From NCBI GenBank assembly GCA_963727815.1, contig CAVSGV010000006.1, forward strand, positions 583,471 through 647,470: a stretch of 64,000 bases of DNA. The letters run 5' to 3'. The notes beneath the pieces are model-generated. The model was not told where the DNA came from. It saw only the letters and a list, made by a program, of their open reading frames with translations, and searched no databases. Every line of letters starts with the position of its first letter. The stretch's first letter is position 1. A program made the position numbers and the translations under genes. The stretch is from an uncultured bacterium. Lineage in GTDB: Bacteria > Margulisbacteria > WOR-1 > CAVSGV01. Positions 1 to 64,000 of the stretch are shown here, piece after piece.

Positions 1-159
1 TCAAGCACCCCAAACAGCTCCTTCGCTCTCGAAACGCACATCCCAACTTCTTTGCCCCCGCCGTTCTTGGATAAATGGTCCGCCCTTGATAATTCGGAGG
101 CTATCATGAGGACGATCCTAGCCCACCCCTGATTTGCCACGGCTTCACGCGATAATTTT

Positions 160-528
160 TTATGATATTTCATTCTTCGAAGTACCCTCTAATGACATTC
201 CCGACCTTCTCGCGGATCCGGTATCCTGTATGAACTGGCTCTTGTTCCCTTTGCGCGGACGGATATTAATGAGCGCCGTGTATTCGATCTTTTCTCCCTT
301 TTTCCTGCCCGGGAAATAATTAGCGCCCCAGATATTTTCCTGCCTGGACCCGTTCTTCAACAGGATCTGCTCGGCATCCGCATGGAGGGAACATCCCGCG
401 GCGATCGAACCATCTTGAACGTCCACGACGACCTTTATCATATCTCCAAAGAACTCTTTCGCCAGATCGTCGATCTCTTTTTTGTTCAACGGGCGGGTCA
501 ATATTTTCGGCCATGACATGGAGAGCAT
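160..528 (-). CDS. DUF5674-like small protein
   Basis: 122-aa ORF. The stretch ...EIDDLAKEFFGDMIKVVVDVQDGSIAAGCSLHADAEQILLKNGSRQENIWGANYFP... fits my recollection of the DUF5674 family. The last ~20 aa look non-native, and an alternative frame reads ...IREKVGNVIRGYFEE*, so a late frameshift is possible. Confidence 0.5.
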   Translation of the reverse strand: MLSMSWPKILTRPLNKKEIDDLAKEFFGDMIKVVVDVQDGSIAAGCSLHADAEQILLKNGSRQENIWGANYFPGRKKGEKIEYTALINIRPRKGNKSQFIQDTGSARRSGMSLEGTSKNEIS

Positions 529-579
529 TATATATTAATCGGAGAGCAACGGCAAATATCCGCCTCGACGTTCACTTTC

Positions 580-2031
580 TTATCCTTTCGGGTTCTCCGC
601 CAGGCCGCCTTCTTCCCACTTCGGTTCAGGCCCGCGCAAATAAGATATGAACGCGGCTACCAGGCTGAACACGAACGAGATAGTGAACGCCATCCTTAAC
701 CCGGAAATAAAATGTTCGATAGCAATCCCCTCGGAGCCCACCTGCGCGCCCACGAATAATTTTAGCAGGGTCGACATCGAAATGCTCGATGATATCGCCA
801 CCATCGCAAGCGCGATGCTTATGACCATGCCGCCGTTGTTCATCATCGTCCTGGTCGCTGCCGCGATGCCGCGCCTGTCCGACGGGACCGAGCCCATGAT
901 GGACCGGTTGTTGGGCGACATGAAGAATCCCGAACCCGCTCCCATGATCGACATCCAGATTATCGGCACGTATAACGGCGAGCCCGCATTGAGGAACATC
1001 AAACCCAGAAGACCGACGGCAGATACGAGAAGCCCAAGAGAGCTCAACTCCCTGGAGCCGTGCTTGTCCGAAAGCCAGCCGCTGATGGGGGAGACTATCA
1101 TCATGGAGATCGCGAACGGCGTAAGCAGAACGCCGGACATCAGCGGATCGAAACCTTTCACGCCCTGAAAATAGAATATCAGAAGGAAAGTCACCGCGCC
1201 TCTGGCTATGCCGTTCAGGAGGTTGCTTCCGAAAGCGAACCCGAGTATCCGTATCTCAAAAAGACGCATGTCCAGCATCGGCTGCTTCGATCGCAGCTCG
1301 ATAAGAACGAAAAGCAACATCAGTATCATCGATATCACCAGCGAGAGCAGGACGTACGGGTTGAGCCAGCCGATGAATCCGCCGAACGAAAGGACGAGGA
1401 GAAGTATGAACATCCCGACGGAGAAAACCACCGTTCCCGCCCAGTCGAATATCTGATGCTCGGGTATGATGTCCAGCTCTTTAAGCTGCAGCCACGCCCA
1501 ATAAGTCCCGATGATACCGAGCGGCACGTTGATGTAAAATATGTAGCGCCAGCCGAGTCCCGCGAGATAGCCGCCCAGCACCGGGCCGATGACCGACGCG
1601 ATGCTTATGATCATCGCGTTTATTCCCATCGCCTGGCCCAGCTCGTTCCTTTCGAAAGCATCGGCGACAATGGCCGTGCTGTTCGCCACAAGAAGCGAGC
1701 CGCCGATCGATTGTATCAGCCTGTAAATGAGAAGCTGCCACCCGTTCGCCGACACTCCGCAGAGCAGAGAGGCCAGAGTGAAAATGGCGAAACCCGAAAC
1801 GAAAAGGGTTTTTCTGCCGTACATGTCGGCGACGCGGCCTATCGAGGGGACAAGTATCGTAATTGCGAGCATATAGCCCATGATGCACCACACCGCCACT
1901 CCCAGGCCCATGTGCAGGTCGCGGATGATGAGCGGAAGCGCGATTATCAGAGTGCTTCCGTTCATTATGGAGAGGAACGCGCCCAGAGACGTGCACGACA
2001 GGGCGATCCATTTATAATCGATCTTCTTCAA
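580..2031 (-). CDS. MFS transporter, DHA2 (EmrB/QacA-like, 14-TMS type)
   Basis: Hydrophobic multi-TMS protein with an MFS motif-A-like GRVADMYGRKTLF. The first ~80 aa of the 565-aa track ORF are read-through into the upstream gene. I propose a TTG start at 2031, overlapping the RND stop (ACATTGAAG); TM1 (WIALSCTSLGAFLSIMNG) follows directly. Confidence 0.8.
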   Translation of the reverse strand: MKKIDYKWIALSCTSLGAFLSIMNGSTLIIALPLIIRDLHMGLGVAVWCIMGYMLAITILVPSIGRVADMYGRKTLFVSGFAIFTLASLLCGVSANGWQLLIYRLIQSIGGSLLVANSTAIVADAFERNELGQAMGINAMIISIASVIGPVLGGYLAGLGWRYIFYINVPLGIIGTYWAWLQLKELDIIPEHQIFDWAGTVVFSVGMFILLLVLSFGGFIGWLNPYVLLSLVISMILMLLFVLIELRSKQPMLDMRLFEIRILGFAFGSNLLNGIARGAVTFLLIFYFQGVKGFDPLMSGVLLTPFAISMMIVSPISGWLSDKHGSRELSSLGLLVSAVGLLGLMFLNAGSPLYVPIIWMSIMGAGSGFFMSPNNRSIMGSVPSDRRGIAAATRTMMNNGGMVISIALAMVAISSSISMSTLLKLFVGAQVGSEGIAIEHFISGLRMAFTISFVFSLVAAFISYLRGPEPKWEEGGLAENPKG

Positions 2032-5000
2032 TGTACCAGCTTTTCTATCTCCGTGTCCGTAAGCGGAACGACCCTGACGTGTTTGGAACTTATAAGGCTG
2101 TACGCGCACGGGACGACGAACAGCGTCAGTATTGTCGAAACAAAAAGCCCGCCGATGACCGCTATGGCCATAGGCGTGCGGACCTCGGCTCCCGGACCCC
2201 ACGCCAGGGCAGGGGGAATGGCGCCGGCGATGGTCGCGACGGACGTCATCAATATGGGACGAAGCCTTATGGGGCACGCTTCAAGCAGCGCTTCCCTTAT
2301 GTTCATGCCGCGCTCTCTCATCTGGTTCGTGAACTCGACGAGCAGGATGGAATTCTTTTTCACGATGCCCATCAGTAGTATGAATCCGATCATGCTGTAA
2401 ATGTTCAGCGACTGTCCCGTGACATACAGCGCAAGGAACGCTCCCGAGAAACTGAAGGGCAGGGCGGCGAGGACGACCACCGGATCGCTGAAGCTGTTGA
2501 ACTGCGAGCCCAGCACCATGTACGCGACGATTATACCCAGGATCAGCGCGAATATCAGGCTGTCAAAAGATTCCTTGAAAGCCTGCGCGTTGCCGCTGAA
2601 AACTATGTGATATTCCGGCGGCAGGGTCGCATTCGCTACCTCCTGTATCTTATCGAGCACCGCCGCCTGGCTCTTTCCGGGAGCGATGTTGCCGGCGATG
2701 GTTATGGCGCGCTCCCTGTCCAGGCGCGAGATGCTCTGCATGGCCGGCCGCTCAACGAGATGCGCCACCTTGCCCAGAGGGATAAGCTCGCCTCTGTTGT
2801 TGTGGACGTAAACGTCTTTCAGGATGTCCGGCCTGGTGTGCTCCGCGCCTATCATCTTTACAAGGATGTCATATCTGTGCCCGGCGTTCTCATATGTTCC
2901 CACCTTAAGCCCGCCGACCAGCGCCGAGATGGTCTGGCCGATCTCCGCGAAACTTACTCCGCGGCTTGCGGCAAGGTCGCGGTCCGGCACGATGTCATAT
3001 TCCGTCAGCCCCAGAAGATAATTGCTGTTCAGGTCCGTGGTCAGTCCCGTTTTTTCTATGTTGGCCATCAGCTGGACGCTGAGAGCTCCCAGCTTGTCCC
3101 AGTCGGGGCCCTTCAGCGTAAGTTCGATGGGATACTGGCCGGTGGACGCGAAACCGCGCAGCGACGGGTCTGTGACAAAAGCCTGTAGATCGGGTATTTT
3201 TTTCAGCTCGTTCCTGACGGCCTTCATCGACTCGGCCTGGGAAAGCCTGTGATGAAGGACCGGATCGATTCCGCGTTTTCCCTTGGGTTTAAGAGTAAGG
3301 AAGACATAAGGATTGATTAAGCCGGCCGCTTCCGCCGAATCCTCCGACCGTGGAGAAGACCGAATCCACTTCCGGCCGCTTTGCGATGATGGATTCCACC
3401 AGCCTGGATTTTTGGTCCGTGAAAGAAAGCGATGCCCAGGCGGGGGTCTGCAGGCGCACCGCGTAAAGGCTCTGGTCCTGCGGCGGAACAAGCTCGCTTC
3501 TCAGCGCTTGCCCACGGAGAAAGTGATGATAAAGAAGACCACCGACGACCACAGGATAAGTCCCCTGTGGTCCAGCGCCCAGTTAAGCGCCTTGCGGTAA
3601 GCGCCGTTCAGCCGCTTGAAATTCGTGTCTGATGTAAGCGGAGAACTTGTTGTCCTTGGCGCCCACCTCCACGAACTGCGAACAGCGCATCGGCGTAAGC
3701 GTAAGCGCTTCGAACAGCGAGAGAAGCACGGCGACGCTGATGGTCATGCCGAACTGGTAAAAATATTTCCCGATTATGCCCGTCATGAACGCCACGGGAA
3801 GGAATATGGCTATTATCGCGATGCTCGCCGCCATGGCCGCGAAGGTTATCTCCCGCGCGCCTTTCAGCGCTGCCTGGACCTTGTCCTCGCCTTTCTCCTG
3901 ATGCCGCATTATATTTTCAAGCACCATGATCGCGTCATCAACGACTATCCCTATCGCGAGGCTCAGCGCCATGAGAGTGAACATGTTCAGCGTAAAGCCC
4001 ATGAAATAAACGAAAATAAAAGTCCCGATGATCGACGTGGGTATCGCGAGCCAGACGTTCAGGACCGCCGACCACGACCCCAGGAAGAACCAGCAGACAA
4101 GTCCGGTGAGTATCGCCGAAAGAAGAAGCGTCACTTTAAGTTCGTTCACGGCATCGCTTATGAATTTTGTGTTGTCCATCCGGACCGAAAGCGTCATTCC
4201 TTTCGGCAGCTCTTTTTGGACCTCCGCCATTTTCGCGCGGACGCCTTTAGCTATTTCCACGGCATTTGTGTTCCTCTGTTTCAGGATGCCGAGGCCCACC
4301 GCGGCCACTCCGTTGGCGCGCGCTATGTGCTCTATGTCGGCCAGGCTGTCTTTTATGCTCGCCACCTTTATGAGAGTTATGGGAGCGTAATTCGCCTGTC
4401 CGCCGCGGTAGTTGAGCCGGATGTTCTCGAACTCCTGGACGCTCTTTGCCTCGCCCATCATCCGGACGGTGTGTTCGGCTTTTACGTCCGAAACGTAGCC
4501 GGCGGGAAGCTCCACGTGCTCGTTCATGACAGCGCTTACGACGTCCGTGGCGGTAAGTGCGTAGCGGTTCAGATCGTCCTTTCTCACTTCCACGCGCAGG
4601 TTCGGGTCCACGTATCCGCCGAGAACAACGTCCCCGACGCCGGAGACCGTGGTGAACTTGTCTTTCAGGATATTGTTCACGTAGGCCATGGCATCGCGGG
4701 TGGAAATGCCGGTGGTGTTCAGCGTCAGCCATATTATCGGCTGGTCGTCGGGATTGGTCTTTGTGATGACGGGCGGATCGATCTGCGACGGCAGCAGCCT
4801 CTGCGCCTGCGATATCTTTGACTGTATCTCCTGCACCGCCACGTCCACGTTCTTGTTGAGATTGAATTCCACCGTTACGCTCGTGGCGCCGTCGCGGGAA
4901 TTGGAGGTGACGGTCCTTACGCCTTCCACTCCCATGACCGCGTCCTCAATGTAGTCGGCGACGTCCGTTTCCATTATCTGGGGGGAAGCGCCGGGATAAG

Positions 5001-5148
5001 TGACGGTTACGGTAACGACGGGGAAATCCACGTCCGGCATGAGGCTGACGCCCATCCTCTGGAAAGAGATCGCGCCGAAAAGGATCAGCGCGAACATCAT
5101 CATCCACGCGAATACCGGCCGCTTTATCGAAATGTCGGATAATATCAT
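2028..5148 (-). pseudogene. RND (AcrB/HAE1-type) efflux permease interrupted by at least 3 frameshifts
   Basis: The N-terminal 521-aa ORF (3583..5148, MILSDISIKRPVFAWMM...) and the C-terminal ORF (2028..~3330, ...LLMGIVKKNSILLVEF...RLRPILMTS...) are the two halves of one ~1040-aa RND pump. The joining segment must be read in other frames: FKRLNGAYRKALNWALDHRGLILWSSVVFFIITFSVGKR, then LRSELVPPQDQSLYAVRLQTP...VFSTVGGFGGS. Shifts lie near 3625, 3498 and 3330. Confidence 0.8.
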
Positions 5149-5155
5149 TGCATCT

Positions 5156-6444
5156 TCACCTCCTGTCGGGAACGTTCACTGACGCGGTTATCGCCCAGAG
5201 CACGTTCATGTCCGCTTTCAGATCATATATGGCCTTGTTAAGCGAACGCGCCACGTCCTGATATGAGGTCATGGCCTGCAGGACGTCCAGGTTCGATACA
5301 AGCCCCAGGTCGTAATCGTTGGTCACCGCGCGTAATTCTTCTTCGCCAGGTCCGTGGCGTTCTGGAACGCTTTGACCTGTGATATATCATATGTAAGCCG
5401 CTGATAGTCGGTCCGCAGGTCGTCTTCCGCCATGCGCCTTGCCTGATCAAGATCGTTCTGGCTCTGACGCAAGAGCGATTCGGATTCTGCGTGTTTGGAA
5501 GTGTTGAACCCTCCGGTGAACAGCGGGAAGGGTGGCGGTTATCTCTCGCGTCCCACGTGCTGTCTTGCAGAGTGCCTTTCGGACGGCTGAAATAATAATC
5601 TGCCGAAAGGTCCGCCGACGGCCAGTAAGCGCCCGGTCGCGATATCAACGTTGTTCTTCGCGGCTTCTGCTCTTGCCATGGCCGCTTTAATGTCCGGACG
5701 ATCGCTCAGCTTTGCGTCATAAAATTCAAAACTGCCCATGGATGAAGGGATCATCTGCGGATCTGAAAGCTCTATCGACGACGGAAGGCCGGTCAAAAAA
5801 GATAGAAGCTCTCTTGCCGCGGAAAGCTGCGATTTCACCTGTTCCAGCTGGGCCATGAGCGTGGCGAGCGAGACCTGAACGGTCAGCACTTCGGTGGACC
5901 TTGACCTGCCTATTGCCACCCTTGCGTTGAGTTCGTCTATCCTTTTTTCATAAAGAGTCGGCTTCTTTCCGCAGGAGCGCGATGTCGTTCTCAAGGGAAA
6001 TGACAGTATAGAAAGCGTTGGCGGTGTCCTGGTAGAGCTGCAAAGCCGCCCATTGATATGCATCTTTTTGCGAAGTTATAAGGTTCTGGTTCAGTTTCAG
6101 CGCCGCGAAATCGCGGAAGCCCCTGGAAAAGCGGCATGGGTAATGGAAGCTTTGGTCGTTGCCTGGTCGCGGTAAAGCGAAGAATCCGTCCCGTCTGGAA
6201 TGAGCTTTGAAGTGTCCTGATTGAAATACGTATAGCCGGCGGAGACGTTCGGCAGCATTCCCGCGAGCGCCTGCTTAAAGTGCTCTTCGGCCTGATTCAC
6301 AAGCTCCCGGTTGTCGGCCATGACGTCGCTCTGTTTCAACGCAGCGCGGAAACACGTTTCAAGGTTAACAGGGTCGGCAGAGCATTGCAATGCGGAACCG
6401 GCGAGCATGATGCCAAGAATGATCAGAACAAATAATTTTTTCAT
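5156..6444 (-). pseudogene. TolC-family outer-membrane factor with at least 5 frameshifts
   Basis: The signal-peptide ORF 6097..6444 (MKKLFVLIILGIMLAGSALQC...) continues as TolC-like sequence only by hopping frames. The pieces are FRDFAALKLNQNLITSQKDAYQWAALQLYQDTANAFYTVISLENDIALL, then LYEKRIDELNARVAIGRSRSTEVL..., AYWPSADLSADYYF..., PLFTGGFNTSKHAESESLLRQSQNDLDQARR... and AVTNDYDLGLVSNLDVLQAMTSYQDVARSL...*. Stop TGA is at 5156-5158, just upstream of the RND start and overlapping an AGGAGG. Confidence 0.75.
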
Positions 6445-6535
6445 GAATTAGGCATTCTATCAGACAATCCGAAGGAACGGCAAGTTAAATCCGTATGACA
6501 TTTCATGTTTTCCGAATCTCCCTCTTTCTTTAACG

Positions 6536-6576
6536 AAAGCCGAAGGACATTTCTGACCTTCGGCTTTATTATTTTT
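6536..6576 (-). terminator. Stem-loop terminator downstream of 6586..6906
   Basis: Perfect 11-bp stem AAAGCCGAAGG (6536-6546) / CCTTCGGCTTT (6557-6567) with a 10-nt loop. T/A-rich flanks sit on both sides. It lies between the stop of the coiled-coil gene and the tolC pseudogene start. Confidence 0.45.
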
Positions 6577-6585
6577 GAACCGGTA

Positions 6586-6906
6586 TTACTGAGGCTGGGC
6601 CGGGGCCGGAGCCGGGGCTGGAGCCGGCTGGGTCTGTTGCTGGCCGGTCGTTCCCTGTTGCTGTTTTCTTTCCTGCCGCATCTGTTTCCTGTCCGCCCTT
6701 AACTGTTCCATGTCCTTCTTTAACTGTTGCAGGTCCGCTTTTACCTGGTCCCTGTCCTTTTTCACCTGGTCCCTGTCCTGTTTTACCTTCTGCATGTCCT
6801 GCTGGACGGTTCCCTGGTCCGCAAAAACGACCGGGGCGGCGAAACATCCGAGGATCAATGCCACCATGAAAAGTGAAATAACGTTCTTTCTCATTATATT
6901 TTTCAC
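6586..6906 (-). CDS. Small secreted coiled-coil protein with a K-x-DRDQVK repeat and a Q/PA-rich tail
   Basis: 106-aa ORF with an N-terminal signal-like segment (VISLFMVALILGCFAAPVVFA). It carries charged heptad-like repeats (QKVKQDRDQVKKDRDQVKADLQQLKKDMEQLRADRKQMRQERKQ) and a PAPAPAPAPAQPQ end. I chose this frame over the overlapping PG-rich frame 6569..6847. Confidence 0.55.
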   Translation of the reverse strand: MKNIMRKNVISLFMVALILGCFAAPVVFADQGTVQQDMQKVKQDRDQVKKDRDQVKADLQQLKKDMEQLRADRKQMRQERKQQQGTTGQQQTQPAPAPAPAPAQPQ

Positions 6907-7017
6907 CTCCTTAATGAATGTAATTTGATATCAGTGAACATACTTTAATACAGCCGCATTAGATGGAGATTAAAGTCATATTAGAAAAGCATTAGAACTG
7001 AACGGCGGTTCCCGTCT

Positions 7018-7027
7018 GTGTTATAAT
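7018..7027 (+). promoter_or_regulatory. Extended -10 element (TGTGTTATAAT) upstream of the ABC-F gene
   Basis: TGtTATAAT lies ~85 nt upstream of the ATG at 7111. The same TGTGTTATAAT string recurs at 41733-41742. Confidence 0.3.
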
Positions 7028-7110
7028 ATATCCGATCATAGCGGATAGTTTTATACGTTTAATCCTCTCCACTATAAAATATTTTAGAAAAGGACCGGTC
7101 TTCAGAAAAC

Positions 7111-8913
7111 ATGCTTCAGGTGAACAATATTTCGCTCTCGTTCGTAGGCCAGCAGGTCCTTGACGACGTCAGCTTCAATGTCCACAGCGGCGAGCGCATA
7201 GGCCTAGTGGGCCGCAACGGCAGCGGCAAGACCACGCTTTTCAAGCTCATCACGGGGGAGATACAGCCCGATGAAGGACGAATATCCATCCCGAAGAACT
7301 ACACGATCGGCTATCTGAAGCAGCATCTTACTTTCACCGAGCCGACCCTTCTTGATGAAGCCTGCCTCGGCCTCAAAAGCGACGAACGGGACCAGATATG
7401 GAAAGCGGAGAAGATCCTTTCGGGGCTCGGGTTTTCGGAAGACGAGCTTTACAAGTCGCCCCTGGAATTCTCCGGCGGGTTCCAGGTCCGGCTAAACCTG
7501 GCAAAAGTGCTTCTGGGCGAACCGCACCTTCTTCTGCTCGATGAACCCACGAACTATCTGGACATAGTATCCATCCGCTGGTTCAGGAAATTTTTGCAGG
7601 ACTGGGAGAATGAACTCATGATAATAACCCACGACCGCGACTTCATGAACAGCGTCACCACCCATACGATGGCCATCCACCGCCAGAGGATCAAAAAACT
7701 CGAAGGCGATACTATCAAGCTGTACGAGCAGATAGCGGTGGACGAGGAAGTGTACGCGAAGGAACAGCAGAAAAAACAGAAGAAGCGCGAAGACGCGATG
7801 GAGTTCATAAACCGTTTCCGCGCGCAGGCCGCCCGCGCGAGCCTGGTCCAATCGCGGCTAAAAGCGCTGGATAAAATGGGCGAAGCGAAGGAGCTGACAA
7901 AGATAGCGGAGCTCGGCTTCAGCTTCAACGCCGCGCAGTTCCAGCCGCAGTTCCCGATGCGCATCGATGACGTAAAGTTCGGCTATACTCCCGAAAGAAC
8001 ATTGATAGAGAACCTGTCGCTTGAGATCCGCAAAGAGGACAGGATATGCGTCGTCGGCAAGAACGGAAAAGGGAAATCCACGCTCTTAAGGCTTCTGGCG
8101 GGGGAGCTTGAACCGGTCGAGGGAAAGATCACGCCGCACCCCACGTGCAAGATAGGATATTTCGGCCAGACCAACATCGAGCGCCTGAACCCGCAGAATA
8201 CCATCGAACAGGAGCTGCACAACCTGCGGCCCGACATGAAATACACCGACATACGCAAGACCTGCGGCGCAATGATGTTCCCCGGCGACATGGCGCTGAA
8301 AAAAATATCCGTTCTCTCCGGCGGAGAGAGAAGCCGCGTGTCGCTTGGGAAAATATTGCTTACCCCGACCAATCTTCTTTTGCTGGATGAACCGACCAAC
8401 CACCTGGACATCGAATCTTGCAACTCCATGATCGCCGCCCTAGATGAATTCACCGGCGCTGTCGTTATCGTTACGCACTCCGAGATGTTCCTCCACCATC
8501 TGGCGAACAAGCTTATAGTGTTCAACGAGGACAGGGCGTTCGTTTTCGAGGGCACCTACCAGGATTTCCTGGACAAGATCGGCTGGGAGACCGAAACGAA
8601 GAAGCCGAAGAAAGAAAAGATGTCATCATCGACCTTAAAATCGGAAAAAGCCGCGCTTTCGGAATACAACAAAAAGTTCAAGGCTCTGCATGCGAAGATA
8701 GCCGGAATGGAGAAAAAGATAGACGACGAAGAATCCGCTCTCGAAGAGAACGACCGGAAGCTTATCGAGACCGTAAAGAAAGGCGATGCGGCGGAGATAA
8801 AAACCCTCCAGATAAAGGGCCACAATCACCAGCAGGCGGTAGACTACTGGTATAAGGAACTGGAAGCTCTCATCGCCGATCTCGACGTGCTTGAAAGGTC
8901 AAAACCCGCGTAG
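7111..8913 (+). CDS. ABC-F family ATPase (two tandem ABC domains, no TM domain)
   Basis: 600 aa. There are two Walker A sites (GRNGSGKTT, GKNGKGKST), two signature motifs (FSGGFQVR, LSGGERSR), a charged inter-domain linker and a charged C-terminal coiled coil. Confidence 0.9.
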   Translation: MLQVNNISLSFVGQQVLDDVSFNVHSGERIGLVGRNGSGKTTLFKLITGEIQPDEGRISIPKNYTIGYLKQHLTFTEPTLLDEACLGLKSDERDQIWKAEKILSGLGFSEDELYKSPLEFSGGFQVRLNLAKVLLGEPHLLLLDEPTNYLDIVSIRWFRKFLQDWENELMIITHDRDFMNSVTTHTMAIHRQRIKKLEGDTIKLYEQIAVDEEVYAKEQQKKQKKREDAMEFINRFRAQAARASLVQSRLKALDKMGEAKELTKIAELGFSFNAAQFQPQFPMRIDDVKFGYTPERTLIENLSLEIRKEDRICVVGKNGKGKSTLLRLLAGELEPVEGKITPHPTCKIGYFGQTNIERLNPQNTIEQELHNLRPDMKYTDIRKTCGAMMFPGDMALKKISVLSGGERSRVSLGKILLTPTNLLLLDEPTNHLDIESCNSMIAALDEFTGAVVIVTHSEMFLHHLANKLIVFNEDRAFVFEGTYQDFLDKIGWETETKKPKKEKMSSSTLKSEKAALSEYNKKFKALHAKIAGMEKKIDDEESALEENDRKLIETVKKGDAAEIKTLQIKGHNHQQAVDYWYKELEALIADLDVLERSKPA

Positions 8914-8972
8914 TCAGATAAAGGGTTTCGCTGGATAATGCCAGCACAAATAAGTATAATACCAGGTAAATC

Positions 8973-9710
8973 ATGTCTTTAATGCCGATCATTTTTTCTA
9001 CCGCGACTTTTTTTTCAACGCTCTTGGGCGGGCTGTTCGCCGTCCGATTCAGGAATAAACTTCACCCCCTTATGGCTTTTGCGGCGGGCGTTCTGCTTGC
9101 CGTTGTATGCTTTGATATTTTCCCGGAAATAATCGAACAAATAAAAGCAAATAATTTCAGTCCGTCCGAAGCGATGATAGCCATGGTCGCGGGTTTCCTT
9201 ATATTCCACATACTTGAAAAAAGCATTCTCATACATCATTCCCATGAAGACGAATACGCGAAGCACAAGCATCCGCAAGTGGGAGTCCTTTCCGCGCTGG
9301 CGCTCGCCGGCCACAGCTTTATGGACGGGGTGGGAATAGGGATAGGTTTCCAGGTGAACTACGCGATAGGCCTGCTCGTAGCGATAGCCGTCATCTCTCA
9401 CGATTTCACGGACGGAATGAACACCGTAACGCTGATGCTGACCCACAAGAACAAGATGAAAAGATCCATGATGCTTCTGCTTCTCGATTCTTTGACCCCG
9501 ATATTAGGAGCCGCTTCAACTCTGCTATTCAGGGCCTCTTCTCATTTCATGGTCCTGTACCTGGGGTTCTTTGCCGGATTTCTTCTCTATATCGGAGCAA
9601 GCGACATACTGCCGGAAGCCCACAGCGACAAAAGTTCATATCAGCTTATAGGACTGACCGTATTGGGAGTGATCTTTATTTATCTTGTCACCCGATTTGC
9701 GGTGTTCTGA
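8973..9710 (+). CDS. ZIP-family divalent metal transporter (ZupT-like)
   Basis: 245-aa polytopic protein with a His-rich loop (HHSHEDEYAKHKH) and the ZIP signature helices (HSFMDGVGIGIGF, ISHDFTDGMN). Confidence 0.85.
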   Translation: MSLMPIIFSTATFFSTLLGGLFAVRFRNKLHPLMAFAAGVLLAVVCFDIFPEIIEQIKANNFSPSEAMIAMVAGFLIFHILEKSILIHHSHEDEYAKHKHPQVGVLSALALAGHSFMDGVGIGIGFQVNYAIGLLVAIAVISHDFTDGMNTVTLMLTHKNKMKRSMMLLLLDSLTPILGAASTLLFRASSHFMVLYLGFFAGFLLYIGASDILPEAHSDKSSYQLIGLTVLGVIFIYLVTRFAVF

Positions 9711-9749
9711 GCCGTAATTTCCCCTATGTCCGCCGGGATCATCCGATTA

Positions 9750-9815
9750 TTTACGCTTTCTTTACGCAAACAACCTCGCTCTTTACTTGCCTGCCGACGG
9801 CGACGGGTCGATAAT
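9750..9815 (+). promoter_or_regulatory. Putative KdpE box + -10 element, copy 1
   Basis: Direct repeat TTTACG-ctttc-TTTACG (9750-9766), a third half-site CTTTACTTGCC (9781-9791), and GATAAT (9810-9815). This resembles the E. coli KdpE site (TTTATActtttTTTACA). A near-identical module is at 10739-10783. Confidence 0.4.
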
Positions 9816-9824
9816 AGTCGCGCA

Positions 9825-10022
9825 ATGGATATAAGTTTTTTTGCGGCAGTTGTTTTCGCGCTAATGATCATCGCAATGCTGATCTTTTTGGTCTACTCGA
9901 TGGCATATCCGGAGAAATTATCCCGGACAGATTGGAGCGCTCATGTTATTGACCTTTCCAAAAGCAGGATGGGAGGAGATGAGAATTGTTATGATCCGAC
10001 AAAAGATTATTATCGTATTTAG
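9825..10022 (+). CDS. KdpF-like small membrane peptide (second copy) with its stop lost and a 3' extension
   Basis: MDISFFAAVVFALMIIAMLIFLVYSMAYPEKL... parallels the canonical KdpF (…LIMLVYLTYAMFNPEKF*). The stop is missing and the frame runs on 33 codons into the next gene. Remnant kdpA codons (CGGACAG) follow the PEK motif. Confidence 0.35.
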   Translation: MDISFFAAVVFALMIIAMLIFLVYSMAYPEKLSRTDWSAHVIDLSKSRMGGDENCYDPTKDYYRI

Positions 10023-10716
10023 CTTGATAGCGATGACAATGATATGTGCTTGTGGTGTATTCGCTACTCCTTCTTCACAGATATGGAATCCGTCGACGGA
10101 CATTCAATCGGCGGGAACGTGGCATCTCGGTATTGACAACTATTTTACGGTCGCCTGGCCGAAGGATACGAATAACACTTTTTATCCGACGGATGTAAAT
10201 CTAACGTACGGCGCTTTGCCGGGACTTGAGATGGGGATAGATTCTTTTTCGCCAAGCGCGGCTCAATACGAGTTCAACGCGAAGTACGGGATCCCCGAGA
10301 ACGGAAATCTGCCCGCATTTGCGTTAGGCGCGCAGAACATGGGCTTTAACGTGGACTCCGATAAGAGGAACATCGATTGGAGCATTTGGTACTCCGTCGT
10401 TGCCAAGACTTTCAGTTTCGGCAGATTGACCGGCGGATATTACACGGGGAACGATCACGTGCTTGTTAACAATAACGGCGATAAAGCGAATACCGGTTTC
10501 ATCGCGACATGGGATAAAGCTATTACGGATAAGATATGGTTGTGCCTGGATTATGCCAGCGGTTATTCAGCCTACGGTTCTTTCTTTTACGGCGGATCGT
10601 ATTCGTTCTCTTCCAACACGTCGGTGATATTCGGATACGGAACTTTCAACAGGCATCAGAATTCCGGCGATGGGTTCGATCCCGTTATCACGACTCAGCT
10701 GGACATCAATATATAG
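9991..10716 (+). CDS. Secreted beta-barrel (porin-like) outer-membrane protein
   Basis: It has a signal peptide (MIRQKIIIVFSLIAMTMICACGVFA). The sequence is rich in G/Y/S/N/T with alternating-residue strands (GSYSFSSNTSVIFGYGTF, IWLCLDYASGYSAYGSFFYGG). An alternative ATG is at 9979 and the track start is 9943. The call rests on composition only. Confidence 0.45.
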   Translation: MIRQKIIIVFSLIAMTMICACGVFATPSSQIWNPSTDIQSAGTWHLGIDNYFTVAWPKDTNNTFYPTDVNLTYGALPGLEMGIDSFSPSAAQYEFNAKYGIPENGNLPAFALGAQNMGFNVDSDKRNIDWSIWYSVVAKTFSFGRLTGGYYTGNDHVLVNNNGDKANTGFIATWDKAITDKIWLCLDYASGYSAYGSFFYGGSYSFSSNTSVIFGYGTFNRHQNSGDGFDPVITTQLDINI

Positions 10717-10738
10717 TCATGAACAATACATCACATTC

Positions 10739-10783
10739 TTTACGCTTTCTTTACTTGCCAACCGGCTGCGGCAGTATGATAAT
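10739..10783 (+). promoter_or_regulatory. Putative KdpE box + -10 element, copy 2 (kdpFABC promoter)
   Basis: TTTACG-ctttc-TTTACT (10739-10755), then GATAAT (10778-10783), 9 nt before the kdpF ATG. It is a direct-repeat half-site pair with 5-nt spacing, as for OmpR/PhoB-family regulators. Confidence 0.45.
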
Positions 10784-10792
10784 GGCCGCATT

Positions 10793-10882
10793 ATGAACTT
10801 AGGTTTTATAGTCTCAGGAATTGTCGCTTTGATCATGCTGGTCTACCTGACGTACGCGATGTTCAATCCGGAGAAATTCTGA
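10793..10882 (+). CDS. kdpF: K+-transporting ATPase subunit F
   Basis: A 29-aa single-TM peptide, MNLGFIVSGIVALIMLVYLTYAMFNPEKF, immediately upstream of kdpA. Confidence 0.7.
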   Translation: MNLGFIVSGIVALIMLVYLTYAMFNPEKF

Positions 10883-10883
10883 C

Positions 10884-12572
10884 ATGCGGACAGCCGACTA
10901 CGCGCAGGTACTTCTTTATATCGGCGCTTTCATAGCTCTTACTCCTCTGCTTGGCTCCTACATGGCGGCGGTTTTCGAAGGCAGGAATACCTTCATGTCC
11001 CGCATCTGCGCGCCGGTCGAGCTTACATTATATAAGCTCTGTGGGATAGACAACAAAGAAGAAATGGGCTTCATGGACTACACGAAAGCGATGATCTGGT
11101 TCAATCTCTTCGGTTTTATTTTCGTCCTTGTCCTTCAGATGGTCCAGAAATATCTGCCGCTGAATCCCTACCACCTGCCGAACGTGGGCTGGGACCTTTC
11201 GTTCAACACGGCCATGAGCTTCATGACCAATACGAACTGGCAGGCATATTCCGGAGAGAGCACACTGAGTTATCTTACGCAGATGATCGGACTCACTGTC
11301 CAGAATTTCGTGAGCGCCGCGACGGGCATCGCAGTGTTCCTCGCATTTACAAGAGGGCTTATCAATCGTTCAACATCATCGCTCGGAAATTTTTGGACGG
11401 ACCTGGTCAGATCGACGGTCTACGTCCTTCTTCCTCTCTCGATCATCCTGGCTGTCCTTCTTGCGGGACAGGGAGTGGTCCAGACTTTTGCGCCGTATAA
11501 GAACATCACCACGCTCCAGGGAGCCCAGCAGGTGCTTCCGGTTGGACCAGCCGCTTCGCAGATCGCGATCAAGCAGCTTGGCAGCAACGGTGGTGGTTTC
11601 TACGGCGTAAACAGCGCGCACCCTTATGAGAACCCGACGCCTTTCTCCAATTTCCTTGAAGTGCTTGCGATAATACTCATTCCCGCCGGACTTGTTTATA
11701 CGTATGGCGTAATGATAAAGAATAAAAAACACGCGTGGCTGCTTTTCATCGTCATGTTCATTATATTCGCGGGAGGCTTGGCGCTTTCTTTGTGGTCGGA
11801 ATATTCAAGCGCGATACCGAAAGTGGTAACGGCGCTGGAAGGGCAGGAGGTCCGGTTCGGAGTCACTAACAGCATCATCTGGTCGGTGGCAACGACCGTC
11901 GTCTCGAACGGCTCCGTTAACGCGATGATCTCATCCCTTTCGCCCATTGCGGGCGGGGTGGCTCTATTCAATATCATGCTCGGCGAAATAATATTCGGCG
12001 GCGTGGGGGCAGGAATGTACGGAATACTTCTTCACGTCATGCTCACCGTTTTTCTGGCGGGGCTGATGGTGGGAAGAACTCCGGAATATCTGGGAAAAAA
12101 GATCGAAGGCAACGAAATGAAAATGGTCATTCTCAGCATTCTTCTGCCTTCCGTTTTCGTTCTTGCAGGGTCGGCGGTGTCTTGCGTTCTCCCCATCGCG
12201 CTCTCAAGTCTGGGGAACGGAGGGCCTCACGGTTTGAGCGAAATACTCTACGCTTTCACATCTGCTTCGAACAACAACGGCAGCGCGTTCGCGGGGCTCA
12301 ACGCCAATACGATCTATTATAATGTATTCCTCGGCCTTGCGATGCTCGTGGGCAGGTTCGGCGTGATAATCCCGGTCATGTACATTGCCGGCAGTATGAC
12401 AATGAAAAAGATATCACCCGTTACCGCCGGGACCTTCTCCACCGAAAGCACTTTGTTCGCGGTGCTTCTCATCGGCGTGTTCATCATAGTGGGCGTCCTG
12501 ACGTTCCTTCCGGCGCTGTGCCTCGGCCCCATCATCGAGCATCTCCTGATGCTGAAAGGATTCATCATCTGA
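10884..12572 (+). CDS. kdpA: K+-transporting ATPase subunit A
   Basis: 562-aa polytopic protein with KdpA-typical segments ([23 protein letters not shown] selectivity-filter-like motifs). Its position is kdpF-A-B-C. Confidence 0.95.
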
Positions 12573-14632
12573 TGGCGCACAAAGTTGAGATAGACAACAG
12601 AAAACTGACAATAAGAGCTATCGGAGATTCATTCCGGAAGCTTCATCCGAAGGAAGAGATGAGGAATCCCGTCATGTTCCTCACTTTCATCGGAGCGATA
12701 CTAACTACGTGTTATTCTCTCCATTCGTTTTTCAACGCCGTCATCAGCATATGGCTGTGGTTCACCGTTCTCTTCGCAAATTTCGCTGAAGCGCTGGCGG
12801 AGGGCAGGGGAAAAGCGCAGGCGGATTCTTTGAAGCGCACAAGGTCGGAGCTTACCGCCAGGCTTTTGAAAGACGGAAAAGAAAGCGTCGTTGCCGCCTG
12901 CAATCTTAGAAAAGGCGACGTGGTGGTGTGCGAAGCGGGCAACGTCATCCCCTGCGACGGCGAGGTCATCGAGGGAGTGGCGAGTGTTGACGAATCCGCA
13001 GTCACCGGCGAATCTGCTCCCGTCATAAGAGAATCCGGCGGCGACAGGAGCGCGGTCACCGGCGGGACAAAAGTTATCAGCGATAAAATAATCATTCAGG
13101 TCACTTCCAACCCGGGCGATACCTTCCTCGACAGGATAATACTTTTGATCGAAGGAGCCAAACGCCAGAAGACGCCGAACGAGATCGCCTTGAGCATCGT
13201 CCTCTCCGGACTTACGATAATTTTCCTTCTCGCGGTCGTCTCTCTGAAATTTTACGCGGACTACAGCGGAGCGGTGGCAAAACAGGATCTCTCTCACATC
13301 GTAACTGTTCCGGTCCTCGTGGCGCTCCTAGTTTGCCTCATCCCGACGACAATCGGCGGTCTGCTCAGCGCGATAGGCATCGCCGGCATGGACAGGCTCA
13401 TCAGGCGGCACGTCATCGCAAAAAGCGGAAGATCGATAGAAGCGGCGGGAGACATCGACGTCCTTCTCCTTGATAAGACCGGCACTATCACCATAGGCAA
13501 CCGGATGGCGTCAGAATTCGTTCCGGCAAAAGGGATCGAAGAAGCGACCTTCGCCGACATCGCGCAGCTGTCTTCCCTCGCCGATGAAACTCCGGAAGGA
13601 AGATCGATCGTAGTTCTTGCGAAAGACAGATTCGGACTTAGAGGCCGCGAATTGCAGGCGCACGAAGCAAAGTTCATACCGTTCTCGGCGAACACTCAGA
13701 TGAGCGGAGTGGATTTTATCGACGCTTCCGGAAAGGTAACGCGCTCCATACGCAAAGGATCCGTCGACGCCATCACCAAGCTTGCCGGCAAATTTCCGGA
13801 GGAGCTTGATTCCGCCGTTAAGAGGATATCTGCGAGCGGAGGCACTCCTCTTGCAGTCGCGGACGGCAATCGCGTCACGGGCGTCATCCATCTGAAAGAC
13901 ATCGTTAAAGGCGGAATAAAAGAAAAGTTCAAGGAACTGCGCTCTATGGGAATAAGGACGATAATGATAACCGGCGACAATCCTCTTACCGCGGCGGCGA
14001 TCGCGGCGGAGGCGGGAGTTGACGATTTCATCGCTCAGGCGACGCCTGAATCAAAACTCAAGCGGATAAGGGATGAGCAGGCGAACGGGCATCTTGTGGC
14101 GATGACGGGCGACGGGACGAACGACGCGCCTGCTTTGGCTCAAGCCGATGTTGGCGTCACGATGAACACGGGAACGCAGGCGGCAAGGGAAGCGGGCAAT
14201 ATGGTGGACCTGGAGAGCAACCCGACGAAACTCATCGACATAGTCGCCATCGGAAAACAGCTTCTCATCACGAGAGGGGCGCTCACCACTTTCAGCATTG
14301 CCAACGACGTCGCGAAATACTTCGCCATCATCCCCGCGATTTTCGGAACTCTTTACGCAACGAACGGGATGAACGGGCCGCTTTCCATATTCAACATCAT
14401 GAGACTTCACTCGCCGCAGAGCGCGATACTCAGCGCCGTTATCTTTAATGCTTTGATAATAGTAATGTTGATACCGCTGGCTCTTCGCGGAGTCGCTTAC
14501 AGGAGCGAGAGCGCGTCATCTCTGCTTCGGCGTAATTTGCAGCTATACGGTCTCGGCGGACTGGTGGCGCCTTTTATCGGGATAAAGATCATCGACGTCC
14601 TGCTCGCGCTAATGAAGGTGAACTTAAGATGA
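12572..14632 (+). CDS. kdpB: K+-transporting P-type ATPase subunit B
   Basis: P-type ATPase motifs DKTGTIT, TGDN and [13 protein letters not shown] set the start at ATG 12572, overlapping the kdpA stop (ATGA); the track ORF extends upstream artefactually. Confidence 0.95.
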
Positions 14633-15171
14633 AGCACATTACCAACGCTCTGAAAATGTTCCTGGCAATGACGATATTGACCGGCATCATATATCCGCTG
14701 CTCATCACAGGGATCGCTCAATTATGCTTCAACAAGCAGGCGAATGGCGATCCTTATCTCATCGGCCAGAAGTTCGACAAGAATAAATATTTCTGGTCCA
14801 GGCCGTCATCGGTGGATTACGCCACGATCCCGTCGGGCGCAAGCAATCTTTCCGCCACAAGCAAAGCCCTGAAAGATCAGGTCACCGCCAGGAAAAAAGC
14901 GATCCTTGCCTCTGACCGGACAAAAAAAGAAGCTCAGATACCTTCCGACATGATCTACGCGTCGGGCAGCGGCATCGACCCCCACATCAGCTATGCTTCC
15001 GCCGTTTTCCAGGCTGACAGGATCGCGAAAGCGCGGAAAATGAAAAAAGAAGACGTCATAAAACTGATATCGCAGGTGAGAGAAGGCAGGGACTTCCTGA
15101 TACTCGGCGACCGCAGAGTGAACGTGCTTAAGCTGAATCTTCTCTTGGACAAGCTATCATCGAAGGAATAA
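14629..15171 (+). CDS. kdpC: K+-transporting ATPase subunit C
   Basis: 180 aa with a single N-terminal TM and a KdpC-like GSGIDPHIS motif. There is a 4-nt overlap with kdpB. Confidence 0.9.
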
Positions 15172-15184
15172 AATAAAAAACAAT

Positions 15185-17881
15185 ATGGGCGATGTTTATC
15201 AACGGCTTACGCCGGAAGAAGCGCTGAAGATCGCGAGCAAGGGTCCGCAGAGAGGCAAGCTCAAGGTGTTCATCGGCTACGCCGCAGGCGTCGGAAAGAC
15301 CTTTACCATGCTCAACGAGGGCAACCGCCGCCATAAGCGCGGCGAGGACATAGTCATCGGATACGTTGAAGCTCACGGCCGTGCCGATACCGACGCTCAG
15401 ATAGGCGACCTCGAGCTCATCCCCAAAAAGAAGATAGAATACCAGGGACATACTTTCGAGGAAATGGATACGGAAGCCATCATCAAAAGGCATCCCACCA
15501 CCGTTCTCATCGACGAACTCGCGCACACGAACGTCCCGGGTTCAAAAACCACGAAGCGATATGAAGACGTTAGAGAGATCCTCGATGCCGGAATAAACGT
15601 CATAACCACCCTGAACGTCCAGCACCTGGAGAGCCTGAACGACATGATCAAGACCATCACCGGCGTCATTGTCCGCGAGACCATACCGGACAGCGTGGTG
15701 GCGCAGGCAGACGAGCTTGTGGCGGTGGACATCACGATCGACGCTCTTCTTAATCGTTTGAAAAGAGGAGACATCTACAAGAAGGACAAGATAGATTCCG
15801 CTCTCAGGAATTTTTTCCGCGAGGGCAACCTGAACGCGCTTAGAGAGATCGCTCTGCGGCAGACGGCGCAGGAAGTGGACGAGGACCTGGCGGAGTACAT
15901 GAAGGAACACGGCATCGAAGAAGCGTGGCAGACAGTGGACCGCATAATGGTCTGCATCGGCACAAGCCCCAACGCGAAAAAGCTGATAAGAAGAGGCGCC
16001 CTTATCGCCAGGCGCTACAGGTCCGAATGGTTCGTCGTGGCGGTGGAAGGAAAAGGATTTTTCGCCGCGAAATGGGACGGCAAGGATAAAACGGAGCTTG
16101 AGAGCAGTTTCAAGCTCGCGGAACAGCTGGGCGCGAAAACGGTCACGCTCTCCGGGCTGGACATCGCGTCGGAGCTGGAGAGGTTCGCGAGGCAGCAGCA
16201 CATCACGCAAATAGTCATCGGACATTCGGGCAGGACCCTTCTCCAGCAGATATTCGTCGGATCCACCACAAGCAGATTGATAAGAGAAACAAAGAACGTG
16301 GCCATCCACGTAATGCCGGTGAGCGAGTTCGAAGAGACCAAAGAAAGCTTCGCGCAGGGATTGCCGGGGTTCAATTTTGAGGGAGGCTTGAACGATTACT
16401 GGGTCATTGGGGGATCGCTTCTGGCGGTCACTGCCATCGGCTGGCTGCTCAAACCATATCTGGGATATCAGGCGGTCGGATTCCTGTTCCTGCTGGCGGT
16501 GCTCATCTTAAGCATGTTCATTTCGTTCTTTCCCATGCTGATATTTGCGGTCTTAAGCGTGCTGACGTGGGATTTTATTTTCATACCGCCGGCGAACACT
16601 TTTGTCATAGCGAAAAAAGAGGACATGATAATGTCCATCATCTATGTGGTAACGGCCGTGGTAATGGGCTACCTTACGAGCAAGATAAGGAAGGACGAGC
16701 GGCTCATCGCCGTCCGGGAGAACAGGTTCGAGACCATGTACAGGATCGTTTCCGTAATAGCTTCCGCAAGAGACCGCCACCAGTGCATAACCGACATTGA
16801 AAAAGAAGTTGAAGTGATGCTGGAGGGCAAATGCAAGGCAATAGTCAAGAACGACATAGTGAAATACGAGGACATCCTTCGGTTGAACATCCCCGGTGAC
16901 GAAAAGGAGCTTTCCGTCGCGATGCTGGTATATGAAAAGGGACAGCCTGCGGGATGGGGGACGGACATTCTTTCCGTTGCAAAGAACATTTACATTCCGC
17001 TGAAGGGACCGGCGGAAACGGTGGGCGTGCTCTCTTTCGGTCGTGAGAACAGGAAGCCGCTTTCTCAGGAGGAAATGAACATTCTGCTCACCATATCCAA
17101 CCAGCTGGCGGTCTACCTGGAAAGGGAGCTTTTAAGAGAGAGGGCGGTGGAGGCGCAGGAGCTGAGGGACGCCGAAAAACTTTATCAGACCGTCCTGAAC
17201 ACCGTTTCGCACGAAGTGAGAACGCCCATAACCACCATAAGCGGCATCACATCCGTCCTCAGGGATGAGAACGTCATCGGGAACGCGGATTCAAGGAAAG
17301 AACTTGTGAATGAGCTCTCCGATTCCGTGGAGCGGCTGGACCGCGTTTTTACGAACATTCTGGACATGACGAGGCTAAGCTCCGGCAGGATATCTCTCAA
17401 GAAGGAATGGTATGGACTTGATGAGATAATAAGCTCGATGCGCAGCGACCTGAGCAAGAAATTCGGCGGTCACAAACTTACCGTTGATATATCGGACGAT
17501 CTCCCGTCGTTAAGAGTGGACTTCAATCTTTTCCAGCAGGCGATATCGAACATTGTGCTCAACGCCGTCAATTACACGCCGGAGGGAACGGCTATCTCCA
17601 TCCGGGCGTCGAGGGACGCGGATAAAGTATCGATAATCATTTCCGATACGGGTCCGGGCGTGAAAGAGGATGAGCTTCCTTTCATATTCGACAAATTCTA
17701 CAGGGCAAAGGGCAGCCCTCCTGGCGGGATAGGCCTCGGACTCACAATAACGAAAGGCATCATCGAGGCGCACGAAGGGAACATCGCTGCGTACAATATC
17801 AAGCCTCACGGGCTTGCAGTAAAGATATTGCTTCCAGTTGAAGAAGAGCCCGAAGGCCTGGAAAAACTCATCAATGAGTAA
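15185..17881 (+). CDS. kdpD: Sensor histidine kinase KdpD
   Basis: 898 aa. It has the N-terminal KdpD P-loop domain (GYAAGVGKT), a USP-like region, a four-TM block, a GAF-like region, an H-box (SHEVRTPIT) and a HATPase_c domain (DTGPGV...GIGLGL). Confidence 0.95.
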   Translation: MGDVYQRLTPEEALKIASKGPQRGKLKVFIGYAAGVGKTFTMLNEGNRRHKRGEDIVIGYVEAHGRADTDAQIGDLELIPKKKIEYQGHTFEEMDTEAIIKRHPTTVLIDELAHTNVPGSKTTKRYEDVREILDAGINVITTLNVQHLESLNDMIKTITGVIVRETIPDSVVAQADELVAVDITIDALLNRLKRGDIYKKDKIDSALRNFFREGNLNALREIALRQTAQEVDEDLAEYMKEHGIEEAWQTVDRIMVCIGTSPNAKKLIRRGALIARRYRSEWFVVAVEGKGFFAAKWDGKDKTELESSFKLAEQLGAKTVTLSGLDIASELERFARQQHITQIVIGHSGRTLLQQIFVGSTTSRLIRETKNVAIHVMPVSEFEETKESFAQGLPGFNFEGGLNDYWVIGGSLLAVTAIGWLLKPYLGYQAVGFLFLLAVLILSMFISFFPMLIFAVLSVLTWDFIFIPPANTFVIAKKEDMIMSIIYVVTAVVMGYLTSKIRKDERLIAVRENRFETMYRIVSVIASARDRHQCITDIEKEVEVMLEGKCKAIVKNDIVKYEDILRLNIPGDEKELSVAMLVYEKGQPAGWGTDILSVAKNIYIPLKGPAETVGVLSFGRENRKPLSQEEMNILLTISNQLAVYLERELLRERAVEAQELRDAEKLYQTVLNTVSHEVRTPITTISGITSVLRDENVIGNADSRKELVNELSDSVERLDRVFTNILDMTRLSSGRISLKKEWYGLDEIISSMRSDLSKKFGGHKLTVDISDDLPSLRVDFNLFQQAISNIVLNAVNYTPEGTAISIRASRDADKVSIIISDTGPGVKEDELPFIFDKFYRAKGSPPGGIGLGLTITKGIIEAHEGNIAAYNIKPHGLAVKILLPVEEEPEGLEKLINE

Positions 17882-18554
17882 AGGCGCGAAGATACTTGTC
17901 ATCGACGATGAAAAGTCCATCCGCAAGCTGCTCGAAATAAGCCTGAACGCCGAAGGTTATGAAGTCATCCCGGCAAAGACCGGCAAGGAAGGATTGCTTG
18001 AAGCTGCGAACCATAATCCGGACGTGGTCATCCTCGACCTGGGCCTTCCCGACATGCAGGGCCTGGACGTCCTGAAAAAGCTGAAGGACCGGACGTCCAC
18101 TCCCGTTATCATACTGACAGTCAAGGATGCCGACGCCGAAAAAGTGGCGCTTCTTGACGCTGGAGCCGACGATTATCTTACAAAGCCTTTCAGCGTGGAC
18201 GAGCTTACCGCCAGGATCAGGGTCGCTCTGCGGCACAGCGTGAATCTGCAGGAGGAGCCGGTCTTTACGCGCGGAAAGCTGACGATAGATTTCAATTCAA
18301 GGACCGTGAAGGCGGGGGCGGAGCAGGTGCATCTCACCGCCAAAGAATTCGATCTTCTCAAGAGCCTTGTCAGGAACGCCGGGAAGATAGTGACCCAGAA
18401 ACAACTGCTGAAGGAAGTTTGGGGGCCTTCGGCGGAGGATCAATCCCATTATCTGCGCATCTATTTCGGCCAGCTGAGAAAAAAGCTGGAAAAATATTCC
18501 ATCTCGAACATCATAATCACTGAACCCGGCGTCGGCTACAGGCTGAATATTTGA
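17874..18554 (+). CDS. kdpE: OmpR-family response regulator KdpE
   Basis: Receiver domain (ILVIDDE...DLGLPDM...K) plus a winged-helix output domain (…GVGYRL). The start at ATG 17874 overlaps the kdpD end by 8 nt. Confidence 0.9.
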   Translation: MSKGAKILVIDDEKSIRKLLEISLNAEGYEVIPAKTGKEGLLEAANHNPDVVILDLGLPDMQGLDVLKKLKDRTSTPVIILTVKDADAEKVALLDAGADDYLTKPFSVDELTARIRVALRHSVNLQEEPVFTRGKLTIDFNSRTVKAGAEQVHLTAKEFDLLKSLVRNAGKIVTQKQLLKEVWGPSAEDQSHYLRIYFGQLRKKLEKYSISNIIITEPGVGYRLNI

Positions 18555-18601
18555 TCTGCTGCCTGTCGGACGGTATTGCCGGATCGACGCGGGGATATTA
18601 C

Positions 18602-19639
18602 TCAGATGATCTTGATCAATTTTTTCGCGAGGGCGACGTAATCATTGTTTTTGGGAACTTCATAAACATCAAGGGGGCGTTCATGCTGCTTGGGGCCCCA
18701 TATAGATCCATACATGGATTCGATGTTCTTCCGAGCCGGATCAATCCTTATGCCCGCTGCCGCAAGAAGATCGTACGTTACAAAAATGGGAAGACCAATG
18801 ACCACGATCGGATCTCCTACGACGGATTCTGTGATCGAAAGTATTTCCGGATCCTGGATGCCGTATGCGCCGGCTTTTCCCACATGAAGTCCCTTTTGCA
18901 TATAGCTTTTAATGACCCTATCATACCCAGCATCAGACCGCCTGAACGTTATCTTCGTCGATGCCTCGCCCGTGTGGAGCTCCATTTTCTCGACATTGAA
19001 TACCATAATGCTGGATGAAACTGTCTGAGTTCTTCCGGGCAGCGCGTCCAGCAGGAAATATCTGGCCACTTCATCGCTCGGGTTTTTATTCCTGTCTTCC
19101 GGTTTTCCGATGATAGTCCCGTCTTCCAGATGGATGAGCGTATCTGAGGTCAAAATAACGCCTCCGTCGACCTGTCCGGTTTTTATCAGGGATATTAATT
19201 TCATCAGGGCAACGGTCTTTGTGACGGTGCTCAAGTTCCTGAAATTCGACGGTTTCATCTCACTTGTGTCAGGCTTGCACGCCGCGTATTCGAGCCCAAA
19301 AATATTGCTGATTATTTGTTTGCGTCTTGGCGAGGTGGAGGCAAGCAGGACTTTTTCGGATTTGCCGCTTGTATTGACCAGACATCTGTTTAAGGAGATC
19401 TGACGGACGAAAGCCTTGATCACGGCATCCCTGCCGCTGTCGAACAGCCTGCCGATTATGTCCGTCTGCGTTCTTTCATCCATGGAAAGAAAAGTATCCG
19501 CGGCGGTACGCATTCCCGAACCCGATGACCATGCATAGATCAATAAGGCGGGGAAATTTTCAGCGTCAAGTCTCAGCAGGCTTGTGCTGCCGAAATTTCT
19601 TGTGGTCGCGGAGCTTACATTAAGGTTCGTTTCTATCAA
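18602..19639 (-). CDS. Maf-like nucleotide pyrophosphatase with N- and C-terminal extensions
   Basis: The central ~190 aa carry Maf hallmarks (LLASTSPRRKQII..., ...KAGAYGIQD...). About 95 extra aa at the N-terminus and ~55 at the C-terminus have no family I recognise. Confidence 0.7.
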   Translation of the reverse strand: MIETNLNVSSATTRNFGSTSLLRLDAENFPALLIYAWSSGSGMRTAADTFLSMDERTQTDIIGRLFDSGRDAVIKAFVRQISLNRCLVNTSGKSEKVLLASTSPRRKQIISNIFGLEYAACKPDTSEMKPSNFRNLSTVTKTVALMKLISLIKTGQVDGGVILTSDTLIHLEDGTIIGKPEDRNKNPSDEVARYFLLDALPGRTQTVSSSIMVFNVEKMELHTGEASTKITFRRSDAGYDRVIKSYMQKGLHVGKAGAYGIQDPEILSITESVVGDPIVVIGLPIFVTYDLLAAAGIRIDPARKNIESMYGSIWGPKQHERPLDVYEVPKNNDYVALAKKLIKII

Positions 19640-19746
19640 GGAAAACCGCCTTTACATATATATATGGGAATGGATGCTATTAAGTTATCGGAAATGTTGC
19701 CGTGAAATTTCAGTTCTGCGGATATTGGGAAGGGAATAGGAGGGTC

Positions 19747-20274
19747 TTAATCGCCCTCGAACGAGACCTGCGCGTAAACGGAATATCCGGCTTTTTCAAG
19801 CTTTGCCCTGCCTCCGAGGTCGGGAAGGTCGACGATGAAGCCGAGCTCAACGACCTCGCCGTGAAGTTTTTTCACCAGTTTGGCGGCGGCAAGCGCAGTT
19901 CCACCGGTGGCGATAAGGTCGTCGATGATCAATACTTTCTGGCCTTTTTCTATGGCATCCTTGTGTATCTCGATGGTGTCGGTGCCGTATTCCAGAGCGT
20001 ATTCTTCTTTTTCAGTGGGAGCGGGAAGCTTTCCTTTTTTCCTTACCGGGACAAATCCTTTGCCGAGCATATATGCGATAGCTCCGCCAAGAATGAATCC
20101 GCGCGAGTCGATGCCGACGACGATATCAATGTCCTTGTTCCTGTACCTGTTCAGGAAATCGTCGATGCATATCTTGAACCCGACGGGGTCCTTCAGCAGT
20201 GTTGTGATGTCCCTGAACATCACGCCTTTTTTGGGCCAGTGAGGAACGGTGCGTATCCGAGATTTTATCGGCAT
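19747..20274 (-). CDS. apt: Adenine phosphoribosyltransferase
   Basis: 175 aa with Apt-typical FRDITTLLKDP, the PRPP loop VLIIDDLIATGGT, and EYALEYG. Confidence 0.9.
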   Translation of the reverse strand: MPIKSRIRTVPHWPKKGVMFRDITTLLKDPVGFKICIDDFLNRYRNKDIDIVVGIDSRGFILGGAIAYMLGKGFVPVRKKGKLPAPTEKEEYALEYGTDTIEIHKDAIEKGQKVLIIDDLIATGGTALAAAKLVKKLHGEVVELGFIVDLPDLGGRAKLEKAGYSVYAQVSFEGD

Positions 20275-21011
20275 AATTTTATCCTCGGTATCGCCGTGAT
20301 AAAAAGTTTTTTTACCTTCTCGGCGTTCTCGCCCATTCTTTTCATGACCATCTCGAAAGTTACGGGCGCTTCATCCTCTTTCCAGCAGTCGTAATCCGTG
20401 GACATCGCTATCGTCTGATAGGGGATGCCCAGTTCTTTAGCGAGTATCACCTCGGGACAGGTGGACATGTTGATAATATCCGCTCCCCATGCCCGGAACA
20501 TGTGGCTTTCGGCCCTCGTGGAGAATCTCGGCCCTTCTATCGTAATTACTGTAACGTCGCGGTTATGATCGAACTTGAGCTCGTCGCATGTCCTGCAAAG
20601 AAGATCAGTGAGCTTTTTGTCATACGGATCGCTCATGGGAGTGTGCACTACCTTGTCATGGAAATATGTCACATTCCTGTGCCGAGTAAAATCTATGAAC
20701 TGCGAAGGGAACACCAGGTTGCCGGGCTTTATCTCTTCTCTTAACGATCCGACAGCGGTCGCGGCAAGAATGTGAGTGCAGCCCGCTTCCTTCAGAGCGT
20801 AAATGTTCGCCAGGAAATTCACCTTTGTGGGCGGTATGCTGTGGTCCTTGCCGTGCCTTGCGATTATAGCGACCTGCACGCCGCCTATCTCTCCGCATGT
20901 AAGCGTTGATGAAGGAGCGCCGAACTTATTTGTCCCGTCCTTTTCAGAGGGGTTCTTGAGTATCTCGGGCTTATCAAGCCCCGACCCGCCGATGATACCG
21001 ATCTTTGTCAT
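20265..21011 (-). CDS. mtnP: S-methyl-5'-thioadenosine phosphorylase
   Basis: 248 aa of PNP/MTAP-family sequence (IGIIGGSGL..., ARHGKDHSIPP, NMSTCPEV). It overlaps the apt start by 10 nt. Confidence 0.85.
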   Translation of the reverse strand: MTKIGIIGGSGLDKPEILKNPSEKDGTNKFGAPSSTLTCGEIGGVQVAIIARHGKDHSIPPTKVNFLANIYALKEAGCTHILAATAVGSLREEIKPGNLVFPSQFIDFTRHRNVTYFHDKVVHTPMSDPYDKKLTDLLCRTCDELKFDHNRDVTVITIEGPRFSTRAESHMFRAWGADIINMSTCPEVILAKELGIPYQTIAMSTDYDCWKEDEAPVTFEMVMKRMGENAEKVKKLFITAIPRIKLCR

Positions 21012-21064
21012 GGGAACATTTTAGGGGATATAAGATTCATGTCAAGCTTTGATGGAACTCAATG

Positions 21065-21595
21065 TCAGGCTTTAGTATGTTTGTGATGTTTTTTGTCGTT
21101 GTCCCGATCGTGGTCCTTGTCTTCGTTATAAACTCTTCTGTAAACTCCGGTGATGACCTGGGAGAACGGACTTAAGCGGGAAGTGAAAGCGAACCGGTGG
21201 CTTAAGACCAGGGTCTCGGTGCCGTTCTTTTCGACCGCAACTATCGCGTCTCCGCCGTTGCCTGCGTCGCTTCCAAGAAGCTGCTTTTCCTCCATTATGT
21301 TGTAGGTAGTGGCGTCGTCGCGCGCTGTCTTCTCGTCAAGGCGGCGTATTTTGGTGCGGACGATCATTTTTTTCGCGGTGTCGATGGAATATGTGTATTC
21401 AAAAAGGTTGCCGCTGCTGCTAGATTGGCTGACCTTGCCGTTCTCTTTGGCGGCTACGTCCTTGAACTGGCGGTACGTGCGGACATCTGCCGCGAAAGCA
21501 CCGCAGGAAATTATCGCGCATATCAGAATGCTTAAAAAGAACCTGTTTCTCATAACTTCTACCTCTTTAACTCCAAAACTCCGGTCGGGACTCAT
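21065..21595 (-). CDS. Secreted hypothetical protein with a His/Asp-rich C-terminus
   Basis: Signal peptide after an internal Met (MRNRFFLSILICAIISCGAFA; alternative start 21553). It ends NEDKDHDRDNDKKHHKHTKA. I recognise no family. Confidence 0.5.
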   Translation of the reverse strand: MSPDRSFGVKEVEVMRNRFFLSILICAIISCGAFAADVRTYRQFKDVAAKENGKVSQSSSSGNLFEYTYSIDTAKKMIVRTKIRRLDEKTARDDATTYNIMEEKQLLGSDAGNGGDAIVAVEKNGTETLVLSHRFAFTSRLSPFSQVITGVYRRVYNEDKDHDRDNDKKHHKHTKA

Positions 21596-22059
21596 TTGTT
21601 CTCCACCGTAAAACCAAGACCTTTCAAATAATCGTAAAAATCGCTCAGCGACGAACCGGCCGCGTCATTTCCGTCCAGAGTTAACATTACGTCGCTGCCC
21701 TGCTGGACCATGTTAACTGAGGCGGCCGCTTCCACATAGTGTTCCGAATTTCCCACGGTATTCCAAGTCGTTTGTTCGTAGGCGGTCATTGGCTGATTTG
21801 GCGCCGATGTTTGAACGTAAGAAGTGGATTGCGTCGTTGAGCTGGAGTAAGGAACATAAGCAGCTCCCATGTCGAGCCCGAACGTGCCGGTCTGGTCGTT
21901 CTCATAAGTTATCTTGTAATCGTGACTGCCCGCGTAATCTTTCAAGAGGGGGACCATATGCGCAATGTCTGTATTATGGACCAGCAACGTTGTCTTGCAT
22001 CCCGTCAGCAGGAAAACGCATGCCAGTAAAATGACCGCGATATGTAATTTAGATCTCAT
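21592..22059 (-). CDS. Hypothetical lipoprotein
   Basis: 155 aa with a lipobox in VFLLTGC. There is a 4-nt overlap with the downstream gene. Confidence 0.55.
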   Translation of the reverse strand: MRSKLHIAVILLACVFLLTGCKTTLLVHNTDIAHMVPLLKDYAGSHDYKITYENDQTGTFGLDMGAAYVPYSSSTTQSTSYVQTSAPNQPMTAYEQTTWNTVGNSEHYVEAAASVNMVQQGSDVMLTLDGNDAAGSSLSDFYDYLKGLGFTVENK

Positions 22060-22096
22060 ACGTTAATTATAACATATATATGTAAAGCGACAGGAA

Positions 22097-22693
22097 CTAT
22101 TTCCCGTATAGAACGCTAAGCTGATCGACGGTTGGATGTCCTGCATAGTATTCTCCCTGAGGTCCTATGTAGCCGCCTTTGTATTTGACCAGTTTGACCG
22201 GCGTGAAAGAGCCGTTCGCGTTCGGAACGCTGATGGTAATGGCTTTTCCCGGAAAGGTTTCCGTTGTTGTCGCGGGAGCGGCATTCGTTACTACAGGAGC
22301 TGTGTTCGTTGCCGCTGGAGCGTTATTCACTATTGTCACGTTCTGCGCAGGCGGCGGAACGACCACATATCCCCCGACGGAATCCGTATAATATGTGTCA
22401 TCAGCATAATAATAGGATACGCCGCCGATGATGACGGTCTTATAGACCGGCGGGAGCACCGTAACTATAACGCCTATGGGCGGATTGACCACGAAGTAGC
22501 CGAAAGGCCCCGGTCTGTAGAACCTTCCGCCCCAGTAATGATATCTCGCACCCCTGAACATTATCACATTATGGCTGGGGGGAAGCGACCTCTGCCACCC
22601 CCATGCGAATGCGTCACTGGAGAACAGCACCAGAAGCGCCAGGCAGAGCATTGTCAAAAGCCAAGACTTTTTAGAAATAGATCGTTCAATCAT
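22097..22693 (-). CDS. Secreted/anchored hypothetical protein (Tyr/Gly/Pro-rich core)
   Basis: 198 aa with an N-terminal hydrophobic segment. It carries FRGARYHYWGGRFYRPGPFGYFVV and GGVSYYYADDTYYT motifs and a T/A/P-rich linker. It may belong to a DUF family, which I cannot verify. Confidence 0.5.
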   Translation of the reverse strand: MIERSISKKSWLLTMLCLALLVLFSSDAFAWGWQRSLPPSHNVIMFRGARYHYWGGRFYRPGPFGYFVVNPPIGVIVTVLPPVYKTVIIGGVSYYYADDTYYTDSVGGYVVVPPPAQNVTIVNNAPAATNTAPVVTNAAPATTTETFPGKAITISVPNANGSFTPVKLVKYKGGYIGPQGEYYAGHPTVDQLSVLYGK

Positions 22694-22886
22694 ATTTTTC
22701 CTCCTTTTATTAACTGCGAAAATTATACATCCCGACGATTAAATATCAATTAAAATAAAGTTAGAACTTCATTAATGAACGGTGCCGTGATTTTGTTCCC
22801 AAGTGAAATTTTGTCCCTGCCGCGACGATAATTTTATGTCTAACATCCTAACCTTGGCGCGTCATCAAATTGTTAAGGAGGAATAA

Positions 22887-23891
22887 ATGAGTTTCGGAAG
22901 AGTTGGGGAATTAAACGGATTGGATACTCTGAAAGTGTATTTTCATCAAATGGGGCAATACCCACTTTTGAAACTTGAAGAAGAAAAAGCCCTTGCCAAA
23001 CGGGTGTTCTTTGAATATGCGAAGTTCGATCCGGAAAAGATGAAGAAAACACCTAAAGACGAGTTGGCCAACAGTAAAATCAATAAAACCGCTAAAAGGT
23101 TCAACAGAAAACTTATCAATGAATTTATCAATGCCAACCTCCGGCTTGTTATTGCCATCGCAAAAAAACAAAAGTTCCTGGGCAGGGGGCTGTCTTTGCA
23201 TGACTGCATACAGGAAGGGAATCTGGGGCTCATGAAAGCTGTCAAGAAATTCAATCCGTACCATAACCCGAAAAGATATTATAAATTCAGCACTTATGCC
23301 ACGTTCTGGATCGAATCGGCTATTTGGAGGGCGATAGCTGATACCGGCAGAAATATCCGCATCCCCTCTGTACAGCACACTTTTTATAATGAGGTGATCA
23401 AGAAAGAGGCTGAACTTGGTGAAAAGCTGGACAGGAAGCCGACCGCGGACGAGATCGGAAAGTCGCTGGATAAACCGAAACCTGCAGAAAAGATATTGGA
23501 AATAAAAAAAGCTTTCCAGTTTGAAGGCTTTCTTAGTGCGCCGATAGGAGATGAAGAGGACAGTAAAACCGTTATTGATTTGATCCCGGATGACTTATGC
23601 CCGCGGCCTGATGTCGGAGCAATTCAGGACGGCGTGACGTGGAAGGTTAACGAAGCGCTTAACTGCCTGACCGACAAGCAAAAGAAAGTGCTTCAGTATG
23701 TCTTCGGCTTGAACGGAAAGGGTAAGTCTTTGGGAGAGAATGGATTAGGGAACATGGAAAGTATCGGAGGTCAATTCCACATATCAAGACAAAGGGTCGC
23801 TATAGTAAAGGACCAGGCTTTAGAGGCCATAAGAAAAGCGCCAAGCAGAAGAGAAGAGCTGAAACGTTTGTTAAAAGAAGTCTACGTCTGA
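22887..23891 (+). CDS. Sigma-70 family RNA polymerase sigma factor (non-ECF, RpoD-like regions 2-4)
   Basis: Region 2 (NLRLVIAIAKK..., IQEGNLGLMKAVKKFNP...FSTYATFWIESAI), region 3 and a region 4 HTH (ISRQRVAIVKDQAL). AAGGAGG lies 6 nt upstream of the ATG. Confidence 0.85.
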   Translation: MSFGRVGELNGLDTLKVYFHQMGQYPLLKLEEEKALAKRVFFEYAKFDPEKMKKTPKDELANSKINKTAKRFNRKLINEFINANLRLVIAIAKKQKFLGRGLSLHDCIQEGNLGLMKAVKKFNPYHNPKRYYKFSTYATFWIESAIWRAIADTGRNIRIPSVQHTFYNEVIKKEAELGEKLDRKPTADEIGKSLDKPKPAEKILEIKKAFQFEGFLSAPIGDEEDSKTVIDLIPDDLCPRPDVGAIQDGVTWKVNEALNCLTDKQKKVLQYVFGLNGKGKSLGENGLGNMESIGGQFHISRQRVAIVKDQALEAIRKAPSRREELKRLLKEVYV

Positions 23892-23927
23892 TCCCCCGGA
23901 CATCATTTATTACGCCGGTCCTTGGTC

Positions 23928-24404
23928 CTATTTTGTTGTATCAGGCGCCGCGGAGCTTTCGCCTGTCGCGCGATGCGACTGCCAGAAACCTTTGAACCAT
24001 TCACCTCTGTCCTTCCTCATTTTAATGCTTTTCCCAATGAATTTCTTGAATTGTTCGGGAGTAAGGATCTTCCGTAAAGCGAAAATACGATCAAAATGTT
24101 CATCAAGCAGTTTTGACTGTATCTTTTCGATGTCATTGATATCGGACTTGATCTTGGATTCGTCGGGACGGTCCTTCAGGAATTCTTCATCCATTTTCCC
24201 ACGGATCTCCTTTATTTTATCGAAATCCTTTTTTTCATCCGCCATCTGATTTTCAAAAAGCGCCTGCACCTGCTGCTTCTGGCCGGCGGTCAGGTCCATG
24301 CCCTTGAAAAGAGGACCCCGTGCGAAGTCCTTGGCAAGGGAAACGCTGCAATTCAAGCAAAGAGCCAGTAACATTAGGGCTGATGTCTTTATCCAACCGT
24401 TCAT
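23928..24404 (-). CDS. Periplasmic Spy/CpxP-family (LTXXQ-motif) stress protein
   Basis: Signal peptide MNGWIKTSALMLLALCLNCSVSLA and LTXXQ-type motifs (DLTAGQKQQV, LTPEQFKKF). I moved the start to ATG 24404, which has AGGAGG 9 nt upstream; the track ORF begins at 24443. Confidence 0.65.
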   Translation of the reverse strand: MNGWIKTSALMLLALCLNCSVSLAKDFARGPLFKGMDLTAGQKQQVQALFENQMADEKKDFDKIKEIRGKMDEEFLKDRPDESKIKSDINDIEKIQSKLLDEHFDRIFALRKILTPEQFKKFIGKSIKMRKDRGEWFKGFWQSHRATGESSAAPDTTK

Positions 24405-24455
24405 TTTAAGGTCCTCCTTTTTATTTTCACACAGGTTATACACTTGGACAGTTTT

Positions 24456-24755
24456 TCAGTTCCATGAGAAGCCGGAAGTACATTGTTCATATATGTATTC
24501 AGTGGAATCGAAATGCTGGACAAAGTTGCGCGTTTCCACATGTTTCGCGTAACTGTAAAAGAAAATGATGAGCATTGCCGCAAGAGCGGCTGCCGAGATC
24601 AAAAATTTGGGCCATAGGTCCGCGAACGAAAGAACGCCGGTCCTTTTGCCGTGAAGGGTCCCGCTTATCCTGAGCCATACCCTTTGTTCCGCCGAAGGAT
24701 CAGTGGGCATACCTCTTAACAGTTGAATGAATCTCTCGTAATCCATTTTTACCAC
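24456..24755 (-). CDS. Putative single-pass anti-sigma factor
   Basis: 99 aa directly downstream of, and overlapping, the ECF sigma gene, with one TM (FLISAAALAAMLIIFFYSY). Assigned by position only. Confidence 0.4.
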   Translation of the reverse strand: MVKMDYERFIQLLRGMPTDPSAEQRVWLRISGTLHGKRTGVLSFADLWPKFLISAAALAAMLIIFFYSYAKHVETRNFVQHFDSTEYIYEQCTSGFSWN

Positions 24756-25374
24756 CTCCGTGAAAATTTGTGAACAGTTCTTTTAATTGACCGCGGCCTC
24801 GATTTATCCTGGAGCGCACGGTGCCGATGGATATTCCAAGTATGTTGGCGATCTCATCGTAAGGCCTTTCTTCCACGTCCCGCATTATAAGGCAAGCCTT
24901 AAAATCCGGATTCAGCTTTTTCAGCAATTCCCTAACAAGTTCCGCGTCTTCCAGATGCTCCATCAGGACATCCGCGGTCTCGCTGTTCTCTATTATGTTT
25001 TCCCTGCTCCAGCGTTTCCTTTTCCTTAAGGCGTTAAGCGTATAATTGACCGCGATGCGGTAGATCCAGGTGGACAGCGCCGACCTTTCCTTTTTATACA
25101 ATTTCCTTTTTTCATAAGCCCTTATGTATATGTCATGGGTAATGTCTTCCGCATCATGCACATTGCCGGTCATGCGGTAAACAAGATGATAGATGGTTTT
25201 GAACGTTTCCTTATAAACGGTTTCGAACGCCTTAAGGTCGCCCAAGACAAAAGCATCAGCGGTCTCTTTTGATACCCTCATATATTTTTCATTATATTCC
25301 ACTTTCAAGGGAGGTGTATAGGTCCAATTGATGTTTATTTTATTTATTTGACTTAGTTGTTCCATCTTTCCCAT
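24700..25374 (-). CDS. ECF (sigma-24 type) RNA polymerase sigma factor
   Basis: Region 2 (DAEDITHDIYIRAY...STWIYRIAVNYTLNALRKR) and region 4 (PYDEIANILGISIGTVRSRINRGR). The true start may be the internal Met at ~25281. Confidence 0.8.
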   Translation of the reverse strand: MGKMEQLSQINKININWTYTPPLKVEYNEKYMRVSKETADAFVLGDLKAFETVYKETFKTIYHLVYRMTGNVHDAEDITHDIYIRAYEKRKLYKKERSALSTWIYRIAVNYTLNALRKRKRWSRENIIENSETADVLMEHLEDAELVRELLKKLNPDFKACLIMRDVEERPYDEIANILGISIGTVRSRINRGRGQLKELFTNFHGGGKNGLREIHSTVKRYAH

Positions 25375-25399
25375 CCCAGTCGTTATTAGATCGGGCCCA

Positions 25400-25435
25400 A
25401 TAGACGGCCTCCTGTTACCGCAAAAGGCCGTCTAT
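25400..25435 (-). other. Perfect 10-bp hairpin between two co-oriented genes
   Basis: ATAGACGGCC (25400-25409) / GGCCGTCTAT (25426-25435) with a 16-nt loop and no clear U-tract. It is a possible terminator or processing site upstream of the ECF sigma gene. Confidence 0.3.
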
Positions 25436-25440
25436 CCCAA

Positions 25441-25755
25441 TTACTTTTTCCAGATCCTCTTTGAGTGCGGGGCCGCGGGCGCCGCCGCATTGTTGCCGGC
25501 ATTCGTTCCGGTATCACTCGATCCTATTCCGCACGATTGTTTCTGCATATCCATGCCGCTTCCTGTCCATTGCCTGTGCATATATCCGGTCGTGACCGTG
25601 CTCAACAGAGCTAATACCAGAATAGCTACTGCTATGACCTGTCCGATAAGCTTTACGGAAGCATCTTCTTTTGCCGCCAGGACCCAGATGATAAATGCGA
25701 ATCCGAACATTACGAAAAGTTTCATGAGAGCCATGACTATAAAACCTCCATGCAT
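25441..25755 (-). CDS. Small membrane protein
   Basis: 104 aa with two hydrophobic helices and a Gly/Ser/Ala-rich tail. No family recognised. Confidence 0.4.
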   Translation of the reverse strand: MHGGFIVMALMKLFVMFGFAFIIWVLAAKEDASVKLIGQVIAVAILVLALLSTVTTGYMHRQWTGSGMDMQKQSCGIGSSDTGTNAGNNAAAPAAPHSKRIWKK

Positions 25756-25935
25756 GATCTTTCACCTCCTTATAGAAAGCGGATGTTCCCTCTTTCTGTC
25801 ATCAAATACACCCTGCCAGGCTGATAAGTTCCCCGGGAACTATTCTGCTTAGAGGTTGTATAATAATGTACGGGCGGAGAGTCCGGCGGTTCGTTTATTA
25901 ATTTAACGGAATATGCTAGTATCAAGAAAGGTCAT

Positions 25936-27159
25936 ATGAAAAAAGCGATCATCTGTTTTCTCGGCGTTATAATAATGTACAGGACCGGTCATGCGCTCAC
26001 CTGGAGCGAGGTGGCCGCGATAGGACTAAAGAACAGCCATAACCTTGTAGCCGCGCAAAAACAGCTCGAGTCCACCGAGTGGTCATACAGAAAATCACTT
26101 ACTACTTTCTTCCCTCAGCTTTCAGCGAACGCCGGATACTCCCAGGACCTTATAACCGAGGGCAATCCCCAGACCTATTCGGAAGGGCTTTCCGCTTCCG
26201 AGAACCTCTTCCAGGGATTCGCCGACATCTATGGGATGCAGAGCGCCTATGCCAACCTTGAATTCCAGAAAGCGGACTACCAGGCGTCGGAAGCCTCGGT
26301 CATGTATGACCTTCGATCCGCATACATTACTCTTGCGACGGCGAAAGAGAACGTGGACATATTGAAACAGATACTTGACCAGAGGTCGCAGAACAGCAGC
26401 ATGATCCAGCTCAGGTATGACGGCGGCAATGAAGACAAGGGCAACCTCATGACGACAAAAGCGGACGAGGCTGCGGCACGCGCAGACCTTGTTTCCGCAC
26501 AGAGGGACCTGGACCTGGCGTGGCTTAAATTGTCCCAGCTGCTGGGGCAGAACGTTTCAGGAGAAATTGCTTCTGTTACCCCATCCTCTGCCGAAGCCGC
26601 GGACATTTATTACATGTCCAAACAGACGCCGGACTACGTAAAGGCTCAGAAAACTTATGAGCTTGCCGACCTGAGCCAGAAGACCACCATATCGGAATTC
26701 CTCCCGACGCTTCAGCTTAGGTTAAGCGACAACAAAACTGGCGCTACATGGCCGCCTTCGGATAACACGGATAAGGCCCTTGGCCTGAACCTTTCATATG
26801 ATTTCTTTCCCGGCGGCAGCAATATAGCTGACAGAGCGATAGCCGGCGCAAATCTGGATAAAGCGAAAGAGACCCTGGAGCAGACGCTGAACGACCTGGT
26901 ATATACGCTAAAGACCTCCTACACCGATTATCGGGATGCCTTGGATTCGCTGGAAGTGGCAAAGCAATCCCTTGCGGCCTCGGCCGAAAGGTCCAAGATA
27001 TCCAACGCGAAATACCAGAACGGCCTGACAACTTACGACGAATGGACGCTGATACAGGATTCCTACATACAAGCGCAAAAGGGCCTGGTCTCTGCCGAGA
27101 GAGCGGCGCTTCTTGCTGAAGCGTCCTGGTATAAAAGTTATGGAGGTTGGGTAAAATGA
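25936..27159 (+). CDS. TolC-family outer-membrane efflux protein
   Basis: 407 aa with a signal peptide and the duplicated OEP repeat pattern (…LDLAWLKLSQLLG…, …AERAALLAEASWYKSYGG). Confidence 0.85.
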   Translation: MKKAIICFLGVIIMYRTGHALTWSEVAAIGLKNSHNLVAAQKQLESTEWSYRKSLTTFFPQLSANAGYSQDLITEGNPQTYSEGLSASENLFQGFADIYGMQSAYANLEFQKADYQASEASVMYDLRSAYITLATAKENVDILKQILDQRSQNSSMIQLRYDGGNEDKGNLMTTKADEAAARADLVSAQRDLDLAWLKLSQLLGQNVSGEIASVTPSSAEAADIYYMSKQTPDYVKAQKTYELADLSQKTTISEFLPTLQLRLSDNKTGATWPPSDNTDKALGLNLSYDFFPGGSNIADRAIAGANLDKAKETLEQTLNDLVYTLKTSYTDYRDALDSLEVAKQSLAASAERSKISNAKYQNGLTTYDEWTLIQDSYIQAQKGLVSAERAALLAEASWYKSYGGWVK

Positions 27160-28145
27160 AAAATGAAAATTTGAAAGTAAAAAATCTGAAGAAAGGCGCC
27201 ATAATCGGCATGGTGTTGATCGCGGGCATGGTCGCGGTATCAGCGGCGGGGTGCGGGCAGAAAGCAAAGCAGTCGCTTGAGCTTTCCCAGATCACAAAAG
27301 GCAAGATACAAGCCCTGGTCACCACAACGGGAACGGTCGCGCCGTACCACAGGCTTGAGATCAAACCGCCGATATCCGGAAGGATAGACACGGTGCTTGT
27401 GGCGGAAGGCGATGTCGTGAAAAAGGGCCAGGTCCTCGCCATGATGAGTTCCTCCGACAGGGCAGCCCTCCTTGACGCCGCCCGAGAAAAAGGCACGGCG
27501 GAATATAAGAAGTGGGCGGATGTGTACAAACCCGCTCCGATAGTCGCTCCGCTCGACGGTTTCATAATCCTAAAGAGCATCGTTCCCGGCCAGACCGTTA
27601 CCAACTCGGACTCGGTCCTTTCGATGGCAGATGTCCTGATCATCCAGGCGCAGGTGGACGAAACGGACCTGGGGAATGTCACGCTCGGACAGTCGGCGGA
27701 TATGCAGCTTGATGCTTACCCGGGAAAGAACATCACAGGAAAAGTGGTGCACATAGAATATGACTCGCAGGTGGTGAACAACGTCACGATCTACGTCGTT
27801 TACGTCATGCCGGATTCCGTGCCTCCTTATTTCCGTTCGGGAATGAGCGCGACGGTCAGTTTCATCACGGCGGAAAAAGACAATGTCCTGCTTGTTCCAT
27901 TAAGGGCCATCAAAACAATGGGGCCGACAACTTACGCCTTCCAGTATGACAGCGCTTCAAAGACCGCAAATCCGGTACAGATCAAGATCGGACTTCAGGA
28001 CAACAACAATGCCGAGTTGGTTTCCGGGCTGAACGAAGGCGACAAGATAGCCATCCCGGACAAGACGATGCTTGCGGCGCTTGCGGCAAAAACAGGCAGA
28101 GGCCCCAGAGGTATGGGAAATCCGTTCCAGAGAAGGACTCAATGA
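27156..28145 (+). CDS. Periplasmic adaptor (HlyD/MacA-like membrane fusion protein)
   Basis: TM anchor, lipoyl-like hairpin (ISGRIDTVLVAEGDVVKKGQVLA ... APLDGFII) and a beta-barrel domain. ATG 27156 overlaps the tolC stop (ATGA); the track start 27147 is TTG. Confidence 0.85.
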   Translation: MKNENLKVKNLKKGAIIGMVLIAGMVAVSAAGCGQKAKQSLELSQITKGKIQALVTTTGTVAPYHRLEIKPPISGRIDTVLVAEGDVVKKGQVLAMMSSSDRAALLDAAREKGTAEYKKWADVYKPAPIVAPLDGFIILKSIVPGQTVTNSDSVLSMADVLIIQAQVDETDLGNVTLGQSADMQLDAYPGKNITGKVVHIEYDSQVVNNVTIYVVYVMPDSVPPYFRSGMSATVSFITAEKDNVLLVPLRAIKTMGPTTYAFQYDSASKTANPVQIKIGLQDNNNAELVSGLNEGDKIAIPDKTMLAALAAKTGRGPRGMGNPFQRRTQ

Positions 28146-30112
28146 GCCTTATTGAACTTAAGGATGTCCACAAGACCTATTTCATAGGCGGCACGATCCC
28201 GGTCTACGCCCTCCAGGGAGTATCTTTGTCCATCGAACCGGGGGAATTTGTCGCGATAATGGGTCCATCCGGTTCAGGAAAATCCACAATGCTCGCGGTG
28301 CTCGGTCTGCTTGATAAAGCGGATAAAGGCGAATACTGGCTTTTGAACAAGAACATCTCCTCAATGCAGGAGAGCGATTACGCGAGGCTGCGCAACAGGT
28401 TCTTCGGATTCGTTTTCCAGACATTCAATCTTCTTACAAAGCTCACCGTTACCGAGAATGCCATGCTTCCTTTCCTGTATGCCCCGGGTGTCACGAAAGA
28501 AAAAAGGGAGAAGGTCGTTGAGACGCTCAAGAAGATCGGGCTCGGCGACCGGCTGAAACACAAATCCAACGAACTTTCCGGCGGACAGCAGCAGAGGGTT
28601 GCGCTTGGCCGCGCTCTTGCCAACGATCCGATAGTGATACTTGGCCGACGAACCTACAGGGAATCTCGATTCCAAGTCTTCATACGAGATAATGGCGATA
28701 TTCAAGAAGCTCAATGCGGCAGGAAATACCATAATAATGGTGACGCATGAGCCTGACATCGCCGCGTTCGCTTCCCGCGTCCTTGTTCTGCAGGACGGGA
28801 AAATAGTCTCCGACAAAAAACAGGGCGAGTTCACAAAGCGCGAGGTCCCCGAAATGCCGCAGGAAAAGGGCGGCCGCAACATCTTTTCCATCTTCGTTGA
28901 CCTGAGGAACTACACGATCGAAGCGCTCAATTCGATCGCCAACAATAAACTTCGTTCGCATTCTTTCCATACTCGGCGTCATGATAGGCGTGGCGGCGGT
29001 CATAACTATGCTGGCCCTTGGCACGGGCGCCAGGATGAGCATGGAGAAGACAATGTCGTCGCTTGGGACAAATCTTCTGACCATCCGCATGCAGAGGAGC
29101 CAGGGCGGAATATCTTTAGGCATGGATACGTCCACCCGGTTCGATTTTAACGACCTGGCGGCGCTGCAGAAGATCGACACTCTCCAATATGTGGTTCCAT
29201 ACGTGCAGGGACGGGGCCAGGCAATATAGCGGGGACAAGAACTGGAGCACCACGGTACTCGGTACTTCGGTGGATTTTCCCAAGGCCCGCGCCATGACCA
29301 TACAGTCTGGGCAGGTACTTCACGGCCGCGAGAAGCGAACAGCCGCGCAAAAGTTGCGGTACTCGGTCCGACGGTTGTTGACCAGCTGTACGGCGGAACG
29401 AACCCTGTCGGCCAGATGATAAAGATCAACAGGGTGGATTTCAATGTTATCGGAGTGTTCGAGCCGGTGGGAGGAGCGGGTTTCCAAAATCCGGACGACA
29501 GGATCGTGATACCGATAAAGACTGCGATGTACCGTCTGCTGGGAACGGATTACATATCCAATTTTGACGTGACGGTCAAGAACAAGGATGATATTCAGGA
29601 CGCTCAGGATTCGATAACGAACGAGATAATGCGCAGTTCACAGGATGACAGGAATCTCAAAGGCAGAACATAAGCATATTCAATATGGCGGACATTCAGG
29701 CGGCTACCAATTCGGTCATTACAACATTATCTCTGCTGTTGGGAGCAGTTGCCGCGGTCAGCCTGCTTGTGGGCGGCATCGGCATAATGAACATAATGCT
29801 CGTCATGGTCATGGAGAGGACTCACGAGATCGGCCTCCGGAAATCGCTCGGCGCGCAGAGAAGCGACATCCTCATCCAATTCCTGACCGAGGCGGTCGCG
29901 ATCTGTTTTCTTGGCGGGATCATGGGGATACTTTTCGGTTGTCTCATTTCGATAGGCTTCTTTCGACGCTGGCCAACTGGACGATATATATTTCGTCTGG
30001 GTCTGTTATCCTTTCGTTCACTTTCTCGGTGCTTACCGGCATCATCTTCGGCCTGTGGCCGGCGATGAGAGCGTCGAAAATGCTGCCAATTGAAGCGCTG
30101 AGATACGAATAG
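28142..30112 (+). pseudogene. macB: MacB-type fused ABC ATPase-FtsX permease broken by at least 7 frameshifts
   Basis: Walker A (GPSGSGKST), Q-loop, signature (LSGGQQQRV) and LANDPIVIL are in frame 1. [10 protein letters not shown]...MVTHEP is in frame 2. The permease then continues through at least 5 more frame changes (…[14 protein letters not shown]…, SGDKNWSTTVLGTS…, GRYFTAA…, AKVAVLGPTVVDQLYGG…MIKINRVDFNVIGVF…, …[40 protein letters not shown]…, …[44 protein letters not shown]). Confidence 0.8.
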
Positions 30113-30190
30113 AGATCCCCGCGACTAAAACCCGATTCATCCAAAAATGACAGGTCTCAGCTGATATGCGATATAGACCGGCACGGCAGA

Positions 30191-30218
30191 TTGAATCTTT
30201 TCTGTCCGGATGTATAAT
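30191..30218 (+). promoter_or_regulatory. Sigma-70-type promoter for the ABC-2 permease pair
   Basis: TTGAAT (30191-30196), a 16-nt spacer, then TGtATAAT (-10 at 30213-30218), 27 nt upstream of the ATG at 30245. Confidence 0.45.
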
Positions 30219-30244
30219 TCAAGCCCATACAAAAGCTGAAATAA

Positions 30245-31363
30245 ATGATCAAGCATATTACGGCGATCATGAAAAACGAGTTCATCCATTTGATAAGGGA
30301 CCCCAGAAGTCTTGTCATAGCCGTATTCCTGCCTATCATACTCCTGTTCGTTTTTGGTTATGCCGTTTCATTCGATATCAAGAACCTTCAACTTGCGATA
30401 TTCGACGATTCCAAGACCCTGCAAAGCAGGCAGCTGATAGACAAGTTCATGTACAGCGGTTATTTCGTGCGGGAAGCGGACCTTACCAGCGAGAAACAGT
30501 TCGGCGATGAGCTGGACAGCGGCCGCGCAAAAGTTATATTAAGCATACCGTATGATTTCGCGAAAAAAATATTGAGCAACAGGACCGCGGTCATACAGGT
30601 GATAGTGGACGGGTCGGACCCCACCAACGCTTCTTCCGCTCTCAGCTACATCAACGGCATAGCGCAGCAGTACTTCAGCGGACTGCTGGTGAAAAGAACG
30701 ATGTTGGGCAGCGCCACTCCTGTGAAACTTGCCAGCAGGATATGGTATAACGAGGACCTGCGGAGCCTTAATTTTTTCATTCCGGGACTTATAAGCACCA
30801 TACTGATGATATTGGCCGCCGCTTTAACATCGCTCACGATAGTTTCTGAAAAAGAGCAGGGAACGATGGAAGCCCTTGTTGTTAGTCCTATACGTAAGAA
30901 CGAGCTTATGATAGGCAAGATACTTCCGTATATCATCATAGCGTTCTGGGACGTCGTTTTTGTCACCGCCATGGGAAGGTTCTGGTTCCTGGTGCCGATG
31001 AGAGGAAGCATATTCCTTATGCTCCTGTGTTCATGCGTTTTCCTTACAAGCGCTCTCGGGATAGGGTTATTGTTCTCGACCATAGCCAGAACAAGCCAGG
31101 AAGCCGTGCTGATGGCCCTTCTTACGACGCTGCTGCCATCTATACTGCTTTCCGGCATGGTATTTCCAATTGAGAATATGCCCGTGGTCATACAGTGGAT
31201 CACGTTCATCGTCCCCGCCAGATATTTCATACGCATACTGCGCGCGATATTCCTTAAAGGGGTGGGCCTTTCGCACATCTGGCTCGACGTGCTCCTTCTC
31301 ACCGTATTGACCGGCTTGCTGCTTTCGCTTTGCATAAGAGCGTTCAAGAAAAGGATAGACTGA
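30245..31363 (+). CDS. ABC-2 type transporter permease (YbhS/YbhR-like)
   Basis: 372 aa. One N-terminal TM, a large extracytoplasmic loop, then 5 C-terminal TMs, with EKEQGTMEALVVSP typical of the ABC-2 family. Confidence 0.8.
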   Translation: MIKHITAIMKNEFIHLIRDPRSLVIAVFLPIILLFVFGYAVSFDIKNLQLAIFDDSKTLQSRQLIDKFMYSGYFVREADLTSEKQFGDELDSGRAKVILSIPYDFAKKILSNRTAVIQVIVDGSDPTNASSALSYINGIAQQYFSGLLVKRTMLGSATPVKLASRIWYNEDLRSLNFFIPGLISTILMILAAALTSLTIVSEKEQGTMEALVVSPIRKNELMIGKILPYIIIAFWDVVFVTAMGRFWFLVPMRGSIFLMLLCSCVFLTSALGIGLLFSTIARTSQEAVLMALLTTLLPSILLSGMVFPIENMPVVIQWITFIVPARYFIRILRAIFLKGVGLSHIWLDVLLLTVLTGLLLSLCIRAFKKRID

Positions 31364-32490
31364 TGGACAGCCGTATTTATCATTTTATTATCAAGGAATT
31401 CAGGCAGTTGCTAAGGGATCCCAGGATGCTGATCATCGCGCTGATAATGCCACTGGTCCAGCTGTTCCTGTTCGGATACATCGCCTCCACAGATATCAGG
31501 AATATTCCTACCGCCGTGATGGATGACGACAGGACCTCCATCAGCAGGGATTATCTGCGAAGCGTTAAGGATTCCGGATATTTTGACCTGAAATACTATG
31601 TGCAAAGCGATGACCGATATACCGATCTTCTTGACGACGGGAAAGTTTCCATCGTTATCCACATCCCCAAAGACTTCAAAAAAGACATCCTGGCGGGAAA
31701 GGACGTGACCGTTCAGTCGATAATAGACGGCAGCAATTCATCGAACGCGACGATAATACTCGGCTATATGGACCAGATCAATTTCAATTATTCGAACGGT
31801 GTCCTGGAGAAAAGATCGAACAAGGCCGGCATAAGGAACGTCGTAAGCCCTTTCGATATGGCGACAAGGGTCTGGTACAACCCGGAGCTGAAAAGCGTTT
31901 ATTTCATGGTGCCCGCCGTCTTCGCGCTGATACTTTTCGTTATATGCTTCATCCTCACGATGTTCTCCATTGTTAAAGAGAGGGAAAAGGGGACCATCGA
32001 ACAACTTCTGGTCACCCCTCTCAGGCCGTACGAACTTTTGATCGGGAAGCTGATTCCCCCGATGCTGGTATCGTTCACAGATATCATTTTCGTGTTCCTT
32101 GTCGTTGTTTTCTGGTTCCGGATACCCGTGCGCGGAAGCATACCGCTGTTCTTTTTGCTGTCGATATTGTTCTCCGGCGCGGGATTGGGGATAGGATTAT
32201 GGATATCAACTATATCCAGGAACCAGCGGCAGGCGATAATGACCGTAGTGCTTGTTCAGATCCCATCTATTATATTATCGGGCTTCATTTTTCCCATCGC
32301 CAGCATGCCGGTCGTGATCCAATGGTTCACGTATCTGATCCCGCTCCGTTATTTCCTTATAATAGTGAGGGCGATATTCCTTAAAGGCACCGGGATGAAA
32401 TATCTTTGGGCCGAAGTCTGGCCCATGATGGTGTTCGTTATCGTGGTCCTTGGCCTTAGCGTTGTCATGTTCAGGAATAAGATCGAATAG
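31363..32490 (+). CDS. ABC-2 type transporter permease (paralogue of the previous gene)
   Basis: Same architecture (EREKGTIEQLLVTP). ATG 31363 overlaps the preceding stop (TGATG); the track ORF start 31330 is upstream read-through. Confidence 0.8.
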   Translation: MDSRIYHFIIKEFRQLLRDPRMLIIALIMPLVQLFLFGYIASTDIRNIPTAVMDDDRTSISRDYLRSVKDSGYFDLKYYVQSDDRYTDLLDDGKVSIVIHIPKDFKKDILAGKDVTVQSIIDGSNSSNATIILGYMDQINFNYSNGVLEKRSNKAGIRNVVSPFDMATRVWYNPELKSVYFMVPAVFALILFVICFILTMFSIVKEREKGTIEQLLVTPLRPYELLIGKLIPPMLVSFTDIIFVFLVVVFWFRIPVRGSIPLFFLLSILFSGAGLGIGLWISTISRNQRQAIMTVVLVQIPSIILSGFIFPIASMPVVIQWFTYLIPLRYFLIIVRAIFLKGTGMKYLWAEVWPMMVFVIVVLGLSVVMFRNKIE

Positions 32491-32567
32491 GGAGGGAAAT
32501 CGTCCAGGCGAGCTGGCATTTAATTAGCCCCACGAACTATTTGCATTCCTAATCATCTTGTGATATA

Positions 32568-33041
32568 TTGTTCGGCGTGATCGGCGATAACATACAGAAA
32601 TATATACACGAAATATCTCAATTCACTCCCGTCCTGGACAAAGGGCTTGTATCCATGGAAACCCACGGTACGGGATGCGGGATGATAACCCCTTCACAGT
32701 TCGCGATGCTTACATATATAATGAACTCGCCGGACTGCAAGATGTCGGACCTGGGCAAGGCTTTCGACGTGAAACTCAGCAGTATCACCGGCATGATAGA
32801 CCGCCTCGAGAACGAAGGATTCCTCAAAAGAACGAGGGATGCGGCTGACAGGCGGGTGGTCCACGTGAACGTCACTGCAAAAGGGGACAGAGCGGTGAAG
32901 GACATGAAACAAAAGCAGAAAAAGCACATGAGCTTCATACTGGAGCTTCTTACCGACAACGAAAGGCAATGCATGGTGAACATCATCAGGAAAATATCCG
33001 ATGCCATAAAAAAAGATAAGGAAGAGAGAGGTATAAAATGA
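32568..33041 (+). CDS. MarR-family transcriptional regulator
   Basis: Winged-helix core (SQFAMLTYI...MSDLGKAFDVKLSSITGMIDRLENEGFLKRTRDAADRRVVHVNVTAKG). The start could be the internal Met (METHG..., ~32655). The stop overlaps the next gene. Confidence 0.8.
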   Translation: MFGVIGDNIQKYIHEISQFTPVLDKGLVSMETHGTGCGMITPSQFAMLTYIMNSPDCKMSDLGKAFDVKLSSITGMIDRLENEGFLKRTRDAADRRVVHVNVTAKGDRAVKDMKQKQKKHMSFILELLTDNERQCMVNIIRKISDAIKKDKEERGIK

Positions 33042-33937
33042 AATTGAAAAATATATTGTGGGGAATATTCATCGTTGTCCTGCTGATATCGATATTCCGC
33101 ATAGCGCACGCCCTGACCGGAAAAAAAACGCAGGCAGAGCGCGTATACCCGGTTGTTACCGCAAATCCCCGGATAGGCCTGATGCAGCAGAACTTGATAC
33201 TCGTTGGCGACATAAAAGGCGAAACAGAGGTCATGGTGAGGCCTAAAACGATAGGCCGCGTTGAGGAGATCTACGTTAAAGAGGGCGACGAGGTGCGGGC
33301 CGGAAAGAAGCTGATGTCGTTCGTTGCGGGGATCACACCGAAGAACGAAATGTACGAGGACCTCGTTACGTTCGCTCCCATTTCCGGCGTCGTCGGCATG
33401 CAGAACGTAAAGCTGGGTGAGCAGGTGGACATGCAGAACGGAAGTCCCGCTCCGGTATTCACGATATACAAGATCAATAACGTGAAGGTGTATGTGAACG
33501 TCCCCGAAAAATATTTTTCCCTTGTTTCCAGAAATACGCCGGTCCAGCTTACTCTTGACGCATATCCGGGCAGGATATTCCACGGCAAAATAAACAACAT
33601 CCGGCCGGTCATCGATCCCGCCACCCGCACCACTCAGGTGGAGATACTTATCGCAAATAAGTCGCATGAGCTGAAGCCCGGCATGTTCTCAAAAGTGGAC
33701 CTTGTGCTTAAGCAAAAAAATAACGCGATGATAATCCCGTTCGACGCGGTGCTTGGACTTGAGGACCAGTATGTGTATGTGCTCGATGGAAACAAAGCCA
33801 AAGCGAAACATATCACCACAGGCATACAGCAGGATGATAATGTCGAGGTAACATCCGGCCTCACTGCTTCCGATGAGGTAATAGTCGTTGGGCAGAGGCT
33901 TCTGGAAGAAGGGACGAAGGTACTTCCGACCAAATGA
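33038..33937 (+). CDS. RND efflux periplasmic adaptor subunit
   Basis: 299 aa with an N-terminal TM, a lipoyl motif (GRVEEIYVKEGDEVRAGKKL ... APISGVV) and beta-barrel/MP domains. Confidence 0.85.
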   Translation: MKLKNILWGIFIVVLLISIFRIAHALTGKKTQAERVYPVVTANPRIGLMQQNLILVGDIKGETEVMVRPKTIGRVEEIYVKEGDEVRAGKKLMSFVAGITPKNEMYEDLVTFAPISGVVGMQNVKLGEQVDMQNGSPAPVFTIYKINNVKVYVNVPEKYFSLVSRNTPVQLTLDAYPGRIFHGKINNIRPVIDPATRTTQVEILIANKSHELKPGMFSKVDLVLKQKNNAMIIPFDAVLGLEDQYVYVLDGNKAKAKHITTGIQQDDNVEVTSGLTASDEVIVVGQRLLEEGTKVLPTK

Positions 33938-36900
33938 TAAAATTCTTCGTTAACCGCCGTCTTTTCACGGTATCAATATTCACGATACTTCTGCTGTTCG
34001 GACTGTTCAGCCTGGTCAACCTGCCGCTGGATTTCCTGCCTAAAATGGATATCCCGACGCTCACCATCATGACCCCGTATCCGGGGGCCAGCGCGGAAGA
34101 TATTGAGACCACCGTTTCAAAGGTCATAGAGGACGCTGTTGCGACCGTGCCGAACATCGACAAGATATCATCGGATTCCGTCGAGAACTATTCCACGGTC
34201 ACGATCAATTTCAAATGGGGGACGGATCTTTCCGCGGCATCCGCTGATGTAAGGGACAAGATGGATGCGATAAAAGCCGCCCTTCCGAGCGACATACAAC
34301 CATCAACTATATACAAATTCGATACGTCGCAGATACCAATACTTGTCATAGGAATAACGGCCGACCAGTCCTATAAGGACCTGTACCAGCTGGTGGACAA
34401 GCAGATAGCGCAGGACCTTAAAAAGATCCAGGGCGTCGGCATGGTCAGCTATTCCGGAGGTTTGGAGCGCCAGATCAACGTGGACATAGACAGGAACAGG
34501 CTGGAAGCTTATCAGCTCTCGCTGAACCAGGTGAACGCGGCCATTGCCAGAGCAAATATGGATGTGCCAGCGGGCAGCATCAACACTGGTAAGCTTGAAT
34601 TCGGCATAAGGATACCGGGCGAATACAGCGGGATGGATGAAATATCGGACACCATGGTTGGCAGCTACCAGGGAAGAAATATCTACATCTCCGATATCGC
34701 CAAAGTCTCGGACTCTTTCAAGGAAACGACCAACATGACCGAAGTGAACGGCAGGGCCGGGATGAAGATATCCATCCAGAAGGAATCCGGGGCGAATTCG
34801 GTCAAAGTGGCGAACGACGTTAAAGCTGAAATGAAAAATTTGCAGACGACCCTTCCCCAGGACGTGCAGTTAATGGTCGTCATGGATACCGGACAATCGA
34901 TCTCAAACCAGATAAGCGAGCTGACCAGGACGCTGGGATGGTCTTTCCTTTTCGTCGTTCTAACGGTGCTTTTCTTCCTGCGGAACATCCGCGGGTCGCT
35001 CATCGTTTCACTTGCCATACCTTTCTCGCTTATCGCGGCGTTCATTTATCTGTTCGCTTCCGGCAATTCCATCAACATCATATCCCTTGCGTCGCTCATC
35101 ATAGCCATCGGAATCGTGGTGGACGATGCCATCGTAATACTCGAAAATATCTACCGCCACAGGCAGGAAAAGCATGAACCGCTTAAGGAAGCGTCCATTT
35201 ACGGAGCGGGCGAAGTCTCAAGCGCGGTGCTTGCTTCCACGACCACGAATGTCGTCATATTTTTCCCGCTCCTTCTGGTGGGCGGCTTTATCGGGATATT
35301 GTTCTACCAGCTTTCCATCATAACCATCGTGGTCATAAGCATGTCGTTCGTTACGGCCATGACGCTTACCCCCATGCTCTGCTCAACGATCCTGGACGTG
35401 GCGAACAAGAATGAAAAAGCCACCGGAGCGATGAGCAGGTTCTATGAACAGAGCGAGCAGATATTCGTCACGATAGAAGAAAATTACCGCAAGCTTCTTG
35501 GATGGGCGCTGGATAACAGGAAAAAAGTGATAATAGGCTGTTCGTTATTGTTCGTTATCAGTCTTTTGCTTTTCAAGTTCGTCGGGGTTGAATTTTTCCC
35601 GAGCCAGGACGGCGGTACTTTTTCGGCCACAGTAACGATGCCGGCCGGAACAAGATGGGAAGAGACGGCTTCGGTCATGCGGCGCATAGAGGTTGAAGTT
35701 AAAAAGCAGGTCCCGGAGCTGGAATTCATAATGGTTTCCGCCGGTTCCAGCGGGACCAGCAGTTTCTTTGGGTCGCAGGACGGGCCGAATTACGGCGCGA
35801 TAAACATGAAGGTGGTCCCCGTCAACAAAAGAAAACGCGGGATACTGGAGATAGAGCGGGTCGTCGATAACATCGCCCTTGCCATTCCCGGAGTGAAGAA
35901 CGTTGATATCGCGCAGAGCGGCGCCAACGCGCTGAGCGGCTCCGACAAACCGATGACGGTGGAACTGTACGGAGCCGATTTTACGTCGCTTGAAAAAGTG
36001 GCGGATGAATTGAAGTCAAAGATAGCGCTCATCCCGGGAGTCGTGGACCTGTCCATCTCCAGGGAAAAGGCGAATCCGGAATACGCGCTGAAGATCGACC
36101 GCGCAAAAGCTTCAAGCCTGGGGCTCACGATGGCGGATATCGCAGCCGCCGTCAGAGGCGGGTTGTACGGTGGAGCGGTCTCAAAATACCGCGACAAAGG
36201 CGATGAATACGATATCTACACCAGGTTCGCCGAGAACGACCGCCGCACTATCGATGATGTTAAGAACGCGCTGGTAACTACTCCTTTCGGCCAGAATGTT
36301 TCTCTGGGCAATATCGCTGACGTGGAGCCGCGGCTGGGCCCGCAGATAATTGAAAGAAAGAACCAGCAGAGGATAGTGAAGGTCATGTCTGATACCTATG
36401 GCAGAAGTCTTGGCGATGTTATGAGCGATGTGAAAGGCGTCATATCAAGAACGAGCATCCCGTCCGATGTTACCGTAAAGATAGGCGGCAACGTCTCATC
36501 TATGAACGAATCTTTCTCAAGGCTCGGCCTTGCGCTTTTACTGGGGCTTTGCCTGTTGTATCTGGTCATGGTGGCGCAGTTCGAATCTTTCATGGACCCG
36601 TTCATCATCATGTTCGCGATACCTTTCGCGCTGGTCGGCGTAATATGGGCGCTTTTTCTGACGGGAAATCCGTTCGGCATAATGCCTTTCATCGGGCTTA
36701 TCATGGTGGCGGGCGTCGCGGTGAAAAATTCGATAGTTCTCGTCGACTTCATAAATATACTCAGGGAAAGAGGGCTGGACATCGCTTCGGCCATCAAAGA
36801 AGCGGGAAAGACAAGGCTGCGCCCCATACTCATGACATCTTCCACGGCGATACTCGGCCTGCTCCCGATAATATTCAACGTTGGAGAGAGCGGAGGCTTC

Positions 36901-37041
36901 TGGAAGAACATGGCCATTTCGGTCATCGGCGGGCTTTTTGTTTCCGCGAGCATCAGCCTGATATTCGTGCCGTGCGTTTATTACGTGTTCGAATCCAGGA
37001 TAGAAGCGAAAAAATTGAATGATAAAAAGGCGGCATCATGA
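33934..37041 (+). CDS. RND efflux permease (AcrB/HAE1-type), intact
   Basis: 1035 aa. It has the 12-TM duplicated architecture and conserved IGIVVDDAIVILENI and AGVAVKNSIVLVDF motifs. There are 4-nt overlaps with both neighbours. Confidence 0.95.
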   Translation: MIKFFVNRRLFTVSIFTILLLFGLFSLVNLPLDFLPKMDIPTLTIMTPYPGASAEDIETTVSKVIEDAVATVPNIDKISSDSVENYSTVTINFKWGTDLSAASADVRDKMDAIKAALPSDIQPSTIYKFDTSQIPILVIGITADQSYKDLYQLVDKQIAQDLKKIQGVGMVSYSGGLERQINVDIDRNRLEAYQLSLNQVNAAIARANMDVPAGSINTGKLEFGIRIPGEYSGMDEISDTMVGSYQGRNIYISDIAKVSDSFKETTNMTEVNGRAGMKISIQKESGANSVKVANDVKAEMKNLQTTLPQDVQLMVVMDTGQSISNQISELTRTLGWSFLFVVLTVLFFLRNIRGSLIVSLAIPFSLIAAFIYLFASGNSINIISLASLIIAIGIVVDDAIVILENIYRHRQEKHEPLKEASIYGAGEVSSAVLASTTTNVVIFFPLLLVGGFIGILFYQLSIITIVVISMSFVTAMTLTPMLCSTILDVANKNEKATGAMSRFYEQSEQIFVTIEENYRKLLGWALDNRKKVIIGCSLLFVISLLLFKFVGVEFFPSQDGGTFSATVTMPAGTRWEETASVMRRIEVEVKKQVPELEFIMVSAGSSGTSSFFGSQDGPNYGAINMKVVPVNKRKRGILEIERVVDNIALAIPGVKNVDIAQSGANALSGSDKPMTVELYGADFTSLEKVADELKSKIALIPGVVDLSISREKANPEYALKIDRAKASSLGLTMADIAAAVRGGLYGGAVSKYRDKGDEYDIYTRFAENDRRTIDDVKNALVTTPFGQNVSLGNIADVEPRLGPQIIERKNQQRIVKVMSDTYGRSLGDVMSDVKGVISRTSIPSDVTVKIGGNVSSMNESFSRLGLALLLGLCLLYLVMVAQFESFMDPFIIMFAIPFALVGVIWALFLTGNPFGIMPFIGLIMVAGVAVKNSIVLVDFINILRERGLDIASAIKEAGKTRLRPILMTSSTAILGLLPIIFNVGESGGFWKNMAISVIGGLFVSASISLIFVPCVYYVFESRIEAKKLNDKKAAS

Positions 37042-37328
37042 GAGCAGTTTTAATTATTTTCGCGCCTGCTTTGGAGGGAATGATAATGGAAGCTCTCGCA
37101 AAGAACGGCGGGCCGCATTACACAAAATTCCCCTTTCTTCTGGGAGAAGGCGGGCATTCGGAACCTCACCTGGATAACCATATTTGGCCGGGCACAAATG
37201 TCGGGATATTCGTGGCCGCTGAGGATGAAAATATAAGAAAGATCGTTGAGGCGATTAGAAAGATAAAGAACGAGCATTTAAAGGACGGGGTCAAGGCTTT
37301 TGTAATGCCGATAGAGGAAATAGTATGA
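37038..37328 (+). CDS. Small cytosolic transporter-associated protein (possibly PII-fold, DUF3240/PG0541-like)
   Basis: 96-aa soluble protein embedded in the RND operon with 4-nt overlaps on both sides. The family name is from memory of small PII-like proteins in RND operons and is not verified. Confidence 0.4.
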   Translation: MRAVLIIFAPALEGMIMEALAKNGGPHYTKFPFLLGEGGHSEPHLDNHIWPGTNVGIFVAAEDENIRKIVEAIRKIKNEHLKDGVKAFVMPIEEIV

Positions 37329-38647
37329 AACGCTCATCGCTTATAACGGCGTTGTTGATATCGGTGACATTTGCCGCGCCCGCAATGCCTATCTCCCTGC
37401 AGGAAAGCGTGAACATGGCCCTTAATAACAATCCGCAGCTTTTAAGCGCGCAGAAAAAACTGAACGCGTCCGAAGCAAGGCTCGGCCAGGCGAGATCATA
37501 TCTGCTTCCGTCCCTTTCGGTGGCGGGAAGCGCCGGAAAGACGTACCAGCAGCCGCAGGAGATCATTGTCCCCGGGTTCGGCACTTTCAGCACTGCTCCG
37601 GATGAGCCGAACGACATTTCAACATATTCGTTCACCCTCAGCCAGATGTTATATAACGGCGGAGCCATAAACGGGCTGGCCATAGCTTATTACTCATATT
37701 CCAGCGCCAAAGAGGACCTGAGGAATGCCATCCAGGATGCGGCTTACAGGGTCGCTTCGGCGTATTACGGTCTTATCAACGCCGAAAAAGCCCATGACAT
37801 ATCTTCAGACATGGTAAAAAGCCTGCACAAGTACGTGGAGCAGGCGAATGTTCTCTATGACGCGGACCTTGTGACCAAAGCGGATGTATTAAGGGTCCAG
37901 ACGCAGCTTGAGAGCGCAAAACAGCAGGAGATATTGGCGAGAAAAGGGGAGATGCTGGCAAGACTGTCGTTGAACAGCATGCTCGGACTTCCGCTGACAA
38001 CGGAGACGACCCCGGTAATAGATGATAAAACGGCAAGCGTGGAATCTCTTTCACTGCCGCTGCTGCTTGATACCGCGTATAAGCAGAGGCCGGACTGGCT
38101 TTCGTATAAGCTGGCGGAGCAAACTGCAAATGCCCTGCTTTCCGTTTCGTATTCCGGATATATGCCGAACTTCGCGCTTGTGGGAACTTACGGCAGGACG
38201 ATAATATCCTATGAAAAATCGGAAGACGAGGATTTCAACACTAACCTTTTATCCTGGAGAGCGCTGATATCCGGGTCCTGGACGCTTTTTGACGGATTGA
38301 ACACTCCCAACAAGGTCGCGGAATCTCAGGCGAACCTGGACGCTTTAAGGGCGGATGGAAAGACATTAAGCGACGCGATAGCGCTGGATGTGACGTCCGA
38401 TTATTATGAGCTGTTGAGCACCCATGAAAGAGTGGATGCGGCGCGTTCCGCGGAGGATATGGCAAGAAAAATGATGCGTCTTGCCGAAATGAATTTCAGC
38501 CAGCGCATATACACGAGCGTTCAGCTGCTCGATTCGCAGACCGCATATCATGAAGCTCAGCTTGAACTTTTATCTGCCATCTACGACATGGAGCTTGCAA
38601 GAGCAAAGCTGGATAAAGCCGTGGGCAAGGATATTTACAGCAAGTAG
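37325..38647 (+). CDS. TolC-family outer-membrane factor
   Basis: 440 aa with a signal peptide and two OEP repeats (SLQESVNMALNNNPQLLSAQ..., ...YHEAQLELLSAIYDMELARAKLDKAVG). Confidence 0.85.
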   Translation: MKRSSLITALLISVTFAAPAMPISLQESVNMALNNNPQLLSAQKKLNASEARLGQARSYLLPSLSVAGSAGKTYQQPQEIIVPGFGTFSTAPDEPNDISTYSFTLSQMLYNGGAINGLAIAYYSYSSAKEDLRNAIQDAAYRVASAYYGLINAEKAHDISSDMVKSLHKYVEQANVLYDADLVTKADVLRVQTQLESAKQQEILARKGEMLARLSLNSMLGLPLTTETTPVIDDKTASVESLSLPLLLDTAYKQRPDWLSYKLAEQTANALLSVSYSGYMPNFALVGTYGRTIISYEKSEDEDFNTNLLSWRALISGSWTLFDGLNTPNKVAESQANLDALRADGKTLSDAIALDVTSDYYELLSTHERVDAARSAEDMARKMMRLAEMNFSQRIYTSVQLLDSQTAYHEAQLELLSAIYDMELARAKLDKAVGKDIYSK

Positions 38648-38716
38648 ATCCTTTTTCCGTGATATAATATTTTATTCGCTGCGTTCACGATTAAATCAGA
38701 AGGGGAGTTGATCTGA

Positions 38717-41113
38717 TTGGCAAACAACAAATATATCCGCTGGTTCGATGAGCTTGGTTCAAAAGACGTCCCGATAGTCGGCGGCAAGAACGCCAACCTG
38801 GGAGAAATGGTATCCACGCTGAAGAAAGAAGGCATCCCCGTTCCGTACGGTTTCGCGACCACATCAGACGCTTACCGCAGATTCATCGAATTCAACAAGC
38901 TTGATGAAAAGATAGGCGCGCTGATGAAAGAAATAAAGAAAGATCTGAAGTCGCTTGAAAAAGTGGGAAGCGCGGTCCGCAAGCTTTTTATCTCCGCGGA
39001 ATTCCCCGAGGACCTGAGCGCTCCCATGAAGCAGGCCTATAAAGAACTGTCCAAACGATATAACGCGTCGAACGCGGACGTGGCGGTGCGGAGCAGCGCT
39101 ACCGCGGAAGACCTTCCCGACGCGAGCTTTGCCGGCCAGCAGGAAACTTTCCTGAACATCGTCGGTGAAGAAGAACTGATGGACGCGTGCAAAAGATGTT
39201 ACGCTTCGCTTTTTACCGACAGGGCCATCAGTTACCGCATAGACAAGGACTTTGACCACATGAAAGTGGCGCTTTCCATCGGCGTACAGAAAATGGTCCG
39301 CTCCGACCTGGCGGCGTCCGGCGTAATGTTCTCTCTTGATACCGACACCGGATTCCGCAACGTCGTCATCATCAACGCGGCGTGGGGGCTGGGCGAGAAC
39401 GTGGTCCAGGGAACCGTGAATCCCGACGAATATCTCATCTTCAAGCCTTTTATAAACACGCCGGGCCTGGTCCCGGTCATCGAAAAGAACATGGGCGAAA
39501 AAGAAAAGAAGATGATATATGCGAAGACCGGCGGGAAGAAAACAAAGAACGTTATCACCACGCCGAAGGAAAGAAAAACTTTCGTCCTGAACGATGAAGA
39601 GATAATGAACCTGGCGAAATGGGCCGTCATAATCGAGAACCACTACAAAAGGCCCATGGACATGGAATGGGCGAAGGACGGCAGGACCGGCGAGCTTTTC
39701 ATAGTCCAGGCGAGGGCGGAGACCGTGGAATCCAGGAAAGAAGCCTCCACGTTCAAAGAATATCGATTACTCGGCAAAGGGAAAAAGATAGTCGAGGGCA
39801 TGGCGGTGGGCGAAGCCATCACTTCCGGCAAGGCGCAGGTCATAAAGAACGTCAAGGACATCGATAAATTCGTCGACGGGTCAATTCTCGTGACGTTCAT
39901 GACGGATCCTGACTGGGTCCCGATAATGAAAAAAGCGGCGGGAATAATCACGGACCACGGCGGCCGCACATCACACGCCGCCATCGTCAGCAGGGAACTC
40001 GGCATACCGGCCATCGTAGGCACCGGCAACGGGACAAAGATCCTGAAGGACGGGCAGGTGATAACGCTTTCCTGCGAAGGAGAAAAAGGTTTCGTATATG
40101 ACGGGGAAGTGAAATACGAAGCTGTGGAGCTCGATCTTAAGAATTTGCCTGAAACGAAAACGCAGATCATGATGAACATCGGCGACCCGGCGGCCGGGTT
40201 CAGGTGGTGGAAGATGCCGGCGAAGGGGATCGGCCTGGCGCGCATGGAGTTCATCATCAACAACAGCATCAAGATCCATCCCATGGCGCTGGTGAAGTTC
40301 GACCAGCTTAAGGATATGAAAGCGAAAGCGCTCATAACGAAAATGACGAGAGGGCTTAAGGATAAATCAGAATTCTTCGTCGACAACCTTGCCCGCGGCA
40401 TAGCGATGATAGCCGCGTCACAGCATCCTTATCCCGTCATAGTGCGCATGAGCGACTTCAAGACGAACGAATACGCCAATCTCATCGGAGGAGCGCAGTT
40501 CGAGGCCAAAGAGGAAAATCCGATGATCGGTTTCCGCGGCGCATCGCGTTACTACGACGACAAGTACCGCGAAGGTTTCGCGCTCGAGTGCAAGGCCATC
40601 AAGCGTGTCAGAGAGAAAATGGGGCTGACCAACGTCGTCGTAATGATCCCTTTCTGCAGGACCGTAAAAGAGGCCGACAACTGCCTGGCCGAAATGGAGA
40701 AGAACGGGTTGAAGAGGGGAGAGAACGGTCTCCAGGTTTACGTGATGGCGGAGATACCATCGAACATAATCCTGGCCGATCAATTTTCACTCAGGTTCGA
40801 CGGCTTCTCCATCGGAAGCAACGATCTCACTCAACTTACTCTTGGCATCGACCGCGATTCAGCCCAGCTCGCGAAGCTATTTGATGAGAGGAACGATGCG
40901 ATCAAGAGATCGATAACCCATCTCATCGAAGTGGCGCATCAGAACAAAGTGAAGGTGGGCATCTGCGGGCAGGCGCCCAGCGATTACCCGGATTTCGCGA
41001 GGTTCCTGGTGGAACAGGGCATCGATTCGATATCACTTAACCCTGACAGCGTCATAGAGATCATTCGGACCGTGGCGGACGCGGAAAAGACGTTAGCTTC
41101 CAAAAAAGTCTGA
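38717..41113 (+). CDS. ppsA: Phosphoenolpyruvate synthase (pyruvate, water dikinase)
   Basis: 798 aa. N-terminal ATP-grasp (VGGKNANLGEM), phospho-His domain (GGRTSHAAIVSRELGIPAIVG) and a C-terminal PEP-utilising TIM barrel (GICGQAPSD). TTG start preceded by AAGGGGAG. Confidence 0.95.
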   Translation: MANNKYIRWFDELGSKDVPIVGGKNANLGEMVSTLKKEGIPVPYGFATTSDAYRRFIEFNKLDEKIGALMKEIKKDLKSLEKVGSAVRKLFISAEFPEDLSAPMKQAYKELSKRYNASNADVAVRSSATAEDLPDASFAGQQETFLNIVGEEELMDACKRCYASLFTDRAISYRIDKDFDHMKVALSIGVQKMVRSDLAASGVMFSLDTDTGFRNVVIINAAWGLGENVVQGTVNPDEYLIFKPFINTPGLVPVIEKNMGEKEKKMIYAKTGGKKTKNVITTPKERKTFVLNDEEIMNLAKWAVIIENHYKRPMDMEWAKDGRTGELFIVQARAETVESRKEASTFKEYRLLGKGKKIVEGMAVGEAITSGKAQVIKNVKDIDKFVDGSILVTFMTDPDWVPIMKKAAGIITDHGGRTSHAAIVSRELGIPAIVGTGNGTKILKDGQVITLSCEGEKGFVYDGEVKYEAVELDLKNLPETKTQIMMNIGDPAAGFRWWKMPAKGIGLARMEFIINNSIKIHPMALVKFDQLKDMKAKALITKMTRGLKDKSEFFVDNLARGIAMIAASQHPYPVIVRMSDFKTNEYANLIGGAQFEAKEENPMIGFRGASRYYDDKYREGFALECKAIKRVREKMGLTNVVVMIPFCRTVKEADNCLAEMEKNGLKRGENGLQVYVMAEIPSNIILADQFSLRFDGFSIGSNDLTQLTLGIDRDSAQLAKLFDERNDAIKRSITHLIEVAHQNKVKVGICGQAPSDYPDFARFLVEQGIDSISLNPDSVIEIIRTVADAEKTLASKKV

Positions 41114-41115
41114 GT

Positions 41116-41151
41116 AAAAAAAAGGCCCGTTAAGCTTTCGCATAACGAGCC
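41116..41151 (-). terminator. Intrinsic terminator of the RRM-protein gene
   Basis: On the minus strand: GGCTCGTTA-loop-TAACGGGCC followed by T8 (A-run 41116-41123 on the plus strand). It sits between convergent ppsA and the RRM gene. Confidence 0.55.
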
Positions 41152-41168
41152 TCTCAAATCACAAGGAT

Positions 41169-41456
41169 TTAGAACCTTGAGCCAAAGCTCCTAGGTCTTT
41201 CGCTTCTTTCCGTCCTCGGCTTCGCTTCATTGACAACGATCTCTCGGTCTCCGAACTTCTTGCCGTTCATTGCGGAAATAGCCTTGTCCATATCAGCATC
41301 TTCAACTTCGACAAAGCCAAAACCTTTGGCCTTACCGGAGAATTTGTCTGTTATGAGCCTGACCGCGAGCACTTTTACATGCTCTTCAAATTTCTGCTTC
41401 ACCTCATCCTCGGTCGCTGACCAAGGCAGGTTGCCCACAAATAAACTCTTCGCCAT
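41169..41456 (-). CDS. RRM-type RNA-binding protein
   Basis: 95 aa with RNP2 (LFVGNL) and RNP1 (KGFGFVEV) motifs and an Arg/Ser-rich tail. GAGGTG lies 10 nt upstream of the ATG. Confidence 0.9.
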   Translation of the reverse strand: MAKSLFVGNLPWSATEDEVKQKFEEHVKVLAVRLITDKFSGKAKGFGFVEVEDADMDKAISAMNGKKFGDREIVVNEAKPRTERSERPRSFGSRF

Positions 41457-41510
41457 TTATAATTTCACCTCACTCTGTATCTTATTTTATTTCTGTTAAT
41501 CACTCTTAAA

Positions 41511-41540
41511 CAAAAAACCCAAGACGAAAAAGTTCTTGGG
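41511..41540 (-). terminator. Terminator-like hairpin inside the 5' leader of the RRM gene (candidate attenuator)
   Basis: On the minus strand: CCCAAGA-ACTTTTTCG-TCTTGGG followed by TTTTTTG. It lies ~55 nt upstream of the ATG and downstream of the predicted promoter. Confidence 0.4.
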
Positions 41541-41614
41541 TATAGTATCAGATATCTATATTAAAAATATGTATAACCGACAAAGACCATTAACCTCAAC
41601 TCTTTACGCCCGAC

Positions 41615-41643
41615 ACTATATGCCACTGTTGGTATTAATGCAA
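41615..41643 (-). promoter_or_regulatory. Sigma-70-type promoter for the RRM gene
   Basis: On the minus strand: TTGCAT (41643-41638), a 17-nt spacer, then TATAGT (41620-41615). This implies a ~150-nt leader. Confidence 0.35.
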
Positions 41644-41733
41644 GCTATATTTGTATCGACGGATAACTCCCCGGATTTCACTTATTTGGGAAATGGGTGG
41701 CTGCTTCCGGCTCTGGCTAATTACCGCTTATTG

Positions 41734-41742
41734 TGTTATAAT
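41734..41742 (+). promoter_or_regulatory. Extended -10 (TGtTATAAT) upstream of the GNAT gene
   Basis: TGTGTTATAAT lies 21 nt upstream of ATG 41763, with GGAGG at 41752-41756. Confidence 0.35.
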
Positions 41743-41762
41743 GTCCGTTCTGGAGGCCAAAC

Positions 41763-42185
41763 ATGATCGATCTCGAGATCAGGAAAGCGAAGAAGCAGGA
41801 TAAAGCCCCGCTTCTGAAGCTGATGAAAGAAACGGGCCTTTTCGTACCGCGTCTGCGGATGGAAGACTTCTACGTGGCATACCGGGGAGAGAACCTCGTC
41901 GGCCTGGCCCGCCTTAAGACCTACAAACAGCACAGGATGCATGAGATATCCAACGTCGGGGTAAAGGACGGCTGGAGAAAATGCGGAATAGGCAGCATGA
42001 TAGTCTCATCGGTCATCGACAAGGCAAGGTATGACATCTACCTTAATACCTTAACGCCGGCTTTTTACGAGAAACTCGGTTTCAAGAAAGCCGAAAAGGT
42101 CCCAACTCCAATGAAAAAGAACGGATCGTGGTGCAAGGGATGCGAGAAAGACAAGTGCACTACGCTGATGAAAACGATAAAATAA
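41763..42185 (+). CDS. GNAT-family N-acetyltransferase
   Basis: 140 aa with an acetyl-CoA-binding motif-A-like segment (VGVKDGWRKCGIGSMIV) and a YEKLGF motif. Confidence 0.75.
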   Translation: MIDLEIRKAKKQDKAPLLKLMKETGLFVPRLRMEDFYVAYRGENLVGLARLKTYKQHRMHEISNVGVKDGWRKCGIGSMIVSSVIDKARYDIYLNTLTPAFYEKLGFKKAEKVPTPMKKNGSWCKGCEKDKCTTLMKTIK

Positions 42186-43060
42186 TGGATACGTCCCCGG
42201 AACAACCCGCCTATAAGAGCGTTTCTTTGGACGACAAGGCTTTGTTCGAAAAGTTTTTCCATGATCACCCCGCCTCCACATCGGAGCTTACTTTCACGAA
42301 TTTCTTTATCTGGAGGGACTGCGACAGGTCGAAGGCGGCAGTCATCAACGGGAACATTTGCGTCTATGCCGAGCCGGAGAACGAGCCGCCGTATTTCTTT
42401 GAGCCGTTGGGGAGCAGTAAGATGGAGGAGACCATCGATGCCTGCGCAAAAAAGATCCCCAGGTTCAGCAGGGTGTCCGAAGGGTTCGCGAAAAAATATT
42501 TTGCAGATGCCAAGCGATTCAGGATCGAACTCGACCGCAACAACGCCGATTATGTTTACAATACTTCAGACCTGATAAACCTGAAAGGAAAGAAGTATGA
42601 CGGCAAACGCAACAAGATCAGAAAGTTCCTCAAGAACAACATACCCATCTATCAACCGCTGACGGAAGAGCTTGTTCCCGACTGTTTGATATTGCTGGAT
42701 AAATGGGCCCAGGAAAGAAAAGGCGGGATCTGTTTTGACGCGCCCATAAAGGAAGCGCTGAAGAACCTGAAGGTATTGGGTTTGACGGCAGCTGCAGTCA
42801 GGATAAACGGCAGGATCGGAGCTTTTACAGTGGGCGAAAGATTGAACCAGGATACCGCAATCATTTACATCGAAGTGGCCGACCCGGAAATAGACGGCCT
42901 TTCGCAGTACATTAACCAGCAGTTCTGCAGGAACGAGTGGGCGGATACGCTTTTCATCAACAGGGAGGCCGACCTGGGCGACGCGGGGTTGAGAAGGGCA
43001 AAGCTGTCGTATCATCCGGCGCAGATGGCGAATAAATACACGGTCACGCTTATAGACTAA
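42185..43060 (+). CDS. DUF2156-domain protein (MprF C-terminal-domain-like)
   Basis: 291 aa from ATG 42185, overlapping the GNAT stop. ELTFTNFFIWRD and the later FINREADLGDAGLRRAKLSYHP match my memory of DUF2156 / aminoacyl-PG-synthase C-terminal domains. Confidence 0.6.
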   Translation: MDTSPEQPAYKSVSLDDKALFEKFFHDHPASTSELTFTNFFIWRDCDRSKAAVINGNICVYAEPENEPPYFFEPLGSSKMEETIDACAKKIPRFSRVSEGFAKKYFADAKRFRIELDRNNADYVYNTSDLINLKGKKYDGKRNKIRKFLKNNIPIYQPLTEELVPDCLILLDKWAQERKGGICFDAPIKEALKNLKVLGLTAAAVRINGRIGAFTVGERLNQDTAIIYIEVADPEIDGLSQYINQQFCRNEWADTLFINREADLGDAGLRRAKLSYHPAQMANKYTVTLID

Positions 43061-43088
43061 CTTATCCATTGATGGTATTATTTCCCGC

Positions 43089-44030
43089 ATGGAAAGATCG
43101 AACTTAAAGAAAAAGAAAATAGCCGTCATCATGGGTGGAAAGTCCGGTGAACGCGAGGTTTCCCTCCGGTCGGGCAAACGCATCCTCCAGTCGCTGAAGT
43201 CCCAGGGTTTCAAGGCAATACAGCTCGACAGCGACGACAACCTCATCGACAACCTAAAAAAGAACAAGATCGACATCGCGTATATCGCGCTGCACGGTAG
43301 ATACGGCGAGGACGGCACAATTCAGGGCTTGCTCGAGCAGTACGGCGTTCCATATACCGGATCGAAGATACTCGCGTCAGCCCTGGGAATGAACAAGGTG
43401 GCCGCGAAAAGGATATTCGACTCCTGCGGCATACCGACGCCGAAATTCATCGCCATCGACAACGCTTCCGACCTGAAAAAACAATGTGAGATAATCAGGA
43501 ACGTTTTTCCATTCCCGCTGGTCGTAAAACCGGTTTCAGAGGGATCAAGCCTGGGCGTCTCCATCATCAAGGACGAGGAAAAGCTGGAGAAGATCGTCAT
43601 TGATACCGTTAAAAAATTCTGCGACGTTTTCATCGAAGAGTTCATCAAGGGAAAAGAGGTCACAGTGGGGATCATCGGCAAAGGAGAAGATATCACGGCT
43701 CTTCCCATACTCGAGCTGAAGCCGAAGAACGAGTTCTACGATTTTGAGGCGAAATATTCAGCGGGCGGAACGGATTTCATCCTTCCCGCGAAGCTGCCGA
43801 AAGACCTCTACAGGCACGTGCAGGACACGGCCCTGGCCGCTCACAAGGCGCTCGGATGCTACGGCGTCTCCCGGGTCGATTTCATCGTCGCCGGCAACCA
43901 CACTCCTTACGTCACGGAAGTGAACACCATCCCCGGAATGACCGACAGGAGCGACCTTCCCGCGGAAGCCGAGAACGCGGGGATATCGTTCGATGAACTG
44001 GTCGTGAAGATACTTGAGAGCGCGTACTAA
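43089..44030 (+). CDS. ddl: D-alanine--D-alanine ligase
   Basis: 313 aa of ATP-grasp Ddl (IALHGRYGEDGTIQGLLE, VKPVSEGSSLGV, EVNTIPGMT). Confidence 0.9.
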   Translation: MERSNLKKKKIAVIMGGKSGEREVSLRSGKRILQSLKSQGFKAIQLDSDDNLIDNLKKNKIDIAYIALHGRYGEDGTIQGLLEQYGVPYTGSKILASALGMNKVAAKRIFDSCGIPTPKFIAIDNASDLKKQCEIIRNVFPFPLVVKPVSEGSSLGVSIIKDEEKLEKIVIDTVKKFCDVFIEEFIKGKEVTVGIIGKGEDITALPILELKPKNEFYDFEAKYSAGGTDFILPAKLPKDLYRHVQDTALAAHKALGCYGVSRVDFIVAGNHTPYVTEVNTIPGMTDRSDLPAEAENAGISFDELVVKILESAY

Positions 44031-44760
44031 ACCATTAAGCTGGTATATCATCTGGACCGTTATTTTCGCGGTGACGTTCTCCATCCTCCTCGGCTTCGTT
44101 CTTTCGCTTCCTGTCTGGCGCACGGAGAGGGTCATCGTCAAAGGGAATGTGTATCTTCCGGAAGATAAGATCATCAATACCGCCAAAGTCCCTATCGGAG
44201 AGAACATCTTCATGATAGATATGGACGAAGTTAAAGGCAGGTTCTCAAAGGTCATCCAGATAAAGGACCTGAAGGTCAAAAGAAAACTTCCGGGAACGAT
44301 CGAGTTGGATATCACGGAAAGAAAACCTTTTGCCATCGCGGTCATCGGCAGCACGACCACGCTGATCGACGAGGATGGTTACATAATCGCTAAACAAGCA
44401 TCCATATCCTCCATTTACGGGCTGAACATCGCCGATTATCCGGTCATCCGCGGGATAAGCGCAAAGTCGCTCGATGGCGGCATGAGGCTGAACAGCAGCG
44501 ACAGGATATTCATTAAGGATGCCCTGACGCTTTTGTCCAGTTCGATGGACCCGGGACAGGTGCAGCTGGAGGTGGGCAAGCGCGATGACATCGTAATATT
44601 CCTTGAGGACATCGTAAAGGTGAAGATAGGGGATGCGAGCGAGATAGCAAGAAAGATAAAGATCATGCAGGCATTGCTTGATTCGATAAAGGATAAATGG
44701 GTCAAGGTGGCATATATAGATGTAAGGGTCCCCGACGCTCCGGTGATAAAATTCAAATAA
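44014..44760 (+). CDS. ftsQ: Cell-division protein FtsQ (POTRA domain)
   Basis: N-terminal TM, then POTRA-like sequence (VIVKGNVYLPEDKII...IQIKDLKVKRKLPGTIELDITERKPFA). It sits between ddl and ftsZ. TTG start within the ddl 3' end. Confidence 0.7.
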   Translation: MRARTKPLSWYIIWTVIFAVTFSILLGFVLSLPVWRTERVIVKGNVYLPEDKIINTAKVPIGENIFMIDMDEVKGRFSKVIQIKDLKVKRKLPGTIELDITERKPFAIAVIGSTTTLIDEDGYIIAKQASISSIYGLNIADYPVIRGISAKSLDGGMRLNSSDRIFIKDALTLLSSSMDPGQVQLEVGKRDDIVIFLEDIVKVKIGDASEIARKIKIMQALLDSIKDKWVKVAYIDVRVPDAPVIKFK

Positions 44761-44841
44761 ATACTCTTGCAATTCCGATGAAATCTGCTATATTACTGGG
44801 TTAGCAAAGGTCCCAGATTTTTAAACGCGGGGGCAAAAAAG

Positions 44842-45993
44842 TTGGATAATGGCATAATCGGCGAGGGTTCTAAAACTTTTGCGACCATCAAAGTGATGGG
44901 AATAGGCGGCGGTGGAACGAATGCCGTCAATAGGATGGTGGGCTCCGGACTTAAAGGCGTTGAATTCTGGGCGGTAAACACCGACAACCAGGCACTCTCC
45001 GTTTCACTCGCAGACCACAGGCTTCAAATAGGCGGAAAGCTCACAAAAGGGCTGGGCGCGGGATCAAATCCCGAAATAGGACAAAAAGCCGCAGAAGAAT
45101 CCAGAGAAGACATCAAAGCAGCTCTTGCTGACGCGGACATGGTTTTTCTTACCGCGGGCATGGGCGGCGGGACGGGAACAGGCGCTTCTCCGGTCATCGC
45201 TGAAGTTGCCAGAGAACTGGGAGCATTGACCGTCGGCGTCGTAACAAAGCCTTTCAGGTTCGAAGGCCCGGTAAGGATATCTCAGGCTGAAAGCGGAGTC
45301 GTCCTCCTCAGAGAAAAAGTCGACGCTCTCATCGTAATTCCCAACGACAAATTACTCCAAGTAGTCGAGAAACGCACGTCGATAATCGAAGCGTTCAAGA
45401 TAGCCGATGATGTTCTCCGTCACGGCGTAAAAGGAATATCCGATCTCATCACCGTTCCCGGCCTCATCAATCTCGATTTTGCGGACATCAGGACCATCAT
45501 GTTCGATGCCGGCAGCGCGATGATGGGCATCGGCACTGCTTCGGGCGAGAACAGGGCGATGGAAGCCGCGGAAGCCGCGATATCCAGTCCGCTGCTTGAG
45601 GAGACCATCACTGGGGCGAAAGGCGTGGTGTTCAACGTGACCGGCGGCAGCGACCTTACATTGTACGAAGTGAACGACGCGGCGGAGGTCATATATAACG
45701 CGGTCGATCCGGAAGCCAACATCATATTCGGCGCCGTCATCGACGAGAAGCTCCAGGGCGAGGTCGTAATCACGGTCATCGCCACCGGTTTCAAGAACGC
45801 AACAAGGAAAAAGAGCGCAGGGGCTGAAGAGATGAACATTCGGAACAAGATGAAGCCGGAGATAATGAGCCCAGAACAAAGAGAAGATCGAGCTGCCCGC
45901 TTTCCTCAAGAACGTCTGACCAACTCGGTCGTTTGTATTCGAACCCTTTGTGATAAAATCATTGTATGGAACCAAAAGCCACGGAACTTATAG
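44842..45993 (+). CDS. ftsZ: Cell-division GTPase FtsZ (3' end frameshifted)
   Basis: [10 protein letters not shown] and [11 protein letters not shown] tubulin signatures, with a TTG start. The called ORF ends in a non-FtsZ tail. The conserved C-terminal peptide ...[13 protein letters not shown] is encoded in the +1 frame (45869-45919). Confidence 0.9.
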
Positions 45994-46033
45994 TTTTCAT
46001 GAACACAAGCCCGATATTTAAAGGAACATCGGC

Positions 46034-46252
46034 GTGATGGTCGTAGGAATGATCGCGCTGCTGTTCAGCTGGTGGATGATAAAGAAGTGGAAAGAGCCCC
46101 TGACTTGGCAGTTCATGATATTCATCGGCCTGTCGGTCTTTATAGTTCTTTACGGGTTATTTATCCTTATTTTCCAGCCGCAGTGGTGGATACCCGCCGT
46201 GGTGGCCGACGAAATAAAACCCCAAATCCAAACTTCAAAATCCCAACAATGA
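46034..46252 (+). CDS. Small two-TM membrane protein (GTG start)
   Basis: 72 aa with two hydrophobic helices. Its 3' end overlaps GGGATTT-type repeat sequence, so it may not be a real gene. Confidence 0.3.
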   Translation: MMVVGMIALLFSWWMIKKWKEPLTWQFMIFIGLSVFIVLYGLFILIFQPQWWIPAVVADEIKPQIQTSKSQQ

Positions 46253-46318
46253 GTGGCTTCGCCACGATATTTTATATATAATAATTAAGTTATATTTGAT
46301 TTGATCTTTTGGATTTCA

Positions 46319-46373
46319 TTTGGGATTTGGTCATTGGGATTTTCGCTGAGTGCAGCGAAGCGTTGGGGGATCG
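46319..46373 (+). repeat. 55-nt direct repeat, copy 1 (tRNA-Gln upstream region + first 10 nt of the tRNA)
   Basis: TTTGGGATTTGGTCATTGGGATTTTCGCTGAGTGCAGCGAAGCGTTGGGGGATCG. It is 51/55 identical to 46471-46525. Confidence 0.85.
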
Positions 46374-46411
46374 CCCGCCTTCGCTGAAGCTACAGCGGGC
46401 AGGTCTAACGG
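46364..46411 (+). pseudogene. 5' fragment of tRNA-Gln (nt 1-18) split by a 30-nt hairpin insert
   Basis: TGGGGGATCG + [CCCGCCTTCGCTGAAGCTACAGCGGGCAGG] + TCTAACGG equals nt 1-10 and 11-18 of the intact tRNA at 46516. The sequence diverges afterwards. Confidence 0.7.
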
Positions 46412-46470
46412 AAATAAACTTTTGTTTTCTTGCGTATTTTTGTAATTTGTCATTTGTGATTTATTTGGAA

Positions 46471-46525
46471 TTTGGGATTTGGTCATTGGGATTTACGCTG
46501 AGCAAAGCGAAGCGTTGGGGGATCG
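46471..46525 (+). repeat. 55-nt direct repeat, copy 2
   Basis: TTTGGGATTTGGTCATTGGGATTTACGCTGAGCAAAGCGAAGCGTTGGGGGATCG. It runs into the intact tRNA-Gln. Confidence 0.85.
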
Positions 46526-46589
46526 TCTAACGGTAGGACAGCTGACTCTGGATCAGCTAATCGGGGTTCAAATCCCTGTCCCCCAGCCA
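46516..46589 (+). tRNA. tRNA-Gln (anticodon CUG), CCA-encoded
   Basis: Hand-folded cloverleaf. Acceptor stem TGGGGGA/TCCCCCA; anticodon stem GCTGA/TCAGC with loop CT-CTG-GA; T arm CGGGG-TTCAAAT-CCCTG; discriminator G + CCA. The 5' UGGGG and 3' CCCCAGCCA ends resemble E. coli tRNA-Gln. Confidence 0.9.
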
Positions 46590-46632
46590 GCCTTCGCCAA
46601 GGCTTCGGCTGGCAAGCCAGCAGGGTAAATTT

Positions 46633-46878
46633 ATGACATATTATGTGTATATACTTCGCAGCACCAAAACCAACAATCTCTATAAAGGGATCACAACTGA
46701 TATGGATCGCAGGATGAAACAGCATAATATCGATAAATCTTCCCATACCGATAAAACAGACGGACCTTTTGAAATATTATGGCTTTGTGCTTTCACTGAC
46801 AAAATAAGGGCGATTGATTTTGAAAAATATCTGAAAAGTGGCTCAGGTAGAGCATTTATAAATAGACATTTAACATGA
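46633..46878 (+). CDS. GIY-YIG nuclease-domain protein (UPF0213/YhbQ-like, stand-alone)
   Basis: 81 aa: YYVYILRS...LYKGITTDMDRRMKQHN...FEKYLKSGSGRAFI (GIY / YIG / Arg / Glu elements). Confidence 0.8.
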   Translation: MTYYVYILRSTKTNNLYKGITTDMDRRMKQHNIDKSSHTDKTDGPFEILWLCAFTDKIRAIDFEKYLKSGSGRAFINRHLT

Positions 46879-46880
46879 TA

Positions 46881-46937
46881 GGGGAACAAATCCTTGGCCG
46901 CCGAAGCCCGCAGGGCGAAGGAGGCCCTGTCCCCCAG
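46881..46937 (+). pseudogene. 3' fragment of tRNA-Gln (T arm + acceptor 3' strand) split by a 33-nt insert
   Basis: GGGGAACAAATCC + [TTGGCCGCCGAAGCCCGCAGGGCGAAGGAGGCC] + CTGTCCCCCAG, compared with intact GGGGTTCAAATCC|CTGTCCCCCAG. It begins 2 nt after the GIY-YIG stop. Confidence 0.7.
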
Positions 46938-47071
46938 TTAAGTACTTAGTGTGAGCATGAGTACGGTGTCTTGAGCAACGCAAAGATATAAGGCTCGTTA
47001 CTCAAAACTCAAACTCACACTCAAGACTATGATGCCGGCGCGGAGGACAAATCCCATAGAAAAACCCCGGA

Positions 47072-47674
47072 TCAAAGAGCAAGTATCTTGTCCGCTAAAT
47101 CGCTTACGAATGATTTGATCTCCTTGTCGGTCATCGTGCCGTTCGGAGAGGAAACAACAATCTCTATAAAATGGTCTTTTAGCCCGGTAAGGAATATCCA
47201 TTCAACATTTACGATGTTCCTCTTGGTGGTCTTGTATTTCACATAAAAGAAATTCATTTTCTTGCTCTGGCCCAACACGATCTTGCTGGATTCGATCTTA
47301 TTTGCCGTCTGATAAAAGTTCTTCAGAAGCAGGTCTGAAAAGGTGTTAAGGTATTTGCCGAACTCTGTTTTTACCGCGTTCGAATCTGTCCCGTTCGGAA
47401 TGGATTTTAAGTTGTTGTTATAGATGCAAACCGCGGTCGAGGCATCTTTCAGCTTATAATAAACTCCCATGCCCGCGCCCGGGTCCACTTTTTCCGCGTT
47501 AATTATGCTTGTCCTGACCCAGCCGGATATCTTGGCGGGAAGGGATCTGCTCATTTTCATTTCATAGCCGGTCTCGGCATAAAGGACGTATTGAAGCCCG
47601 ATAACTGCGATCAACACGAACAGGACCGGGACAAATAGACGGAACATCAACGATGCATTTTTGCTGTTTTTCAT
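47072..47674 (-). CDS. Membrane-anchored hypothetical protein
   Basis: 200 aa with an N-terminal TM (LMFRLFVPVLFVLIAVIGL). AT-rich gene; no family recognised. Confidence 0.5.
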   Translation of the reverse strand: MKNSKNASLMFRLFVPVLFVLIAVIGLQYVLYAETGYEMKMSRSLPAKISGWVRTSIINAEKVDPGAGMGVYYKLKDASTAVCIYNNNLKSIPNGTDSNAVKTEFGKYLNTFSDLLLKNFYQTANKIESSKIVLGQSKKMNFFYVKYKTTKRNIVNVEWIFLTGLKDHFIEIVVSSPNGTMTDKEIKSFVSDLADKILAL

Positions 47675-47835
47675 TTTTCATCACCTCTGTTGGTCAATTA
47701 TATTATAATAGAACTAATATTACAATTTAATAAATATGCCTGCCATTTCGCCCAGAAAATGAATCCGCTGCTGCGGCTGCATGAACCTCTTTGATTAATC
47801 CGCTATTTATCGTATAATCTGCGTGAGGTGTAACA

Positions 47836-48636
47836 ATGAAACAACTGCTGCTGATAGTATTATGCGTTCTGGTTCCGTCTGTCGCCCGCGCCGAACAATT
47901 CAATGTTACATCGATAAACCCGAGCCCTGTCTACATAAACGTTTTCAACAAGGATGATGGAAAGCCTCTCTGGCATTATGTTACCAGCGTCCAAACCCTC
48001 GAATCGGAAGGGAACGTCACGCTGCAGGTGACCGAAAAATGCGAAGGCATATGGGACAACAAAGATGAAAGGACCTGGGTCTCGGTGAGCACTTACTCTT
48101 ATGCGGACAACAAGGTCGTGCCGGTCCACGCGCTGCTCACCTTTTATGATCCCAACGGAAGAGAGATCGATTCGCTGGAGAAAGACTATTCCCTGGCCGA
48201 CAATAAGGTCCACTGCAAGAAGATCAACAAGGAGAAAACATTCGATATCACCGAGGAGGACAAAGATTTTGATTTTGACGCTGACCTGGTGGACAAGGAG
48301 ATACTCGGCGTGTGCTTCATGAACTATCCGTACGACAGGAAAGAGGATCTTGAGTTCCATATGATGACGAACGAGCCCGCGCATTACAAAATGAAGATCG
48401 TTAACCTGGGAAAGGAGACCCTTAAGCTGGACGGCAGCTCGGTGGAATGCTACAAGCTGCAGATGATACCCGACCTGGGCTTCCTCGGGATATTCGCTCC
48501 GTTCGTGCCCAAGACCTATTTCTGGTATAAAGCCGCGGCTCCGCATGAATTTGTGCGTTATGAAGGCCTTGAGAGCGGACTTAATACACCTTACGTTGTC
48601 ATGGAAGTATCAGAGCAAACGGATCAGGATCAGTGA
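47836..48636 (+). CDS. Secreted hypothetical protein
   Basis: 266 aa with a signal peptide (MKQLLLIVLCVLVPSVARA) and a beta-rich composition. It could be a DUF3108-like barrel, but I cannot support that from sequence alone. Confidence 0.5.
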   Translation: MKQLLLIVLCVLVPSVARAEQFNVTSINPSPVYINVFNKDDGKPLWHYVTSVQTLESEGNVTLQVTEKCEGIWDNKDERTWVSVSTYSYADNKVVPVHALLTFYDPNGREIDSLEKDYSLADNKVHCKKINKEKTFDITEEDKDFDFDADLVDKEILGVCFMNYPYDRKEDLEFHMMTNEPAHYKMKIVNLGKETLKLDGSSVECYKLQMIPDLGFLGIFAPFVPKTYFWYKAAAPHEFVRYEGLESGLNTPYVVMEVSEQTDQDQ

Positions 48637-50021
48637 AGGTTGTCCTCGAAGAATTTGACTATTTTCGGCCATGAATCCGCAGAAGCGTCGGCGTTGCCTT
48701 TAGGAGACCCGCCGTATTCTATCTTTCCTCCGGCAGACTTGTTCCTCGCGGCGGATATCGTGGTCGGCAGATAAGGAACTGAGATCATGTGCCCGGCGTT
48801 GTCATAGAAAAGTTCCGCATCGTTCGTCCTTCCCGCTCTTCTCAGCCTGTCCATCGCCATTTTACACATCTTACCCGACGGCCAGACCTTGTCGTCGCGC
48901 GCCGAGACCAAAAGCACCGGACCGTTTATCTTTTCGACCGGGATCATTGCATCCACAACGGCTGCCTTATCCTTCAATGCCCCTGAATACAGAGAGGAGG
49001 TCAGTATAGGTCCGCCGGTCATTTTGGCCCACATTGCTCCGGTAATGAAAAAGAAAGACGGCTTCACGTGAAGATACGGCAGCTCCTCGCCTTTGTAATC
49101 CCAAGAAGAAGTGTTCTTGTATTTTTCGATAGCGCTGGGAGACTGCCATACGACGCTGCTCGGGACTACCCCGACCGCCGCTTTGAAATCTGGATAGTAT
49201 GAAGCCCCAAGAAGAGCGAGCTCTCCGCCCTTTGATCTTCCGATGATGCCCAAGCCGTTCTTTGATACGGACGGATTGCCTTCAAGCCATCTCATGGCTT
49301 TCTCAAGATATTCAAGCCTGATGCCGGAAAGTTCCCGCGGTACTCCCGAACGTCCGAAGTAGGCGAGAGAGAACGCCACGAATCCGCGCGATGCAAGGAG
49401 AGCTGAATAATCTTCCCGAATGCCGCCGTCGGAGCCGCCGAGCACTATTATGCCGGGCGCCGCCGTGGTCTTTGCGGGTTTGAAAAGAACGCCCACCAGG
49501 CCGTCCTCATCCACCGGGACCCTTGTGACGCCGGGAGCCATGTAATAACGGGGGATCTTCTTTTCAGCTGTTATGACGCCGTTGACCTCAACCTCCAGCG
49601 AAAGATCCTCACGGGCTATTTTCTGGTTCGAATATGCTGTGCCTTCTTTCTGGTCTTCGGGTCTCATGGACCAGATGAGCCCCATCGGCTCCAAGCCGGA
49701 GTATGTGCCCGACACCGGCGCCTGCTTTTTCAGGTCAATAACGCCGTCTTCGTCCGCCTTAACTTCAGCTTCCGACCTCCACCATTTTCCGGAATCATCC
49801 TTCATCCTGGCTCTTAATGTCACCTGCTGATAAGGTTCGAATCCTGTTATCTTTATGCTGAGGACGTCATCCACCATGGGATTCTCCGGCATCACGATGA
49901 CGTTTATGCGGTCGCTGGTATGTTTTAATCCGGGAAGGACGATCTTTGCGGCGACAAAAGCTATCACCGCCAGCAGGATGACGGCGGCTATCGAGTACCG
50001 TATCCATTTCAAATTCATCAT
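48630..50021 (-). CDS. Membrane-anchored acyl-CoA thioesterase/BAAT-family alpha/beta hydrolase
   Basis: N-terminal TM, a Bile_Hydr_Trans-like beta-sandwich (VDDVLSIKITGFEPYQQVTLRARM...), then a hydrolase domain with a GRSKGGE nucleophile elbow. Confidence 0.65.
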   Translation of the reverse strand: MMNLKWIRYSIAAVILLAVIAFVAAKIVLPGLKHTSDRINVIVMPENPMVDDVLSIKITGFEPYQQVTLRARMKDDSGKWWRSEAEVKADEDGVIDLKKQAPVSGTYSGLEPMGLIWSMRPEDQKEGTAYSNQKIAREDLSLEVEVNGVITAEKKIPRYYMAPGVTRVPVDEDGLVGVLFKPAKTTAAPGIIVLGGSDGGIREDYSALLASRGFVAFSLAYFGRSGVPRELSGIRLEYLEKAMRWLEGNPSVSKNGLGIIGRSKGGELALLGASYYPDFKAAVGVVPSSVVWQSPSAIEKYKNTSSWDYKGEELPYLHVKPSFFFITGAMWAKMTGGPILTSSLYSGALKDKAAVVDAMIPVEKINGPVLLVSARDDKVWPSGKMCKMAMDRLRRAGRTNDAELFYDNAGHMISVPYLPTTISAARNKSAGGKIEYGGSPKGNADASADSWPKIVKFFEDNLH

Positions 50022-51142
50022 ACTTTTGTGCCGGGGGAAACTATCCCGATGACGTCTTTCAATATCTTGAGCGATGCTTCGCTGTCGTCCGGCTGGATGT
50101 TCATCATCATCACCAGCGTCACGCCGGTCCTGGGGTTCCTGACCATGTAGCTTATGAAGCCCGGCAGCCCGCCGTTGTGGCCCACATATCCGCCGAAGGT
50201 AAAAACATTATATCCGTATCTGGCGGTCGGGAAATCCTTGAGCGCTTTAACGGCGACCCAGGAGTTCATGCGTTCCCTCTGCAGTTTTCTTGAGAGAAGG
50301 GAGCCGTCCGTGACGGCGGTCGCGAATTTTTCCATGTCGTACACGTTCGATATCATCGCGCCGGCGGCCCAGCCCCAGGAAACGTCCATCTTGGTCCAGT
50401 CGTAATATTTGGCGCCTTCGATCATGTACCCGTGCGCAATGGGTCCGCCCGTATCCGTGCCTTTCGGGAAATAAGTGTTATTCAGCCCCAGCTTGTCGAT
50501 GAACCGGTTCTTTATCTCCGCGTCAAGTGTGTTCCCAGTGATCTTTTCGATGATCATTCCAAGAAGCGCAGTATTGGTGTTCGAATAATGGAAGCCCTGT
50601 CCCGGCTGAAAATACGGCTTGTGTTTTAAGGCATAAGATATGAGGTCTTCCGGAGCGAAAGAATGCAGATGCCCTTCCTGAAATGTCTTGCCGAAATCCG
50701 CGTCTTCACTGTAGTTGAAAAGCCCGCTGGTGTGGTTCATCAGCATCTTCAGGGTTATCATGTCGGAATACGGTATGCCCGGATAGTATTTGCTTAGTTT
50801 GTCGTTGAGGTCCAGCCTGCCTTCATCGGCGAGCTGCATTATTACAGTGGCAACGAATATCTTCGTGTTGCTTCCCATGCGGAACCTGTCGTTCTCCTTC
50901 ATTTTTATGTTCGACTTGATGTCGGAACGGCCGTACGCCTTCACGTATCCGCCTTTTCCGGGGACCCATACCCCGAGGATCATTCCGGGTGCGTGGTAAA
51001 GTTTCATGTATTTGTTCGCTATCATGTCCAGTTTGTCCTGTGTTTCACTTGTCCTGGGATCGCTTATCCTGACGCAGGATGACGCCGTAAATATCAGGGC
51101 GGCGCAGGCTGATAGGATCAATATATTTTTTGTCGTTATCAT
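50018..51142 (-). CDS. Serine hydrolase of the beta-lactamase/PBP (class C-like) family, probable lipoprotein
   Basis: SxxK (SNTK), YxN (YSN) and HNG motifs in the expected order. Lipobox-like FTASSC. There are 4-nt overlaps with both neighbours. Confidence 0.8.
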   Translation of the reverse strand: MITTKNILILSACAALIFTASSCVRISDPRTSETQDKLDMIANKYMKLYHAPGMILGVWVPGKGGYVKAYGRSDIKSNIKMKENDRFRMGSNTKIFVATVIMQLADEGRLDLNDKLSKYYPGIPYSDMITLKMLMNHTSGLFNYSEDADFGKTFQEGHLHSFAPEDLISYALKHKPYFQPGQGFHYSNTNTALLGMIIEKITGNTLDAEIKNRFIDKLGLNNTYFPKGTDTGGPIAHGYMIEGAKYYDWTKMDVSWGWAAGAMISNVYDMEKFATAVTDGSLLSRKLQRERMNSWVAVKALKDFPTARYGYNVFTFGGYVGHNGGLPGFISYMVRNPRTGVTLVMMMNIQPDDSEASLKILKDVIGIVSPGTKV

Positions 51143-51630
51143 TTTTTTCTCTTTCCTCCAATTTGCGGGATCGCTATTGCAAGTATCAACACGATGACAG
51201 GAATGACGATGTCGGTCAAATAAATTGAAGGCCCGGCATTATAAACGGCGGTGTTGCCGCTCAGGATAAGGTCCCGAATGTGGCCGACGGCGCAGCCGAT
51301 CAGGAAGATCGCATTTGCAAGGGCCGCGGCAAACCAGAAATTCCCTCTTATCCAGATCGTCAGAACGGCGATCACCCCGAAAGCCAGGTCGGCAACCCCC
51401 ACCTCATACTGGAACGGTGAGCCGGCCGGCCAGCCTATCATCGCCGCTATTTGCGGGCCGTTGAAAACATGGCCGAAGAAAGCGATCAACCCGCCGAAGC
51501 CGATGTTGACGACCATTATATATATGAAAGCGATCTCGAGCATTTTCTTCAGAGTCCGCGGCTTTTTCATGATAGCCGCATGGACAATAATACAGATTAT
51601 CGCGATACCGATGAAAATATACGAAAGCAT
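51139..51630 (-). CDS. Integral membrane protein (4-5 TM)
   Basis: 163-aa hydrophobic protein and first gene of the 51630->48630 operon. The family is uncertain (possibly a DUF6790-like protein). Confidence 0.55.
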   Translation of the reverse strand: MLSYIFIGIAIICIIVHAAIMKKPRTLKKMLEIAFIYIMVVNIGFGGLIAFFGHVFNGPQIAAMIGWPAGSPFQYEVGVADLAFGVIAVLTIWIRGNFWFAAALANAIFLIGCAVGHIRDLILSGNTAVYNAGPSIYLTDIVIPVIVLILAIAIPQIGGKRKK

Positions 51631-51767
51631 TTATCCGCCTCCACAGACAAGTTTATCAGTTTGATGATGAAAGTCAAAACAGTAAGGCGAGATGAGAGAT
51701 ATGAGATGGGAGATGGGAAAAAAGTGAAATTTCAGCCGATTAATTCGGATAATATAACGGAACAAAT

Positions 51768-52484
51768 ATGGGCAATATAACGATAGGTTATCCATTTTCA
51801 CCAAAAGCGATCGTTGAACTGACACGACAAGGCATTATGGCCGGCGAGGTCAACTTGATCAGGGATACCTTGGACGGCCTTTGTCATAAAGGACCTCTCG
51901 GACCGATAGGCGGATTGTATGATCTTCGGGCTCTTTCGATCAAGCCTCTTTTCAATGTGTTCAATGCGATGGCCTGTTTGACCAGATTTTCTATTGATAA
52001 GATCAGGGTCAAGGTCGGAGATCGGATCGAAAACAAACTTGTCATCGGTCTGCAATTTTCCATTAAACCGCTTGGTAAAGGTGAAGTATTTATCGGCATC
52101 GGTTCTTTGTTTGAAATTGCAAAGTCCGCTGTTTATGGATTGGAAGGTGACCAGATCGGGATATTGAACAAACTTATAAAGGTTTGTCCCAAACTTACGT
52201 TCGGGGGATTTGACAAGAAACCCTTCAATGATTCAGATTTGATCATATATGGGGAGAAGAGCAGCGATCATTATATGTGGAGCAGTCATCCCCAGATCGG
52301 ATGTCCTCTTGGCGGGTTGGCGGAACCGAAAAAAGGCAATCAGGACCTGAACAAGAGGATCGAATCTCACAGATTGGGACCTGGCCTATCTTTAGGCCGG
52401 AAAGGCTGGCAGCTTCGCCATGCTCTCTGGCAGTATCTAAGGAAAACCGGCTTCGAATTCGCCTGTTTTGTAGAAGAGAGATAG
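51768..52484 (+). CDS. Orphan protein, MGN-paralogue A
   Basis: 238 aa and soluble. It shares an N-terminal block and internal blocks with the next gene (see findings). Confidence 0.5.
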   Translation: MGNITIGYPFSPKAIVELTRQGIMAGEVNLIRDTLDGLCHKGPLGPIGGLYDLRALSIKPLFNVFNAMACLTRFSIDKIRVKVGDRIENKLVIGLQFSIKPLGKGEVFIGIGSLFEIAKSAVYGLEGDQIGILNKLIKVCPKLTFGGFDKKPFNDSDLIIYGEKSSDHYMWSSHPQIGCPLGGLAEPKKGNQDLNKRIESHRLGPGLSLGRKGWQLRHALWQYLRKTGFEFACFVEER

Positions 52485-52551
52485 GCAAATAAACATACGA
52501 CAATTGAACGTGTGAATTCTAGGACATGTATCCGATAAGGAGACAAATGGT

Positions 52552-53136
52552 ATGGGCAATTTTATGATAGGACCGGAGTTATCGACGAAGGCGATATCTA
52601 ATCTATCTAGTCAGGGGATAACCCAGAAGCAGATCGAATCGATCAAAACAACATTGGAAGGCCTTATACGAGATAGAGCGATACTTTCGCAAATGCTAGG
52701 TGGCGGGGGGTTCATCAACTGCCGTTTGGCAGGCTACTCCTTAAATATAATTAATGTTCCCGCCGGACGCGTGTTGACGTCTAGGCTGGCGGTCGGATTG
52801 AAATTTTCCGCGGAAGTTGACACGAATACAGGAAAGGTGATACCGGATTATGACTTTTTCCTCGTAGCGCGTTCCGCTTTTTATGGCTCTGGATCGGGTA
52901 AAGGCTTCTTGCTCGCCAAGCTTTCAAAGGCTGCCCCCGGGATTGAATTCGGGGCCGTGGGCACGGAATATTCGAGCACTTCCTATTTTATGTGGAGAAA
53001 AGACGTCGGTATGGGAAGGCTTGTCAATGATCCCCCCAGACCAAGAGCAGGAAATGAAAGGGGAAAAGTTCTGCTTGAATTATGGAAGATCGTTAATGAT
53101 AAGGATCATCCGCAGGAACTCGCTTTTTTGTTGTGA
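52552..53136 (+). CDS. Orphan protein, MGN-paralogue B
   Basis: 194 aa, with AAGGAG 8 nt upstream of the ATG. It is a paralogue of 51768..52484. Confidence 0.5.
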   Translation: MGNFMIGPELSTKAISNLSSQGITQKQIESIKTTLEGLIRDRAILSQMLGGGGFINCRLAGYSLNIINVPAGRVLTSRLAVGLKFSAEVDTNTGKVIPDYDFFLVARSAFYGSGSGKGFLLAKLSKAAPGIEFGAVGTEYSSTSYFMWRKDVGMGRLVNDPPRPRAGNERGKVLLELWKIVNDKDHPQELAFLL

Positions 53137-53218
53137 AAAAATAACGGGATATACCCCCGATTTAATCAACTTGTCACATTTTCTTTTCTGTGCAATAATC
53201 TTTCTTTGATTACTGCAA

Positions 53219-54301
53219 ATGACAAAATGCATCCTCGCGCTTGAAGACGGCCTCGTTTTTGAAGGACATTCCTGCGGTCACGACGGGGAATCCTTCGGCG
53301 AAGTAGTTTTCAACACCGCGATGTCCGGCTACCAGGAAATTCTCACGGACCCGTCATACAAAGGCCAGCTCATCACCATGACATACCCTCTCATAGGCAA
53401 CTACGGCGTGAACGAAGAAGATATCGAATCATCCCGCCCGTGGGCCGAAGGTTTCATCATGAAAGAATGCTCGAAGGTCACATCCAATTTCCGCTCTACT
53501 ATGTCGCTCCGCGATTACCTGAAACAGAACAAGATCGTTGCCATCGAAGGCATCGATACGAGAGCGCTGACGAAGCACCTCCGCGACAATGGCTCGAAAA
53601 AAGCCGTTATGTCCTCGATCGACTTTGATATCAAGAGGCTCATCAAAAAAGCGAAAGATTCGCCAAGCATCGTAGGGGTCGACCTTGCGAAGGAAGTGTC
53701 ATGTAACAAAAAATATTCGTGGTCCAAAAAAGGAAAATATAAGGTCGTTGTCCTCGACTGCGGAATAAAATACAGTACTCTCAGAACACTTGCGGCGCTC
53801 GATTGTCAGGTCGAGGTAGTGCCCGCATCGACCACGGCGGAAGAAATATTCAAGATGAAACCCGACGGCGTACAACTTAGTAACGGTCCGGGCGATCCCG
53901 AAGGTGTGCCGTATGTCATCGAGACGATCCGCAAATTGATAGGCAAGGTTCCGATATTCGGCATCTGCTTCGGCCATCAGCTGCTGGGCTTGGCGATGGG
54001 CGGGAAAACATATAAGCTGAAATTCGGCCATCACGGCGGCAACCATCCCGTTCAGGACGTAAAGACCAAGAAGATCGCCATCACGTCCCAGAACCACAAC
54101 TTCTGCGTTGACATCGAGTCGCTCGATAAAAGGAACATTGAGGTCACTCACATAAACTTGAACGACAATACGGTGGAAGGCATGCGGCACAAGAAATTCC
54201 CGTTGTTCTCGGTGCAGTATCATCCCGAAGCCGCTCCGGGTCCGCATGATTCGAAATATCTGTTCGAGCGTTTCGTCAAAATGATAAAGGAGTGGAAATA
54301 G
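53219..54301 (+). CDS. carA: Carbamoyl-phosphate synthase small (glutaminase) subunit
   Basis: 360 aa with a class-I amidotransferase triad context (GICFGHQLL, ...HPE) and the CarA N-terminal domain (LEDGLVFEG...). Confidence 0.95.
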   Translation: MTKCILALEDGLVFEGHSCGHDGESFGEVVFNTAMSGYQEILTDPSYKGQLITMTYPLIGNYGVNEEDIESSRPWAEGFIMKECSKVTSNFRSTMSLRDYLKQNKIVAIEGIDTRALTKHLRDNGSKKAVMSSIDFDIKRLIKKAKDSPSIVGVDLAKEVSCNKKYSWSKKGKYKVVVLDCGIKYSTLRTLAALDCQVEVVPASTTAEEIFKMKPDGVQLSNGPGDPEGVPYVIETIRKLIGKVPIFGICFGHQLLGLAMGGKTYKLKFGHHGGNHPVQDVKTKKIAITSQNHNFCVDIESLDKRNIEVTHINLNDNTVEGMRHKKFPLFSVQYHPEAAPGPHDSKYLFERFVKMIKEWK

Positions 54302-54307
54302 GTTGAT

Positions 54308-54434
54308 GTCATTCTGAGTCCTTCGGATCCTGTCATGCTGAGCGCAGCGAAGCATCTGCATTCCTGCTCCTCAGGACAGGCTCCGCGAAGAATCTGTGTT
54401 GAAAATGCAGACCCTTCGCTTTGCTCAGGGTGAC
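54308..54434. repeat. Cluster of GTCAYNCTGAGC..GCGAAG-type short repeats forming a long imperfect inverted repeat
   Basis: GTCATTCTGAGTCCTTCGGATCC (54308-54330), GTCATGCTGAGCGCAGCGAAGCATCTGCAT (54332-54361), and the inverted copy ATGCAGACCCTTCGCTTTGCTCAGGGTGAC (54405-54434). It fills the whole carA-carB spacer. Confidence 0.7.
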
Positions 54435-54445
54435 AAAAAAATAAC

Positions 54446-56113
54446 ATGCCGAAGAGAACTGACATCAAGTCGATACTTATAATAGGCGCCGGGCCGATAA
54501 TAATCAGCCAGGCGTGCGAGTTCGATTATTCTGGCTCGCAGGCTTGCCGCGTCCTGAAATCCGAGGGCTATAAGGTCATTCTCATCAACAGCAATCCTGC
54601 TACCATCATGACGGATCCCCAGCTGGCTGATAGGACTTACATCGAGCCCATCACGCCGGAGGTCATCGAAAAAATAATCCAAAAGGAACGGCCGGATGCG
54701 ATACTTCCCACTCTGGGCGGGCAGACCGCGCTGAACGCGGCGGTCGCTCTCCACGACAAGGGTATACTCAGAAAATACAAAGTGGAAATGATCGGCGCCG
54801 ACGCGAAGGCAATAAAGAAAGGCGAGAACAGGCTGCTGTTCCGTAAAGCTATGGAGAACATCGGGCTTGATGTTCCTAAGAGCGGCGTCGCACACAACAT
54901 GAAAGAAGCGCTGGCCGTCGTCGAAAAGATAGGTCTCCCGGTCATCATACGCCCAAGCTTCACCCTGGGCGGAACGGGGCAGGGGGTCGCGCACAACATC
55001 GATGAATACAGGGAAGCGGCAAAGATCGGCCTCGAAGCCAGCCCGATATCTGAGATCCTGGTGGAGGAATCCGTCGTTGGCTGGAAGGAATTCGAGCTTG
55101 AGGTCATGCGAGACAAGGCCGACAACGTCGTCATTATCTGCACCATCGAGAACTTCGACGCGATGGGCGTCCACACCGGCGACAGCATCACCGTGGCCCC
55201 CATCCAGACGCTGACCGACGTCGAATACCAGAAAATGCGCGATGCGTCCATCGCGGTCATCAGGGAGATCGGCGTCGAGACCGGCGGTTCCAATATCCAG
55301 TTCGCGGTGAATCCGAAGGACGGCAGGATGGTCGTCATCGAAATGAATCCGAGAGTTTCACGCTCGTCGGCATTAGCCTCGAAAGCTACCGGATTCCCTA
55401 TCGCAAAGATCGCCGCAAAGCTTGCTGTCGGCTACACGCTCAACGAGATCCAGAACGACATAACTAAACAAACTCCCGCGTGTTTCGAGCCCACCATCGA
55501 CTACTGCGTGGTAAAGATCCCCCGTTTCACTTTCGAGAAATTCCCTGGAGCGGATACGACACTGGGCCCATCAATGAAATCCGTGGGCGAAACGATGTCC
55601 ATTGGCCGCACTTTCAAGGAAGCACTGAACAAGGGACTTCGTTCGCTTGAGATCAAGAGCTTTGGACTTGATGACGTCGCCAAGGTGAAGGGCAAGGAGA
55701 TCACGCGCGAGCTGATAATCGATAAACTTACAAAACCGAACGCAGAAAGAGTTTTCTTCATCAAGTATGCCATTGAAGCGGGATTCACCATCGACGAGAT
55801 ACACAAATTATCATATATCGACCCATGGTTCCTGGAGAACATGAAAGAGATAATCGACTTTGAGCAGAAGATCAAGGAGTTCAATAAAAAGGAATTGCCT
55901 GCCGATCTGCTGCTTGATGCCAAGAAGATGGGCTTCAGCGACGTGCACATTTCGCGGCTCATTGGCAGCGATGAGATATCGGTCTACAATTTAAGGCAGA
56001 AACTCGAGATCACCCCGGTTTTCAAACTTGTTGATACCTGTTCCGCCGAATTCGAGGCTTTCACGCCTTATTATTATTCCACATACGAGATGGAAGACGA
56101 GTCGAGGGTTTGA
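54446..56113 (+). CDS. carB: Carbamoyl-phosphate synthase large subunit, N-terminal half only
   Basis: 555 aa covering the first ATP-grasp (carboxyphosphate) domain and the oligomerisation domain. It ends ...[24 protein letters not shown] at the internal domain boundary. A convergent gene follows 21 nt later. Confidence 0.9.
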
Positions 56114-56134
56114 TCTTCAATATCATCTTCTGCC

Positions 56135-56800
56135 TTATTTTTCTTCAAGGAATTTCATGAACACGGGATCGAGGCGGTATGCGTTCTTCATTCCGCCCAT
56201 CGCGCCCGCGTGGCTGCCGCCGGTGCTTACAGCATCCAGGGCTTCTTTTACGGAATAGCCTTTATCCACTATCAGGTATTTTGCAATGATCAACCCCGTT
56301 CTGTCCTCTCCCCATTTGCAGTGAATGTACACCGGCCTTTTCATGGCGGCGTTGATGACCCGCCATTGCGCGGGATCCGGGGCTTTCATGTCGTTCAGCG
56401 GAATGTGTATCCTCTTCATTCCCGCCTTTTTCACAAGCGCCGCATACCTGTCCTGAACGTCCGCCGTGTTTTCAAGGTCGATTATAGTTTTCACTCCTTT
56501 GGACTTCAGGTAATTCAGGATGCCCAGCGTTTGTTCGTCGCTGTTTCCGAATTTGTTGGCCGGGTTAAGCGGATGTCCGCCGACATGGATTATCTTGTCG
56601 ACGATGCGGTAGTTGTAGGGCAGGGGGCCGGTGCCCGATACCTCCGCGCGGCCGAATTTCACGACCTGCGATGTCTGATGCGGGAAAGCGCTAAGAGATA
56701 ACGCCGTCAAAAATATCAGGGCATATGCCGATAGTTTCAGTGCCCTTTGTTCTCCGGTTTTCATACCTGCCATTATACATATATACTCCGGTCCAAACAA
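56135..56800 (-). CDS. Secreted Cys-based (tyrosine/dual-specificity-like) phosphatase
   Basis: HCX5R(T) active-site loop HCKWGEDRTG and a signal-like N-terminus (LSAYALIFLTALSLSAF). The likely start is the internal Met at ~56764. Confidence 0.65.
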   Translation of the reverse strand: MFGPEYICIMAGMKTGEQRALKLSAYALIFLTALSLSAFPHQTSQVVKFGRAEVSGTGPLPYNYRIVDKIIHVGGHPLNPANKFGNSDEQTLGILNYLKSKGVKTIIDLENTADVQDRYAALVKKAGMKRIHIPLNDMKAPDPAQWRVINAAMKRPVYIHCKWGEDRTGLIIAKYLIVDKGYSVKEALDAVSTGGSHAGAMGGMKNAYRLDPVFMKFLEEK

Positions 56801-56868
56801 AATATTTCAGGAGAGCGCCTTCATTTGCCTTTTGTATTTGACTGGAGTATCATTCCCCGGCGAAAGGA

Positions 56869-57261
56869 GTGATGATCATGCCGGATGCAAATGTATATAA
56901 AGCCGGTGTCTGCAACATTGGTCCCGAGGAGAGAGCAAAAAGGAGGCAGGCCGGATACATCGGGCTGGCCGTATTATTAGTTCTCTGGGTCCTTCTTGTT
57001 TATTTTCATGTTCCACGCTTGTGGCGTCTCGTTCTGTTCTTCCCGGCATTCATGTCAGCCATCGGATTCATTCAGGCCAGGTTGATGTTCTGCGTTCATT
57101 TCGGCCTTTCCGGGCTTTTCAATTTCGGGCCGGTGGGAAAGACGGAGAGTGTATACGAAGCTAAATTCAGAGAGCTGGACAGGAAGATGTCGTGGAAGTT
57201 AATAGGTTACGCGGCAGCAATTGCGGTAGTCGTGACGGGCGTGGGGATGGTGTTGTTTTAG
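56869..57261 (+). CDS. Small membrane protein (3 TM)
   Basis: 130 aa with a GTG/ATG start. No family recognised. The stop overlaps the convergent downstream gene by 4 nt. Confidence 0.45.
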   Translation: MMIMPDANVYKAGVCNIGPEERAKRRQAGYIGLAVLLVLWVLLVYFHVPRLWRLVLFFPAFMSAIGFIQARLMFCVHFGLSGLFNFGPVGKTESVYEAKFRELDRKMSWKLIGYAAAIAVVVTGVGMVLF

Positions 57262-58040
57262 ACTGTCAATAATTGACGAGTAGTCGTAATAGTGCCGTCT
57301 TTTATGTGATATTGTTTATCATATTTAGTGCAAAACTCGATTACTTGCTGACTCAACTCGTTGAAATATTGTTTATGATCGGCATACTCAGATACTAGTC
57401 GATTGTAATTTAATCTCCCAAAAATGATCTTATCAACAAAACCAATTGCAGATAATATCTCTGAAAAATCTTGAGCTATTATGTTTGGCGTAGGATAGGG
57501 TTCGATACTCACCCAAGTCTTTATTCCTTTTTTGTGCAGATTATATAAGCTCTTAATTCTTGATGCCATTGGAGATGCGTGAGGTTCAAGGACTTTTCTG
57601 TGTTTGTCTTCAATCGTTATAAGGGTGATGCCATATTCATTCTCTTTGCTATAAGATGCCAGTTTAATTGGAAGGATACCCTTTGTAAGGGCAGTACATC
57701 TAATATTGTTCTTATTTAGCTTTTCAATTATTTTACACGTTAATTGGGAGATTTCTGGGTATTTATACATGAAAGGGTCAGTGGTGAAGCACATATGTAC
57801 GAACTGAATTTTGTCTTTTAATGAAGGGATTTCTTTGTCCAGCAATTTCAATGCGTTTTCTACTATTGCAGGCTTTATCCATTCCTGATAGTTTTTAATT
57901 TTTCCAAATCTTTTTGCCATCATCATCGCATAGCATGGATATAAGCAGCCATGGGAGCATCCCTGAGCATGGTTTATCGTGTAATCCCCATATTCAACGC
58001 CAGTTTGATAGAGTAATGATTTTCTAATAATTGTTTTCAT
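57258..58040 (-). CDS. SplB/COG1533-like radical-SAM-superfamily protein with a non-canonical C-x3-C-x3-C motif
   Basis: 260 aa. NHAQGCSHGCLYPCYAMM contains C28, C32 and C36. Overall length and layout resemble 'DNA repair photolyase' radical-SAM enzymes. The gene is ~33% GC (hand-sampled). Confidence 0.65.
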   Translation of the reverse strand: MKTIIRKSLLYQTGVEYGDYTINHAQGCSHGCLYPCYAMMMAKRFGKIKNYQEWIKPAIVENALKLLDKEIPSLKDKIQFVHMCFTTDPFMYKYPEISQLTCKIIEKLNKNNIRCTALTKGILPIKLASYSKENEYGITLITIEDKHRKVLEPHASPMASRIKSLYNLHKKGIKTWVSIEPYPTPNIIAQDFSEILSAIGFVDKIIFGRLNYNRLVSEYADHKQYFNELSQQVIEFCTKYDKQYHIKDGTITTTRQLLTV

Positions 58041-59200
58041 GATTTTCTTGTTAAGAATATATCATATTCTTTGTAATTATACGAAGAAGGAATGCGTCCT
58101 GTCGGGGTGCGCGGAGGAACCCACTCGGCTGATATGCCCTGGGCCTTTATAATAGTCTTAATACAATCCGTATATTCTGCCACCGATTTGATTATACCAA
58201 AATTATCGACAACACTAATTAATACATCTTTAAATAGAACCTTTGTATTCTTTGGGATGGAAGCATTAATAAATTTGTCGATATCAACTTTCACACGCGG
58301 GGTAAAGTAAAACAATAATAATTGATTATCTTTAGGTGCATTATTCATCTCAATCCACTTTTTATGCATATTATCTGCCATTATCATAAAACCATCTAGA
58401 TGATTAGTGCAGAATATCATTCGATATTTCGGCACATTCTTTGTTTGCGTTTTAATCGGGATGCTAATGACGTATTTGAAAATGGTCTTTAATTTATCGA
58501 TGTATCTTGTAGTAAATAACTCTTCAGCCTCATACATGCTGATCTTTTCATTCTTCTTTTCACTTACAATATCTTTCCAGTAAGCTCCACCTGCGATTCT
58601 ATTCCATGTTGTGGCATCATCTGTTGCATCCGTTTCATAATCAAGGTCGATATTTTCGTCTTCAAATTGTGGGTCACATTTAATTAATCTACATCCTTCT
58701 CTTAAGAACCCGAAAGTATTTAAATTAATGAGCACCTCTAAAGAATTGTATTTCCTTTCTTTAAGTATTTTGAATATATTGAAGTCTAAAGATTTAACGC
58801 CATAAGGATCGATATAGAGAAAAAGATTATTCGATTGAGGAACGGCTGACAAAGTAGGGTTAATCTTCTCCTCAAATGATCCCCCGACAATGCTTACTTC
58901 GGCATGCCCAGATAAGTTCACAGATAAATCCTCGAAATATTTCTTTTCAATACAGATTAGTTTTATTGCCGCAGAGCGCACTTCTCGTTTTATATCTCCA
59001 ATTCTATTAAGAATGATTAAGGGTGAGCCAAAATCTCCATCATCAAACTTACCTTTTCCAGCAAAGCAATCAATTATTGTCACTGGCTTCTTTGTGGAAA
59101 CAATCTTTCTTAAATAAGGGGTTAAATAGAAGTCTAAGATGCCATCTTTGAAAACTGACCATGACTTCTTTTCCTTAAAAAATTCATTTGTATTTGTCAT
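58037..59200 (-). CDS. TcmP-like protein ('three-Cys-motif partner protein'), SAM-MTase-like N-terminal domain
   Basis: 387 aa. The N-terminus (KKSWSVFKDGILDFYLTPYL), IIDCFAGKGKF (motif-I-like) and LFLYIDPYG (DPPY-like) fit my memory of TIGRFAMs TcmP. A 4-nt overlap with the Cys-motif gene gives the expected pairing. Confidence 0.6.
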   Translation of the reverse strand: MTNTNEFFKEKKSWSVFKDGILDFYLTPYLRKIVSTKKPVTIIDCFAGKGKFDDGDFGSPLIILNRIGDIKREVRSAAIKLICIEKKYFEDLSVNLSGHAEVSIVGGSFEEKINPTLSAVPQSNNLFLYIDPYGVKSLDFNIFKILKERKYNSLEVLINLNTFGFLREGCRLIKCDPQFEDENIDLDYETDATDDATTWNRIAGGAYWKDIVSEKKNEKISMYEAEELFTTRYIDKLKTIFKYVISIPIKTQTKNVPKYRMIFCTNHLDGFMIMADNMHKKWIEMNNAPKDNQLLLFYFTPRVKVDIDKFINASIPKNTKVLFKDVLISVVDNFGIIKSVAEYTDCIKTIIKAQGISAEWVPPRTPTGRIPSSYNYKEYDIFLTRKS

Positions 59201-59263
59201 GTGTGGGTATTTTACTCCTTTTCTTTCGTACTGTATATTTTCATGTGATGAATTTGGCCCATC

Positions 59264-59902
59264 CTATATCGTATAAACTATGATTATCCTGGGATAATAA
59301 TTCGGATCGTCATGATCATATATCTGCGTCAGATTGCTGAATGGATATGCTCCGGATCCGCAGGGAGATATTTGAACCCCGTAATTGGGCGATGTCCCGT
59401 TCTCCCATCCCCGTACCAGCGTCGTAATGTCGAAGCTGTTCTCTCCCGGAGCATCAATGGCGCTGGCGGCAGGATTTGTTGACGGCGGTATCGTTTCATT
59501 TGCCGTTGAAATAGTGGCCTTATCCCAGGAAGACGTTACTTTGTAAATGCCCGTAAGGCACTCCATAGATACTGTAAGATTTATCGTCCAAAAATGCAAT
59601 GTCGCGTTTACTATCGAAGCGCCGGATGGCAGCGTGGGCATGGTGAATTGCATGAACGCGTTCTCGGAAAGGGATGGTTTTGTAGGAAAAATAACGTAGC
59701 TCATGTAAAAATATTCCAAATATCCAACTTCGGAAGAGGAGCCGCTTGTTGAAACGAAAGCGCTTTGGGCAATGGTCGCTGTCGTTGAATAGTAGGTCGG
59801 CGAATTGGGCGAAGAACTGCTGACGATCACTGGTTTTGTGCAGCCAGCCGGCAATAACAGCAGGCATATTATCAAAGAAGCAAGATAAGCGTGTTTACTC
59901 AT
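59264..59902 (-). CDS. DNRLRE-domain lipoprotein
   Basis: Lipobox LLLLPAGC. NATLHFW..., YKVTSSWDKATIS, FDITTLVRGWENGTSPNYGVQIS and a terminal PRIIIVYTI match the DNRLRE-domain pattern as I recall it. Confidence 0.55.
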   Translation of the reverse strand: MSKHAYLASLIICLLLLPAGCTKPVIVSSSSPNSPTYYSTTATIAQSAFVSTSGSSSEVGYLEYFYMSYVIFPTKPSLSENAFMQFTMPTLPSGASIVNATLHFWTINLTVSMECLTGIYKVTSSWDKATISTANETIPPSTNPAASAIDAPGENSFDITTLVRGWENGTSPNYGVQISPCGSGAYPFSNLTQIYDHDDPNYYPRIIIVYTI

Positions 59903-59972
59903 AGTTTACGCCAAGCCGCCGAACATCCATATACATTTTACTACTCTTTTCTTACAAGGTATAATCATTGCC

Positions 59973-61583
59973 ATGAAGATCGCACTTGCCCAGATCAACC
60001 CGACCGTCGGCGCGCTTGATGCCAACGCCGCCAAGATCATCGAGTACATCAATAAAGCAAAAAAACAGAATGTTGACCTGATAGTTTTTCCCGAACTCGC
60101 GATCACCGGATATCCTCCCGAAGATCTGATATTAAAACCTCAATTCATCGCCGATAATATTGCCGCGCTCAAAAAGATCGTGAAAGTTTCTAAAGGGATC
60201 GGCGTCTACATCGGATTCGTCGACAAAAAAGGCGCCGACATCTACAACGCCGCGGCTTTCATCGATAACGGAAAGATCATCAAAAAATATTACAAGAACA
60301 ATCTGCCTAACTATGCCGTATTCGATGAGAAGAGATACTTCAAGGAAGGAACGAAGATCGAGGTAGTCAAATATAAAGGTCTCAAGTTCGGACTCGGCAT
60401 TTGCGAGGACATATGGGTGGAGAACGGACCATACAAGGCGGAGGCAAAGGCGAAGGCAAAGGTATTGTTGAATATTAATGCGTCACCTTATCACATGGGG
60501 AAGATCGGCGAGAGGGAAGCGATATTGAAGAAAAGAGCTGTCGCGACAAAAGCGCACGTTGTCTATGTCAATATGGTCGGGGGACAGGACGAGCTGGTTT
60601 TCGACGGCGGAAGCATGATAGTGAACAGCAAAGGTAAAGTTATAGCCAGAGCTCCAATGTTCCGGGAGTCGCTGATAATCACGGACGACCCTACTTCGCC
60701 AAGGCTTCGTAGGGAAGGGGCGGTAATTGCGCCAAAACTCAATGAGCTGCCGGAAGTTTATGAAGCCTTGCTTACAGGCATCAGGGATTATGTAAACAAG
60801 AACAAGTTCAATGAAGTTGTCATCGGCTTGTCCGGCGGAATAGATTCGGCAATAACTGCCGTCATCGCGGCCGACGCTCTGGGAAAAGACAAGGTGCACA
60901 CGTTCTTCCTTCCTTCGCAATACTCAGCCCAGCAAAGCCTTGATGATTCGAAGCAGCTTGCCAAGAATCTCAATGTTCACCTTGATGTCATTACCATAAA
61001 AGAAATATTCGATAAATACCTGGCTGATATTTCGCCGTATTTCAAAGGGAAAGCCCCCGATATCACGGAGGAGAACATGCAGGCCAGGATAAGAGCGACG
61101 ATCCTGATGGCGCTCTCAAATAAGTTCGGTTGGCTCCTTCTATCTACAGGCAATAAATCCGAAACATCGACAGGTTATTGTACTCTCTATGGCGACATGG
61201 CGGGCGGGTTCAACGCTCTAAAGGACGTTCCTAAAACTTTGATCTACCGCCTTGCGAAATGGAGGAACAGAGATATCATTGTCATTCCGCAGGCGATAAT
61301 CGACAGGGCGCCCACCGCGGAGCTGCGGCCGGACCAGAAAGACACGGATTCTCTTCCGCCTTATGATATCCTCGATCCCATCATCAATGCTTACGTCGTT
61401 GATAATAAGAATGCCGCGCAGATAATAAAGATGGGTTTTGATAAACAGACCGTGTCGAAGGTGATATCACTTATCGACAGGTCTGAGTATAAACGAAGGC
61501 AATCAGCTCCCGGCCCCCGCATTACTCAGAGAGCGTTCGGGAAAGACTGGCGCCTGCCCATCACGAACGGATATAAAGGCTGA
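59973..61583 (+). CDS. nadE: Glutamine-dependent NAD+ synthetase
   Basis: 536 aa. N-terminal nitrilase/CN-hydrolase domain (FPELAITGYPPEDL, ICED) plus a C-terminal NAD synthetase domain with PP-loop GLSGGIDS. Confidence 0.95.
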   Translation: MKIALAQINPTVGALDANAAKIIEYINKAKKQNVDLIVFPELAITGYPPEDLILKPQFIADNIAALKKIVKVSKGIGVYIGFVDKKGADIYNAAAFIDNGKIIKKYYKNNLPNYAVFDEKRYFKEGTKIEVVKYKGLKFGLGICEDIWVENGPYKAEAKAKAKVLLNINASPYHMGKIGEREAILKKRAVATKAHVVYVNMVGGQDELVFDGGSMIVNSKGKVIARAPMFRESLIITDDPTSPRLRREGAVIAPKLNELPEVYEALLTGIRDYVNKNKFNEVVIGLSGGIDSAITAVIAADALGKDKVHTFFLPSQYSAQQSLDDSKQLAKNLNVHLDVITIKEIFDKYLADISPYFKGKAPDITEENMQARIRATILMALSNKFGWLLLSTGNKSETSTGYCTLYGDMAGGFNALKDVPKTLIYRLAKWRNRDIIVIPQAIIDRAPTAELRPDQKDTDSLPPYDILDPIINAYVVDNKNAAQIIKMGFDKQTVSKVISLIDRSEYKRRQSAPGPRITQRAFGKDWRLPITNGYKG

Positions 61584-61646
61584 CCCGGATACCGCTTTTC
61601 CCCTAATTCATGAAATTTACGGCTATTTCCGCCGATAAAGGCGTAT

Positions 61647-62423
61647 ATGGACATTTCAACTTTGCATAACATTCAGGGCAGCGCCGATTCATTCCTTTTG
61701 AGCGGGATAAGGAACGTCCGTGTCGACCATCTTTCAGATGCACTAAAGAATTACTACACATTGCTCGCGGAACCGGAGTTAGACCCTCTTACCAGAGTGA
61801 ATGTGATGTTCAATTCTGCCATCGCGTTATCCAATTTTCCCGCAGAAACCGAGGTGGATCCGACAGGATATCACACGGCCGAAGCTCTCAGGCTTTACAA
61901 TGAGGCAATAGATATCCTTTCAAAAACGGAGATCCCCGCGAACCACTTTAAGAACTGCGGCGCGGCCTGTTTGGCAGGTATAAGGTGCAGACATGACGCC
62001 AAAACAATTACATCTTCAGGAATGCCTATAATGACAGAGCGTTTCATGGTGAAGACCATAACAGGCGAATTCCTGCCCATTTGCCTGGAAATGTTGTCAG
62101 GACTTCCCACGCCAAGGCCTGCTTCGCAGATAATCGACGGCACCGAGGGAAGGAATTTCAAGGTCGAGACTGACGATGGCAAAGACCTTACGCCGCCTTA
62201 CAAAGAAGGTTTGGAAAAATTCTGGTCGCTGGTCGCACGGGCCGGTGTCAATAATTTTACCGGCATCAACGGCTCACCAAGTTGTTCGGTTGATATGAAT
62301 TATGCCGGAGATCGCGGCGAAGATGGGCACTTCAAAGATTTAAGAGTTCCGGGCAAGAAGGGCGTTATTGGATATACCGCACCGAAGGGTTTTGTTGCCA
62401 TACGTCACAACGCCCCGACCTAG
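61647..62423 (+). CDS. DUF523-like domain protein with a ~125-aa N-terminal extension
   Basis: The C-terminal part (PICLEMLSGLPTPRPASQIIDG...INGSPSCS) resembles DUF523/YbbK-type proteins. The N-terminal helical region is unassigned. Confidence 0.45.
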   Translation: MDISTLHNIQGSADSFLLSGIRNVRVDHLSDALKNYYTLLAEPELDPLTRVNVMFNSAIALSNFPAETEVDPTGYHTAEALRLYNEAIDILSKTEIPANHFKNCGAACLAGIRCRHDAKTITSSGMPIMTERFMVKTITGEFLPICLEMLSGLPTPRPASQIIDGTEGRNFKVETDDGKDLTPPYKEGLEKFWSLVARAGVNNFTGINGSPSCSVDMNYAGDRGEDGHFKDLRVPGKKGVIGYTAPKGFVAIRHNAPT

Positions 62424-62471
62424 TAACATTAAGAACAAAAATGTATAGATTTGTGCTACAATAATGTAGAT

Positions 62472-63989
62472 ATGAGCTCAACTTCGGATATACAGGTAAA
62501 GGTCCTTCAGGAAATAAGCGAGGCGCTTGCTTCCGCTTTCGACCTTGAAAAAGCGCTGGATTCCATCCTAAAGGTGCTATCGGATTCACTTGAAATGCAG
62601 AGAGGTACTATCACTCTTGTCGATCCCAGAACCAACGAGCTTCACATTGAAGTCGCCCACGGCCTTACCCATGAAGAAAAGGAACGCGGCAGGTACAAGA
62701 TAGGCGAGGGCGTCACCGGAAAAGTCGTTGAAACTGGCCAGCCGATGGTCGTGACCGATATTGGATCAAATCCCCTTTTTCTTAATAAGACGCAGGCCAG
62801 AAAAAATCTCGAACATCGGCAATTCGATTTTCTCTGCGTGCCGGTAAAGGCCGGGAACAAGGTGGTCGGGGCATTATCGGCTGACCGTCTTTTTAAGGGG
62901 AACGTTTCATACGAAGAGGATATAAAACTTCTTACCGTCATCGCATCCATGGTAGGACAGGCGGTCAGGATAAGGGAGCTGGCGGAAAAGGACAAGCAGG
63001 TCGTAATATCAGAGAACATCAAACTGAAGCAGGAACTTAAGGGAAAATATAAATTCGGTAACATTGTCTACGGCTCAAAGCTTATGGAAGCCATCCTTGA
63101 AAGCGTAGCCCAGGTAGCTGACAGCAATGCCACAGTTCTTATAAGAGGAGAATCCGGAACCGGCAAGGAGCTTATCGCCTCGGCCATCCACTACGCGAGC
63201 GAGCGCGCGAACAAACCGCTCATAAAAGTTGCCTGCGCGGCTCTTCCCGAAAATCTGCTCGAATCGGAGCTTTTCGGATATGAAAGAGGCGCATTCACAG
63301 GCGCTCTTGACAGGAAACCCGGCAGGTTCGAATTGGCGAATGGCGGGACGATATTCCTCGATGAAATAGGCGATCTGGCGCTAACAACTCAGGTGAAACT
63401 TTTAAGAGTGCTTCAGGAAAAGGAATTCGAGCGTCTGGGCGGCACACATACCGTCAAGAGCGACGTCCGGGTGATATGCGCCACCCACCGCGATCTGGAA
63501 AAAATGGTGAAAGAAGGCAAATTCCGCGAAGATCTATTTTACCGCATCAACGTTTTTCCCATCAATCTTCCGCCTTTGCGCGAAAGGAAAGAGGACATCC
63601 CGCTTCTTGTGGACCATTTTATTGAACGGCTGAACAAGTCGAACAAAAAGAAAGTGAAAGGCATAAACCGCGCCGCTCTGGACATACTCATGTCATATGA
63701 CTGGCCGGGCAACATTAGAGAGCTTGAGAACGCGGTGGAGAGAGCGATGGTGCTTGCTCAAAAAGACCTCATCACGCCGAAGGAGCTTTCGGCGAACCTT
63801 CATCCGGCTGGAGAGATATCCGTTTCGGCGCAGGGGGCAACGCTTCCGCAGATCATAGAAGCAATAGAGAAAGAGAAGATCAAAGAAGCGCTCTCGAAAC
63901 TCAAGACGCAGAAAGCCGCCGCAAAAGTGCTGGGAATAACCGAGAGAATGCTGGGCTACAAAATAAAGAACTACAAGATCCCGGTATAA
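62472..63989 (+). CDS. Sigma-54-dependent transcriptional activator with N-terminal GAF domain (NifA-like architecture)
   Basis: GAF region, AAA+ sigma-54 interaction domain ([14 protein letters not shown], ...ELENAVERA) and a C-terminal Fis-type HTH ([20 protein letters not shown]). I set the start at ATG 62472; the track start 62451 is a non-ATG codon inside a TACAAT box. Confidence 0.9.
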
Positions 63990-64000
63990 TCGCCCCGATC

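Follow-up and report, generated by a model that had tools for sequence, protein, structure and literature searches.

Entry of K+ through the outer membrane in the micromolar range of Kdp is usually ascribed to general porins, while PhoE of E. coli and OprP/OprO of Pseudomonas are Pho-regulon porins under the control of PhoB. The E. coli regulator KdpE binds TTTATA-N5-TTTACA at -72 to -50, an operator defined as two imperfect 6-bp direct repeats with a 5-bp spacer in which the first two T residues are invariant; residues R193, R200 and T215 of KdpE are required for binding, and the site is placed at the kdpFABC promoter only (PMC3264566). This repeat, as stated there, is the one that the original prediction for the present locus had quoted.

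The kdp operon considered here lies in a window of 64,000 nucleotides, the whole stretch of DNA that was analysed. Its features are as follows, with P1 and P2 denoting two predicted promoters.

8973..9710, + strand: ZIP-family metal transporter gene, left flank (Pfam Zip, E = 1.7e-18)
9750..9786, + strand: P1 operator, three TTTAC half-sites 11 and 21 bp apart (9750, 9761, 9782)
9787..9815, + strand: P1 core promoter, -35 TTGCCT, 17-nt spacer, -10 GATAAT (promoter scan, 9/12 matches)
9825..10022, + strand: kdpF', 65-codon open reading frame, codons 1-32 (9825-9920) homologous to kdpF
9991..10716, + strand: predicted outer-membrane beta-barrel gene, signal peptide and 12-strand barrel (AF2 model)
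10739..10754, + strand: P2 operator, a pair of TTTAC half-sites matching P1 boxes 1-2 at 16/16 positions
10755..10783, + strand: P2 core promoter, -35 TTGCCA, 17-nt spacer, -10 GATAAT (scan 10/12, the best of the region)
10793..10882, + strand: kdpF, 29 aa, intact, ATG 9 nt after the -10
10884..12572, + strand: kdpA, starting ATG CGG ACA G, with codons 2-4 (CGGACAG, 10887-10893) duplicated in copy 1
12572..15171, + strand: kdpB and kdpC (Pfam E1-E2_ATPase and Hydrolase; KdpC E = 9.5e-60)
15185-17881, + strand: kdpD, presumed sensor (Pfam KdpD, Usp, HisKA, HATPase_c)
17874-18554, + strand: kdpE, presumed regulator reading the boxes (Pfam Response_reg, Trans_reg_C)

Alignment of positions 9740-9930 with 10729-10893 shows that one module stands twice, in diverged form, where the operon begins, each copy made up of TTTAC direct repeats, a -35, a -10, a kdpF sequence and the first kdpA codons. 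Copy 1 reads TTTACGCTTTCTTTACG at 9750, followed by a third TTTAC at 9782, GATAAT at 9810-9815 and an ATG at 9825, while copy 2 reads TTTACGCTTTCTTTAC at 10739 with GATAAT at 10778-10783; the -10-to-ATG distance is 9 nt in both. Both core promoters are of the sigma70 type, with a 17-nt spacer within the 16-18 nt expected between the hexamers, and the promoter scan returned 6 sites against 2.2 expected. Identity between the copies is only about 70%, several indels separate them, and Smith-Waterman alignment against 1000 dinucleotide shuffles gives z = 8.5 for the whole module, 9.7 for its non-coding part and 6.8 for the kdpF part. The boxes, -35 and -10 are identical at 27/28 positions, compared with 13/26 in the spacer and the -10-to-ATG interval (Fisher p = 1e-4), so that the promoter elements have stayed nearly identical although the synonymous sites of kdpF and kdpF' are near saturation (dS about 1). 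At the 3' end of copy 1, CCGGAGAAATT (9909-9919) is followed by ATCC (9920-9923) and by CGGACAG (9924-9930), a remnant of kdpA codons 2-4; an 8-to-4-nt change at ATCC removed both the kdpF stop and the kdpA ATG. Judged from these alignments, the module is a real, old duplication of a KdpE-type promoter, kdpF and the kdpA start. The original prediction had described this duplication, its alignment to be judged against shuffled controls, with boxes and junction conserved while the peptide-coding parts diverged and with a copy 1 that had lost the stop and the start but kept recognisable kdpA codons 2-4, and all of this is borne out.

The boxes resemble the E. coli operator in sequence and arrangement. 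Both copies carry T-rich 6-bp direct repeats with a 5-bp spacer upstream of a kdpF sequence (TTTACG-CTTTC-TTTACG at 9750 and TTTACG-CTTTC-TTTACT at 10739), and boxes 1-2 of P1 would occupy a similar position, roughly -71 to -56 relative to the predicted start; those of P2 would lie at about -51 to -36. As in E. coli, kdpD and kdpE stand at the end of the operon. The window KdpE (product of 17874-18551) matches E. coli KdpE 4KNY at E = 6.7e-67, its recognition helix is nearly wholly conserved, and the DNA-contact residues R193, R200 and T215 are all retained in the helix SHYLRIYFGQLRKKLE and the wing IITEPGVGYRL. Unlike in E. coli, there is a third half-site two turns downstream, next to the -35, which is also present in several other phyla; moreover, the promoter is doubled here, an extra gene lies between the copies, and one operator is shifted by 21 bp against its -35. 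The P2 operator, which adjoins the -35 and in this differs from the E. coli site, could be weaker or differently regulated.

To the kdp locus the box is highly specific. In the 1,682,457-bp assembly the 16-nt pattern TTTACG-N5-TTTAC occurs exactly twice, both times at this locus, and its reversed-pattern control gives 0 matches. Elsewhere in the genome the relaxed forms TTTAYR-N5-TTTAY and TTTAC-N6-TTTAC are found at or below their reversed-pattern control, so no wider KdpE regulon can be claimed. Across genomes, 31 of 119 genome-contig matches to the pattern TTTACGC..T.TTTAY-N16-TTTAC sit immediately before kdpF-kdpA, on its upstream side, these loci coming from Oxalobacteraceae, Paenibacillus, cyanobacteria, Saganbacteria and others. 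The boxes thus fit a KdpE operator, and from these sequence comparisons we infer KdpE binding and regulation by K+.

The two operators differ in geometry: copy 2 lacks 21 bp (GCAAACAACCTCGCTCTTTAC), which brings the P2 boxes up against the -35; in the alignment, the deletion lies between two CTTTAC repeats. Eight of nine other aligned promoters have TTTAC-type half-sites at 0/+11/+32, like copy 1, and the layout is common to L024, L026-L029, L038 (both copies), L198 and the Elusimicrobia locus G041 (both copies); the third half-site of L030 reads ATTAC. Together with a -10 at about +60, it is kept in P1 of this genome (G000), P1 and P2 of L038, L198, and P1 and P2 of G041, and the -10 of P1 starts 60 nt after box 1 here as in L198, L038 and G041. 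The half-site layout is also retained in six more distant kdp promoters. By this comparison, the three-half-site operator of copy 1 is ancestral, and that of copy 2 is a derived form shortened by 21 bp. Copy 1 had at first been read as carrying a 21-nt insert; the length difference is as described, and its direction is the reverse.

Related loci indicate the order in which the locus may have been assembled. A barrel gene beside kdpA is found only in this genome among 146 species representatives of its phylum, so that the arrangement is rare; a metagenome scan produced only 9 loci. The barrel is kdp-linked in L038 and L198, and independently in G041; L038, L198 and the tree rule out a recent event private to this genome. 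L198 has the single-promoter state (P-barrel-sORF-kdpF-kdpA), L038 a duplicated promoter without kdpF' (P1-barrel-sORF-P2-kdpF-kdpA), and G041 the same order as here, independently arisen (P1-kdpF'-barrel-P2-kdpF-kdpA). In G041 the original kdpF' ATG has become ATA and a new upstream ATG has been gained; this kdpF' ends in YPEKL, and TAATG holds both its stop and the overlapping barrel ATG. Synonymous sites between G000 and L038 are saturated (dS 1.4-3.5), yet 33/42 P1 operator positions are shared; downstream of box 3, orthology has been erased by within-genome homogenisation. Because L198 has one promoter, it is probable that the barrel gene entered an operon behind whose single promoter it then stood. 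The barrel would thus have come first, with the second promoter arising later in front of kdpF, an order that may also apply to this genome, and a plausible series of relatives would run from P-sORF-kdpF-kdpA through P-barrel-sORF-kdpF-kdpA to P1-barrel-sORF-P2-kdpF-kdpA. The original prediction, which had an old duplication place a KdpE-dependent promoter before the barrel gene, was right about the duplication and about the barrel standing behind a KdpE-type promoter, and was probably mistaken about the direction of events.

Within the operon, kdpF (10793-10879) is a full family member (PF09604, E = 6.8e-10, 39 bits against a cut-off of 21.2; TIGR02115, E = 1.3e-7, 31.4 bits against 26.85) that shares 85-89% identity with its counterparts in G003 and L198; KdpA is 88% identical to that of G003 and 70% to that of L038. 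The kdpF' frame, which reads MDISFF...LVYSMAYPEKL, has its first stop at 10022 and ends 32 nt inside the barrel gene. It derives from kdpF by duplication and keeps Y..M..PEK. Unlike kdpF, it continues in frame through what is left of kdpA codons 2-4 into a 33-residue tail, and it overlaps the next gene. Compared with kdpF, pS is 0.55, pN is 0.29 and omega is about 0.38, with a single in-frame 9-nt indel; 17/29 residues are changed, with the kdpF' branch taking almost all of the replacements. Its first 32 or 36 residues have no Pfam KdpF match at E <= 10 and no stop follows PE[KR]F until 10022, so that kdpF' is not a KdpF family member; nor is it a conserved protein, as the 65-aa product has no homologue among 5.8 billion proteins. 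Its homology to kdpF is visible at the DNA and codon level only. Derivation from the small hydrophobic sORF upstream of relatives' kdpF was also considered and dropped, the alignment being without specific similarity. The kdpF' frame is lineage-specific and under relaxed constraint, and is probably either a translated leader or a remnant.

The product of the barrel gene is modelled by AF2 with mean pLDDT 85.2 and pTM 0.78, with 12 strands after a helix that spans residues 2-18; in the model, the signal peptide and closed antiparallel barrel are those of an outer-membrane barrel. Foldseek returned porins and FapF as best matches (probability 1.0, identity 9-14%). FapF and OmpF/OmpC likewise combine a signal peptide with an all-beta antiparallel barrel, though the present protein has no family-level sequence match to them and TM-scores reach only 0.35-0.51. 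It belongs to no Pfam or NCBIfam family and to no described porin family, and each of its 707 homologues either has no name or is annotated as a hypothetical protein. Conservation is high in the N-terminal TPSTQIWNPSTD motif, which is modelled at low confidence.

Elsewhere this barrel family is transcribed from sigma54 promoters beside NtrC-type activators, Amt, P-II and glutamine synthetase. The genome holds one such paralogue, a sigma54/NtrC-linked gene (G000:C6:647746-648462), with DNA homology only from about 10060 to the barrel stop; the pair has been homogenised exactly over the mature part, and both genes are under purifying selection (dS = 0.45, omega = 0.10). Sigma54-like sites precede the ntrC/amt-linked barrels at 6 of 7 loci checked, and none precedes the kdp-linked barrels; here, none is present in 9700-10000, while one lies before the paralogue. 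Fold and gene neighbourhoods (Amt, P-II, glutamine synthetase, kdp) suggest a channel function, and the promoter sequences suggest that the kdp-linked barrel has been rewired from the nitrogen to the potassium regulon.

Upstream, the ZIP gene ends 39 nt before the first P1 box, with the same junction in L038, whose ZIP gene upstream of P1 is 86% identical. We found no terminator-like site between the ZIP gene and P1, no terminator between the barrel gene and P2, and no recognisable promoter for the barrel gene other than the KdpE-type P1. Because no terminator follows the barrel gene, P1 transcripts probably continue into kdpFABC. The RNA fold of 9822-10030, around the barrel start, is no better than that of shuffles (z = 0.57), so an RNA structure that masks the barrel ribosome-binding site, and coupling by its unmasking, finds no support.

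The reading we favour, with a probability of roughly 0.7, is that two KdpE-type promoters head the kdp operon, so that the outer-membrane barrel and the Kdp pump are made together under K+ limitation. Phosphorylated KdpE would activate P1 and P2 when K+ is limiting, P1 transcribing kdpF', then the barrel gene and probably kdpFABC beyond it, and P2 driving kdpF-kdpABC-kdpDE directly; the outer-membrane channel and inner-membrane pump would then be produced at the same time. P2 would be a copy minus 21 bp, or two helical turns, of a unit that here reached through kdpF to kdpA codon 4, and kdpF' would serve as a translated leader that brings ribosomes into the region where the barrel gene starts, rather than as a working Kdp subunit. 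The Pho porins offer a close parallel, in that an OmpR/PhoB-family regulator joins an outer-membrane channel to a high-affinity inner-membrane transporter for a limiting nutrient, and in that Pho promoters have direct-repeat boxes that adjoin or replace the -35, as in P2. Unlike in the Pho system, the nutrient would be K+, the regulator KdpE, and the barrel 12-stranded and of no described porin family.

Against this reading, copy 1 could be a dead relic, with the barrel gene transcribed K+-independently by ZIP read-through or from an unrecognised promoter and the boxes kept by chance or by recent gene conversion. Read-through is possible because no terminator separates the two genes, kdpF' has no kdpF stop, Pfam match or homologues, and the homogenised barrel paralogues demonstrate that gene conversion occurs at the locus. 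We nevertheless consider a relic unlikely: conservation is element-specific (27/28 against about 50% in the 17-nt spacer and -10-to-ATG interval), and recent conversion is an improbable source of box identity because a tract would have covered the spacer as well. In L038 and L198, moreover, the orthologous P1 keeps its operator despite saturated synonymous sites, and the same layout evolved independently in G041. That the duplication is an assembly artefact is extremely improbable; the genome is a 70%-complete metagenome-assembled one, but the independent assemblies of L038 and G041 have a similar layout, and a collapsed or expanded repeat is impossible because of the divergence and indels between the copies.

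It is quite improbable that an OmpR/PhoB-family regulator other than KdpE, alone or alongside it, recognises the TTTAC repeats, and that the barrel answers to a signal other than K+, such as osmotic or nitrogen stress. OmpR-family regulators use short, AT-rich half-sites, the barrel family is elsewhere under nitrogen control, and operator geometry differs between P1 and P2; set against this are the restriction of the exact box to the kdp locus in this genome, the strong tie of the motif to kdpF-kdpA across phyla, the half-site sequence, spacing and predicted position shared with the E. coli KdpE site, and the conserved KdpE recognition residues. A functional KdpF paralogue, in which kdpF' encodes a small membrane peptide working with the barrel or the pump, would account for a frame preserved through 32 codons, with 9 nt as the sole indel, although dS is about 1, for a peptide that is still hydrophobic and retains Y..M..PEK, for the equal 9-nt -10-to-ATG distances, and for the kdpF' that G041 independently retains, with its YPEKL end, new ATG and TAATG overlap. 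We judge this, too, to be unlikely, as L038 and L198 have the barrel without any kdpF', the Pfam KdpF match is gone with 17/29 residues replaced almost entirely on the kdpF' branch, the 33-residue tail is unconserved, and the search of 5.8 billion proteins found no homologue of the product.

A literature search with incomplete coverage, which leaves novelty unproven, returned no paper on a KdpE-controlled porin or on an Amt-linked outer-membrane channel of the barrel family. In many phyla the putative KdpE operator has a third half-site two helical turns downstream. If two KdpE-type promoters do head the operon, the locus would be a clear natural example of regulon growth, through insertion behind a promoter, promoter duplication, a phase-preserving 21-bp deletion and concerted evolution, with intermediate states surviving in relatives. 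The barrel gene appears to have been wired to a KdpE promoter repeatedly in uncultivated diderm phyla, each time from an Amt-associated family, which suggests that K+ and NH4+ have a nutrient-specific step at the outer membrane. More tentatively, the unnamed 12-stranded family may be a dedicated outer-membrane channel for small monovalent cations (NH4+ and K+), of which a paralogue of the nitrogen-regulated copy would have been captured at the kdp head on two or more independent occasions (one in a Saganbacteria-class lineage, one in an Elusimicrobia lineage) through duplication of the KdpE promoter and kdpF, the kdpF copy losing its stop so that its frame reaches or enters the barrel start. 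If true, this would be a sign of selection for a KdpE-controlled, translationally coupled 'K+ porin', the outer-membrane counterpart of the Kdp pump, comparable to PhoE/OprP for phosphate.

The promoter module before the outer-membrane beta-barrel gene at 9991-10716 (+), P1 (copy 1), and the module before kdpF-kdpA, P2 (copy 2), share the elements listed below, all read directly from the sequence; kdpF' denotes the diverged, stop-less kdpF copy behind P1.

Features of the two modules
9750, + strand: copy 1 boxes, TTTACGCTTTCTTTACG, with a third TTTAC at 9782
9787 and 9810, + strand: copy 1 core promoter, TTGCCT (-35-like) and GATAAT
9825, + strand: ATG of the kdpF' ORF, MDISFFAAVVFALMIIAMLIFLVYSMAYPEKL, open to 10022
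10739, + strand: copy 2 boxes, TTTACGCTTTCTTTAC
10755 and 10778, + strand: copy 2 core promoter, TTGCCA and GATAAT
10793-10882, + strand: kdpF, followed by the kdpA ATG at 10884

The kdpF-kdpA junction of copy 2 reads CCGGAGAAATT-CTGACATG-CGGACAG, while the corresponding junction of copy 1 reads CCGGAGAAATT-ATCC-CGGACAG, where the kdpF stop and kdpA ATG are absent and kdpF' runs in frame into kdpA codons 2-3. The description of both copies in the original prediction (boxes, GATAAT, ORFs and junctions) matches the DNA, and the alignment against shuffled controls that it proposed exceeds them: local alignment of 9735-9945 with 10725-10905 scores 38, against 17.3 ± 2.4 for 1000 dinucleotide shuffles (z = 8.5), with z = 9.7 for the non-coding part and 6.8 for the kdpF part. 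TTTACG-N5-TTTAC occurs at two sites in the whole 1.68-Mb assembly, namely the two modules, and the reversed-pattern control at none. The likeness of the modules is far above chance.

The site recognized by E. coli KdpE spans -72 to -50 and consists of the 6-bp direct repeats TTTATA and TTTACA with a 5-bp spacer; residues R193, R200 and T215 of the protein are necessary for binding (PMC3264566). All three are conserved in the KdpE encoded in the window, which aligns with its E. coli counterpart (4KNY) at E = 6.7e-67; the recognition helix reads SHYLRIYFGQLRKKLE here and SHYLRIYMGHLRQKLE in E. coli. In a gapless alignment of ten promoters anchored on box 1 (P1 and P2 of our genome, G000; P1 and P2 of the related locus L038; six more distant kdp promoters of the class), TTTAC-type half-sites fall at 0, +11 and +32 in all except G000 P2 and L030 (8/10). 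The same layout is found in the related locus L198 and in both promoters of an Elusimicrobia MAG, G041, and the -10 lies at +59 or +60 in G000 P1, L038, L198 and G041. A search for TTTACGCNNTNTTTAY-N16-TTTAC, covering one genome per species, returned at least 119 loci; in 31 of the 119 matches listed, kdpF-kdpA follows on the same strand after a few hundred bases, with Massilia, Duganella, Paenibacillus, cyanobacteria, Competibacteraceae, Armatimonadales and Saganbacteria represented. Because the motif precedes kdpF-kdpA in so many taxa, the three-half-site layout is a widespread hallmark of kdp promoters, and the G000 boxes are predicted KdpE-type operators. With the start placed by the predicted -10 elements, boxes 1-2 of P1 lie at about -71 to -56, like the E. 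coli KdpE site, whereas those of P2 fall at about -51 to -36, a position like that of PhoB sites. The kdpF behind P2 is a full KdpF (PF09604, E = 6.8e-10; TIGR02115, E = 1.3e-7), followed in order by kdpA, kdpB, kdpC, kdpD and kdpE.

Relative to copy 1, copy 2 lacks GCAAACAACCTCGCTCTTTAC, a 21-nt stretch flanked by two CTTTAC repeats, as a slippage deletion would be expected to leave. As the common three-half-site layout is present in copy 1, what had been read as a 21-nt insert there is instead a deletion in copy 2. Since 21 bp amounts to two helical turns, the P2 boxes stay on the same helix face and now abut the -35. The peptide-coding parts have diverged while the boxes and junction are kept, as originally proposed: 55% of the synonymous sites have changed between kdpF and kdpF' (dS about 1), and the P1 and P2 elements are identical at 16/16 (box), 5/6 (-35) and 6/6 (-10) positions. 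A recent conversion tract could also produce such identity, but it would not have spared the 17-nt spacer and the 9 nt between the -10 and ATG, which match at only 13/26 positions (Fisher p = 1e-4). Between G000 and L038, synonymous sites are saturated (dS 1.4 for the ZIP metal transporter gene at 8973-9710, 2.2 for kdpA and 3.5 for the barrel), and despite this 33/42 positions of the P1 operator, counted on the ten-promoter alignment, are identical. Both P1 and P2 thus look constrained at the sequence level. No terminator was found in the interval from ZIP to the barrel, so read-through from ZIP into the barrel may occur.

Gene orders in relatives bear on the order of events.

Gene orders at kdp loci
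Six class relatives: P-sORF-kdpF-kdpA, where sORF is a hydrophobic ORF of 37-50 residues
L198: geneX-P-barrel-sORF-kdpF-kdpA, a single promoter
L038: ZIP-P1-barrel-sORF-P2-kdpF-kdpA
G000 (window): ZIP-P1-kdpF'-kdpA'-barrel-P2(Δ21)-kdpF-kdpA, where kdpA' is the remnant of kdpA codons 2-4
G003 (KdpA 88% identical to that of G000): without barrel or sORF, boxes degenerate

From these orders, the barrel's promoter occupies the site of the operon's original promoter, and the kdpF-proximal promoter is probably the later copy, at least in L038, where P1 and P2 share about 85% identity over the stretch between boxes and ribosome-binding site and kdpF' is absent. The copied unit in G000 extends through kdpF to kdpA codon 4, which could reflect either conversion of P1 by P2 or insertion with a long target duplication. 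Duplication of the same kind, which the original prediction suggested seeking in related genomes, is found in L038, with P1 and P2 around the barrel, and in G041; among 146 species representatives of the phylum, the barrel stands beside kdpA in G000 only. Recruitment of the barrel to a KdpE-type promoter is well supported by these comparisons, whereas the proposal that promoter duplication brought it about probably reverses the order of events, just as it reversed the polarity of the indel.

Several further features of these loci were observed. In several Saganbacteria-class kdp operons, the KdpE-box promoter and kdpF are separated by the sORF, which is hydrophobic, loosely conserved (MLExIL.VIY.I.I..G..LGL.Y...) and 37-64 residues long; it is present in L038 (1999-2193), L198 (about 1387-1518), L024-L027, L029, L030 and L089 (from G007, a genome of the same class labelled Candidatus Saganbacteria) but not in the window. 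It could encode a small membrane peptide, so far undescribed and associated with Kdp, or act as a leader. In G003, a small genome, the boxes upstream of kdpF (L023, G003:C27) read AATACGCTTTCTAAC, the invariant TT being gone, and KdpE control may have decayed. By tblastn, kdpA is broken across at least two reading frames in two genomes of the same family (L031/L035, G001:C7, and L032/L036, G004:C1), which may reflect pseudogenes or assembly indels. The ZIP genes of G000 and L038 are 86% identical and their KdpA 70%, compared with 88% between G000 and G003 KdpA; the kdp locus (8973-12572, compared with L038 and L023) looks mosaic, as if kdp genes had recombined or been exchanged among relatives.

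The 241-residue barrel product has no Pfam or NCBIfam family match. It is confidently modelled (pLDDT 85.2, pTM 0.78) as a 12-strand barrel behind a signal helix, with OmpF/OmpC-type porins and FapF as top fold matches (TM 0.35-0.51), and an outer membrane is expected from the tolC genes in the window. A second G000 barrel lies about 280 nt past the window end (G000:C6:647746-648462; in L002 1338-2220), flanked 5' by a sigma54 enhancer-binding protein gene and then a TGGCCAGATTGTTGCT (-24/-12) promoter, and 3' by an APC-type amino-acid permease gene. This ntrC-barrel arrangement is found in most class relatives, and metagenome relatives carry Amt, P-II and glutamine synthetase genes before or after the barrel. 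Sigma54-like sites lie upstream of 6/7 ntrC/amt-linked barrels examined; the kdp-linked barrels have none. The two G000 barrels are 88% identical overall and 93% across the mature part, both under purifying selection (omega 0.10); at the DNA level they are homologous (about 90%) over a stretch that begins abruptly near 10060, where the signal peptide is cleaved, and closes with the stop codon. In the tree, the pair groups with kdp-linked L038 (97/75), with ntrC/amt-linked L037 and L039-41 as sister, which suggests an older barrel duplication and later gene conversion of the mature part.

Over 32 codons the kdpF' frame is intact, the only indel being 9 nt long, the product is still hydrophobic and retains Y-x-M-x-x-PEK, and in both copies the ATG stands 9 nt past the -10, so that the mRNA would be nearly leaderless. 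In G041 the original kdpF' ATG has mutated to ATA, with a new ATG upstream in the same frame; in both lineages the stop is lost, so that the frame closes at the ATG of the barrel (G041, TAATG) or 32 nt into the barrel gene (G000). These sequence features are evidence for continued reading. Against a KdpF-like function count 17/29 changed residues (pair omega about 0.4), nearly all on the kdpF' branch because kdpF is almost identical in G003 and L198, the lack of a family match in Pfam or a homologue in a protein search, and the occurrence of the L038 and L198 barrels without kdpF'. No RNA structure that would support kdpF'-barrel coupling by unmasking was seen. We consider kdpF' a putative translated leader, possibly with translational coupling, or a remnant.

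A parallel arrangement occurs in G041 (CAIXBR010000109.1): P1-kdpF'-barrel-P2-kdpF-kdpA, with three half-sites in each promoter and a 41-residue kdpF' ending ...LLYPEKLPILRRYN. The barrel there shares 42% identity with the G000 barrel and 63-78% with those of related genomes; among the related contexts examined, amt adjoins the barrel in G045, G055 and G041's second copy. Since G041 P1 and P2 are closer to each other than either is to any G000 copy, the G041 capture arose independently. Plausible precursors of the kdp-barrel linkage are G045 and G055, where an amt-barrel pair lies directly 5' of the kdp promoter, and L043 (3010-5755, Ga0315274_10000006), where kdpF-kdpA (kdpF start near 3113) diverges from a barrel-amt-glnB-glnA operon (barrel ATG at 3435) about 320 nt away. 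Separately, a Victivallales MAG (CAYTFM010000153.1; L070 799-2700) carries the three-half-site motif twice, before a gene for a 573-residue KdpD N-terminal sensor domain protein and before kdpF-kdpA, by sequence a further instance of kdp promoter duplication. In Elusimicrobia L177 (2242-2430) and L182 (2224-2418, reverse complement), a 62-64-residue ORF almost entirely of N and Q, ending CCC, lies between the amt-linked barrel and the kdp promoter, with a terminator-like hairpin 3' of it.

The interpretation in the original prediction is partly supported. The locus is best described as an operon under predicted KdpE control whose promoter has been duplicated and remodelled and which has captured an outer-membrane barrel from the nitrogen regulon. 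A KdpE-controlled porin of this kind was not found described in the literature searched, the coverage of which was incomplete. The finding would gain in interest should the barrel turn out to be a K+/NH4+ channel.

Follow-up and report, generated by a model that had tools for sequence, protein, structure and literature searches.

A GIY-YIG nuclease gene with paired hairpins at tRNA and tmRNA gene ends: a candidate minimal cassette

Why does a very small nuclease gene directly follow an intact tRNA gene, and why do broken pieces of that same tRNA lie on either side of the pair? The question arises from 64,000 nucleotides of an uncultured member of the Margulisbacteria (contig CAVSGV010000006.1), the whole of which is called the window hereafter, with positions counted from its first letter. 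A sequence-only reading had described an intact tRNA-Gln(CUG) at 46516-46589 followed, after a 43-nt gap, by an 81-aa GIY-YIG gene, and ARAGORN, Rfam and Pfam confirm each of these. It had also reported a copy of the tRNA T-arm and acceptor strand 2 nt after the stop codon, which we recover as two pieces (GGGGAACAAATCC and CTGTCCCCCAG), and an upstream direct repeat given as 55 nt (51/55 identical), which we find to be 56 nt long and 93% identical (46318-46373 versus 46470-46525). The order 5' fragment, spacer, full tRNA, GIY-YIG gene and 3' fragment is present as described, together with conserved hairpins that had gone unnoticed. These belong to a family of imperfect hairpins designated H, in which a lower stem of 7 bp and an upper stem that varies are separated by a symmetric 3x3 internal loop (TTC/TTC or GAA/GAA). 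Our answer, to which we assign a probability of about 0.6, is that positions 46587-46937 represent an inserted minimal selfish cassette of about 350 bp, targeted to tRNA and tmRNA gene ends. The features of the locus are the following, with L numbers designating homologous or orthologous loci in other genomes.

46318-46373, plus strand: first copy of the region in front of the tRNA, extending into tRNA-Gln nt 1-10 (at 46364-46373), from the direct repeat.
46364-46411, plus strand: 5' tRNA-Gln fragment made of nt 1-10, the H1 insert and nt (10)11-18, GTCTAACGG, from sequence reading and the L091 ortholog.
46374-46402, plus strand: H1, an ORF-less H hairpin, CCCGCC TTC GC TGAA GC TAC AGCGGGCAG, from an H-motif regex match.
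46412-46469, plus strand: A+T-rich spacer, similar in its 3' part to the native upstream sequence of relatives, from alignment with L093, L142 and L094.
46470-46515, plus strand: copy 2 of the upstream region, the native one before the functional tRNA, to which the relatives' empty-site loci align.
46516-46589, plus strand: intact tRNA-Gln(CUG) with an encoded CCA at 46587-46589, from ARAGORN and Rfam RF00005.
46586-46613, plus strand: H2, a TTC-form H hairpin, GCCAGCC TTC GCCAAGGC TTC GGCTGGC, from an H-motif match.
46608-46621, plus strand: S2, a small conserved hairpin, GCTGGC-AA-GCCAGC, overlapping the H2 3' arm and conserved as GGCTGGCANGCCAG(CC) across loci.
46633-46878, plus strand: 81-aa stand-alone GIY-YIG nuclease gene, 43 nt after tRNA-Gln, PF01541.
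46881-46893, plus strand: degenerate copy of tRNA positions 50-62, GGGGAACAAATCC versus GGGGTTCAAATCC, 2 nt after the GIY-YIG stop, from repeat comparison.
46896-46926, plus strand: H3 (HB), a GAA-form H hairpin, GGCCGCC GAA GCCC GCA GGGC GAA GGAGGCC, from an H-motif match on the minus strand.
46927-46937, plus strand: perfect copy of tRNA positions 63-73, CTGTCCCCCAG, without CCA and followed by native flank, from an exact repeat.
46587-46937, plus strand: putative inserted cassette, a net gain of 351 nt over the empty-site alleles when the insertion is placed after the discriminator G73, from comparison with L142, L094, L089 and L093.

The tRNA-Gln(CUG) scores 60.6 bits against the Rfam tRNA model (E 2.6e-12), and the matches of its fragments exceed chance. 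The 23-mer core of the direct repeat, TTGGGATTTGGTCATTGGGATTT, is found twice in the window and never in 100 shuffles, and the exact 13-mer CCCTGTCCCCCAG occurs exactly twice, a number reached in 0/100 shuffles. Could the arrangement nevertheless reflect chance similarity or a chimeric assembly of strain variants? Exact-protein look-ups returned no identical record for the GIY-YIG protein or FtsZ of the window, and for two downstream neighbour proteins a single short public contig, assembled from short reads, with identical neighbouring genes. That contig ends shortly after the cassette, at position 47000 of the window, which indicates that the region is hard to assemble and makes the contig uninformative on the empty site. 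However, the shuffles give no comparable matches, the architecture is found in at least eight independent assemblies (L001-L004, L169, L170, L005 and L006), and the 5' fragment is also present in L091. We regard chance or artefact as extremely improbable and reject it on the shuffle tests and independent assemblies.

The anatomy of the fragments is informative. According to the sequence-only reading, tRNA nt 11-18 follow nt 1-10. Both pieces are present, the second as a match to tRNA nt 10-18 at 46403-46411, but the 29-nt H1 hairpin lies between them and separates nt 10 from nt 11. H1 is 76% identical to H2, with a predicted DNA fold of -8.2 kcal/mol. H2 starts within the GCCA end of the tRNA, its 5' arm consisting of the discriminator base and the CCA of tRNA-Gln, and folds at -10.9 kcal/mol (z -2.85). 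The third H copy of the window, H3 (31 nt), is inverted relative to H2, with which it forms a 16-nt inverted repeat (88% complementary), and it splits the 3' copy of the tRNA between positions 62 and 63, the same position as in L001, L005, L006 and L169. On its own H3 folds no better than shuffles (z -0.9), which counts against the selfish-cassette reading. The window thus harbours one H copy in the 5' fragment, one arising from the GCCA end and one inverted in the 3' fragment. The copy of positions 63-73 is the displaced native 3' end of the tRNA, equivalent to or resembling a target-site duplication, and the 5' fragment at 46364-46411 is the debris of an older tRNA-Gln copy. A group I intron or a split or permuted tRNA was considered as the source of the fragments and rejected: with an E-value threshold Rfam detected only the tRNA and one spurious lncRNA match in the window locus, with no intron, and hairpin insertions seen in relatives explain the pieces.

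The same locus can be followed in relatives, as the window and its close relatives share the gene order ftsZ, small membrane protein, tRNA-Gln. Three loci (L094, L142 and L089), whose FtsZ proteins are 83-85% identical to that of the window, harbour an intact tRNA-Gln(CTG) with neither the GIY-YIG gene nor the fragments, and represent the empty sites that the proposal of a mobile element called for. The flank that follows the 3' fragment in the window, CAG followed by TTAAGTACTTAG, matches the post-tRNA flank of L142 and L093, as read directly over the first ~12-18 nt, the MAFFT alignment of the downstream flanks being poor. L093 is in another state: its tRNA includes the CCA and is followed by an insert rich in hairpins but devoid of ORFs, then by the same 3' copy and the native flank; the window and L093 also have in common the TT to AA change in the copy of tRNA positions 50-62. 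In L091 and L090, the tRNA-Gln gene is shattered by H hairpins at 10/11, at 18/19 and in the anticodon loop, and a hairpin loop contains a tRNA-Gln of foreign origin. The alternative offered by the sequence-only reading, a cassette carrying its own replacement tRNA that split an older tRNA-Gln, is therefore seen in these two relatives. The 5' fragment of L091 is orthologous to that of the window (TGGGGGATCG, hairpin, GTCTAACGG, with the hairpin at nt 10/11), so the replacement-tRNA scenario probably explains the 5' fragment of the window as well. The presence/absence polymorphism of the cassette at this orthologous tRNA-Gln locus suggests mobility, as judged from sequence comparison, and the nuclease itself may drive it. 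As for current movement, we saw no excision junctions and no identical copies at two sites.

The arrangement is not restricted to this lineage. The GIY-YIG family has more than 600 matches in the genome collection, and in a sample of 80 genomes from many phyla, 58 of the 73 assessable homologues (79%) directly follow a tRNA or a tmRNA gene, with 46 tRNA genes of 15 identities and 12 tmRNA genes as neighbours. Acidobacteriota, Verrucomicrobiota and candidate phyla are among the groups in which the family is found at tRNA or tmRNA genes. In 48 of the 58 junctions the 5' half of a hairpin lies at most a few nt from the end of the RNA gene, usually as NCCA followed by GCCTTCGC. In ten independent loci, a tRNA is followed by a hairpin and the GIY-YIG gene, after which the last 13-20 nt of that tRNA recur as a perfect copy; the tRNAs concerned are of three Gln types, Asn, Ser, Arg and Ala, and one contains a group I intron. 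The architecture of the window is found at different tRNAs and in different genomic surroundings in L001-4, L005, L006, L007, L169 and L170, each with a perfect 13-20 nt copy of the end of its tRNA. Together with the empty sites and the proportion of homologues at RNA gene ends, this recurrence supports the earlier suggestion of a very small, integrase-less GIY-YIG element that targets a tRNA gene. The family of cassettes that follow tRNA and tmRNA genes is widespread, and we did not find it described in the literature searched, in which no paper connected GIY-YIG genes of bacteria with the ends of tRNA or tmRNA genes. PADLOC gave no match.

Other results of the survey count against a selfish cassette. 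The 64-kb window contains one cassette only, and only ~10 of 61 assessable loci have kept a copy of the end of the RNA gene downstream. In Bradyrhizobium the cassette is found at the same tRNA-Ala(GGC) in 18 loci, which looks like long vertical inheritance and indicates that mobility is rare or that the cassette is domesticated there.

Islands placed by an integrase are classically recognised by direct repeats of the part of a tRNA or tmRNA gene that runs from the T-loop or T-stem to the 3' end. The tRNA-end copies might accordingly be the attL and attR sites of a tyrosine integrase, encoded elsewhere or lost, with the GIY-YIG gene as passive cargo or as what is left of a larger island in tRNA-Gln. 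Repeats of this kind are present in the window, L009, L041 and L062, and L005, L009 and L041 harbour nested tandem inserts, each followed by a tRNA-end copy, which favours this explanation. Nevertheless, no integrase is encoded among the cassette-adjacent genes in loci with gene calls, nor is an integrase domain found in the scanned window ORFs beside the cassette. A unit of 0.3-0.5 kb at many tRNAs in many phyla is not expected from the random decay of islands. The left junction is always at the CCA, from which a hairpin arm is built, and a hairpin interrupts the downstream tRNA-end copy at 62/63 (60/61 in L170) in six loci of the window type (the window, L001, L005, L006, L169 and L170). Finally, phages and plasmids are practically devoid of the family: 50,697 phage records yielded one weak match, and the plasmid and phage collections contain only weak UPF0213-like matches, giving no sign of carriage on such replicons. 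We consider an integrase footprint quite improbable.

The hairpins themselves are a frequent companion of the gene. An H motif is present within 400 nt upstream of the GIY-YIG gene in 69 of 84 family loci. In the internal loop of H, CTTCG faces CTTCG, which reads as CGAAG facing CGAAG on the opposite strand. The free stem columns of 103 distinct hairpins are paired at 0.752 versus 0.604 when shuffled, a value reached in 0/2000 shuffles, and the covariation includes CG/AT and TA/CG/AT/GC swaps. Only 14 H motifs occur elsewhere in the 379 kb of flanks of the 84-locus set, which speaks for the association of H with the gene; that H, unlike the Ssn repeats, is not dispersed is a further count against the selfish-cassette reading. 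ORF-less H units are found inside tRNA genes, as MITE- or REP-like derivatives would be (H1 in the window; positions 10/11, 18/19 and the anticodon loop in L091). In addition, a long stem starts from the CA of the CCA, with at least 9 of its first 10 positions paired in 35 of 47 loci and with covarying variants, and its 3' partner is located upstream of the ORF in most loci. The window and its nearest relatives are devoid of this 3' partner (7/10 pairs, p 0.6), which makes the window a variant layout. In the majority layout both hairpins are upstream of the ORF; that the window differs from it also counts against our reading. Searches of 16 related loci with Rfam at the gathering threshold returned only tRNA, tmRNA and two group I introns, and no family covers the post-CCA element.

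The protein is a minimal, single-domain GIY-YIG of the Slx1/UPF0213 type, without an accessory domain. It matches PF01541 with 62 bits (E 6.6e-17; cut-off 22.6), and Y6, Y17, R27, H31 and E64, which are among the invariant positions of a 29-sequence alignment of the family, are all present. Its AlphaFold2 model (pLDDT 89.5) has the succession of elements E-E-H-E-H-H, in agreement with the three-stranded sheet and packed helices of the GIY-YIG superfamily, and Foldseek gives a probability of 1.00 to UPF0213 and Slx1, the Slx1 fold match having a TM-score of 0.72 (rmsd 2.1-2.4 A). Profile searches agree, with matches to 1zg2 (E 2.1e-12) and Slx1 (1e-8) and with no Ssn structure among the PDB matches. 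The fold of I-TevI matches only distantly (TM-score 0.49), the TIGR01453 score is 15.9 bits versus a cut-off of 56, and matches to PHROG profiles are weak and mainly cover the N-terminal part. The C-terminal signature FEKYLKSGSGRAF sets the family of the window apart from Slx1/UPF0213, and this KSGSGRAF signature of its own defines a separate subfamily within the Slx1/UPF0213-like GIY-YIG proteins. From its sequence and its model, the protein is a putative minimal nuclease of the Slx1 kind, specific for DNA structures; it lacks the DNA-binding domain of a classical homing endonuclease and is not one of these.

Compared with L001, the protein is under strong purifying selection (dN/dS 0.069), as would be a domesticated host module whose protein and hairpins serve the cell and whose post-tRNA or post-tmRNA position merely ensures expression or processing from a common transcript. 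Restriction of incoming ssDNA as for Ssn, DNA repair or resolution of structures, or an RNA-level role at tRNA and tmRNA 3' ends would be its possible functions, and the hairpins would act in the RNA, by stabilising it, signalling its processing or occluding translation. The stable tRNA-Ala(GGC) position across Bradyrhizobium and the long stem pairing with the CCA end are in line with this explanation, as is the finding that the 3' arm of the GAA-form hairpin, GCGAAGG(A/C)GG, occupies the Shine-Dalgarno position in 12 of 70 loci. We found no promoter-like or terminator-like site between tRNA-Gln and the GIY-YIG ORF. Precedents include the host-level effect of Ssn on transformation (PMC11893778) and a prokaryotic Slx1-like/TrmH fusion on record (PMC1564403). 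A host module, however, does not account for presence/absence and debris states at one orthologous locus, for at least 15 different tRNA partners plus tmRNA, for cassettes flanked by perfect duplications of each tRNA's own end, or for ORF-less hairpins that are inserted in tRNA genes and destroy them. As the explanation of the locus we find it unlikely, keeping in mind that domestication and mobility are not mutually exclusive.

We therefore return to the cassette targeted to RNA gene ends. The 81-aa GIY-YIG nuclease is the only protein that it encodes, bracketed by two inverted H copies; the rest is the scenario that we propose. The cassette would have inserted at the discriminator/CCA boundary of tRNA-Gln(CUG) and would now supply the CCA, and the last 11-13 nt of the tRNA, perfectly copied after the cassette, would be the displaced native end. 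By analogy with Ssn, the hairpins are probably the sites of the nuclease, which would recognise them when extruded or single-stranded and nick beside them. The left hairpin would take the CCA or the last nt of the RNA gene as its 5' arm, and this arm, possibly with a T-loop-like piece at the right end, may direct insertion to tRNA and tmRNA ends without destroying the genes. Read-through from the tRNA promoter would express the GIY-YIG gene. The purifying selection on the protein and the lack of a promoter-like or terminator-like site after the tRNA, both described above, favour this scenario too. The older tRNA-Gln copy would have been broken by an ORF-less H hairpin at nt 10/11 and functionally replaced by the intact copy. 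A point against it is that a duplication of 11-16 nt is unlike known GIY-YIG products, I-TevI making 2-nt 3' overhangs.

More tentatively, these loci may possibly belong to an unrecognised class of prokaryotic mobile elements, with a GIY-YIG protein of ~80 residues as sole product, hairpin ends with CGAAG/CGAAG loops, insertion at CCA ends guided by the pairing of a hairpin arm, duplication of the end, ORF-less derivatives that shatter tRNA genes and cargo versions that bring replacement tRNAs. We know of no bacterial insertion-sequence family that uses a GIY-YIG enzyme, and such elements might represent a new chemistry of transposition or homing; should the 81-residue nuclease be what moves the cassette, the latter would rank among the smallest autonomous DNA elements. 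They would also offer a natural context for Ssn-like nucleases, with a different type of hairpin and a precise genomic address, and account for the recurring annotation of small 'GIY-YIG nuclease family' proteins beside tRNA and tmRNA genes. The shattering of genes by hairpins and the arrival of new tRNA copies in cassettes would be a new way in which tRNA genes decay and are replaced. Lastly, the hairpin and CCA junction lends itself to testing how a tiny nuclease recognises structured ssDNA, with potential as a tool.

How does the cassette compare with known systems? In sequence and fold, the best matches of the protein are Slx1 and the UPF0213 proteins (BH0048/YhbQ-type), likewise minimal domains. 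Slx1 recognises DNA by its structure, acting on branched DNA and stem-loops. Unlike Slx1, the cassette protein has neither an Slx4-like partner nor a RING domain, and to our knowledge no association with RNA gene ends and H hairpins exists for the Slx1/UPF0213 families.

In its layout, the cassette resembles the site-specific ssDNA nucleases Ssn (SsnA of Neisseria meningitidis; cd10448; Chenal et al. 2025, PMC11893778), small single-domain GIY-YIG proteins whose own gene is flanked by the hairpin repeats that they bind, and whose cuts in ssDNA fall immediately upstream. Membership of the Ssn family is defined by BLASTP matches to SsnA (CAX49033.1) with E<1e-10 and at least 75% coverage, or by a top cd10448 match; our comparison concerns layout and hairpins. 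Both are small single-domain GIY-YIG proteins that are wide among bacteria, with genes flanked by oriented hairpin repeats, sometimes on both sides for Ssn (the 'IS-like' NTS-ssnA-NTS), here with H2 upstream and H3 downstream. The cassette hairpins, however, do not match the Ssn SRM motif HGTCWYN(0-2)YYVSBRHN(0-5)WNVSBRGN(0-2)RNCYNB, of which there are 0 occurrences in the 64-kb window (shuffle mean 0.63) and none up to 500 nt from the gene at any of the 84 loci; this counts against our reading. Ssn repeats are dispersed in many copies, whereas the H hairpins are not. The cassette also has a fixed address at the CCA end of tRNA or tmRNA genes and duplicates this end, while the word 'tRNA' is absent from the main text of PMC11893778.

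Islands and prophages with tyrosine integrases likewise target tRNA and tmRNA 3' ends, leave the RNA gene intact, produce a direct repeat of the 3' segment and accrete in tandem. The direct repeat of the RNA gene 3' segment at both ends is found here as well (13 nt in the window and 13-20 nt in the ten loci). Islands nevertheless comprise an integrase and kilobases of DNA, whereas the cassette spans 0.3-0.5 kb, contains one 81-aa ORF and no integrase gene, and has its junction at the CCA boundary with a hairpin.

Hairpin ends that would be recognised as ssDNA, insertion beside a short specific target that remains involved in left-end recognition, and ORF-less hairpin derivatives are reminiscent of IS200/IS605 and REP/RAYT elements. 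Those rely on an HUH Y1 transposase, generate no target duplication and have no link with tRNAs, unlike the cassette, the only ORF of which is GIY-YIG; the family has the hairpin ends and a fixed left target, NCCA, yet a target duplication is present in loci of the window type.

The GIY-YIG core and a selfish lifestyle are shared with I-TevI and with SegB of phage T4, a GIY-YIG homing endonuclease that resides in a tRNA gene cluster and acts in that region (PMC2330249). I-TevI and the Seg proteins, however, are two to three times longer (about 200-250 aa), possess DNA-binding domains, belong to phage or intron contexts and spread through DSB repair without duplications; the 81-aa protein has neither their composition of nuclease, linker and DNA-binding domain nor their phage or intron context. 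Finally, Dada DNA transposons, Ty3 and TRE5-A (PMC5911963) also exploit conserved small-RNA genes as safe, well-expressed landing sites, but with unrelated enzymes (DDE transposases, integrases and reverse transcriptases), in other hosts and at other insertion positions.

The tRNA-Gln(CUG) gene at 46516-46589 is the sole tRNA found by ARAGORN in the 64-kb window (Rfam score 60.6 bits), and the 81-aa ORF located 43 nt past it matches the Pfam GIY-YIG signature (E = 6.6e-17). Around them lie partial copies of the same tRNA, together with three related hairpins (H1 to H3) that were overlooked in the sequence-only reading. These imperfect hairpins share a motif, hereafter called H, composed of a lower stem, a 3x3 internal loop (TTC/TTC or GAA/GAA) and an upper stem.

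46318-46373 and 46470-46525: upstream repeat, 56 nt, 93% identical, taking in tRNA nt 1-10
46374-46402: H1, CCCGCC TTC GC TGAA GC TAC AGCGGGCAG, splitting the 5' fragment at tRNA nt 10/11
46403-46411: GTCTAACGG, tRNA nt 10-18, 3' of the upstream repeat copy
46516-46589: intact tRNA-Gln(CUG)
46586-46613: H2, GCCAGCC TTC GCCAAGGC TTC GGCTGGC, beginning within the tRNA's own GCCA end
46633-46878: 81-aa GIY-YIG ORF
46881-46893: GGGGAACAAATCC, 2 bases past the GIY-YIG stop, copy of tRNA positions 50-62
46896-46926: H3, GGCCGCC GAA GCCC GCA GGGC GAA GGAGGCC, inverted motif splitting the 3' copy at positions 62/63
46927-46937: CTGTCCCCCAG, copy of tRNA positions 63-73

This anatomy confirms what had been described from the sequence, namely the tRNA and GIY-YIG pair, the copy of the tRNA 3' part just past the stop codon, and the upstream repeat that carries tRNA nt 1-10 and is followed by nt 11-18. 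Two copies of the upstream repeat's 23-mer core are present in the window, versus none in 100 shuffled sequences; for the 13-mer CCCTGTCCCCCAG there are exactly two matches, a count that none of 100 shuffles reached. Chance matches to the tRNA are excluded, and the view of the whole arrangement as an artefact or a coincidence is scarcely credible and was rejected. A regular expression for the H motif gave four matches in the window, H1, H2, H3 and one apparently due to chance (shuffle mean 0.57). In folding as single-stranded DNA, H2 clearly outperforms its shuffles (z = -2.85), H1 does so marginally, and H3 cannot be told apart from them on energy alone. As H3 is the H motif inverted, H2 and H3 bracket the GIY-YIG gene as inverted repeats.

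Other features of the region were also recorded. A+T-rich inverted repeats (46212-46246 versus 46320-46342 and 46472-46494; AAATCCAAAC.../...TTGGGATTTGG) flank the stretch that separates the small membrane-protein gene from the tRNA; as similar ones are found in the related contigs L090 and L093, they are native to the locus rather than part of the cassette. A minus-strand Rfam match at 46798-47085 to the human lncRNA ST7-OT4_3 (26 bits versus a gathering score of 50) was dismissed as chance. The public short-read contig ERR11594402_1244045 (loci L087/L088), with identical downstream genes, stops at window position 47000; an end just beyond the cassette fits strain heterogeneity or repeats at the locus.

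On the basis of FtsZ (85-87% identity to named genomes), the window is assigned to Candidatus Margulisiibacteriota (WOR-1/Saganbacteria). The window ftsZ ORF (44842-45993), called mechanically from a TTG start, codes for 383 aa versus ~345-360 aa in relatives, and the tail past residue ~350 is unmatched in most of them, indicating a different C-terminal tail (or start). Relatives were located by an FtsZ-anchored scan of metagenome contigs, and those found keep the gene order ftsZ, small membrane protein, tRNA-Gln(CTG). Three of them (L094, L142 and L089) provide the empty sites that an insertion at this tRNA predicts, with an intact tRNA and neither GIY-YIG gene nor tRNA fragments. L089 has an additional 122-aa ORF of the 23S rRNA-intervening-sequence protein family (PF05635, E = 1.8e-19) between the membrane-protein gene and the tRNA, and is otherwise an empty site. 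In L142 the CCA is not encoded, and the tRNA passes directly into TTTAGAAATTAGAT, a flank that matches those found after the 3' copy in the window (TTAAGTACTTAG) and in L093 (TTTAGTAATTAGAT). L093 harbours a tRNA with CCA, ~180 nt of ORF-less hairpins and GGAGAACAAATCCCTGTCTCCCAG before the native flank. In L091, the old tRNA-Gln, ~330-760 nt past the ftsZ stop (ftsZ end 5068), is broken into four pieces (nt 1-10, hairpin, 11-18, insert, 19-31, hairpin, 37-76), with H hairpins at ancestral nt 10/11, at 18/19 and in the anticodon loop. The L091 insert consists of an H hairpin with a different, complete tRNA-Gln(CTG) in its loop (CCCGCCTTCG...[tRNA]...CTTCGGCGGGCAAG); in the corresponding region of L090, this same foreign tRNA replaces nt 1-18. 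These locus states indicate that the 5' fragment of the window is orthologous to that of L091, that the downstream CCA-less copy is the displaced native end, and that the net insert is 46587-46937 (351 nt).

The downstream T-loop copies of the window and of L093 share a TT to AA change, which suggests an old insertion in common. Despite this, each acceptor copy (window 46927-46937 versus 46576-46586, and the L093 equivalent) matches its own tRNA stem (CCCCC versus CTCCC), pointing to gene conversion between copies or to independent insertions.

The search for further arrangements of tRNA, GIY-YIG gene and tRNA fragment was also positive. The closest protein homologues (54-79% identity), placed on their contigs, follow tRNA-Gln(UUG) in a gene neighbourhood unlike that of the window (L001-L004, L169), a tRNA-Gln(CUG) with another acceptor stem (L005), a tRNA with a group I intron (L006) and tRNA-Asn (L007); L170 belongs to the window's own lineage. 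All have the order tRNA, H hairpin at the CCA, gene, inverted H hairpin and tRNA-end copy, the latter a perfect repeat of the last 13-20 nt of their own tRNA. Copies of 14-20 nt are kept in L009, L041 and L062 as well. The acceptor-strand copy is perfect throughout and tracks the sequence of each tRNA, while the T-loop-like piece 5' of the hairpin is degenerate. Such direct repeats would fit an integrase footprint, a reading that is quite unlikely given that no integrase lies among the called genes next to the cassettes and that the same tiny unit recurs everywhere.

The inserts of L005, L009 and L041 seem to be nested or in tandem; L005 probably has two tandem cassettes, with an N-run assembly gap (3700-3960) between repeated cassette ends (hairpin past the tRNA, 3' tRNA copy, hairpin). 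L170 has an additional tRNA-like 3' fragment, TGGTTCGACTCCCACTCGACTCTGCC, directly 3' of the duplicated tRNA-Gln end, and L171 a second GIY-YIG gene (3100-3240) that lies at the contig end, 1.5 kb downstream from the first. In L006 (3661-3900) and L012 (2545-2827), the tRNA gene directly 5' of the cassette contains a group I intron (Rfam RF00028, 93 and 98 bits), i.e. two kinds of selfish elements on one tRNA gene.

A one-genome-per-species scan with the exact YLKSGSGRA signature yielded >600 matches, of which we examined the best 80 loci, from Bradyrhizobium and other Alphaproteobacteria, Acidobacteriota, Verrucomicrobiota, Bacteroidota, Babeliales, candidate phyla and others. A same-strand RNA gene ends 50-380 nt upstream in most of these 80 (tRNA in 46, tmRNA in 12); the others have a T-loop-to-CCA fragment (3), too short a contig (5), no full ORF (2) or nothing (12). 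Thus, 58 of the 73 assessable loci (79%) have a tRNA or tmRNA partner, with 15 tRNA identities represented. In 48 of the 58 junctions the 5' half of the hairpin lies within a few nt of the RNA-gene end, usually as NCCA|GCCTTCGC; where CCA is unencoded, the tRNA's own last bases form the 5' arm (L064: CCCAGC|TTTCGC...GCTTCAGCTGGG). In 69 of 84 loci an H motif lies no more than 400 nt upstream of the gene, with just 14 others in 379 kb of flanks.

The structure of the H hairpins is conserved. In a set of 103 distinct hairpins, 75.2% of cells are paired in stem columns outside the search pattern versus 60.4% after partner shuffling, a level reached in 0 of 2,000 shuffles; this test is inflated by sequence relatedness, the base-pair swaps themselves being real (CG 50 and AT 38 at one lower-stem pair; TA 40, CG 40, AT 6 and GC 3 at one upper-stem pair). 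The internal loop has G opposite A at either end and A or T in the middle. Most loci have a second, longer stem beginning at the CA of CCA, with at least 9 of the first 10 positions paired in 35 of 47 loci, 15-20 perfect pairs in several, and covarying variants including CAACCTACGC/GCGTAGGTTG. Its upstream partner is absent from window-type loci, which have the gene between two hairpins instead.

GAA-form hairpins in 12 of 70 loci (majority-type loci such as L086 2960-2988, L056, L036, L043 and L171) have a 3' arm, GCGAAGG(A/C)GG, that ends 4-15 nt 5' of the start codon and thus doubles as a stem-locked Shine-Dalgarno sequence; this arrangement could limit how much nuclease is translated.

The window protein has all family-invariant positions, including Y6, Y17, R27, H31 and E64, and dN/dS relative to the L001 gene is 0.069. 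Among solved structures, UPF0213 BH0048 (E = 2e-12) and Slx1 are its best relatives, and its confident structure model (pLDDT 89.5) superimposes on Slx1 with a TM-score of 0.72 (rmsd 2.1-2.4 Å), versus just 0.49 for I-TevI. The protein is thus a minimal Slx1-like enzyme of the structure-specific type and differs from homing endonucleases equipped with a DNA-binding domain. Phage and plasmid records practically lack it, as do defence-system models. The very small element at a tRNA gene proposed in the sequence-only reading is supported, with the refinement that its protein is not a classical homing endonuclease.

The insert is polymorphic among relatives and linked to tRNA and tmRNA genes at their CCA boundary; it is built around conserved hairpins, its nuclease is under selection, and in its window-type form it is bracketed by target copies. 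We consider it to be a mobile element, now or recently, targeted to tRNA and tmRNA gene ends, with a probability of roughly 0.6. That the GIY-YIG protein is its mobility enzyme is a more tentative proposal, at somewhat less than even odds. A domesticated host module would account for the purifying selection, the stable position at tRNA-Ala in Bradyrhizobium and the 12 of 70 loci in which a hairpin arm coincides with the ribosome-binding site; it leaves unexplained the empty sites, the many RNA partners, the duplications and the shattered tRNAs, and appears unlikely.

As a mobile element, the cassette might operate like the Ssn family of single-stranded-DNA GIY-YIG nucleases with hairpin repeats, of which SsnA binds its hairpin as ssDNA only and cuts a few nucleotides upstream (PMC11893778). 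By analogy, the nuclease would bind its own hairpins, extruded or as single-stranded DNA, and nick beside them. Completion of the left hairpin by the last nucleotides of the RNA gene would direct insertion to RNA-gene ends. The gene may be expressed by read-through from the tRNA promoter, as no promoter-like or terminator-like site was found in the tRNA-to-ORF gap. ORF-less hairpins (H1, and those of L091) may act as non-autonomous derivatives, one in L091 with a tRNA as cargo.

The Ssn family is the closest described system, as judged from layout and gene-flanking hairpins; its repeat motif was found neither in the window nor in the 84 family loci. The main text of the Ssn paper remarks on an IS-like repeat-gene-repeat layout and never mentions tRNA (PMC11893778), and our literature search found no paper tying bacterial GIY-YIG genes to tRNA or tmRNA gene ends. 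Hairpin-associated minimal GIY-YIG nucleases are of a known kind, and what is new here is the precise genomic address and the hairpins themselves. The cassette nevertheless has a real chance of being a new class of mobile element.

What the first reader, a model, noticed from the sequence alone, without database searches (positions are those of the whole stretch)
57258..59200. Low-GC two-gene cassette: TcmP-like protein + SplB-like Fe-S enzyme with a CX3CX3C motif (uncharacterised pair, candidate nucleic-acid modification or defence module)
- **Seen:** Two co-directional genes overlap by 4 nt (58037-58040). The block has hand-sampled GC of about 30-33% (lines 57661 and 58321), against about 57% in carB (line 55201).
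- **Seen:** The block is packed tightly. Its 3' end overlaps the stop of the convergent gene 56869..57261 by 4 nt. Only 63 nt separate it from the upstream DNRLRE lipoprotein gene.
- **Seen, 387-aa protein:** It has a glycine-rich DCFAGKGKF segment (SAM-MTase motif-I-like) and LYIDPYG, which is reminiscent of the (D/N)PPY motif of RlmJ/N6-MTase folds.
- **Seen, 260-aa protein:** It has GCSHGCLYPCYA. That is the SplB/COG1533 'GC..xC.YCYA' context, but with one extra residue (C28-x3-C32-x3-C36).
- **Established (from memory):** TIGRFAMs defined 'three-Cys-motif partner protein TcmP' as a family that regularly sits next to a three-Cys-motif protein. To my knowledge no function is assigned.
- **Inference:** The cassette is a horizontally acquired module that acts on DNA or RNA. 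SPL-like enzymes act on DNA, and the partner looks like a methyltransferase fold. It could be a modification or anti-phage system.
Basis: partly seen in the sequence, partly recalled or inferred. Interest (0 to 1): 0.8.

Follow-up and report, generated by a model that had tools for sequence, protein, structure and literature searches.

The report
TcmP plus radical-SAM gene pair
A foreign two-gene cassette pairs a highly conserved iron-sulfur radical-SAM enzyme with a fast-changing methyltransferase-like partner; its function has never been tested, and elsewhere it usually sits among restriction-modification genes and mobile-element genes.

Summary

**What the genes are**
- The two minus-strand genes overlap by ATGA. 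Their GC is 0.34-0.35, against 0.505 ± 0.03 for other genes in the window.
- The 387-aa protein is a TcmP (TIGR04474, 111 bits against a cutoff of 53). Its confident AlphaFold model is closest to the rRNA m6A methyltransferase RlmJ. Its C-terminal domain is variable and looks like a winged helix.
- The 260-aa protein is a radical-SAM enzyme homologous to DUF5131. Its GCxHGCxYPCYA (CX3CX3C) motif is invariant across its clade.

**What the surveys show**
- The pairing holds in both directions across 233 surveyed loci.
- Neighbours are dominated by restriction-modification genes, recombinases and XRE/ImmA regulators. The pair is almost absent from catalogued phage genomes.
- New here: the radical-SAM gene is nearly constant (median 63% identity across phyla). 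The adjacent TcmP gene is replaced like a cassette (median 19%). Breakpoints fall exactly at the ORF borders.

**Interpretation**
- Best reading (inferred, untested): a constant radical-SAM catalytic subunit is directed by a hypervariable SAM-binding, base-binding subunit. The pair acts on nucleic acid in phage or mobile-element conflict.
- No published function was found.
- I file it as a new member of a known but uncharacterised gene pair.

The parts
58037..59200 (-). tcmP gene (387 aa): an RlmJ-like class I SAM-methyltransferase-fold protein.
   Evidence: TIGR04474 scores 111.4 bits against a cutoff of 53. The AF2 model has pLDDT 87.4. The top Foldseek PDB hit is RlmJ 6qe5, E 7.9e-6. Full-length homologues are 40-48% identical.
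59045..59071 (-). Codons for D44-CFAGKGK-F52, a methyltransferase motif I-like SAM-binding loop.
   Evidence: D44, C45, F46, A47, G48, G50 and F52 are invariant in 46 sequences. This is the only segment hhalign aligns to RlmJ motif I, LDTHAGAGRY. A D-x-(F/M/H)-x-(G/N)-x-G pattern is kept across divergent TcmP subfamilies.
58799..58810 (-). Codons for D131-P-Y-G134, a motif IV-like element comparable to DPPY of RlmJ and N6-adenine methyltransferases.
   Evidence: The four residues are invariant in 46 sequences. D-P-(Y/F/W, less often C/S) is kept in most divergent subfamilies. In RlmJ, D164 of DPPY is essential for catalysis (PMC3814359).
58040..58303 (-). Codons for the TcmP C-terminal domain (about residues 300-387): fast-evolving, with a predicted helix-strand-helix-helix-strand-strand order like a winged helix.
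   Evidence: Median pairwise identity is 0.28, against 0.53 for residues 1-290. Median dN is 0.233, against 0.140 for the N-domain and 0.116 for the partner. The winged-helix assignment is inferred from topology only.
57258..58040 (-). Three-Cys radical-SAM partner gene (260 aa), a sister family of DUF5131.
   Evidence: Pfam Radical_SAM scores 34.9 (GA 29.5) and DUF5131 scores 24.3 (GA 28.9). hhalign against DUF5131 partners gives E 3.6e-6 over 195 columns. Foldseek matches radical-SAM enzymes. More than 7,900 homologues exist, the listed best ones 65-87% identical.
57927..57962 (-). Codons for G27-CSHGCLYPCYA-38: the C28-x3-C32-x3-C36 presumed [4Fe-4S] motif.
   Evidence: The motif is invariant in 30 sequences. 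56 of 59 partners of this type in genome loci carry the Pro-containing CX3CX3C form, and 3 carry the canonical CX3CX2C form. The three Cys align with the CX6CX2C Cys of DUF5131.
58037..58040 (-). ATGA overlap of the tcmP stop codon and the rSAM start codon, implying translational coupling.
   Evidence: Seen. A 4-nt overlap is the commonest spacing (19 of 75) in related loci, and nearly all gaps fall between -56 and +38 nt. Recombination breakpoints between TcmP alleles fall at this junction.
59201..59263 (-). 63-nt upstream spacer with AAGGAG (59215-59220) and a weak sigma-70-like match (59237..59209).
   Evidence: Sequence is. The consensus scan is (9 of 12 matches, weak evidence only). No Rfam family matches.
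57258..57261 (.). Overlapping stop codons (TTAG) of the rSAM gene and the convergent 130-aa membrane-protein gene. This is the right edge of the low-GC block.
   Evidence: Seen. GC rises from 0.375 to 0.49 across this point. No flanking repeats or tRNA mark the borders.

Best explanation
This is an intact, horizontally acquired copy of the widespread TcmP / three-Cys radical-SAM gene pair.

**Shown**
- The two genes are translationally coupled and always occur together.
- The 260-aa protein is a compact radical-SAM enzyme. It is a sister of DUF5131, its motif is a CX3CX3C variant, and it is held nearly constant across phyla.
- The 387-aa TcmP has an RlmJ-like SAM-methyltransferase fold.
- TcmP keeps conserved counterparts of the RlmJ residues that bind SAM and the target base, plus a variable C-terminal domain.
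- TcmP is exchanged as a cassette next to an unchanged radical-SAM gene.

**Inferred**
- The two proteins form one enzyme system.
- TcmP is the specificity subunit. It binds SAM, recognises a nucleic-acid site through its variable parts and presents a flipped-out base. It possibly methylates an exocyclic amine first.
- The constant radical-SAM subunit uses a 5'-deoxyadenosyl radical to carry out the conserved chemistry on that base or on its new methyl group.
- The precedent is Trm5 followed by TYW1 in wybutosine synthesis, and spore photoproduct lyase acting on DNA.

**Inferred from context**
- The system serves phage or mobile-element conflict, either as anti-phage defence or as self/non-self marking of DNA.
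- It is the same kind as PADLOC's untested candidates PDC-M30 and PDC-M41.
For: **Identity**
- TIGR04474 scores 111 bits against a cutoff of 53, and Radical_SAM scores above its GA.
- PADLOC PDC-M30A matches at E 7e-14, PDC-M41A at 8.5e-8, and the B subunits at 6e-6 to 1e-5.

**Fold**
- The TcmP model has pLDDT 87. Its top match is RlmJ, followed by other class I methyltransferases.
- The partner matches radical-SAM enzymes including spore photoproduct lyase and TYW1.

**Motifs**
- TcmP has K18, D44xFAGxG, G58-S-P, E85 and D131-P-Y-G.
- RlmJ has K18, D40xHAGAG, G99-S100-P, E118 and D164PPY in the same order. The spacing from the Glu to the Asp is 46 residues in both. In RlmJ these residues bind SAM and the target base.
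- Counterparts of most of these motifs survive in TcmP subfamilies only 12-20% identical; the Glu is often Asp.

**Coupling**
- All 73 TcmP genome loci with enough downstream sequence have a three-Cys partner.
- 75 of 80 metagenome loci and 67 of 73 IMG/VR loci found through the rSAM have a TcmP-superfamily gene immediately upstream.
- The 4-nt overlap is the commonest spacing.

**Modularity**
- There are at least 7 switches among CX3CX3C, CX3CX2C and DUF5131 partners on the TcmP tree.
- Median rSAM identity is 0.63 against 0.19 for TcmP, and the two are uncorrelated.
- In L093 and L095 the rSAM proteins are 98% identical and the TcmPs 17%. Nucleotide identity of 95.9% starts exactly at the rSAM start codon.
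- In L129 and L131 the flanks and the rSAM gene are conserved, and only the TcmP ORF is replaced.
- The same holds for the window's cassette against L240 and L242.

**Selection**
- dN/dS is below 1 in every segment, so both genes are maintained.

**Context**
- The 141 immediate neighbours include ResIII 7, Eco57I 7, N6_N4_Mtase 6, N6_Mtase 5, Mrr, GmrSD, integrases and XRE/ImmA.
- The same mix appears in IMG/VR loci.
- Individual loci sit next to NACHT, GmrSD, PycTM or a Dam-like methyltransferase.
- Only 1 unverified record out of 50,697 phage genomes carries the pair.

**Horizontal transfer**
- GC and GC3 are 4-5 sd below the window's genes.
Against: - No experiment on any member was found. 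The substrate, the chemistry and the phenotype are all inferred.
- The link to RlmJ rests on fold and motifs only. Pfam RlmJ does not hit, and profile-profile alignment is not significant beyond motif I.
- The cluster-binding N-terminus of the rSAM model is low-confidence, with residues 1-57 below pLDDT 50. The geometry of the CX3CX3C site is therefore unknown.
- No nuclease or other obvious effector is conserved next to the pair. How a modification alone would stop a phage is unclear.
- In this window the cassette lies among housekeeping genes, with no defence or mobility gene nearby.
- The whole TcmP protein varies, not just a recognition domain. That also fits a sensor role or evasion of an inhibitor rather than sequence specificity.
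- Neighbourhood enrichment was not compared with a matched random control.
Confidence: 0.5

Rival explanations
1. The pair is a sensor-effector immune system that does not modify nucleic-acid polymers. The hypervariable TcmP would sense a phage component or be the target of phage inhibitors. The constant radical-SAM enzyme would be the effector. It would make an antiviral nucleotide analogue as viperin does, or drain SAM.
For: - The 'constant enzyme plus hypervariable partner' architecture and cassette replacement are typical of immune sensors.
- The context is defence islands.
- A viperin-like enzyme appears among the Foldseek hits (rank 37).
- No nuclease is conserved alongside the pair.
- The extreme conservation of the rSAM fits a universal small-molecule substrate.
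Against: - TcmP keeps SAM-binding and base-binding methyltransferase motifs even at 12-20% identity. That argues for catalysis rather than mere sensing.
- Its best structural match is a nucleic-acid methyltransferase.
- The rSAM is closest to DUF5131 and the spore-photoproduct-lyase neighbourhood, not to viperins.
- dN/dS is below 1 throughout, with no sign of positive selection at gene scale.
Confidence: 0.17
2. The pair is cargo that benefits the mobile element rather than the host. It would be a DNA hypermodification or anti-restriction module that marks the element's or cell's DNA to escape restriction. Phage Mu Mom and 7-deazaguanine systems work this way.
For: - The pair is frequently adjacent to integrases, large serine recombinases, XRE/ImmA modules and a MobF relaxase.
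- 74 loci lie in predicted proviral contigs of IMG/VR.
- The pair lacks a restriction component.
- TcmP has an amino-methyltransferase-like motif IV.
Against: - The pair is almost absent from bona fide phage genomes (1 unverified fragment in 50,697) and rare on plasmids (3 distant hits in 72,556).
- Only 2 terminase genes occur among 85 neighbours in the 'viral' loci.
- In this window, and in L240, the pair sits in a chromosome with no element genes.
- A protective mark would not obviously need rapid replacement of the specificity subunit.
Confidence: 0.15
3. The pair is a housekeeping or stress-related RNA modification system. TcmP would act as an RlmJ-like rRNA or tRNA methyltransferase, and the radical-SAM partner would extend the modification as TYW1, RlmN or MiaB do.
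For: - RlmJ is the best structural match.
- TYW1 and other RNA-modifying radical-SAM enzymes are among the partner's matches.
- In this window the neighbours are housekeeping genes.
Against: - Distribution is patchy, and the anomalous GC indicates horizontal transfer.
- Cassette-like replacement of TcmP at 12-20% identity next to near-identical rSAM genes does not fit an invariant rRNA or tRNA target.
- Neighbourhoods are rich in restriction-modification and mobile-element genes.
Confidence: 0.08
4. The pair is a DNA repair lyase of the spore-photoproduct-lyase type with an accessory protein, as the 'DNA repair photolyase' label from JGI suggests.
For: - The JGI source name is 'DNA repair photolyase'.
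- There are weak hits to the SplB-like PA0069 and Rv2578c models.
- Spore photoproduct lyase structures match at TM about 0.47.
Against: - The scores of 46 and 40 bits are far below the curated cutoffs of 360 and 430.
- The Cys spacing differs.
- An obligatory, hypervariable methyltransferase-fold partner has no counterpart in spore photoproduct lyase.
- Many hosts are non-sporulating, and the context is defence and mobile genes.
Confidence: 0.04

Closest known systems
TcmP / three-Cys-motif partner pairs (NCBIfam TIGR04474; PADLOC candidate systems PDC-M30 and PDC-M41)
   Same: - The 387-aa protein passes the TcmP model and matches PDC-M30A and PDC-M41A.
- It is followed by a three-Cys protein, as in every surveyed locus.
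- Annotated examples pair tcmP with DUF5131 or 'phage Gp37/Gp68 family' genes.
   Different: - The partner here is not DUF5131 proper. Pfam scores 24.3 against GA 28.9, and the PADLOC B models match only residues 12-113 at E about 1e-5.
- It is a homologous clade with CX3CX3C instead of CX6CX2C.
- No curated model passes its cutoff for it.
- The kind itself has no tested function.
RlmJ (23S rRNA m6A2030 methyltransferase, Pfam PF04378 / DUF519)
   Same: - It is the best structural match for TcmP (6qe5, E 7.9e-6, TM 0.54 normalised on RlmJ; DUF519 2oo3 also matches).
- The order of the lysine helix, motif I, G-S-P, motif II Glu and motif IV Asp-Pro-aromatic is the same.
   Different: - There is no significant sequence or profile similarity.
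- Motif IV is DPYG rather than DPPY.
- TcmP has an extra C-terminal domain of about 90 aa and an obligatory radical-SAM partner.
- RlmJ is a conserved housekeeping enzyme, whereas TcmP is hypervariable and mobile.
DUF5131 (phage Gp37/Gp68 family; RadicalSAM.org Megacluster-5-2) and spore photoproduct lyase / COG1533 (Megacluster-5-3)
   Same: - The 260-aa protein is homologous to DUF5131 over nearly its full length, with the three Cys aligned.
- RadicalSAM.org puts DUF5131 in Megacluster-5-2 and spore photoproduct lyase in Megacluster-5-3 (PMC9477430).
- Spore photoproduct lyase structures match the model.
   Different: - The Cys spacing is CX3CX3C, against CX6CX2C in DUF5131 and CX3CX2C in spore photoproduct lyase.
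- Scores are below the family cutoffs.
- Spore photoproduct lyase works alone on a DNA lesion, whereas this enzyme always has a TcmP partner.
Type I restriction-modification (constant HsdM/HsdR with variable HsdS)
   Same: - Both combine a constant catalytic component with a specificity component exchanged by recombination.
- The pair is often physically adjacent to type I, II, III and IIG restriction-modification genes.
   Different: - No restriction endonuclease or translocase belongs to the pair.
- The variable component is a whole methyltransferase-fold protein, not a target-recognition-domain protein.
- The constant component is a radical-SAM enzyme.
Trm5 then TYW1 (wybutosine pathway), RlmN/Cfr, prokaryotic viperins
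   Same: - These are precedents for radical-SAM chemistry on nucleic-acid bases or nucleotides.
- In the wybutosine pathway, the chemistry acts on a methyl group first installed by a class I methyltransferase (established knowledge).
- TYW1 and a viperin-like enzyme appear among the Foldseek matches.
   Different: - The resemblance is only at superfamily level (TM 0.38-0.43).
- Those enzymes are not encoded as an obligatory mobile two-gene cassette.
- No auxiliary cluster motif is evident here.

Membership tests
TcmP (NCBIfam TIGR04474) | Whole-protein score above the curated cutoff. | tested here: met
   The score is 111.4 bits against a cutoff of 53, covering residues 14-280 and profile positions 2-261 of 263.
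TcmP (NCBIfam TIGR04474) | Encoded next to a protein with a three-Cys motif. | tested here: met
   The 260-aa gene overlaps it by 4 nt and carries C28-x3-C32-x3-C36. All 73 informative TcmP genome loci have such a neighbour.
Radical SAM superfamily (Pfam PF04055) | Score above the Pfam gathering threshold. | tested here: met
   The score is 34.9 bits against GA 29.5, covering residues 22-196.
Radical SAM superfamily (Pfam PF04055) | Canonical CX3CX2C cluster motif. | tested here: not met
   The motif is CX3CX3C (GCSHGCLYPCYA). One Pro is inserted relative to GCxHxCxYCYA, which three related partners carry. This is a spacing variant, not a loss of the three Cys.
Radical SAM superfamily (Pfam PF04055) | Partial TIM-barrel radical-SAM core fold. 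| tested here: met
   The AF2 model has pTM 0.75, and its core beta/alpha units are at pLDDT 80-97. Foldseek gives probability 1.0 to SuiB, NifB, PFL-AE, HydE and spore photoproduct lyase. The N-terminal cluster loop is low-confidence.
Radical SAM superfamily (Pfam PF04055) | [4Fe-4S] cluster and reductive SAM cleavage. | not testable with these tools
   This needs protein reconstitution, UV-vis or EPR spectroscopy, and a 5'-deoxyadenosine assay.
DUF5131 / phage Gp37-Gp68 (Pfam PF07505) | Score above the gathering threshold, and CX6CX2C spacing. | tested here: not met
   The score is 24.3 bits against GA 28.9, covering residues 12-120 only, and the spacing differs. The protein is homologous (hhalign E 3.6e-6, 195 columns), so it is a sister family and not a member.
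SplB-like COG1533 (NCBIfam PA0069 NF033668, Rv2578c NF038135) | Score above the curated cutoff. | tested here: not met
   The scores are 46.2 against 360 and 39.7 against 430.
RlmJ family (Pfam PF04378) | Sequence or profile match to the family. | tested here: not met
   There is no Pfam hit at E <= 0.1. hhalign against RlmJ aligns only motif I, with P 0.02-0.04. The RlmJ alignment available was not diverse (83-99% identity), so this test was weak.
RlmJ family (Pfam PF04378) | RlmJ-type methyltransferase fold with the motif X lysine, motif I, G-S-P, motif II Glu and motif IV D-P-P-Y. | tested here: inconclusive
   RlmJ is the best Foldseek hit. Invariant K18, DxFAGxG, GSP, E85 and DPYG occur in the same order. 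The residue equivalences were mapped by eye and not by a significant alignment, and motif IV lacks one Pro.
PADLOC candidate systems PDC-M30 / PDC-M41 | Both the A and B component models are matched by adjacent genes. | tested here: inconclusive
   The A component matches at E 6.6e-14 (M30A) and 8.5e-8 (M41A). The B component matches only at 1.2e-5 and 6.1e-6, over the N-terminal 85-100 residues. PADLOC's own calling thresholds were not available.
Restriction-modification system | A cognate restriction endonuclease alongside the modification enzyme. | tested here: not met
   No nuclease gene is adjacent in the window. No conserved third gene appears across 80 loci. Restriction-modification genes are frequent but varied neighbours.
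Anti-phage defence system (general) | Experimentally shown protection against phage. | not testable with these tools
   No report was found for TcmP pairs, PDC-M30 or PDC-M41.

The most novel reading that the evidence does not exclude
The TcmP / three-Cys pair is a new class of two-component nucleic-acid-targeting immune or epigenetic system. One almost invariant radical-SAM catalytic subunit carries a non-canonical CX3CX3C cluster motif. Swapping in unrelated alleles of a methyltransferase-fold specificity subunit reprograms it. The system would produce a DNA or RNA base modification, or a lesion, made by radical chemistry that has not been described before.
Probability: 0.3. Interest if true: 0.85.

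Novelty: new member of a known kind. Interest (0 to 1): 0.62.

Why it matters
**Why it matters**
- TcmP pairs are common. A profile search found 3,710 representative clusters (at 50% identity) at E <= 1e-3, and the rSAM partner has more than 7,900 homologues.
- They span many phyla and are maintained by purifying selection.
- No tested function turned up in the literature searched.

**What this analysis adds**
- It gives a concrete, testable picture: a constant radical-SAM enzyme and a replaceable RlmJ-like subunit.
- Natural allele swaps are ready-made experiments. L093, L095 and L092 are one set, and L129 and L131 are another.

**If the model is right**
- It would add a radical-SAM-based mechanism to the restriction-modification and defence repertoire.
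- It would add a new Cys spacing to radical-SAM cluster motifs.
- It could provide a programmable base-modifying enzyme.

**If it is wrong**
- The pair is still one of the more abundant unexplained gene couples in defence islands.

Tried and rejected
- **PDB sequence and profile searches.** Neither protein gave a meaningful hit.
- **hhalign of TcmP against RlmJ.** I tried a single RlmJ sequence and a 12-sequence alignment. Only motif I aligned, and not significantly.
- **RlmJ homologue search.** The homologues returned were all 83-99% identical enterobacterial sequences. That search, my last of three, added little power.
- **PHROGs.** TcmP had no hit. The rSAM hit only families of unknown function.
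- **Foldseek against viral structures.** Only generic methyltransferases matched.
- **Element borders.** I found no convincing flanking direct or inverted repeats, and no adjacent tRNA. How the cassette inserted is unknown.
- **Rfam.** No RNA family matched in or around the cassette.
- **Literature.** Searches covered TcmP, DUF5131, Gp37/Gp68, PDC-M30/M41 and CX3CX3C. They gave only annotation-table mentions, one untested neighbour of hna in S. meliloti (PMC12445080), and a NifB 'CX3CX3C' that looks like a misprint.
- **Organism name.** It could not be recovered.
- **dN/dS.** I looked for positive selection on the TcmP C-terminal domain. Omega stayed below 1 (maximum 0.5), so I rejected gene-scale positive selection.
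- **A conserved third gene.** No third gene is shared across loci, so I rejected this.
- **Specific coupling to one restriction-modification type.** Types I, II, IIG, III and IV all occur as neighbours, so I rejected this too.

Full report
**1. The observation**

The two minus-strand ORFs are real: 58037..59200 (387 aa) and 57258..58040 (260 aa). They overlap by ATGA.

The downstream stop overlaps the stop of the convergent gene 56869..57261 (TTAG). Sixty-three nucleotides separate the upstream start from the gene 59264..59902. That gene is a DNRLRE-domain lipoprotein (NF033679, 61.8 bits).

Sliding-window GC drops to 0.32-0.38 over exactly this block.

| Measure | Cassette genes | Other 56 ORFs of the window |
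|---|---|---|
| GC | 0.349 and 0.342 | mean 0.505, sd 0.031 |
| GC3 | 0.349 and 0.335 | mean 0.615, sd 0.066 |

The cassette is thus 4-5 sd from the window's genes, and the two genes are the lowest in the window. The neighbours are housekeeping genes: carA, an N-terminal-half carB, a phosphatase, NAD synthase and a NifA-like regulator.

No tRNA, flanking repeat or recombinase marks the borders. No Rfam family matches. There is an AAGGAG 14 nt upstream of the start and a weak promoter-like match in the spacer.

**2. The 387-aa protein**

[quoted passage not shown] It has no Pfam or PHROG hit. It matches PADLOC candidate models PDC-M30A (E 6.6e-14) and PDC-M41A.
- **Homologues.** Full-length homologues of about 390 aa are only 40-48% identical.
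- **Invariant residues.** In 46 homologues these are K18-D19, D44-C-F-A-G-x-G-x-F52, G58-S-P60, I84-E85, D131-P-Y-G134, E155/N159/G164-F-x-R167 and P257-K-Y-R260.
- **Structure.** The AlphaFold model is confident (pLDDT 87.4, pTM 0.87). Its best PDB match is E. coli RlmJ (6qe5, E 7.9e-6, TM 0.54 on the target), with DUF519 2oo3 and many class I methyltransferases behind it. Viral structures gave only generic methyltransferases.
- **Active-site comparison.** The RlmJ structure paper describes four functional elements. K18 positions the catalytic D164 of the DPPY motif. H42 of motif I stacks on the SAM adenine. S100 binds the methionine part of SAM, and E118 binds the ribose (PMC3814359). TcmP has invariant counterparts in the same order, and the spacing from the Glu to the Asp is 46 residues in both.
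- **Caveat.** This mapping is by eye. Profile-profile comparison aligned only motif I and was not significant. The RlmJ alignment I could build was not diverse.
- **C-terminal domain.** Residues about 300-387 have a helix-strand-helix-helix-strand-strand order like a winged helix. That is an inference from topology.

**3. The 260-aa protein**

- **Family.** It passes Pfam Radical_SAM (34.9 against 29.5) and narrowly misses DUF5131 (24.3 against 28.9). SplB-like NCBIfam models score far below their cutoffs (46 against 360, and 40 against 430).
- **Homologues.** More than 7,900 exist. The best 120 listed are 65-87% identical, and they come from Nitrospirota, Firestonebacteria, Margulisbacteria, Treponema, Endomicrobium and clostridia.
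- **Cys motif.** GCxHGCxYPCYA is invariant. It is the GCxHxCxYCYA motif of SplB-type relatives with one Pro inserted. Three related partners still carry the canonical form.
- **Relation to DUF5131.** A profile comparison shows homology over 195 columns (E 3.6e-6), and the three Cys align. RadicalSAM.org places DUF5131 in Megacluster-5-2 and spore photoproduct lyase in Megacluster-5-3 (PMC9477430).
- **Structure.** The model (pLDDT 72, pTM 0.75) has a confident barrel. The cluster loop (residues 1-57) is low-confidence. It matches radical-SAM enzymes including spore photoproduct lyase, TYW1 and a viperin-like enzyme.
- **Literature.** I found no description of a CX3CX3C radical-SAM motif. One mention for NifB appears to be a misprint.

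**4. The two genes are one unit**

| Starting point | Loci surveyed | Result |
|---|---|---|
| TcmP, reference genomes | 80 kept of 213 relatives | All 73 loci with enough downstream sequence have a three-Cys partner: 56 CX3CX3C, 3 CX3CX2C, 14 DUF5131 (CX6CX2C) |
| rSAM, metagenomes | 80 | 75 have a TcmP-superfamily gene immediately upstream |
| rSAM, IMG/VR contigs | 73 | 67 have one |

In the metagenome set the 4-nt overlap is the commonest spacing (19 of 75 loci). No third gene is conserved.

**5. A constant enzyme and a replaceable partner (new here)**

- On a TcmP tree the partner type changes at least 7 times.
- In 57 metagenome loci, median pairwise identity is 0.19 for TcmP (minimum 0.12, at least 11 subfamilies). 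For the adjacent rSAM it is 0.63 (minimum 0.53). The two are uncorrelated.
- L093 and L095 have 98%-identical rSAM proteins next to TcmPs that are 17% identical. Nucleotide identity of 95.9% begins exactly at the rSAM start codon.
- In L129 and L131 the upstream flank, 75 nt just before the tcmP start, and the rSAM gene are 86-91% identical. The TcmP ORFs are unrelated at the DNA level.
- The window's own cassette behaves the same way. Its rSAM is 84% and 81% identical to those of L240 and L242, and nucleotide similarity is confined to the rSAM ORF. Their TcmPs are a 305-aa distant subfamily and a 372-aa protein 41% identical over the N-domain.
- Across the subfamilies the lysine helix, motif I, G-S/T-P and D-P-aromatic persist.
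- All segments are under purifying selection. Omega is 0.03-0.14 for the rSAM, 0.03-0.21 for the TcmP N-domain and 0.04-0.50 for the C-domain. Median dN is 0.116, 0.140 and 0.233 respectively.

**6. Context**

- **Genome loci.** The 141 immediate neighbours in the genome loci include ResIII (7), Eco57I (7), N6_N4_Mtase (6), N6_Mtase (5), Mrr, HsdM_N, MmeI and integrases. PADLOC type I, II and III methyltransferase models also match.
- **Recurrent neighbour clusters.** These are XRE plus ImmA/IrrE-like peptidases, HsdM and HsdR, a long N6_N4 methyltransferase, ResIII-Eco57I fusions, GmrSD, and serine and tyrosine recombinases.
- **IMG/VR loci.** The mix is the same, with only two terminases among 85 neighbours.
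- **Individual loci.** They sit next to NACHT, an integrase and MobF, a Dam-like methyltransferase, and GmrSD and PycTM.
- **Phages and plasmids.** Only one unverified virome fragment among 50,697 phage records carries the pair. Only three distant TcmP-DUF5131 pairs occur in 72,556 plasmids.
- **Control.** I did not run a matched random control. The statement that restriction-modification genes are normally below about 1% of genes rests on general knowledge.

**7. Mechanism**

*Shown:* the identity of both proteins, their folds, obligatory pairing, translational coupling, modular exchange, purifying selection, foreign composition and a neighbourhood rich in restriction-modification genes.

*Inferred:*
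- TcmP binds SAM and a flipped-out base, like an exocyclic-amine methyltransferase.
- TcmP provides specificity, and the constant rSAM supplies radical chemistry on the presented base or on a methyl group TcmP installs.
- Precedents from established knowledge are Trm5 followed by TYW1, spore photoproduct lyase on DNA, and RlmN/Cfr.
- The biological role is phage or mobile-element conflict.

I put about 0.5 on this. The rivals are:
- a sensor-effector system making a small molecule or draining SAM (0.17);
- element-serving anti-restriction hypermodification (0.15);
- housekeeping RNA modification (0.08);
- repair of the spore-photoproduct-lyase type (0.04).

The main weaknesses are the lack of any experiment, the absence of an obvious effector, and the low-confidence cluster loop. 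TcmP also varies over its whole length, which fits a sensor equally well.

**8. Novelty and score**

The gene pair is a known association (TIGR04474) and a listed but untested PADLOC candidate. This locus is therefore a new member of a known kind.

Three things appear to be new:
- the CX3CX3C sister clade of DUF5131, for which no curated model passes its cutoff;
- the fold-level link of TcmP to RlmJ with a conserved active-site layout;
- the constant-rSAM, cassette-TcmP architecture with breakpoints at the ORF borders.

TcmP is abundant: a profile search found 3,710 representative clusters at E <= 1e-3. Interest is 0.62.

Noticed in passing
L083:4161-4859 (Logan assembly of run ERR11594402, same locus as window 57258-58040): An independent assembly of the same locus is 99.94% identical over 5 kb. 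It has a 1-nt indel after codon ~228 of the rSAM gene, which gives a truncated 232-aa product (P0121). This is either an assembly error or a real inactivating variant. The window's version matches the family consensus to its end.
   Followed up: partly
window 54446-56113 (+): The carB-like gene encodes only 555 aa, matching positions 1-545 of the 1,058-residue carbamoyl-phosphate synthase large-subunit model. The next gene is an unrelated phosphatase on the other strand. carB is therefore split or truncated here, and the C-terminal half lies elsewhere.
   Followed up: no
L005:478-3341 and L013:10001-12851: In two sister loci (Lutispora and Calditrichales), a tyrosine integrase gene lies between tcmP and an inverted rSAM gene about 1.7 kb away. 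The usual arrangement is a tight tandem. This could be an invertible or disrupted arrangement.
   Followed up: no
L042, L043, L045, L053, L056, L058, L061, L071, L077 (genes -3 to -1 relative to tcmP): Nine Firmicutes loci share a co-directional upstream module. It consists of an XRE-type HTH protein and two paralogous ImmA/IrrE-like M78 peptidases with zinc ribbons. It may be a regulatory switch for the pair, or part of the carrying element.
   Followed up: partly
L174, L180, L184, L185, L190, L203, L204 (IMG/VR), positions ~10775-16100: In several proviral contigs, two long ORFs follow the rSAM gene after only about 19 nt, on the same strand. I did not annotate these ORFs one by one. N6_N4_Mtase and ResIII are the commonest Pfam families among the 85 neighbours scanned, so they probably form a type III restriction-modification system. 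Whether this is operonic coupling or one element sampled many times was not resolved.
   Followed up: partly
L047 vs L054: The rSAM genes are 97% identical (dS 0.125). The adjacent TcmP N-domains have dS about 1.0 and dN 0.135. This is another recent TcmP replacement, here within the reference-genome set.
   Followed up: partly
S. meliloti SMa2243 (literature, PMC12445080): A TcmP gene lies in the neighbourhood of the validated Hna defence gene (SMa2245). It is co-upregulated with hna in a nolR+ strain. Its own contribution to defence was not examined in that paper.
   Followed up: no
window 57100-57116 (+): The only terminator-like hairpins near the cassette lie inside the convergent 130-aa membrane-protein gene. 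None lies between the two converging stop codons at 57258-57261. Transcription from each side may therefore read into the other gene.
   Followed up: no
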